Of a DNA stretch of 29,326 nucleotides, positions 1 to 29,326 are shown in pieces. Source of the stretch: an uncultured Thermoplasmata archaeon (GTDB lineage Archaea; Thermoplasmatota; Thermoplasmata; Halarchaeoplasmatales; Halarchaeoplasmataceae); contig CAYNQI010000004.1 in NCBI GenBank assembly GCA_964399335.1, positions 23,592 through 52,917 of the forward strand, given 5' to 3'. The notes beneath the pieces are model-generated. The model had not been told where the DNA came from and did no database searches. It saw only the letters and a program-made list of their open reading frames with translations. The position numbers and the translations under genes were made by a program. Positions within the stretch are counted from its first letter, which is position 1. Every line of letters begins with the position of its first letter.

Positions 1-349
1 CTTCCCCTTGAGAAGCTGATATTGTTAAAATCTTCATGCCGTCCGAATCTAAACCCTTGCTTTCAGCATTAGATTTAGCTTCTTCTAGAAGATCCCTTAT
101 CTTAGTTGCGGCTTTTTTAGGATATCCTCCAGGCCCAACACCTTTTTGATGAGCTATTTGTTTATTATGTTTTCTGTAAGGGACCGCTCTTTTACCTTCT
201 ATCACTTCATCTAACATATCTATCGCCATATCTACATCTTTACCTCTGACAAACCCACATATCTCCACAGACGTTTTTGGAGATATCTGTATATTTTTTC
301 CATAGGCTTTAGCGGTTGTTTCTGAGTCCGGATCCATAGTATATCCCAT
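1..349 (-). CDS. rpl22: 50S ribosomal protein uL22, truncated at the left window edge (not in ORF track)
   Basis: My translation from ATG at 349: MGYTMDPDSETTAKAYGKNIQISPKTSVEICGFVRGK...KGVGPGGYPKKAA...EAKSNAESKGL, an archaeal L22 pattern. GAGGTG SD upstream; follows rps19 in the canonical order. Confidence 0.93.
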   Translation of the reverse strand, partial: MGYTMDPDSETTAKAYGKNIQISPKTSVEICGFVRGKDVDMAIDMLDEVIEGKRAVPYRKHNKQIAHQKGVGPGGYPKKAATKIRDLLEEAKSNAESKGLDSDGMKILTISASQGE

Positions 350-361
350 TTTTTAAACACC

Positions 362-772
362 TCATTTCAACGGTATGTATTTCGAGGATCGTGTGGCACC
401 AACACCCGGACCAGAATGTTCAACTTTTCCTCTTGTCATGGAGAACTCTCCGAGATAATGTCCGATCATTTCAGGTTCGATTTTTACCTCTTTAAATTCT
501 TGTCCATTATAAACAGCAATTCTCTTTCCTACGAATTGAGGCATTATGATCATCTCTCTCCTATGAGTCCGGTAAACCTCTTTATCCTTGTTTTGAATAT
601 GATCTAAAAATCTTTTTTGCTCTTCATTTAATCCTCTTTCTAAGGACCTTCTTGCTCTTGCTGGAAGTACTTCTTTCAACTCCGAAAGTGACATCGATCT
701 AAGTTCATCAAGAGTATGACCTCGATAAGTAAACTCTTTTTTCTTCCTAGCTGACAATTTTTTTCTAGCCAT
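362..772 (-). CDS. rps19: 30S ribosomal protein uS19
   Basis: EFTYRG, RTHRREMII, VYNGQEF, EMIGHYLGEFS, GATRSSKYIPLK motifs; operon position. Confidence 0.97.
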   Translation of the reverse strand: MARKKLSARKKKEFTYRGHTLDELRSMSLSELKEVLPARARRSLERGLNEEQKRFLDHIQNKDKEVYRTHRREMIIMPQFVGKRIAVYNGQEFKEVKIEPEMIGHYLGEFSMTRGKVEHSGPGVGATRSSKYIPLK

Positions 773-774
773 AA

Positions 775-1509
775 TTACTTCCTCCTTTCCTTAACATCTT
801 TCTTTTTCTTCTTTTTCTTCTTCTTAGAAGAAAGTCTACCAACTTTTCTACCTGGTGGTGCATTTGCTGAAACTGTAGAGCCAACACCAACATGCTGGTG
901 ATCTCCGCCACCATGTGGATGATTAACTGAATTCATAGCAATTCCACGAACCTTTCGAGGCCTTTTAGCTTTACTCTTATAGGCATTGAATCTCTTACCT
1001 GCTTTAGCAAATGGTTTCTCCTTATGACCGCCACCCGCAGTGATACCGACTGTAGCTCTGCATCTTCTATCTACACTCTTAAAAGAACCAGAAGGTAAAC
1101 GTAATGTTGTATATTTTCTATCTTGTGAAATTATAACAGCATTTTCACCTGCAGCCTTAACTAGTTTTCCTCCATCTAGAGGTTCTAATTCAACATTATA
1201 AACAAACATACCGACCGGAATTTTACTAAGAGGTAGAACGTTTCCTTTTTTAATTTCTGCATCAGACCCTATTTCTATGGTTCTACCAACTCTTAATCCA
1301 TGATTAGCGAGCATGAACGTGGTTTCACCGTTATCAAATACTACCTCTGCAAGTGGTGCAGTTCGACCCGGAGCATGATGTAAATCAATAACCTCTCCCT
1401 TTGTTTCCTCCTTCTTCGGATAACCAGGTTTAGCTAAATGCCTATGACTAGGTGAACGATAAGTCGGTGAGCCTTTTCCTCTTCTTTGTGGTATTATCCT
1501 TTTTCCCAT
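775..1509 (-). CDS. rpl2: 50S ribosomal protein uL2 with a poly-Lys C-terminal tail
   Basis: MGKRIIPQRRGKG start, VRGIAMNSVNHPHGGG, PPGRKVG; operon position. Confidence 0.97.
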   Translation of the reverse strand: MGKRIIPQRRGKGSPTYRSPSHRHLAKPGYPKKEETKGEVIDLHHAPGRTAPLAEVVFDNGETTFMLANHGLRVGRTIEIGSDAEIKKGNVLPLSKIPVGMFVYNVELEPLDGGKLVKAAGENAVIISQDRKYTTLRLPSGSFKSVDRRCRATVGITAGGGHKEKPFAKAGKRFNAYKSKAKRPRKVRGIAMNSVNHPHGGGDHQHVGVGSTVSANAPPGRKVGRLSSKKKKKKKKKDVKERRK

Positions 1510-1519
1510 TTAAAACACC

Positions 1520-1789
1520 TCAGAATACACCTATCCTCATACCGATCTCTTCAGCTGAATATTCATCAGTAAACTTAACAGTGGCTCTTTTCCCATGTTG
1601 GTCGATACGAGTATTCACTTTATCTACCTCAGCTTCAAAAAGTTCTTTAATCGCTTCTTTTATCTGTTTTTTATTAGATTTTAGTGAAACAATAAATTCA
1701 AGTTTATTTTCTTCTTCCATCTTAACCATTGTCTTTTCAGTTACGTATGGATAAAGAACGACTTTATGAGGGGAATCAAATTCAACCAT
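1520..1789 (-). CDS. rpl23: 50S ribosomal protein uL23
   Basis: PYVTEKT, NKLEFIV, KQIKEAIKELF, KVNT, YSAEEIGMRIGVF. I prefer ATG at 1789 (MVEFDSPH) over the track's TTG at 1798, which lies inside rpl4. Confidence 0.94.
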   Translation of the reverse strand: MVEFDSPHKVVLYPYVTEKTMVKMEEENKLEFIVSLKSNKKQIKEAIKELFEAEVDKVNTRIDQHGKRATVKFTDEYSAEEIGMRIGVF

Positions 1790-1791
1790 TT

Positions 1792-2556
1792 TTACCAATC
1801 CTCCATCTGTTCAATTGCGCTTTCACTAAATATAGATAATCTGCCCATCTCTCCACCAGGAGCTAAATCCTCTACTGTAATTTTTTCTGGACTCCTGACA
1901 GTGACACCTGGTAGATTTGAAAATGCATCTAGACCTTTACTACCTTTAGAAAAAACAACCAATAAACTATTAGGTCTTTTATATTTCCTACCTCTACGTT
2001 TACCTTTCCCCGGTCTGATCTTCTTTCCATCTTTTGCCCTTTTTATATCAGAGTACACGCCTATTTTCTTTAAAAATTCGATAGCCTCATTTGTTTTTTC
2101 AACATCCTCAATATCTTTTTTAACAATTATAGGCAAATCTAAATTTTCGCCATCGAATCGATGCCCTCTACCAACCACTAAATTCTTGTCTGATGTCGCA
2201 GCCAAAGCTGATCTTCTAGCTTTAGCTCTTTCTTTTTTGTTTACTTTCTTACTCCTGTCTTTTTCTGGTTTAGGAGGGTGTGCTCTTCTACCGCCTACAT
2301 TTGGAGGTGATTCTGCAGCTCTGTTACCATGTTGTGTGTATCTCTGTACTCGAGAAATACCCTGCCCTTTACCTACGGATTCCGTCGCATGTCTCATACC
2401 TGCTTTTTTGGAAGGACCATAAGGCTGCATCCTATTTGCCTGCTCTGCTTCGACTGTCCTTTTAATAATATCCGGTCTGATTTCCTCATCGAATATTGTT
2501 GGAAGGTTAAACTTGTTTTTTTCCTCCCCGTCCTTTCCATATATCTTCGTCTTCAT
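1792..2556 (-). CDS. rpl4: 50S ribosomal protein uL4
   Basis: IRPDII, ANRMQPYG, GGRRAHPPK, KVNKKE, VVGRGH, RPGKGKRRGRKY, LAPGG motifs of archaeal L4. Confidence 0.97.
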   Translation of the reverse strand: MKTKIYGKDGEEKNKFNLPTIFDEEIRPDIIKRTVEAEQANRMQPYGPSKKAGMRHATESVGKGQGISRVQRYTQHGNRAAESPPNVGGRRAHPPKPEKDRSKKVNKKERAKARRSALAATSDKNLVVGRGHRFDGENLDLPIIVKKDIEDVEKTNEAIEFLKKIGVYSDIKRAKDGKKIRPGKGKRRGRKYKRPNSLLVVFSKGSKGLDAFSNLPGVTVRSPEKITVEDLAPGGEMGRLSIFSESAIEQMEDW

Positions 2557-2560
2557 CTAA

Positions 2561-3559
2561 TTAGACCCCCTGCTTACTTTCTGTAGAAATGTAAGTTAAG
2601 TTCGGTTCTTCAACTTCTACACCAGTTTTACGGATCTGTCCTCTCATAAGAACCAATCTCTTAGCCGGGCCAGGTACGGTACCATGCAACAATACATAAG
2701 AATTGCCAACTTCACCATACTTTAAAAATCCACCACTAGGAGTTATCTCAGATCCATCTTCACCCGTTTTCAATACCCTTTTATTTAATTCTGTTCTTTG
2801 ATGATACCCCATCTGTCCCGCTTGCGGTACAGTAGGTCTGATATATCCTGGTATGAAAACACCTGTAGTCCCTATATTACGTTTAGATTTACTGTTTTTA
2901 TGGGATAATAGCTTCACACCCCATCTTTTGATATGACCTTGGAAACCTTTACCTTTAGTTATAGCTGATACATCCACCATATCTCCTGCTTTACCAAATT
3001 TAGAAAATTCTAAGTCTTTACCTAGTATTTCCCTACCCTTATCTATTCTTTCCTGGATAGTCCCCCCACCGATTCGCAATTCCATGATCTCCGGTTTCTT
3101 TTTAGGGAGGCCTGAGACCATTTCGGGATGTGTGTGGGCGATGATTCTAACTTCGTCAACAAAATCTTCATCAATATTTTCCCACATCCTTTCAGTATCA
3201 TAACTATTGGGTATAGGTAAGTTCTTTTTCAGTGATTTATCTACTTTCTTTGCCCAAACCTCTCCCATGGTTTTTAAACCCTCATGGGTTTCTCTATAAA
3301 ATCTTACGCCACAAACAGTAATTGGTGGAACTTCAATTACAGTTACAGGCACTCTAACTTCCTGACCAGAAGTTGTGCTTGTAGGTCTGTAATCAACTAC
3401 AAATGCATGTGTCATCCCTGCTTTATAACCGGGAAAGCCCTGCACTTTTGTAGTTCCATCTGTTTCCGGCCAAGAACGAACCTTGGGGATCATACTGGGT
3501 GCTCTTTTTCTGGGGGAATACCCCATAGAACCTCTACGTGGATGATGTGTGTCTACCAT
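2561..3559 (-). CDS. rpl3: 50S ribosomal protein uL3
   Basis: HPRRGSMGYSPRKR, GYKAGMTH, TKGKGFQGHIKRWG, VPQAGQMGYHQRTELNKR, GTVPGP; GAGGTG SD at 3565-3570. Confidence 0.98.
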   Translation of the reverse strand: MVDTHHPRRGSMGYSPRKRAPSMIPKVRSWPETDGTTKVQGFPGYKAGMTHAFVVDYRPTSTTSGQEVRVPVTVIEVPPITVCGVRFYRETHEGLKTMGEVWAKKVDKSLKKNLPIPNSYDTERMWENIDEDFVDEVRIIAHTHPEMVSGLPKKKPEIMELRIGGGTIQERIDKGREILGKDLEFSKFGKAGDMVDVSAITKGKGFQGHIKRWGVKLLSHKNSKSKRNIGTTGVFIPGYIRPTVPQAGQMGYHQRTELNKRVLKTGEDGSEITPSGGFLKYGEVGNSYVLLHGTVPGPAKRLVLMRGQIRKTGVEVEEPNLTYISTESKQGV

Positions 3560-3720
3560 AGGTACACCTCAATCTAATATGAGTTGCGAAACGTACAAAT
3601 GATGTACGTTCAAGCTAGAAGGATAAATTGACCTTCCTGCTCATGTCCATTGACCGTGACGTGCTTTGTGTGGGATCCCTATAGGATTGCCCATCACGTC
3701 TGGTCAAAGGCTGAATACAA
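3560..3720 (-). promoter_or_regulatory. Long structured 5' leader of the rpl3 operon (candidate ribosomal-protein autoregulatory leader)
   Basis: Three stem-loops visible: a nested long hairpin at 3651-3706, GAAGG/CCUUC at 3618-3636, and AACGUACA/UGUACGUU at 3590-3610. They lie between the TATA box (3741-3749) and the SD. Confidence 0.55.
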
Positions 3721-3740
3721 CAACCCATTACAGGGGTCTG

Positions 3741-3749
3741 TTATATAAA
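3741..3749 (-). promoter_or_regulatory. TATA box of the rpl3 operon
   Basis: Minus strand reads TTTATATAA; it is the only strong TATA in the rpl3-HDAC intergenic gap. Confidence 0.65.
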
Positions 3750-3770
3750 CCTAACGGTATACCGATATGC

Positions 3771-4808
3771 TCATAAATTCCACCAAGGTTGTAATATCCC
3801 TTTTAGATCACTTATGGTTGTGACAAGAGTATTTTTAGGTTCCTGCCCAGGTTCACCTATTTTCTGATCAGAAGGTGTATCTATGTCAAGATCTAATACT
3901 CCTTTCAAAATAGAGATCCATCCTTCTAAAACCCTTCTACCATAACCAGATAACATAAGATCTATGTGGGGTGCATTAACTTCACGAGCGATATCTGCCG
4001 TACTTCTGCCTAGATACTCCAATCCCCTCATATCTAAGGCTAAATCAGTAAGAGAATCTGAATGATGTGGGTCTGAGCCCCCATTTCTGATGATTATATC
4101 CGGATTATACTCTTTTATTATTGGAAATATAACTTCTTGGAAACTATAATGATATTCTGCTATGTTGGAATCCCTAGGTAATGGGATATTTATTGTAAAA
4201 CCTTCTCCAGAATCGTTCCCTATTTCTTCTATATTACCCCTACCCGGATAAAGGGTCTTTGGGTCTTGATGTATAGAGATGAATAGTACATCTTGAGTTC
4301 CATAAAATATATCCATAGTTCCATTTCCCTGATGGGCATCCGTATCTAACACACATACTTTTTTACCTTTATTAACAAGGTACTGCGCAGCTACAGCTAC
4401 ATCATTGAATAAACAAAACCCTTCACCTTTTTCCCTTCCAGCGTGATGAAGGCCACCGAAATTGATTAGTGTTTTATACCTTTTACTCAGTTTTGCAGCC
4501 TGTAATGTTCCACCAACTATCCTTCTAGCAGCTTCAGGGGCATACTTTGTTACAGGTGTATCTGGAGAGACTCTTCCACCTTCTTTGGCCAACTTTTCAA
4601 CTTTATCTATGTATGAAATAGGATGTACCAAACAGAGTTCTTTATTCTCTGCTCTTGGAGACTCCATAATGTTAAGAGCATTTTTCATAGGCTTATTCTC
4701 TTTAATCAACGATATAAATTTTGGAAAACGATCTGGATTGAAAGGATGAAAATCCCCGAAAAAATAGTTGTCATAAGCTTCATGATAAAATAGTGGTGTT
4801 TCATTCAT
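3771..4808 (-). CDS. Zn-dependent histone deacetylase / AcuC-family deacetylase
   Basis: GGLHHA, GFCLFNDVA, DTDAHQGNGT, SIHQ, YPG, GSDPHHSD and C-terminal SGY catalytic Tyr. Confidence 0.9.
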   Translation of the reverse strand: MNETPLFYHEAYDNYFFGDFHPFNPDRFPKFISLIKENKPMKNALNIMESPRAENKELCLVHPISYIDKVEKLAKEGGRVSPDTPVTKYAPEAARRIVGGTLQAAKLSKRYKTLINFGGLHHAGREKGEGFCLFNDVAVAAQYLVNKGKKVCVLDTDAHQGNGTMDIFYGTQDVLFISIHQDPKTLYPGRGNIEEIGNDSGEGFTINIPLPRDSNIAEYHYSFQEVIFPIIKEYNPDIIIRNGGSDPHHSDSLTDLALDMRGLEYLGRSTADIAREVNAPHIDLMLSGYGRRVLEGWISILKGVLDLDIDTPSDQKIGEPGQEPKNTLVTTISDLKGILQPWWNL

Positions 4809-5766
4809 TCTTCTTCCTCCTTTTGTTAGCTATAATGTGTGCATTTCGAATAGGATTTGGGATCTTGTAATCGCAATAATTTTTTACAACATCCAAAGAA
4901 GTATTAAATGAAATCTCATTACCTGGCGAAATATATATTGGATTCTTTGCTCTAGAACTACTTAGATAAGCATAGCCTATTATTTTTCCATTATTAGTAA
5001 TTTTTTTAACTGGTTCTTCATGAGAAACATCACCATTAATTTCACCGGTCAATTGACTTTTTGCTACACCTATCGTTGGTATGTCCATTTCAACACCAAG
5101 ATGGGAAGCCAAGCCAATCCCTCTTGGGTGAAGTACACCATTACCATCCACTAGTACCGCATCTGGCGATATATCTGAGGTTTTGATCAACTTTTTTAGT
5201 ACAGGTAGTTCTCTATATGCCAAATAGGTGGGTATATATGGAAAAGAAATCTCCATTTTCACAACAACATTATCGATCTCATCATTTTCATTCCAAATAG
5301 AAAGAGAACCATAAGCCTTTTTTTCACCGTACGAAACATCTACACCACCTATTATCTCTGGGTTTTCTACTTGGTCAACGATTTCGATCTTTTCTTTAGC
5401 TTTATCTTGTTCACCTCTGAGCTCTTCCAATACTGGTCTTGCTTTGAAATCAGTAAACAATACTTTATCAAAATTTTTAATTCGACCTCTTTTTACAATT
5501 ATTCCTTCACCATCTAACAATTCTTTTTTCTTTTCTACACCCATTCCAAATCCACCGATTTTACCTGTGGACATTACAACCCTGTGACAAGGTACTATGA
5601 TAGGTGTTGGATTTTCGTTCAACATCTTACCTACTGCACGAGAAGCTATCTTATCCCCTAAAGCTTCTGCTAAAACTCCGTACGTTGTAACTTTACCTTC
5701 AGGTATCTGCTTTACTATATCGTAAAAATAACTTCTGAACTCTTCAACTATTTTAGGTATAGGCAT
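4801..5766 (-). CDS. Bifunctional O6-alkylguanine-DNA alkyltransferase / endonuclease V fusion
   Basis: N-terminal TYG...SRAVG...NP..IIVPCHRVV with active Cys; C-terminal GVDVSY, YIPTYLAYRELP, VDGNGVLHPRGIGLASHLG, IGVAKS, PIYIS, PIRNAH. Confidence 0.93.
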   Translation of the reverse strand: MPIPKIVEEFRSYFYDIVKQIPEGKVTTYGVLAEALGDKIASRAVGKMLNENPTPIIVPCHRVVMSTGKIGGFGMGVEKKKELLDGEGIIVKRGRIKNFDKVLFTDFKARPVLEELRGEQDKAKEKIEIVDQVENPEIIGGVDVSYGEKKAYGSLSIWNENDEIDNVVVKMEISFPYIPTYLAYRELPVLKKLIKTSDISPDAVLVDGNGVLHPRGIGLASHLGVEMDIPTIGVAKSQLTGEINGDVSHEEPVKKITNNGKIIGYAYLSSSRAKNPIYISPGNEISFNTSLDVVKNYCDYKIPNPIRNAHIIANKRRKKNE

Positions 5767-5785
5767 CTAATGTTAAATCAATATC

Positions 5786-5833
5786 ATATAATAAACCATT
5801 TTCGATTTTCGGGTCTTTAAAAAACTATAAAAG
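5786..5833. promoter_or_regulatory. Back-to-back TATA boxes for AGT-EndoV (-) and the 171-aa orphan (+)
   Basis: Minus strand TTTATTATAT at 5786-5795, 20-29 nt before the ATG at 5766; plus strand TATAAAAG at 5826-5833, about 28 nt before the ATG at 5861. Confidence 0.5.
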
Positions 5834-5860
5834 CATAGTAACATATCGTTTGATGAAACA

Positions 5861-6376
5861 ATGAAAGTAGAAGACGAATTGAACGATATTAAAGAAAGAT
5901 TAGAAACGATCGAACGATATCTGAAACTTAATGCTAAAGAGAACCTCGAAGAAAGTATAGTCAAACGATTGAAGAGAGATTACGGAAAAACGGTTTGTGA
6001 TGACCCAAGAGAAAAGATAAGGTCCTATAGAAAGATCAACCTCGAAAAAGAAGAGGGAAATTATACATTAAATGGTGAACAACTCCCACGGTCACAATCA
6101 TTTAAGATGGAAAATGAGGTGAAAGAGCTTGGCTTTCAAGATCTAGATGAGTTAGTGGAACTTTCTCAAAAAGAGAGAGATAAGATATTAGATAAAAAAT
6201 TACAGGAATGGGAAGAAAGAACAGACCGAGAGGATAAAGAACATGTAAAACAGAGATTAGAGGAATTGATCGAGGATGAATTCTTTACTTTAAATGATTC
6301 CGATGACCTGATGGACCTTATGGATCAATATGAATCAGTTATTGACCAGCTAAAGAAACTAGAGGGAAGACTATAA
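5861..6376 (+). CDS. Hypothetical acidic helical protein (171 aa)
   Basis: Open frame fills the gap with no competing long ORF, has a TATA upstream and is E/D/K/L-rich; no family recognised. Confidence 0.75.
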   Translation: MKVEDELNDIKERLETIERYLKLNAKENLEESIVKRLKRDYGKTVCDDPREKIRSYRKINLEKEEGNYTLNGEQLPRSQSFKMENEVKELGFQDLDELVELSQKERDKILDKKLQEWEERTDREDKEHVKQRLEELIEDEFFTLNDSDDLMDLMDQYESVIDQLKKLEGRL

Positions 6377-6398
6377 TATCCCACATAAGTTGAAAACC

Positions 6399-7160
6399 AT
6401 GATAAAGAAAGGAGATAACGTAATACTTTGGAAGAAAAACTGGATGACTTTGATTTATGTGGATGGGAGAACCAAAAAAATATCTGGGATCGGTATTATA
6501 GATACAACAAGGATGATAGATAAAGAATATGGGTGCAACATACAGTTAGGACGAGATGAATATAGGTTATTACAACCAGCTATCAAAGATGGAGAACATT
6601 TTTTTAAAAGAGATGCACAAATTATTTTACCTAGGATCGGTATCCAGATAACCTTATATTGTGACATATTCTGCGGTAGTAAAGTCGTCGAAGGAGGCGC
6701 AGGATCCGGGATGCTTACTGCACTACTTGGTAAGTGCGTGGGTAGGGATGGAGAGGTTACAACTTACGAACTGCGAGATGATCACATTCAGACAGCTAAA
6801 ACTAATATTGAAAAGTTAGGTTTAGACGATAGATGTGAAATAGTAAAAGGCGATGTAACTAAAGATGTAGAAGAAAGAGATGTAGATGCATTTATTGTTG
6901 ACATACCAGAACCATGGAAAACTGTCTCTATGGCTAATAAGGTATTAAAAAATGGAAAATTTTTTGCAGGTTATATACCATCGGTAAATCAAATGGAGAA
7001 AACTGTTAAAGAATTGAGGAAACAGAACTATATAGATATAAAATCTTTCGAAAGCTTTGAACGTGAGATGGTTGTTCAAGACAGAGGAGTTCGACCTTCT
7101 TTTGATATGCTAGGCCATACTGGATATATCGTTGTAGGTAGAAAATCCAGCGACAAATGA
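6399..7160 (+). CDS. trmI: tRNA (adenine-N1)-methyltransferase TrmI (m1A57/58)
   Basis: KRDAQIILPR, VVEGGAGSG SAM motif, YELRDDH, VDIPEPW, FDMLGHTGYI. Start is ATG 6399 or TTG 6390. Confidence 0.9.
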   Translation: MIKKGDNVILWKKNWMTLIYVDGRTKKISGIGIIDTTRMIDKEYGCNIQLGRDEYRLLQPAIKDGEHFFKRDAQIILPRIGIQITLYCDIFCGSKVVEGGAGSGMLTALLGKCVGRDGEVTTYELRDDHIQTAKTNIEKLGLDDRCEIVKGDVTKDVEERDVDAFIVDIPEPWKTVSMANKVLKNGKFFAGYIPSVNQMEKTVKELRKQNYIDIKSFESFEREMVVQDRGVRPSFDMLGHTGYIVVGRKSSDK

Positions 7161-7242
7161 GGATTGAATTATATATACACTAATCGTAAGGCTTATAACT
7201 GATTTCACAAATTGACGTTCGAATATCAACGGGGTCAATAAT

Positions 7243-8874
7243 ATGGAAAAAACAAAAATCACTATTGGTAAACTATTGGAGGAAAAAGCAAAGGAATATC
7301 CCGATAAAGAAGCGATCATATTTGATGATCAGAGGATTACCTATAAAGAATTGAACGAAAAAGCTGAAAAATTAGCCCATTTTCTCTTGAAAAAGGGAAT
7401 AGGTAGAGGAGATAAAGTATCGATATGGCTTCCCAATCTACCAGAGTGGGTAATAGCATGGTTTGCAGTCCCTAAAATCGGTGCTGTGGTAGTACCAACG
7501 GATCCTTGGTACAAGAGTGGTGAGATACAGTACATGTTCGATGATTCGGATACTAGAGCTGTGATTACTACAGATACACACGGTAAGTACAATTTCTTAG
7601 ATATACTAGAAGAAGTAAAGCCTGACCTTCCTAAATTAGACCAAATAATATTGTTGGAGGGGGAAAGTGGCAAGATACCTACTGTAAATTTCGATGATGC
7701 TTTAGAAGAAGGTAAAGGTTGGGAAGAAAATGAAGATTATTTAGAAAGAAAAGAAAACACAGATTACGACGACATAACTTTCATTTTATACACGTCTGGA
7801 ACAACTGGCAAACCTAAAGGTGTACAACTCACTCACTACCAGATCGTTAAAAATGCCCATGATCAAGGAGAGATATTGCACACTTCTGAAGATGATAAAC
7901 TAGTAATTCCCGTTCCATTCAGTCACTGTTTTGGAAACGTTATGAGCATCACCTTGATGGTAGTATTCGGAGGTACGATGATACCTTTAGTGGATTTCGA
8001 TCCATATAAAGCATTGGATTTGGTTGAAGAGGAAGAAGCGACTATGATCCATGGTGTACCAACAATGTTCATACGAGAACTTGAAGTTGCAAAAGAAGAA
8101 AATTATAATACAGATAGTCTAAGAACAGGTATTATGGCTGGTTCTAGTTGTCCAGTCGAGACTATGAGATCGGTCATCAATGATTTAGGTTGTAACGTAT
8201 CTATCACATATGGGTTAACTGAAGCTTCACCGGGCGTAACGATGACTCGATTTGATGACTCTATCGAAGATCGAGTTGAAACAGTTGGAAGAGTCATGCC
8301 AGATCAAGAAATTAAGATAGTAGATGATTCAGGGCAAGAAGTAGAACCAGGTGAAACCGGAGAATTAGTAGTTAAAGGTTACAATGTGATGGAGGGATAT
8401 TATAACAAACCAGAGGCGACTGAAGAGACTATCGAAGATGGATGGTTACACAGTGGTGACTTAGCTGAGATGGACGAACGAGGTTACGTAAAGATAGTAG
8501 GAAGGAAGAAGGACATGGTCATCGTTGGTGGATTGAACGTTTATCCACGTGAAATCGAGGAATATCTTATCGAACATCCAGAGATCAAAGAAGTCGCAGT
8601 AGTAGGTGTACCCGATGAAGAATTAGGTGAAGTTGTAGCTGCTGCAGTAGTACCGACTAAAGATTCAGACTTGACACCACAAGATGTTGTAGATTCTTTA
8701 TACGGAAGAGTAGCAAGTGCAAAAGTCCCAAGATACGTAGTAGTAGGAATGGATTTACCAGTTTCTGGAAGAGGAAAAGTACAAAAGTTTAAATTGAGAG
8801 ACACATTGACTGAAATGGTAGAAGAAGGAAGATTAGAAAAAATTGTACCCTCAAAAGTAAAAAGGAAGGACTAA
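7243..8874 (+). CDS. AMP-forming acyl-CoA synthetase (long/medium-chain fatty acid or aryl CoA ligase family)
   Basis: ILYTSGTTGKPKGV, PFSHCFG, TYGLTE, GWLHSGDL, GRKKDMVIVGGLNVYPREIEE, GKVQKFKL; substrate not assignable. Confidence 0.92.
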   Translation: MEKTKITIGKLLEEKAKEYPDKEAIIFDDQRITYKELNEKAEKLAHFLLKKGIGRGDKVSIWLPNLPEWVIAWFAVPKIGAVVVPTDPWYKSGEIQYMFDDSDTRAVITTDTHGKYNFLDILEEVKPDLPKLDQIILLEGESGKIPTVNFDDALEEGKGWEENEDYLERKENTDYDDITFILYTSGTTGKPKGVQLTHYQIVKNAHDQGEILHTSEDDKLVIPVPFSHCFGNVMSITLMVVFGGTMIPLVDFDPYKALDLVEEEEATMIHGVPTMFIRELEVAKEENYNTDSLRTGIMAGSSCPVETMRSVINDLGCNVSITYGLTEASPGVTMTRFDDSIEDRVETVGRVMPDQEIKIVDDSGQEVEPGETGELVVKGYNVMEGYYNKPEATEETIEDGWLHSGDLAEMDERGYVKIVGRKKDMVIVGGLNVYPREIEEYLIEHPEIKEVAVVGVPDEELGEVVAAAVVPTKDSDLTPQDVVDSLYGRVASAKVPRYVVVGMDLPVSGRGKVQKFKLRDTLTEMVEEGRLEKIVPSKVKRKD

Positions 8875-8889
8875 AACCCCTTCTATCAA

Positions 8890-8901
8890 TTTTTTATTTT
8901 T
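8890..8901 (+). terminator. Oligo-T archaeal terminator candidate after the acyl-CoA ligase
   Basis: TTTTTTATTTTT about 15 nt after the stop codon. Confidence 0.45.
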
Positions 8902-8940
8902 GGGTAAAATATTTAATAGATGGCTGCAAATTGATTCTCA

Positions 8941-10197
8941 ATGAAATGTCCACACTGCGGTAGGGAAACTGAAGGGGAGTTCTGCCCCACTTGCGGATAT
9001 AAATTTGAATCTAAATTAGGGAATAACTCTAAGGGTTACAAAGATGGTTTAAGAAAGGTTATAAACATTTTCTCAGTATTTGCATTGTTTTTATTTTTAG
9101 GATACCTAATATTGAACACATCTATACTAATATGGAGCCTTGAATGGGTTCCCCAATATATGACGGAAGCAGATACCATTATATATGTAGTTTTATTGAT
9201 ACCAGTCGGCATCACTGAAATTACTGGAACTGCATTCGTTTTATATTTCTTTATCCTTACATTTTTTGTTCTACTTTCATATATTATAATATTCTATTTC
9301 GGTATTGAGGATTTTTTAGGTTACATTAAAAAAACAGTGGTTTCGAAAGGCGAGAAAAGCGAAAAAATCGATAGCCCTATACCTAGACTAGCCTATATTT
9401 TCATGGCCCTTTTGTTTTTTAGCTACGCGTATTATATTTTCTTGGAAGGATTAGGGGTCTCACCTGAGGTCCCAGGTATTGAACAATTCCCCCTTTGGCA
9501 GATAATATATATGATGACTAGAGCTGCGGTATGGGAAGAATTAATGGTCAGAACCGTTTTCATGGGTATACCTATGTTTTTTTACATTTATAAAAAGAAA
9601 AACAAATTGGATTGGAAATATCTTTATGGTGGGTTCGGTCTAAAAGAGCGATTCGTTATAATTCCAATTTTATTATCGTCTACAGTTTTCGCCGTAGCTC
9701 ATCTTGGAGGATGGGACTATTATAAACTTCCTCCAACCTTCGTAGCAGGACTTGCATTTGGATATCTTTATGCTAAAGACGGACTTCATTCAGCCATTTT
9801 ACTTCATTTTATCTGGGATTTTCTATCAATACCTATGAGGATCTTTGATGTCCCGAATATCGATATCTATTTGGGGCTTCTAATACTATTATGGATGGTC
9901 GCTGGAGCCTATTATGCATACTATTATGGTAAACGTGGTATAATATGGCTAAGTAAGAAGAAGAAAACAGATAGATCTAAGGTTTCAAAAACGGAAAGGA
10001 AGAAGAGCTCTATAGTGGTACCAGGACTGGGGTCTATCTACGTGTGTTCTCAATGCGGAAACAATAAAGCTATCTACACTGATGAAGGTAAGCTTGAATG
10101 TAAAAGATGCGGTAATAAGAGTGAAACTAAGATAGATACAAGCAATCGAAAAGTAAAAAAATTAGAAAACAAAAGAGATTGGCCACCCATAGATTGA
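8941..10197 (+). CDS. CPBP (Abi/CAAX type II) intramembrane metalloprotease with N- and C-terminal zinc ribbons
   Basis: Multiple TM helices; EELMVR, FAVAH and HFIWD motifs; CPHCG...CPTCG at the N-terminus and CSQCG...CKRCG near the C-terminus. Confidence 0.85.
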   Translation: MKCPHCGRETEGEFCPTCGYKFESKLGNNSKGYKDGLRKVINIFSVFALFLFLGYLILNTSILIWSLEWVPQYMTEADTIIYVVLLIPVGITEITGTAFVLYFFILTFFVLLSYIIIFYFGIEDFLGYIKKTVVSKGEKSEKIDSPIPRLAYIFMALLFFSYAYYIFLEGLGVSPEVPGIEQFPLWQIIYMMTRAAVWEELMVRTVFMGIPMFFYIYKKKNKLDWKYLYGGFGLKERFVIIPILLSSTVFAVAHLGGWDYYKLPPTFVAGLAFGYLYAKDGLHSAILLHFIWDFLSIPMRIFDVPNIDIYLGLLILLWMVAGAYYAYYYGKRGIIWLSKKKKTDRSKVSKTERKKSSIVVPGLGSIYVCSQCGNNKAIYTDEGKLECKRCGNKSETKIDTSNRKVKKLENKRDWPPID

Positions 10198-10206
10198 TTA
10201 GACTTT

Positions 10207-10221
10207 CAAAACCTTTATATT
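10207..10221 (+). promoter_or_regulatory. BRE/TATA of the 2-oxoacid:ferredoxin oxidoreductase operon
   Basis: CAAAACC followed by TTTATATT, about 30 nt upstream of ATG 10251. Confidence 0.6.
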
Positions 10222-10250
10222 ATAGTGATATTTCGCCTCAAGTAGGTATC

Positions 10251-10472
10251 ATGGCGAAAAGTATTAAAATAGATAGAGATTTGTGTACTGGGTGTGGTAT
10301 CTGTATCCATTTTTGCCCAAAAGATGTCCTTGGAGAATCTGATGAACTAAACCAATACGGTAATTATTATGCAAAAGTGGTAGATATCGATGAATGTATT
10401 GAATGTCTAAGATGTGAACTGTTTTGTCCAGATTTTGCGATTTTTGTTGAGACGGAGGAGGGAAAGAGATGA
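10251..10472 (+). CDS. korD: 2x[4Fe-4S] ferredoxin-like delta subunit of 2-oxoacid:ferredoxin oxidoreductase
   Basis: CTGCGICIHFCP and CIECLRCELFCP. True start is most likely ATG 10251 after TAGGT; the track's TTG 10179 lies upstream of the promoter. Confidence 0.88.
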   Translation: MAKSIKIDRDLCTGCGICIHFCPKDVLGESDELNQYGNYYAKVVDIDECIECLRCELFCPDFAIFVETEEGKR

Positions 10473-11593
10473 AAGGACCTGGAACTTATTTTATGGAAGG
10501 TAACGAAGCATGTGCTGAAGGTGCGATGAAAGCTGGATTAGGATTATATGCAGGATACCCCATCACACCGGCATCAGAAGTTATGAATCACTTAGCTAAA
10601 GAGCTGCCAAAAACAGGAGGAAGGTTCATCCAAATGGAAGACGAAATCGCAAGTATGGCCGTGATAACCGGTGGGTCATGGAGCGGGTTGAAAAGTATGA
10701 CTGCAACGAGTGGACCTGGATTTTCCTTGATGCAGGAGAACTTAGGTTACGCGGTTATGACAGAAACTCCGTGTGTTATTGTTAACGTACAAAGAGCTGG
10801 ACCTTCCACAGGACAAGCTACGAAACCGGGTACAGGTGACGTGATGCAGGCCAGATTTGGTAGTCATGGAGATTATGAAATCATCGCTTTAAGTCCAAAC
10901 TCGGTCCAGGAAATGTTTGATTTTACAATTAGGGCATTCAATCTTGCTGAAAGGTACCGAACGCCCGTTGTGATTTTAGCTGATGCCGGCGTAGGGCATA
11001 TGAGAGAAAAATTCACTATACCTAAGGACATCGATATAGTTGAAAGAAGAAAACCAAAAGAAGGTGATACTGAATTTTTTGATACAGATGAAAAGGATCA
11101 TGTACCTCCTATGCCGTCATTTGGAGAGGGTTATGAACTGATGGTTACTGGTTCTACACATTTAGGCGATGGAACTAGAGATACAGCTAATTATAAAGCT
11201 CAAGATAATTTGGTCAGACGTTTGAGTGACAAGATAAACGACAATAGAGATGAAATTGAAGATTGGGAAGAAATAAATTGTCAGGACTCTGATTTAGTCG
11301 TCGTTTCCTATGGTTCGATGTCAAGACCCGTTAAAGGAGCGGTTAAGAAAGCCAGGGAGAAGGGTCACAAAGTCGGTTTCTTTAGACCTAGAGTGATGTG
11401 GCCAAGTCCTGAAAAAAGGATGAAGGAGATCGGGAAAAATTCAAATGTATTATTAGTTGAGCTTTCTTTGAGAGGTTATAGGATGGAAGTTGAAAGATGT
11501 GTCGGTGTAGACAATCTGCATATATATGATAGATTGAATTCGCTACCTAGTATAAATCAAGTTTATGATAAAATAATGGATGTGATTGAATGA
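10469..11593 (+). CDS. korA: 2-oxoacid:ferredoxin oxidoreductase alpha subunit (KorA-like)
   Basis: FMEGNEACAEG, AGYPITPASE, QMEDEIAS, TATSGPGFSLMQE, VQRAGPSTG; ATGA overlap with delta; substrate specificity unverified. Confidence 0.9.
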   Translation: MKGPGTYFMEGNEACAEGAMKAGLGLYAGYPITPASEVMNHLAKELPKTGGRFIQMEDEIASMAVITGGSWSGLKSMTATSGPGFSLMQENLGYAVMTETPCVIVNVQRAGPSTGQATKPGTGDVMQARFGSHGDYEIIALSPNSVQEMFDFTIRAFNLAERYRTPVVILADAGVGHMREKFTIPKDIDIVERRKPKEGDTEFFDTDEKDHVPPMPSFGEGYELMVTGSTHLGDGTRDTANYKAQDNLVRRLSDKINDNRDEIEDWEEINCQDSDLVVVSYGSMSRPVKGAVKKAREKGHKVGFFRPRVMWPSPEKRMKEIGKNSNVLLVELSLRGYRMEVERCVGVDNLHIYDRLNSLPSINQVYDKIMDVIE

Positions 11594-12387
11594 TCCATGC
11601 TAAAGATATTAGAGAAAATTATATTAGAAATTATCCTTCAGCATTTTGCCCCGGTTGTGGTGACGGGATGGTTTTGAATGCTATGTCTAGAGCAGTTAAA
11701 AAAAGGAATATAGATAAGAAAAAAGTGGTTGCAGTTAGTGGAATTGGATGTGCTGCTTGGATACCTTCTCCATACTGGAAAGTAGATACATTGCATACTA
11801 CTCACGGAAGGGCAATCCCTCATGCTACAGGTTTGAAAGTGGGCAACAAAGATCTCGAAGTGATGGTGGTTTCGGGCGATGGTGATTGTGCAGGTATAGG
11901 AGGTAACCATCTTCTTCACGCAGCCCGGAATAATATAGACTTAAATGTTTTGATGGTCAATAATGGACTTTACGCTATGACTGGTGGACAGGTTGCACCT
12001 ACAACCGAACACGGTGAAAAAACGTTAACAACGCCTTATGGAAATCCATCACAGGGCATCGATATCTGTAATGTAGTTAAGCATGCTGGAGCTAGTCATG
12101 TTTCTAGATGGACAACTTACCATATGGATGATCTAATTAAAGAAATTGAGAAGGCAATAGATACAAGAGGTCTTTCCTTCATAGAAGTTCTAAGTCAGTG
12201 TCCAACTAGGACAGGGAAAAAAGAAGGGTTGTCTGGAGTAGAAATGCTAGAATGGTATAAAGATAATACAACAAGAGATAAAGAAGGTGAAGGAATCTAT
12301 GTGGGAGAGCTGCAATACACAGAAAGACCTGAACTTACAGAAGAGATATATAAACAAATTTTAGAAAAAGGGGGTGAACCTCTATGA
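11590..12387 (+). CDS. korB: 2-oxoacid:ferredoxin oxidoreductase beta subunit (KorB-like)
   Basis: FCPGCG, SGIGC, TTHGRAIP, SGDGD TPP-binding motif, YAMTGGQ, SQCPT. Confidence 0.92.
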   Translation: MIHAKDIRENYIRNYPSAFCPGCGDGMVLNAMSRAVKKRNIDKKKVVAVSGIGCAAWIPSPYWKVDTLHTTHGRAIPHATGLKVGNKDLEVMVVSGDGDCAGIGGNHLLHAARNNIDLNVLMVNNGLYAMTGGQVAPTTEHGEKTLTTPYGNPSQGIDICNVVKHAGASHVSRWTTYHMDDLIKEIEKAIDTRGLSFIEVLSQCPTRTGKKEGLSGVEMLEWYKDNTTRDKEGEGIYVGELQYTERPELTEEIYKQILEKGGEPL

Positions 12388-12926
12388 TAAGCATAAGGAT
12401 AGGTGGATGGGCAGGTCAAGGTACCGTATTAGCAGGAACTATACTAGGCAAATCACTTGCCCTAGAGCAGGGATATGAAGTTGTTCAAAAAAGATCTTAT
12501 TCTGCAGCGGTTCGTAGCGGGATTGCTTATTCTGATATTATTGCCGATAAAATAGATGTAAACGAATTGATCATCGAAGTACCTAATTATTTGGTCCTAC
12601 TCTATCAAAAGACATTAGATGCCTGGAGGGAAAAAGTCCAGGGATGTGAAAACTTGATTGTTGACTCCACTAGGGTCCATGAAATTGATAAGGAGATAGG
12701 TAAAATTTACAAAGTACCAGCCGGTAGAATAGCTGAAGACCTTGGAAGTTCAAAAGCAGCTAACATCGTTCTTCTAGGGGCGTTAGCTAGAATTTCAAAG
12801 GAGATTGACTTGGATTCTTTGATAAAAACCATAGAATCAGATTTCCCCAAGAAATATAAAAAGATGAACGTTGATGCAGTCAAAAAAGGTTATGAATTTA
12901 TTGGAGAAGAATATACAAAAGATTAA
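12384..12926 (+). CDS. korC: 2-oxoacid:ferredoxin oxidoreductase gamma subunit (KorC-like)
   Basis: IRIGGWAGQGTVLAG, SYSAAVRSG, ANIVLLGAL, NVDAVKKGYE; ATGA overlap. Confidence 0.88.
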   Translation: MISIRIGGWAGQGTVLAGTILGKSLALEQGYEVVQKRSYSAAVRSGIAYSDIIADKIDVNELIIEVPNYLVLLYQKTLDAWREKVQGCENLIVDSTRVHEIDKEIGKIYKVPAGRIAEDLGSSKAANIVLLGALARISKEIDLDSLIKTIESDFPKKYKKMNVDAVKKGYEFIGEEYTKD

Positions 12927-12937
12927 GAAAAACATTC

Positions 12938-12951
12938 GAAAACCTTATTAT
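12938..12951 (+). promoter_or_regulatory. BRE/TATA candidate for the coiled-coil gene
   Basis: GAAAACC followed by TTATTAT about 30 nt upstream of ATG 12981; GGTGAG SD-like motif also present. Confidence 0.45.
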
Positions 12952-12980
12952 GACATTCAAACTAGGTGAGTTGAGAATAG

Positions 12981-13871
12981 ATGGTAGATGAAACACAACA
13001 TGACGACGAGGAAGAGGTAGAAACTAAAGATATTAGAAATGCCGAAGAAAAATACAATCGTTTAGTTCAAAAAAGAAATGAATTAAATGAGGAAGCAAAA
13101 TTTTACCGTAATGAAAGAGATAATATCCACGAAGAACGAAAGGAGGTACAAGAGGAACTGCAGAAAAACAAAGCCATGAGGGACAAACTCGTCAAAAAAG
13201 CAAAAGAACACAAGAAAAAAAGAAATGAGTATCAGAAAAAAGCCAAGGAACTAGTACAATTTAAAAGGGAAAAAAAAGATAAAATAGTTAATAATCTACC
13301 ACAAAGGGTTGAAGAATTAGAAGCTGAAATTAAATCTATGGAGCTGAAACAAGAAACCACACCTTTATCCCTGGAAGATGAAAAAGAGCTCATCGATAAA
13401 ATAAGGGATAAACGAAAGGAATTAGGGGAAAAGAAAGAACTTCTCGGTGAACAGGAACAGCTAATAGGTGAGATAGAAGGACTTGACGAAAAAATTGATG
13501 AACTTTTTGAAAAGGCTGATAAAAAACATCAACAAGTGGTAGAGTATTCTGAAGAATCCCAGAAATATCATGAACAAGTCGACGAGCTATATGATGAAAT
13601 GCAGAAATATATGGACGAAGCCGATGAGATGCATGAAGAATTCATCAGCATAAAGAAAAGGGCCGATCATTATCACGAAAGAGCCATGGAAATGAAAAGC
13701 GAAGTGATCAGTCTTAAAAAGAAAAGACGTAAAAACTATCGACAAAAACAGAAAAAACTCATGGAACAAAATCTACAAGTCAAAAAAGAACTAGAGGATG
13801 AAGAAAAATTAAAAGAAAAGGAGAATAAAACCCTTGAACAGCTCATAAAAGAAGGAAAAATTGAGATGTGA
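12981..13871 (+). CDS. Archaeal coiled-coil protein (COG1340-like)
   Basis: Continuous E/K/L heptad pattern with central ELKQETTPLSLEDEKELIDKI and ending GKIEM, as I recall for this family. Confidence 0.75.
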   Translation: MVDETQHDDEEEVETKDIRNAEEKYNRLVQKRNELNEEAKFYRNERDNIHEERKEVQEELQKNKAMRDKLVKKAKEHKKKRNEYQKKAKELVQFKREKKDKIVNNLPQRVEELEAEIKSMELKQETTPLSLEDEKELIDKIRDKRKELGEKKELLGEQEQLIGEIEGLDEKIDELFEKADKKHQQVVEYSEESQKYHEQVDELYDEMQKYMDEADEMHEEFISIKKRADHYHERAMEMKSEVISLKKKRRKNYRQKQKKLMEQNLQVKKELEDEEKLKEKENKTLEQLIKEGKIEM

Positions 13872-13878
13872 ATAAATC

Positions 13879-14832
13879 ATGGTGAATGTACTTATAACCG
13901 GGGGTTGTGGATTCGTTGGAACTAATCTTATAGATTATTTGTTGCTAAACACTGATTGGAAGATCAATGTTTTAGATAATCTATCAGCTGGAAAGCTCGA
14001 ATATTTAACTTGTATTGACAACTATGACAAAGATAGGATTGATTTTTACAAAGGGGATATAAGAAATGAAAAAGATATAAGCTTATCTCTAGAAGGTTGT
14101 GATCATGTTATTCATCTAGCAGCCCAAACTGATGTGATTTCATCTATAGATTCACCTTTAGAAGATGCTGAAATAAATATTATAGGAACTATCAAACTAC
14201 TTCAAGCTGCTGTAAAGAAAGAAGTTAAAAGATTGACGCTTGCTTCTTCGGCTGCACCACTTGGCGAACAGGATATGCCAATACACGAGGAAAAAGTACC
14301 CGAACCGATGTCGCCATATGGCGCTAGTAAACTTTCATGTGAGGGGTACTGCAGTGCTTTCGCTGAGTCTTATGGATTAAAAACAGTGGCATTGAGATTT
14401 TCAAATGTTTATGGACCATATTCCTGGCATAAAGGAAGTGTGATCGCTAAATTCATAAAACAGATCATCGACGGCGAAAAACCCGTAATATATGGAGATG
14501 GAGACCAAACGAGAGATTTTATTCATACCAAAGACATATCGCAAGCCTTGCATATGTCTACGATAAAAGATCTGCCTAGAGATTATGAACTTTTCCAGGT
14601 TGCGACTGGGGAGGAGACGAGCGTAAATGAACTATATGAATACATAAGCAGAAAAATGGATAAGATGGGGTACGATATTTCTGAACCTGAATACGGGAAA
14701 GAAAGATCCGGAGAGATCTATAGAAATTATGCTGATATCACAAAGGCTAAAGATAAGTTAGGATATAACCCTAAAATAAAATTAGAAGAAGGTCTTGAAG
14801 AAACAATCGCCTGGTTTTTGGAAAATTATTAG
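13879..14832 (+). CDS. NAD-dependent epimerase/dehydratase (extended SDR, UDP-sugar epimerase-like)
   Basis: TGGCGFVG, HLAA, ASSAA, YGASK (YxxxK), LRFSNVYGP, GDGDQTRDFIH. Confidence 0.92.
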   Translation: MVNVLITGGCGFVGTNLIDYLLLNTDWKINVLDNLSAGKLEYLTCIDNYDKDRIDFYKGDIRNEKDISLSLEGCDHVIHLAAQTDVISSIDSPLEDAEINIIGTIKLLQAAVKKEVKRLTLASSAAPLGEQDMPIHEEKVPEPMSPYGASKLSCEGYCSAFAESYGLKTVALRFSNVYGPYSWHKGSVIAKFIKQIIDGEKPVIYGDGDQTRDFIHTKDISQALHMSTIKDLPRDYELFQVATGEETSVNELYEYISRKMDKMGYDISEPEYGKERSGEIYRNYADITKAKDKLGYNPKIKLEEGLEETIAWFLENY

Positions 14833-14895
14833 GACATTTTTAATCCGCATTTCTTCAAAAGTCAATTATATACGTTTTAACATCTACATAGTAAT

Positions 14896-15645
14896 ATGTC
14901 AAATGAAACAAAAGTGACTATACTTGGAACCAGTGGAGGAATACCTATGGAAGGTAGAGGTCAATCCGGAATACTTCTAGAAAGTTCAGATACTAAGATC
15001 CTTATCGATTGTGGAATGGCAGTACCTTTGAGGTTGAAAGAAGCTGGTGTTGATGCAGAAGAGATAGATCATATTTTTTTAACACATGGTCATTTAGACC
15101 ATATCCAAGACTTACCTAGTCTTACAAAGGCCTCATGGTTGAGAACAGATGAAGCTAAGTTTACTATTGTATGTCCTCCTGATTTGGTAGATAGGCTCCC
15201 AAACTTTTGGAAAAGTGTGGGTGAGTTTGAAAGGACTGAAATTGATATAAAACCAATGGTTCCCGGCAAAAGAGGTAGATTTGGAGATTTTATCATTGAG
15301 GCATTTGATACACCACACATAAAGGAAAGCCAGGGATATAAAATAAATGATGGGGATATAATCTATACAGGAGATACTGCACCGAATCCTAATTTAAAGA
15401 ATATATTAGATGATACAAATTTATTGATCCACGAACTATCCCTACCTATGGAAACTAGCTTACATACCCATCCAGATGGTCTTATCGATATGATATCTGG
15501 AGAACAGATCCAGCGATTAGTATTAACGCACTTCTATCCACAAGTGTTAGATGATATCGAAAACTTTAGGTTGATGATAGAAAAGGATACCGGTATAGAA
15601 ACTGTTATAAGTCGTGACCTAGACAAATTTTATATTGGGCATTAA
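14896..15645 (+). CDS. Metallo-beta-lactamase-fold hydrolase, RNase Z/BN-like (short form)
   Basis: LGTSGG, LIDCG, THGHLDHI (HxHxDH), YTGDT, LIHE, LTHFYP; 249 aa with no obvious exosite arm. Confidence 0.8.
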   Translation: MSNETKVTILGTSGGIPMEGRGQSGILLESSDTKILIDCGMAVPLRLKEAGVDAEEIDHIFLTHGHLDHIQDLPSLTKASWLRTDEAKFTIVCPPDLVDRLPNFWKSVGEFERTEIDIKPMVPGKRGRFGDFIIEAFDTPHIKESQGYKINDGDIIYTGDTAPNPNLKNILDDTNLLIHELSLPMETSLHTHPDGLIDMISGEQIQRLVLTHFYPQVLDDIENFRLMIEKDTGIETVISRDLDKFYIGH

Positions 15646-15661
15646 CGTCAAAGGTGACAAG

Positions 15662-16777
15662 ATGAAATTACTCGTGATACCTACTACAGATTGGACGGGA
15701 CATCCAGTTCCTAATCGTTTAAATTTCATCTTCGATAATATAGCTGAAAATAATGATGTAGATGTATGCCATTTTAAATTATTTGACAGGAAAAAAAGAA
15801 ACACAATATGTAACCTTATTTCGATGGATAAAAAAGTTGAAAAAAAAATCAGCAGTTATTACATTAAAAATGTATTTTATCATGGGTCCAAAATATCATC
15901 TCTGATCGAAGATTACGATGCAGTGATATCTGCCAATTTAATACCTGGATTCTTTGCGAATTTTAGTGAAACTCCTGTGATCTTCGATTATTTAGATTAC
16001 CTACCTGGAAGTGCTTCCATGTATTATTCAGAACCATTTGATTCATTGGCAAGGAAAACAGCTGAATGGTTGTCGTTTTATAATATCAAGAAATCTTGCG
16101 GGATCATCACACCCACTCTCTCTTTTAAAAACTATCTAAAAAATTTTACAGATCGCCCTATAAAAGTAATACCCAACGGAGTTGATATGGACATAATATC
16201 ATATAGTGATCCAAGTTTTATCGAAACAAATTATAATCTCAGTCATCCAGTCCTCGGATATGTCGGATCTTTAGAAAAGTGGGTGAACCTAGAATGGATC
16301 ATTGATAGGTTCCCCGAGATTAAGGAAAGATATTCAAATGCAAAATTGCTAATAATTGGGCCTGGACTCCATACAGATTATTCAGAGTATTTGAAAGAGA
16401 AAGTAAAAAAGATGGGGCTTACCGGATCTATTATTTTCTTAGGAAGAATATCCTACAATAACCTGGCCACATATATATCTACTATGGATATTGGCTTGAA
16501 TCCAAGAAAAGATTTCCTTATGAATAAGATGACCATGGGAAGTAAAATTCTAACTTATCTCGCATGTGGTGTGCCAGTATTGAGCTCAAACATGCCTGAG
16601 GCTGAAGAGAAATTTGGTCCCGACCAGGGCGTTTTTCAATACAGTTCTGAAGAAGAATTTTTTGGAGAAATGCATAAAGCACTTTGTAAAGAGATTGACA
16701 TTGATGTCGTTAATGAATATGATTGGAAGATCATATCTAAGAGGTATGAGAGAGCTATAAAAAAGTTCATTAGTTAG
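15662..16777 (+). CDS. Glycosyltransferase family 4 (GT-B)
   Basis: VIPNGVD, GYVGSL, LLIIGPG, FLGRI, KILTYLACGVPV. ATG 15662 follows SD AAGGTGA; the track starts at TTG 15635. Confidence 0.88.
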   Translation: MKLLVIPTTDWTGHPVPNRLNFIFDNIAENNDVDVCHFKLFDRKKRNTICNLISMDKKVEKKISSYYIKNVFYHGSKISSLIEDYDAVISANLIPGFFANFSETPVIFDYLDYLPGSASMYYSEPFDSLARKTAEWLSFYNIKKSCGIITPTLSFKNYLKNFTDRPIKVIPNGVDMDIISYSDPSFIETNYNLSHPVLGYVGSLEKWVNLEWIIDRFPEIKERYSNAKLLIIGPGLHTDYSEYLKEKVKKMGLTGSIIFLGRISYNNLATYISTMDIGLNPRKDFLMNKMTMGSKILTYLACGVPVLSSNMPEAEEKFGPDQGVFQYSSEEEFFGEMHKALCKEIDIDVVNEYDWKIISKRYERAIKKFIS

Positions 16778-16825
16778 ACGGTCTGCTAAATTTTTTTATA
16801 TAATGTAATTATAGTTGGTACACAA

Positions 16826-17464
16826 ATGGATTTATTTGCCCATATTACAATACCAATGCTTATCCTATTAGCTCTTAGAGTAGATACTCGTAAAATACTA
16901 CTTATGCTGCCTTTTGCTGTTATATTGGATCTTGATGTTTTTTTTGGATACCATAGGCTTCTGTTACATAATGTATTAATTGCATTTTTTCTTCCTCTAA
17001 TGTGGACTATATTTATTTACAAATATAAGAAAGAATGGTTCAGTTATGCTTGGATAGCCCTATTCTTTATGGTCTCCCATCTTATATTGGATCTTACGGA
17101 AGGGATTGCCCTATTTTATCCGATAACCTCTACTTTTTATAGTGTTGAAGTTTCGTTATATATACAAGATTTCATCGGGCCTTTGCCAATACCAGACTTT
17201 AGCATAATCGTTAACACTATAGAGGCGCAACAGACAGTTGCTGTGGGCGAAGGTCTTAGTGCAAGCGAAACAGCCCAGAGATATCCAACTATGGATGATG
17301 TGTCTGTTGGTATATTATTTACTTTGGTTATAGCGTCTCTTATGTATTTCAAAAAAAGTTTTGTTTTTATTAAGGAAGTGTATAAATTAATTCAAGATGT
17401 AATTAGATGGGTGTTAAATAAAACAAAATTAATATTGAAAAAAATAAAAGGGTTTTTTGATTAG
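16826..17464 (+). CDS. Membrane-bound metal-dependent hydrolase (YdjM/DUF457-like)
   Basis: N-terminal His, DLD..HR...HN, SHLILD pattern within hydrophobic helices. Confidence 0.7.
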   Translation: MDLFAHITIPMLILLALRVDTRKILLMLPFAVILDLDVFFGYHRLLLHNVLIAFFLPLMWTIFIYKYKKEWFSYAWIALFFMVSHLILDLTEGIALFYPITSTFYSVEVSLYIQDFIGPLPIPDFSIIVNTIEAQQTVAVGEGLSASETAQRYPTMDDVSVGILFTLVIASLMYFKKSFVFIKEVYKLIQDVIRWVLNKTKLILKKIKGFFD

Positions 17465-18123
17465 ATATCTTCAAGGTCGGCAAAGAGGTCTTCATCTTCT
17501 TCTTCATCGCTTAGAGGTTCACCACATTCTGGGCATTCACTGGAATCACTGGAAACTTCTGCGCCACATATAGGACATTCTTTGACCTCGATCACTTCCT
17601 CTTCTTCATCATCTGGAGGTGCTAATTCTTCACCGCACTCAGAACACTCTTCAGAATCGATCGGGATGACCGCACCACATGTTGGACAGATTCCTTCTTC
17701 GACTTCTTCCTCTTCTTCTTCCTCTTCTTCTAATCCTATTTCACTAATTTCTTCTTCAACTACTTTGCCTCTACTAGAGGTTACTCCTCCAATAGCGGCC
17801 ATTATAATTCCCACGAATAAAGTTAAAAAGAAATATAGTGATAATTCTCCTTGGTTGCCTCTGATTCCAGCTGCAACATCCAAACCGGTTCCAAAGAGAT
17901 CATGTATACCTCCAGTGGCTATAGCTGCAATTTTAAGTCCCACTGCACCTACAATTATGAGTATGCCTAATCCTAAAAGCGCTTTACCAACAAAACTAGG
18001 ACTTGTTTCCTCCTTGTCAAATTCTTCATCTAAATCCTTATCAAGCTCTTCTTCTAACTCTTCTTCCTCTTCTAACTCTTCTTCTAACTCTTCTTCCTCT
18101 TCTTCCTCTTCTTCATCAGCCAT
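17461..18123 (-). CDS. Extremely acidic two-TM membrane protein with tandem C-terminal zinc ribbons
   Basis: Poly-Glu N-terminus, two hydrophobic segments, CPTCG..ECSECG and CPICG..ECPECG; GGAGG SD upstream. Confidence 0.85.
   Translation of the reverse strand: MADEEEEEEEEELEEELEEEEELEEELDKDLDEEFDKEETSPSFVGKALLGLGILIIVGAVGLKIAAIATGGIHDLFGTGLDVAAGIRGNQGELSLYFFLTLFVGIIMAAIGGVTSSRGKVVEEEISEIGLEEEEEEEEEVEEGICPTCGAVIPIDSEECSECGEELAPPDDEEEEVIEVKECPICGAEVSSDSSECPECGEPLSDEEEDEDLFADLEDI
18046..18114 (-). repeat. Low-complexity GAR / GAAGAAGAGTTA repeat encoding (E)n and EEEL units
   Basis: Minus strand shows GAAGAAGAGTTA three times within a GAA/GAG tract. Confidence 0.8.
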
Positions 18124-18207
18124 ATATAGCCCTCCGGTATAATACCAGATTTAATCTAAATAACTAATAACAAAGGTTTATTTAAAATTAGTGGTTGTGA
18201 TATATAT

Positions 18208-18594
18208 TTACTTCTCTAAAAGCTCCGTATTCATGTTCCCTGAAGGGATGATACAAAGAAATTCTGCATCATCGTTTCCAGTATTTACATAAGAGTGGGG
18301 TACGTCTTCAGGGATGAATACCGCATCTCCTTTACTAACGCTATAATTCTCACCATCCATAACTAACTCTATACTACCTTTGAGGATGTACTGCACATGC
18401 TCTGTTTGATCGTGTTTATGATAACCCATACTACCTCCTGGCTTGATTGTGAACTTTCTCATATAAATATTATCAGATCCTTCACCGTCCGATATCAACC
18501 ACTGGATATCGATTTTTGTTGCTCTTTCCACTTCATTTTTTTCGACTTGGTGAGAATCTATGACTGCTCCCCTTTTTTCATTTGGTGACGCCAT
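18208..18594 (-). CDS. Cupin-domain protein (cupin_2-like)
   Basis: PGGSMGYHKHDQTEHVQYILKG and GDAVFIPEDVPHSY metal-binding motifs. Confidence 0.88.
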   Translation of the reverse strand: MASPNEKRGAVIDSHQVEKNEVERATKIDIQWLISDGEGSDNIYMRKFTIKPGGSMGYHKHDQTEHVQYILKGSIELVMDGENYSVSKGDAVFIPEDVPHSYVNTGNDDAEFLCIIPSGNMNTELLEK

Positions 18595-18704
18595 ATTATC
18601 AAGGAATCATAAAAGCTCTTGATATATAAAAATGGAGGCATATCTTTTGTAAAAATTTTACTGAGATATGTACCTTGAAAGTTTTCGAGTTCCACCACAA
18701 TGAA

Positions 18705-18760
18705 CAAAAACATTTATATAGAACCTCAATAGTCATTTGAATATAACAACACGAAGTTGT
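18705..18760 (+). promoter_or_regulatory. cdc48 promoter (BRE CAAAAACA, TATA TTTATATA 18713-18720) with downstream dyad ACAAC-N5-GTTGT (18746-18760)
   Basis: Motifs read directly from the sequence; the dyad sits where the start site is expected. Confidence 0.55.
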
Positions 18761-18775
18761 AAACTCACGGAGTGA

Positions 18776-20968
<2,193 letters not shown>

Positions 20969-20982
20969 AAACCCTTTAACAA

Positions 20983-20996
20983 CTTTTTTATTATTT
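20983..20996 (+). terminator. Oligo-T terminator candidate after cdc48
   Basis: CTTTTTTATTATTT, flanked by the inverted repeat TTAACAA (20976-82) / TTGTTAA (20995-21001). Confidence 0.4.
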
Positions 20997-21014
20997 GTTA
21001 ACTCTACTATATCG

Positions 21015-21995
21015 ATGAGGCAGAAGAGTATCAGACTTGATCTTAACGAAAATCACCTGTTAGCTCATGAATATTATGAAGAATTACGGTCTCGACTTGA
21101 TGTTCAATTAGATGATTATCCCACAGAATATTCCACGGAAACCTGTAAAGGTCTAGCGGATTATCACAACCTAACTCCAGAGCAGTTCCTAGTAGCTAAC
21201 GGTTCCGACATGATACTAGACACCATTTTCAAAACACTAGTGCACTCAGGTGGGGTCGTAGGATATTTCGAACCAAGTTATGGATATTATCCTTTTTTAG
21301 CCAATCGCAATGAAAGAAAAGTCATGGAGATACCGTTAGAAAGTGATTTTACATTACCTGTGGGTACAGGTTATATCGATGAGATAGATGTGTTGGTAGT
21401 TTGTTCACCAAACAACCCCACCTCTTTAGCTATGGATAAAAAACACATAAAGTCCCTCTTAGAAAAGGACGTTTTATTAGTAGTGGATGAGGCTTATGCA
21501 GAGTACAGTTCTCAAGACTGCTTAGATCTTTTAACAGATCATGATAATTTGATAATAACCCGAACTTTTTCTAAAGCCTGGGGTCTAGCTGGTATCAGGG
21601 TAGGTTATGCCGTTTCAAACCCTCAAAACATAATGCAGCTGAGAGAATATATGTTATCTTACAATGTAAATGTTTTATCTAATAATGTAGCTGTTTCAGC
21701 TTTAGAAAATTACAGATACATGGAGAAAGCTCTGGAGAAGACCATTATAGAAAGAGACTATTTGACTGAAGAACTTACACTTATGGATTTCAATGTTTTA
21801 CCATCTGAAACAAATTTCCTTTTCTGTCGCCTACCTCACGGGGTTGATCCTCATGGACTCTATGAAAAATTATCTGAAAGAGATATCTTGATAAAGACCT
21901 TCGAGGAAGGCAGAGTTGAAGATCACGTAAGGATCACAGTTGGAACAAGAGAGGAAAACGATGAGCTTTTAGATTCTCTAGAAGAGATAATTTAA
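21015..21995 (+). CDS. hisC: PLP-dependent class I/II aminotransferase, HisC-like
   Basis: RLDLNEN, ANGSD, CSPNNPT, VDEAYAEY, RTFSKAWGLAGIRVGY (PLP Lys), SETNF, RITVG; no other his genes in the window, so substrate is uncertain. Confidence 0.75.
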   Translation: MRQKSIRLDLNENHLLAHEYYEELRSRLDVQLDDYPTEYSTETCKGLADYHNLTPEQFLVANGSDMILDTIFKTLVHSGGVVGYFEPSYGYYPFLANRNERKVMEIPLESDFTLPVGTGYIDEIDVLVVCSPNNPTSLAMDKKHIKSLLEKDVLLVVDEAYAEYSSQDCLDLLTDHDNLIITRTFSKAWGLAGIRVGYAVSNPQNIMQLREYMLSYNVNVLSNNVAVSALENYRYMEKALEKTIIERDYLTEELTLMDFNVLPSETNFLFCRLPHGVDPHGLYEKLSERDILIKTFEEGRVEDHVRITVGTREENDELLDSLEEII

Positions 21996-22243
21996 ATAAT
22001 TTCTAAGATGTCTAAAATCCTTCTGGATACCACTGCTACGAAAAAGATTATTCCTATGTAGATGAAGGTATCCATCTTATCTGCTGTGTTTAAGTCTGTA
22101 TAAGTCGAAGTCAATTCTCTAGATATCAATACACCTATCAAAAGTAGGATACCGAAGAGTTCGAGATTTTGTCCCCCTACTAATATAAGACATAAAGAAG
22201 TCCACAACCCTAGTGCTACGATGATCTTCTGATTTATCATCAT
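21992..22243 (-). CDS. Small membrane protein (83 aa, about 3 TM)
   Basis: Hydrophobic segments; ATGA coupling to the upstream 250-aa gene. Confidence 0.75.
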   Translation of the reverse strand: MMINQKIIVALGLWTSLCLILVGGQNLELFGILLLIGVLISRELTSTYTDLNTADKMDTFIYIGIIFFVAVVSRRILDILEII

Positions 22244-22992
22244 TCGACCTCCTCCAAGGTGAATTTAACATGTTTATCCTCTTTTTCGAAACTGACCACT
22301 CTTAAAGAGGCGTCCAATCCCTCTGAAGCGCATGTTATATATGCACTGCAGATCGGGCAGCCGGTTCGTGTGCAGAGTTTAGTGCTTCTTCCTCTGAGTT
22401 TTTCACAGTATTTGTTGTAGCCGTTGTGAGTTATACGTAATTTTATAGACCCGTCTTCCCTTCTCAAACTGAAAGATTTAGCCAGGGACAAACCGTGTGT
22501 TAATATCCCCATGCCTTCCCGGGCACCTTCTATACCTACTCCATCGAGGTCTGATTCCATACGCTCTTTTGCCTGGTGTAGGATTGGTTTGCCTAATGGT
22601 ATCAAAGAGATCCCTGTTCTACCTCCCCCTCCTGTGATTATGGTCATCTCATCGTATATGTTAGGGACTCCTCTGAACTCACCGGCCGGTACGTAGGTTC
22701 TGGAAGAACTAAGATTTTGACCTGGAGGAACATAAACTCCGTCACCGTTCAGATCTAGATCTTCTAGTAGGTCATTTAGAGGTAGAACTGAGGATTCAAG
22801 CATACTTTCTGCAGTCGATTTTTCTACGGTTCTAAAATGCATTATAGTAATGGTAACTACTCCGATGAAAAGGGCTCCGAAAGCTGTGTTGATAAATTCT
22901 GTAGATATAAATAAGTAAACACTCAGTATAATAAAGGCACTTCCGATCACCTTCGATAAGTACTCTGGTTTTTTCAAATCACCGATATTCAT
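22240..22992 (-). CDS. Membrane-anchored protein (2 N-terminal TM) with a C-terminal Cys cluster
   Basis: Two hydrophobic helices, then a soluble domain ending C-x10-C-x4-C-x2-C-x5-C (GCPICSA). Confidence 0.8.
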   Translation of the reverse strand: MNIGDLKKPEYLSKVIGSAFIILSVYLFISTEFINTAFGALFIGVVTITIMHFRTVEKSTAESMLESSVLPLNDLLEDLDLNGDGVYVPPGQNLSSSRTYVPAGEFRGVPNIYDEMTIITGGGGRTGISLIPLGKPILHQAKERMESDLDGVGIEGAREGMGILTHGLSLAKSFSLRREDGSIKLRITHNGYNKYCEKLRGRSTKLCTRTGCPICSAYITCASEGLDASLRVVSFEKEDKHVKFTLEEVE

Positions 22993-23017
22993 TTCTCGTT
23001 AGTGAAGAAACAGCTGG

Positions 23018-23046
23018 ATTATAAAAGTATCGCAAAAGTTTTAATT
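23018..23046. promoter_or_regulatory. Divergent TATA pair for the 250-aa gene (-) and the 718-aa gene (+)
   Basis: Minus strand TTTTATAA at 23019-23026, about 27 nt before ATG 22992; plus strand CGCAAAAG then TTTTAATT at 23031-23046, about 24 nt before ATG 23070. Spacing fits leaderless transcripts. Confidence 0.55.
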
Positions 23047-23069
23047 GAGTAGGTATAATGCTAACATAG

Positions 23070-25226
23070 ATGGGTATCAATAAAACAGTAACTGTGCTTA
23101 TAATATCCCTGATAGCTGTTTCTTGTTCAGCCGGGATTGTTGAAGCAGAAGAGAGTCATTGGAATTTTGATGAGGTAGAGGGGGATGTAGAAGCACTTTA
23201 TTTGTTATTGAATAGAACAAACTCTCTAATAGAGGCTTCTACCAACCAGACTTTAAGTGTAGATCTTATAGTTGTAACCAACGAAGAGGAGGTTACCTAC
23301 AATTACAGTTCTTCAAATCTAAAAGAGGCGTTGAATTATTCTCATGATGCCTTAGATACTGTTGATTATTCTGAAAGTATATTAAAAGAGATCCAGGGCG
23401 AAGTATCGAGTTATGAATACTTAGAGAAGTTGTATAAACCCTATAGGAGATCTTCTCAGAACTTAACTAGATTTTCAAAAACTCACATCGATTTTATCTT
23501 TAATTTAGAAAGATCGATCGAGGTTTATTATGAATGGCATGATGATGAAAGAGATTTAGATGATCTAACAGAGGGATTAGATGCTTTAAATCAGGGTTTA
23601 TATGACCTAAAAGATATGCGAGATCACATAAAAAGTGCTGAATCATATATCCAAAGTGTTGATGATGAAAAATTGGATAATGAAGTTTTGTTAGGTCACC
23701 TATCAGATATCAAGGAGATGCTTGATCGATATAGAGGGTATATCGATGATATTTTGTGGTTATATGAAACTTTACCATCTTACCTGAGTATTGATGTCCC
23801 CGAAAAGGCTCATCCAGGAAAGGAGATCACAATTTCTGGAACCTACATAGAAAGGGGCTCATTTGTTGAAGGTGCTGATGTAGAAATTTCCATCGAAAAC
23901 TCGTCTCAGATTTTTACCCAAACTGATGACGATGGCTTTTTCAGCTTTGATTACAAGATACCCTGGGATATAGGTTTAGGGATGGTGAATGTAAGTGTAT
24001 CTATTAATGATACCAACATCAGTTCCGAGATCAATGTCACTAAATACTCTTCTAAAATTTTACTTTCGATGGATAGAGAATATTATTTTGAAGAAAGTAT
24101 AGCACTTGATGGGGAGTTTAGAACAGATGCAGATGTACCTCTTGATAAAATATATTTAAACGCTACATTTGATAGAAGCTTTGAACTTCAATCATCAGGT
24201 TCTTTTAGTTTAGTTTATTCATCTGAGAACTTCCCCTGGGGTCGATCTAATATCACCGTTTATTATCAAGGCAATGAAACTATCAGAGAAAGTAGTGCGT
24301 CGATATCTTTTGAGGTTAATATCCCTACCGGACTCACTTTAGAATCTGAGATAATGGGTGAGGTAGCTGATATAGAAGAGTTACCTATCCGTGGTGAATT
24401 GTACAATGCAACAACCCAAGAGGGCTTAGAAGGTTACGATGTTTCTCTCTACATCGATGGTGAAAACTATACAAATTATACTACAGACAGTGACGGGGGA
24501 TATCAGGATGTATTGAATGTTTCAAAGATAGCACCTAGTGATGGATTATATAGATTGGAAACTATGTTCTCCGGTACCATCAAATATCGCTCTTCCGTAT
24601 CGGACCCTATTTTTATCTATAGGAAGGGTGAAGTTATCGGAATCGGTGATGACCCAGATGAAATCCAGGAAAAGGTTGAGCACGAATATGGCATTGGCCC
24701 CGATGATAACGATGATGGTTTCTTTGATAACGATGATGGTTTCTTTGATAACGGTGATGACGAGCATGGTTTGATCCCTTGGATACCCCCTGAGGAAGAA
24801 CCTGCTTGGTTCATCGTGTTAGCGATATTCGTTATATTGCTAGTTTATTATTTCATATTTTATAAGAGAAGACCAATCGAGGAGGAAGAAGAGAGTGTTG
24901 AAGTATCAGAAGATCCTAAAGATGTTTCCCGTCCAGTCTTGAAAAAACCTACAGTCAAAGAAAATGGCGCAACTTCTAGGGATGAAATCCCTGAGATATA
25001 TCACGAATTTATCGAGAAATTGAAAAACAAAGGTGAAATCTCTTTAAATAAAGGAACGACACATCGTGACATCGAAAGAAAAGTATCTTACAAAATTGGA
25101 TCGGATGAAGTCCATATCGTCACGTCTATCTTTGAAAAAGCTTTCTTTTCTAGTAAAGAGGTCACTAAGAACGAGATAGAAAGTTTCAACAACGGGATGA
25201 ACAGATTGAACAAGGTGATAGGATGA
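23070..25226 (+). CDS. Large cell-surface protein: signal/TM, helical region, Ig-like beta repeats, TM anchor, cytoplasmic DUF4129-like domain
   Basis: ATG GGT ATC AAT reads on + at 23070 (track strand is wrong). Hydrophobic N-terminus, TDDDGFFSF/TDSDGGY-type beta motifs, TM WFIVLAIFVILLVYYFIFY, tail GTTHRDI...IFEKAFFS. Confidence 0.85.
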   Translation: MGINKTVTVLIISLIAVSCSAGIVEAEESHWNFDEVEGDVEALYLLLNRTNSLIEASTNQTLSVDLIVVTNEEEVTYNYSSSNLKEALNYSHDALDTVDYSESILKEIQGEVSSYEYLEKLYKPYRRSSQNLTRFSKTHIDFIFNLERSIEVYYEWHDDERDLDDLTEGLDALNQGLYDLKDMRDHIKSAESYIQSVDDEKLDNEVLLGHLSDIKEMLDRYRGYIDDILWLYETLPSYLSIDVPEKAHPGKEITISGTYIERGSFVEGADVEISIENSSQIFTQTDDDGFFSFDYKIPWDIGLGMVNVSVSINDTNISSEINVTKYSSKILLSMDREYYFEESIALDGEFRTDADVPLDKIYLNATFDRSFELQSSGSFSLVYSSENFPWGRSNITVYYQGNETIRESSASISFEVNIPTGLTLESEIMGEVADIEELPIRGELYNATTQEGLEGYDVSLYIDGENYTNYTTDSDGGYQDVLNVSKIAPSDGLYRLETMFSGTIKYRSSVSDPIFIYRKGEVIGIGDDPDEIQEKVEHEYGIGPDDNDDGFFDNDDGFFDNGDDEHGLIPWIPPEEEPAWFIVLAIFVILLVYYFIFYKRRPIEEEEESVEVSEDPKDVSRPVLKKPTVKENGATSRDEIPEIYHEFIEKLKNKGEISLNKGTTHRDIERKVSYKIGSDEVHIVTSIFEKAFFSSKEVTKNEIESFNNGMNRLNKVIG
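24705..24760 (+). repeat. In-frame 21-bp tandem repeat GATAACGATGATGGTTTCTTT x2 plus a partial third copy (DNDDGFF)n
   Basis: Exact copies at 24705-24725 and 24726-24746; degenerate third copy GATAACGGTGATGA. Confidence 0.9.
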
Positions 25227-26317
25227 GAAAAAGGATGAGGACTATAACGATCTATATCATTGCTGCTGTGGTAGTTGCTTTGATGTTCCTTTTTTCATTA
25301 TCCGCTCCCTTAGTCACTAACAATGCAGACTTCAGCATATATAATACAGGTTGGAATGGATGCAGCAGACTAGCTGTAAGAACTTATGAAACCGGGGATT
25401 TAATACCAAATTTAAGGTTGGCCAATGACCGTGATATGGAGGTCACTCAAAAAACCATATTGGATTATTCTGTTATTCCAAACTCTACTTCTATGGTTAT
25501 TTTAGGACCAGACTTGGATTTTAGTTCTGATGAGGTCGAATATGTCGACAATTTCCTTAGGGATGGTGGTAAAGTGGTGTTAGCTGATGATTATGGCACC
25601 GGTAACCAGTTATTAGATGGACTAAATACATCATCTCGCTTTGCCGGGGAAACATTGTATGATTTATCCTTTGAAAAATCACCTGAGTTCTCAGTTGTCT
25701 ATGATTTTAGAGACCATGAGCTCACACAGGATCTATTTTTCGTGATGCTTAACCGACCTACTTATCTAAGACCGGATGATACTGCTGTTCCATTGATGAA
25801 TTCTACCCAAGGGGGCTGGGTGGAAAGAGGGGAAGATGAAACTCATAAGATAGGATCAGCACCATTGCTTTCTGTAGAACGATATGGAGACGGTGAATTG
25901 ATATTACTTTCCGATCCTAGTATGTTGATAAATTCTATGATCGATAGGTTGGATAATGAGATATTTCTGATGAATTTACTAGATCACATCTCTGAGGATC
26001 GAACCGATATTATAATAGATGAAAGCCATAGAGATATGAATTTAGTATTCAGGATAATTTATACAGAAAATTACCCCTCTAGATATGTTTCATTTCTAGT
26101 AATTTCCGGTGCTATAATGGCAAGTGCTGCAGTAATGATGCCTGGCTTTAAAGATAAAGTATTTAAAAATATTAACAGGTTGTTATCGATCTTTATCAAA
26201 GAGGAAAAAGAAGATACGCTCTCAAAAGTATTAAATAACCATCCTGATTGGGATAAACATAAGTTAGAGTGGATACATGAAAGGTTATCTGAATCTATCA
26301 GTTCAAGGGAGGATTAA
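25223..26317 (+). CDS. DUF4350-like membrane-anchored protein
   Basis: ATG AGA AAA AGG on + (track strand is wrong). N-terminal TM, DFSIYNTGWNGCSRL, GGKVVLADDYGTGNQLL, LLSDPSMLINSM, C-terminal TM; ATGA overlap with the 718-aa gene. Confidence 0.8.
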   Translation: MRKRMRTITIYIIAAVVVALMFLFSLSAPLVTNNADFSIYNTGWNGCSRLAVRTYETGDLIPNLRLANDRDMEVTQKTILDYSVIPNSTSMVILGPDLDFSSDEVEYVDNFLRDGGKVVLADDYGTGNQLLDGLNTSSRFAGETLYDLSFEKSPEFSVVYDFRDHELTQDLFFVMLNRPTYLRPDDTAVPLMNSTQGGWVERGEDETHKIGSAPLLSVERYGDGELILLSDPSMLINSMIDRLDNEIFLMNLLDHISEDRTDIIIDESHRDMNLVFRIIYTENYPSRYVSFLVISGAIMASAAVMMPGFKDKVFKNINRLLSIFIKEEKEDTLSKVLNNHPDWDKHKLEWIHERLSESISSRED

Positions 26318-26319
26318 TC

Positions 26320-27276
26320 TTGCAAGATTTAGAACAATACGAAGAGAAATTTGAACAAGTTAGAAAGAATATAAAGAAAGTGATCATCGGGTACGAAGAC
26401 GTTATCGAGGATTTTATTATATGCTTGATGACTGAAGGACATCTACTTTTAGAAGGGGTTCCAGGTATAGCAAAAACGACTTTGATCAAAACATTCACCA
26501 AAGCTATAGGTTTGGATTATGAAAGGATACAATTCACCCAGGACCTTTTACCCGCGGATATATCCGGACATTATTATTACAACCAGAAGACCGGAAAGTT
26601 TGATCTTAGGAAAGGACCTGTCTTTGCTCAAATATTGATGGCTGATGAGATAAATAGGGCACCCCCAAAGACTCAATCTGCACTGATAGAGGCCATGCAG
26701 GAGAAACAGGTCACCATCGAAGGTAACACCTTTTCATTACCCGATCCATTTTTGGTCATAGCTACTAGAAACCCCATCGAAACTGAAGGAGTCTATCCTC
26801 TTCCGGAAGCTCAGTTGGACAGATTCATGATCAAATCTGATATGACTTACCTACCCAAAGACAAAGAATTGGATATGCTAACGATGAAAAACAGATCATA
26901 TGCTGATAATATTGAAGCTGTCGATAACGGATTCGGTTATGACATCGTTGGGTTACATTCACAGGTACACGTTTCCGAACCCGTAATAAAATACATCCGA
27001 GATATCGTTATAGAAACTAGAAGCGTAGATGAAATCGTCTTAGGGGCTAGTCCTAGGGCCGGTGAACAACTTCTTAATGCCTCAAAGGCAAAGGCATTGA
27101 TCCATGGGAGGGATTACGTTGTTCCTGACGATATCAAATCTATAGCTCATAAAGTTCTTAATCATAGATTGATATTATCCATCGATGCTGAGTTAGAAGG
27201 TATTGAAGTACTGGAAGTTATGGATGAAATATTAGAAGAGAAAGTTGAAGCACCTAAAGGAAAATTCAACGATTGA
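26320..27276 (+). CDS. moxR: MoxR-family AAA+ ATPase
   Basis: TTG CAA GAT on + after GGAGG SD (track strand is wrong). HLLLEGVPGIAKT, RIQFTQDLLPADISG, GPVFAQILMADEINRAPPKTQSALIEAMQE, ATRNPIETEGVYPLPEAQLDRF, GASPR. Confidence 0.95.
   Translation: MQDLEQYEEKFEQVRKNIKKVIIGYEDVIEDFIICLMTEGHLLLEGVPGIAKTTLIKTFTKAIGLDYERIQFTQDLLPADISGHYYYNQKTGKFDLRKGPVFAQILMADEINRAPPKTQSALIEAMQEKQVTIEGNTFSLPDPFLVIATRNPIETEGVYPLPEAQLDRFMIKSDMTYLPKDKELDMLTMKNRSYADNIEAVDNGFGYDIVGLHSQVHVSEPVIKYIRDIVIETRSVDEIVLGASPRAGEQLLNASKAKALIHGRDYVVPDDIKSIAHKVLNHRLILSIDAELEGIEVLEVMDEILEEKVEAPKGKFND

Positions 27277-29326: not shown

What the first reader, a model, noticed from the sequence alone, without database searches (positions are those of the whole stretch)
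3560..3720. Three-hairpin ~160-nt leader on the rpl3-rpl4 operon: candidate new archaeal r-leader
Seen (sense strand): UGACC-a-GACGUG-a-UGGG-ca-AUCC-uauag-GGAU-CCCA-cacaaag-CACGUC-ac-GGUCA (19 bp nested, with an asymmetric 1x7 loop). It is followed by GAAGG-ucaauuuau-CCUUC, then AACGUACA-ucauu-UGUACGUU, then the SD GAGGUG. The segment is more GC-rich than other intergenic DNA here, and many neighbouring genes look leaderless. Established: r-protein operons are autoregulated by rRNA-mimicking leaders (E. coli S10 leader with uL4; archaeal L1 leader), and an L4-type candidate leader has been proposed for Archaeoglobi. Inference: a uL4- or uL3-responsive leader in a lineage where I know of none described.
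Basis: partly seen in the sequence, partly recalled or inferred. Interest (0 to 1): 0.7.

Follow-up and report, generated by a model that had tools for sequence, protein, structure and literature searches.

The report
Conserved folded leader before archaeal rpl3
The first hairpin at the start of this soda-lake archaeon's main ribosomal-protein messenger is a trimmed copy of a folded RNA found before the uL3 gene across the Thermoplasmatota; it is missing from RNA databases, appears distantly related to the "L4-Archaeoglobi" leader candidate, and probably lets a ribosomal protein limit its own operon.

Summary
On the minus strand, a 211-nt gap separates a deacetylase gene from rpl3-rpl4-rpl23-rpl2-rps19. 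It contains a TATA box (3749-3741), the 19-bp nested hairpin (3706-3651), two smaller hairpins and the SD GAGGUG.

Only hairpin 1 is broadly conserved. Extended to 3710-3647, it is the local form of a motif: nACC-A-GACnnn ... GGGCAAU-hairpin-CCC ... [second hairpin] ... nnnGUC-AC-GGUn. This motif lies directly before rpl3 in all but a few of ~130 Thermoplasmatota loci, once per genome, starting about 10 nt after the predicted transcription start.

Covariation is strong: 27 of 33 pairs change on both sides in 73 distinct sequences. The window's family (Ca. Halarchaeoplasmataceae) has replaced the second hairpin with a 7-nt bulge. Hairpins 2 and 3 are conserved only within the genus.

Rfam 15 has no match. 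RF03135 (L4-Archaeoglobi) does not detect the motif. However, my Thermoplasmatota model places its best, though weak, hits on RF03135 sites in haloarchaeal contigs, with all helices in register.

Best reading: a ribosomal-protein feedback leader, a new variant of a known kind. The ligand is untested, no rRNA mimicry was found, and the output mechanism in this genus is unresolved.

This scan has already reported the same phylum-wide leader on other DNA (e1-5614889).

The parts
3741..3749 (-). TATA box TTTATATAA of the operon promoter. The flanking sequence (ACCGTTA..TTTAAATAAC in relatives) is conserved across the family.
   Evidence: A TATA-like box lies 39-46 or 52-56 nt before the CCAGAC anchor in 79 of 117 distinct upstream regions; in the window it is 46 nt.
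3717..3721 (-). Predicted transcription start, inferred from TATA spacing and not mapped.
   Evidence: Inference and the usual archaeal TATA-to-start distance. It places the RNA 5' end 7-11 nt before P1.
3647..3710 (-). Conserved leader motif, in the P3-less form of the window's family. P1 is 3710-3702 with 3655-3647. The bulged A is 3701. P1b is 3700-3695 with 3663-3658. The unpaired AC is 3657-3656. P2 is UGGG-ca-AUCC-loop-GGAU-CCCA at 3693-3671.
   Evidence: Model R1 matches window 3641-3713 at 78 bits, E 8.5e-22, the only hit in the genome. Covariation is shown.
3664..3670 (-). 7-nt bulge CACAAAG. It occupies the place where most Thermoplasmatota leaders carry a third hairpin (P3).
   Evidence: Alignments, and A4, where about 23 sequences have gaps across P3. 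All of these have uL3 at least 69% identical to the window's.
3612..3640 (-). Hairpin 2 (GAAGG/CCUUC with outer GC..GC pairs). It is specific to the genus.
   Evidence: z = -2.33. The stem is invariant and the loop varies in length among 4 genus members. It is absent in other genera.
3590..3610 (-). Hairpin 3 (AACGUACA/UGUACGUU). It is specific to the genus.
   Evidence: z = -4.50. Only one-sided changes occur in the genus.
3568..3583 (-). Small hairpin CUCA-N8-UGAG that would pair the first half of the SD. It is marginal.
   Evidence: Its energy is not significant: z = -1.48.
3565..3570 (-). Shine-Dalgarno GAGGUG, 5 nt before the ATG.
   Evidence: It is conserved as GAGGU(G/A) across the family.
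2561..3559 (-). rpl3 (uL3), first gene of the operon.
   Evidence: Pfam Ribosomal_L3, E 6.7e-86.
362..2556 (-). rpl4 (1792-2556), rpl23 (1520-1798), rpl2 (775-1509) and rps19 (362-772), tightly packed behind rpl3.

Best explanation
Window 3710-3647 (minus strand) is the 5'-terminal structured domain of the rpl3-rpl4-rpl23-rpl2-rps19 mRNA. It is a cis-acting leader RNA that most likely binds one of the ribosomal proteins encoded downstream when that protein exceeds free rRNA, lowering expression of the operon.

The likely recognition surface is the invariant part. This is helix P1 ending in CC/GG, a 1x2 internal loop (A opposite AC), helix P1b starting GAC/GUC, and the GGG-CA(A)-bulged hairpin P2. 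uL4 is the favoured ligand only by precedent, from the bacterial S10 leader and the name given to RF03135. uL3, the first gene, and uL23 or uL2 are equally open.

Shown here: the fold, its conservation and covariation, its fixed place before rpl3, and its position right after the predicted start. Inferred: protein binding, the identity of the ligand, and the output.

In several relatives the motif is physically coupled to the ribosome-binding site, which suggests control of translation initiation. In this genus the motif lies 93 nt from the ATG behind two lineage-specific hairpins, and no convincing SD-sequestering partner was found. The expression platform here is therefore unresolved.
For: 1. 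Position. DNA similarity of 70-79% in the promoter and hairpin 1 extends across genera of the family, always before rpl3. The anchor pair CCAGAC...GUCACGG is found before rpl3 in 93 of the first 97 loci with an rpl3 hit, including Methanomassiliicoccales and uncultured Thermoplasmatales, and in 135 loci once the later-fetched ones are added.

2. Covariation. On the MAFFT alignment of the family (A1), 92% of cells are paired and 7 pairs change on both sides. On the MAFFT alignment of 36 three-armed forms (A3), 20 of 33 pairs change on both sides, with 104 such cells against 37 +/- 6 in shuffles and at most 25 when partners are slid. With 74 leaders aligned to model R2 (A4), 27 of 33 pairs change on both sides, with 524 cells against 164 +/- 15.

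3. Specificity. Models R1 and R2 give one hit per genome in 18 and 28 of 151 sampled genomes of the phylum. Every checked hit but one weak one lies directly before rpl3.

4. Promoter. A TATA box sits at a fixed distance, so the motif starts about 10 nt into the transcript.

5. Coupling to the SD in relatives. In L119 and L152 the motif ends 13 nt before the AUG and abuts GGUGAU. In L060, L063 and L064 the P1 3' strand contains GGAGG. In Natronoplasma-like relatives and L013, the bases just after P1 are an anti-SD (ACCUCAG pairing with CUGAGGU), with dG of -11 to -14 kcal/mol and p <= 0.04 against shuffles.

6. Relation to a published r-leader candidate in the same position: RF03135.

7. Weak hint of transcription. 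Contigs from RNA libraries of salt-lake samples cover 3390-3593 and 3564-3660, joining rpl3 to the leader.
Against: No experiment and no mapped 5' end exist. The RNA-library contigs are 90-95% alike, may include DNA, and one also spans the upstream gene.

No resemblance to 23S or 16S rRNA of relatives was found by motif or by covariance model: best score 7.6 bits, E above 1. rRNA mimicry therefore gives no help with the ligand.

In the window's own genus the tail after P1 pairs with the SD region no better than shuffled sequence (-5.0 kcal/mol, p 0.44). There is also no U-tract terminator after any hairpin. No regulatory output can be read from this sequence.

One family of the phylum (f20, e.g. 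L160) lacks the motif and has a short AT-rich leader, so the element is not indispensable.
Confidence: 0.6

Rival explanations
1. A 5'-terminal stability or processing element without specific r-protein feedback. The stem at the extreme 5' end would protect the mRNA from 5'-to-3' decay, or would be removed by endonucleolytic processing to activate translation, as described for long r-protein 5' UTRs in a methanogen.
For: The motif begins within about 10 nt of the predicted start. Qi et al. 2017 (PMC5499594) show that processing of structured 5' UTRs of archaeal r-protein mRNAs raises their stability and translation. No expression platform is visible in this genus.
Against: A generic protective stem would not need invariant unpaired bases (A, AC, CAA) or an invariant GGG/CCC across a phylum. 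The element occurs once per genome and only before rpl3.
Confidence: 0.15
2. A riboswitch or other sensor of a small molecule or ion that tunes ribosomal-protein synthesis.
For: In most of the phylum it is a three-way junction with conserved unpaired nucleotides. No rRNA mimicry was found.
Against: It matches no known riboswitch class. The conserved bases lie in a helical internal loop and a bulge rather than in the junction core. A whole arm (P3) is dispensable in the window's family. Association with one r-protein operon only is the signature of r-leaders (PMC7247131).
Confidence: 0.1
3. An independent small RNA gene that merely lies upstream of rpl3.
For: It has its own strong, conserved promoter. 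There is a weak sub-threshold hit to the C/D-box family sR60: 18.8 bits against a cut-off of 50.
Against: There is no terminator or U-tract between the motif and rpl3. No second conserved promoter was seen: the conserved AT-rich box before the SD lies too close to the ATG to start rpl3 (by eye). In some lineages the motif ends 13-27 nt before the AUG, so it must be part of the mRNA. There is no D box, and the C-box-like GUGAUGG is not conserved outside the family.
Confidence: 0.05

Closest known systems
L4-Archaeoglobi ribosomal protein leader candidate (Rfam RF03135; Eckert and Weinberg 2020, PMC7247131)
   Same: It lies on the same strand and upstream of the same operon, rpl3-rpl4-rpl23-rpl2. 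The architecture is the same: an outer helix, an asymmetric internal loop with (A)AC on the 3' side, a second helix of 5-6 bp, then a junction whose first arm starts GGG(U)CAAU and closes with CCC, followed by a variable second arm (SS_cons and haloarchaeal rows; Rfam consensus). With filters off, my Thermoplasmatota model R2 puts its five best hits exactly on the RF03135 sites in 5 of 8 haloarchaeal contigs, aligned end to end with helices in register.
   Different: The RF03135 model does not find the window or eight other leaders. It also finds none of 151 sampled genomes of the phylum: the best hit is 27 bits, below the 34.5 cut-off, and not near rpl3. The reciprocal hits are weak, at 11-15 bits and E 0.26-2. 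The six Thermoplasmata RefSeq chromosome accessions I looked for are absent from the paper's supplementary files. In haloarchaea the element lies inside the PF02598 methyltransferase gene about 430 nt before rpl3, which is why its authors rated it doubtful. Here it is intergenic and promoter-proximal, and PF02598 was not found in five Thermoplasmata genomes. The window's family also lacks the second arm.
Bacterial S10-operon leader bound by uL4 (E. coli)
   Same: It is a structured leader at the head of the homologous gene cluster (uL3, uL4, uL23, uL2, uS19). It is the precedent for feedback by an operon-encoded protein (established knowledge; cited in PMC7247131).
   Different: No Rfam r-leader family matched at E up to 10. 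The bacterial operon starts with S10 and acts partly through NusA-dependent attenuation at a terminator hairpin, and no terminator-like U-tract follows the hairpins here.
Structured rpl3 leaders noted by this scan in other archaeal phyla and in Thermoplasmatota (e1-5614889, e1-5295843, e1-5723445)
   Same: They are folded leaders before rpl3, absent from Rfam, with RF03135 named as the closest known family. e1-5614889 describes the three-armed Thermoplasmatota form that I recovered independently.
   Different: Those are AI notes on other genomes. The window carries the reduced two-arm form. The relation to the DPANN leaders was not tested here.

Membership tests
RF03135 L4-Archaeoglobi r-leader | Covariance-model score at or above the gathering cut-off (34.5 bits) | tested here: not met
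   There was no hit in the window at E up to 10 and none in 8 relatives' loci. In 30 relatives the best score was 22 bits, and no locus fetched for these hits holds rpl3. In a phylum sample, 0 of 151 genomes passed the cut-off. The same model scores 68-74 bits on haloarchaeal contigs.
RF03135 L4-Archaeoglobi r-leader | Lies upstream of, and on the same strand as, the rpl3-rpl4-rpl23-rpl2 operon | tested here: met
   The motif ends 87 nt before the rpl3 ATG as extended to 3647, or 93 nt counted from the GUCACGGU anchor as.
RF03135 L4-Archaeoglobi r-leader | Outer helix, asymmetric internal loop, inner helix, and a first arm GGG..CAA(U)..CCC | tested here: met
   Comparison by eye with SS_cons and the Rfam consensus. 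The alignment of R2 to haloarchaeal sites keeps these helices in register.
RF03135 L4-Archaeoglobi r-leader | Second arm (P3) closing a three-way junction | tested here: not met
   The window has a 7-nt bulge at 3670-3664 instead. P3 is present in the other families of the phylum examined.
RF03135 L4-Archaeoglobi r-leader | Detectable relatedness by a reciprocal model search | tested here: inconclusive
   The five best R2 hits in 53 kb fall on RF03135 sites in 5 of 8 loci. Chance is about 0.009 per locus, but the scores are only 11-15 bits and the eight loci are close kin chosen by one pattern.
Ribosomal-protein autoregulatory leaders (functional class) | Conserved secondary structure in the 5' UTR of an r-protein operon, supported by covariation | tested here: met
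   The 5' UTR status rests on promoter spacing and on weak RNA-contig cover.
Ribosomal-protein autoregulatory leaders (functional class) | Binds an r-protein encoded in the operon and represses expression | not testable with these tools
   No tool for RNA-protein binding is available. This needs EMSA or filter binding and reporter assays.
Ribosomal-protein autoregulatory leaders (functional class) | Mimics the protein's rRNA site (common but not obligatory) | tested here: not met
   The 23S and 16S rRNA of relatives contain no CCAGAC or GUCACGG. One 23S holds a single GGGCAAU in an unrelated context. The best model scores are at most 7.6 bits.
C/D-box sRNA (sR60, RF01309) | Model score at or above 50 bits, with C and D boxes | tested here: not met
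   The score is 18.8 bits, E 0.094. There is no CUGA D box, and GUGAUGG is not conserved beyond the family.
Kink-turn (L7Ae site) | 3-nt bulge followed by tandem sheared G-A/A-G pairs | tested here: not met
   By inspection and the alignments. The loops are A opposite AC and A opposite a 7-nt stretch of variable sequence, and neither has a conserved GA on both strands.

The most novel reading that the evidence does not exclude
The Thermoplasmatota leader and RF03135 are homologous. There would then be one ancient leader RNA for the rpl3 operon, shared by Thermoplasmatota and Halobacteriota, making it among the most widely distributed archaeal cis-regulatory RNAs and a functional counterpart of the bacterial S10 leader. 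The Thermoplasmatota copies carry no coding overlap. They would therefore rescue the doubtful r-leader assignment of RF03135. The naturally trimmed Halarchaeoplasmataceae form would also point to the minimal protein-binding core: P1, the A/AC loop, P1b and P2.
Probability: 0.5. Interest if true: 0.62.

Novelty: new variant of a known kind. Interest (0 to 1): 0.5.

Why it matters
Very few archaeal ribosomal-protein leaders are known, and to my knowledge none for the rpl3 (S10-like) operon has been tested. The only published candidate, RF03135, was rated doubtful because half of its copies lie inside a gene.

This element is intergenic and promoter-proximal, occurs once per genome, is spread across a phylum, and is supported by dozens of compensatory changes. 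That makes it a clean subject for asking whether archaea feed back on this operon as bacteria do, and with which protein.

Nature has also run a deletion experiment. The window's family lacks one arm, and one member (L019) has even lost the GGGCAAU arm. This narrows the probable binding site to about 30 nt around the A/AC internal loop.

Cultured relatives, Methanomassiliicoccus and, going by the acidophile-like leaders L119 and L152, Thermoplasma or Picrophilus, are expected to carry the full form, though I did not confirm it in a named isolate. If so, binding and reporter tests would be practical.

Tried and rejected
1. Rfam 15 found nothing for the leader in the window or in 8 diverse relatives, apart from a sub-threshold sR60 hit that I rejected for lack of a D box and of conservation.

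2. rRNA mimicry was tested with motif scans and with models R1 and R2, filters off, on the 23S and 16S of relatives. Only noise came back. A by-eye likeness of P2 to the GGGUGAUAGUCCC hairpin of 23S domain I was not pursued, because the junction sequences vary among leaders.

3. A kink-turn reading was rejected by inspection.

4. A 17-codon upstream ORF starting at the AUG in GUGAUGGG was rejected, because that AUG is missing in many family members.

5. A whole-genome pattern search (CCAGAC N30-110 GTCACGG) over 401 genomes was too loose. Reversed-pattern controls matched about as often, so it says nothing about distribution.

6. I looked for a second promoter in the conserved UCAUAUUAGA box before the SD. 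Its spacing would put the start inside the ORF, so I rejected it.

7. The pairing GGACAU (3648-3643) with GUGU-CC (3567-3561), predicted by RNAalifold in the genus, is no better than shuffled sequence. It is not claimed.

8. Of four metatranscriptome runs laid on the window, one gave nothing, one covered only the deacetylase gene, and the stretch 3661-3709 had no cover in X17. No conclusion is drawn from these gaps.

9. Literature searches for a Thermoplasmata rpl3 leader, and for HVO_2564, found nothing.

10. The single R1 hit away from rpl3 (L130, 20.9 bits, E 0.009) is taken as chance.

Full report
**Setting**

On the minus strand, the window carries a histone-deacetylase-family gene (3771-4808). 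A 211-nt gap follows, then rpl3 (2561-3559), rpl4, rpl23, rpl2 and rps19. uL3 relatives and run metadata place the genome in soda-lake Thermoplasmata of the Ca. Halarchaeoplasmataceae, next to Ca. Saliniplasma.

**The observation**

- The leader folds far better than shuffled sequence: z = -4.67 overall, -4.08 for hairpin 1, -4.50 for hairpin 3 and -2.33 for hairpin 2.
- It is GC-rich for this genome: 44% in the leader and 54% in hairpin 1, against 37.7% overall and 18-31% in other spacers.
- A TATA box at 3749-3741 predicts a start at about 3721-3717, just before the first stem.

**What is conserved**

A DNA search of 40 relatives found the promoter and hairpin 1, but not the rest, at 70-79% identity in other genera of the family. 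All hits lie before rpl3.

Reading the rpl3 upstream regions of 80 further genomes showed the same anchors far beyond the family. The anchors are nACC-A-GAC on the 5' side and GUC-AC-GGUn on the 3' side. They occur in Methanomassiliicoccales and in many uncultured Thermoplasmatales-like lineages.

Most of these leaders have three arms:
- a long closing helix (P1, the A/AC loop, P1b);
- a first arm GGG-CAA-stem-CCC (P2);
- a second arm (P3) with a U-rich loop.

The window's family has P1, P1b and P2, but a short unpaired stretch stands where P3 should be. One member (L019) has reduced P2 as well.

**Covariation**

- Plain MAFFT alignment of the family: 92% of cells pair and 7 pairs change on both sides.
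- Plain MAFFT alignment of 36 three-armed leaders: 20 of 33 pairs change on both sides, with 104 such cells against 37 +/- 6 in shuffles and at most 25 when partners are slid.
- 74 leaders aligned to model R2: 27 of 33 pairs, and 524 cells against 164 +/- 15. That alignment is fitted to the model, so it leans towards the structure. The two MAFFT alignments do not share this bias.

The bases that almost never change (all at 96% or more of the 73 sequences) are the CC/GG end of P1, the GAC/GUC start of P1b and the GGG/CCC of P2. The unpaired A, AC and CAA are invariant in both MAFFT alignments apart from the one reduced member, L019.

**Specificity and position**

Models R1 and R2 give one hit per genome. 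All checked hits but one weak one are directly before rpl3.

The models miss real copies under the strict filters used for large searches. L161 and L162 carry the motif by eye, and R2 does find them in a smaller search. One family (f20) truly lacks it.

A TATA-like box sits at a near-fixed distance from the motif, so the fold begins about 10 nt into the transcript. The distance from the motif to the AUG ranges from 13 to about 190 nt.

**Relation to known RNAs**

Rfam 15 has no match.

The closest published element is the L4-Archaeoglobi candidate, RF03135. It lies upstream of the same operon and was rated borderline by its authors, because 54% of copies lie inside a PF02598 methyltransferase gene. 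Its seed alignment includes haloarchaea. Its consensus has the same layout, including a first arm starting GGGUCAAU and an AAC-containing 3' loop.

The RF03135 model does not detect any Thermoplasmatota leader.

For the reverse test I fetched haloarchaeal contigs with an RF03135-derived pattern. RF03135 scores 68-74 bits there. R2 with filters off put its five best hits, at 11-15 bits, exactly on those sites in 5 of 8 loci, with all four helices in register. This supports a distant relationship. The loci are close kin, however, and the scores are weak, so I rate homology at about even odds.

In those contigs the site lies within the PF02598 gene, about 430 nt before rpl3. PF02598 was not found in five Thermoplasmata genomes. 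The Thermoplasmatota copies are therefore free of coding constraints.

**Mechanism**

Exclusive linkage to one r-protein operon, invariant unpaired bases inside helices, and the precedent of r-leaders all point to feedback by an operon-encoded protein.

Coupling to the ribosome-binding site is visible in several lineages:
- The SD abuts P1 in L119 and L152.
- GGAGG lies within the P1 3' strand in L060, L063 and L064.
- A perfect anti-SD follows P1 in Natronoplasma-like relatives and in L013.

In the window's genus no such partner stands out. Hairpins 2 and 3 are kept in the four genus members without compensatory change, and no U-tract terminator is present.

No rRNA mimicry was found. The ligand and the output in this genome remain open.

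RNA-library contigs joining rpl3 to 3660 are a weak hint that the long leader is transcribed.

**Verdict**

Hairpin 1 is a real, conserved, covarying leader domain. Hairpins 2 and 3 are local additions. The element is best filed as a new, reduced variant of the RF03135-like rpl3 leader kind, not as a member of RF03135 as defined.

This scan has already reported the three-armed Thermoplasmatota form on other DNA (e1-5614889). I recovered it independently. This report adds three things: the reduced form, the reciprocal model test, and the contrast in coding overlap.

Noticed in passing
L043, L044, L045, L052, L053 and L013 (rpl3 leaders of Natronoplasma-like relatives): The bases immediately after P1 (GGACCUCAG) are a perfect anti-Shine-Dalgarno for CUGAGGU 100-190 nt downstream. 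dG is -11 to -14 kcal/mol, against about -6 for shuffles. The window's genus lacks this.
   Followed up: partly
L119, L152 (motif ends 13 nt before AUG); L060, L063, L064 (22-25 nt): In some Thermoplasmata lineages the motif abuts the SD GGUGAU, or carries GGAGG in the 3' strand of P1. A bound protein or the helix itself would then cover the ribosome-binding site.
   Followed up: partly
L207:3954-4823 with the RF03135 site at 4300-4399, and seven similar haloarchaeal contigs: In haloarchaea the RF03135 element sits in the middle of the PF02598 putative RNA methyltransferase gene that precedes rpl3. PF02598 was not found in five Thermoplasmata genomes, three of them complete.
   Followed up: partly
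window 4801-5766 (minus strand): A single 321-aa ORF joins an O6-methylguanine-DNA-methyltransferase DNA-binding domain (residues 9-89) to endonuclease V (123-310). From memory, a similar fusion has been described in acidophilic Thermoplasmata.
   Followed up: no
L041 (contig PWEN01000063.1): A contig filed under a Candidatus Nealsonbacteria (bacterial) MAG carries an archaeal rpl3 73% identical to the window's, together with the leader motif. It is probably a mis-binned Halarchaeoplasmataceae contig.
   Followed up: no
window 3751-3760 and the equivalent in L005-L019: The sequence around the TATA box (ACCGTTACATTTAAATAAC), and a TAATG element about 20 nt downstream, are conserved nearly base for base across genera. 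That is more than a generic archaeal promoter would need.
   Followed up: no
window 3571-3583 and relatives: An AT-rich box (UCAUAUUAGA or AAAUAGA) just before the SD is conserved in sequence across the family. It is too close to the ATG to act as a promoter for rpl3, and its function is unknown.
   Followed up: partly
L160 (genome G040, family f20): One family of the phylum has no leader motif before rpl3, only a short AT-rich spacer with a TATA box about 30 nt before the ATG (no model hits in 8 genomes sampled).
   Followed up: partly
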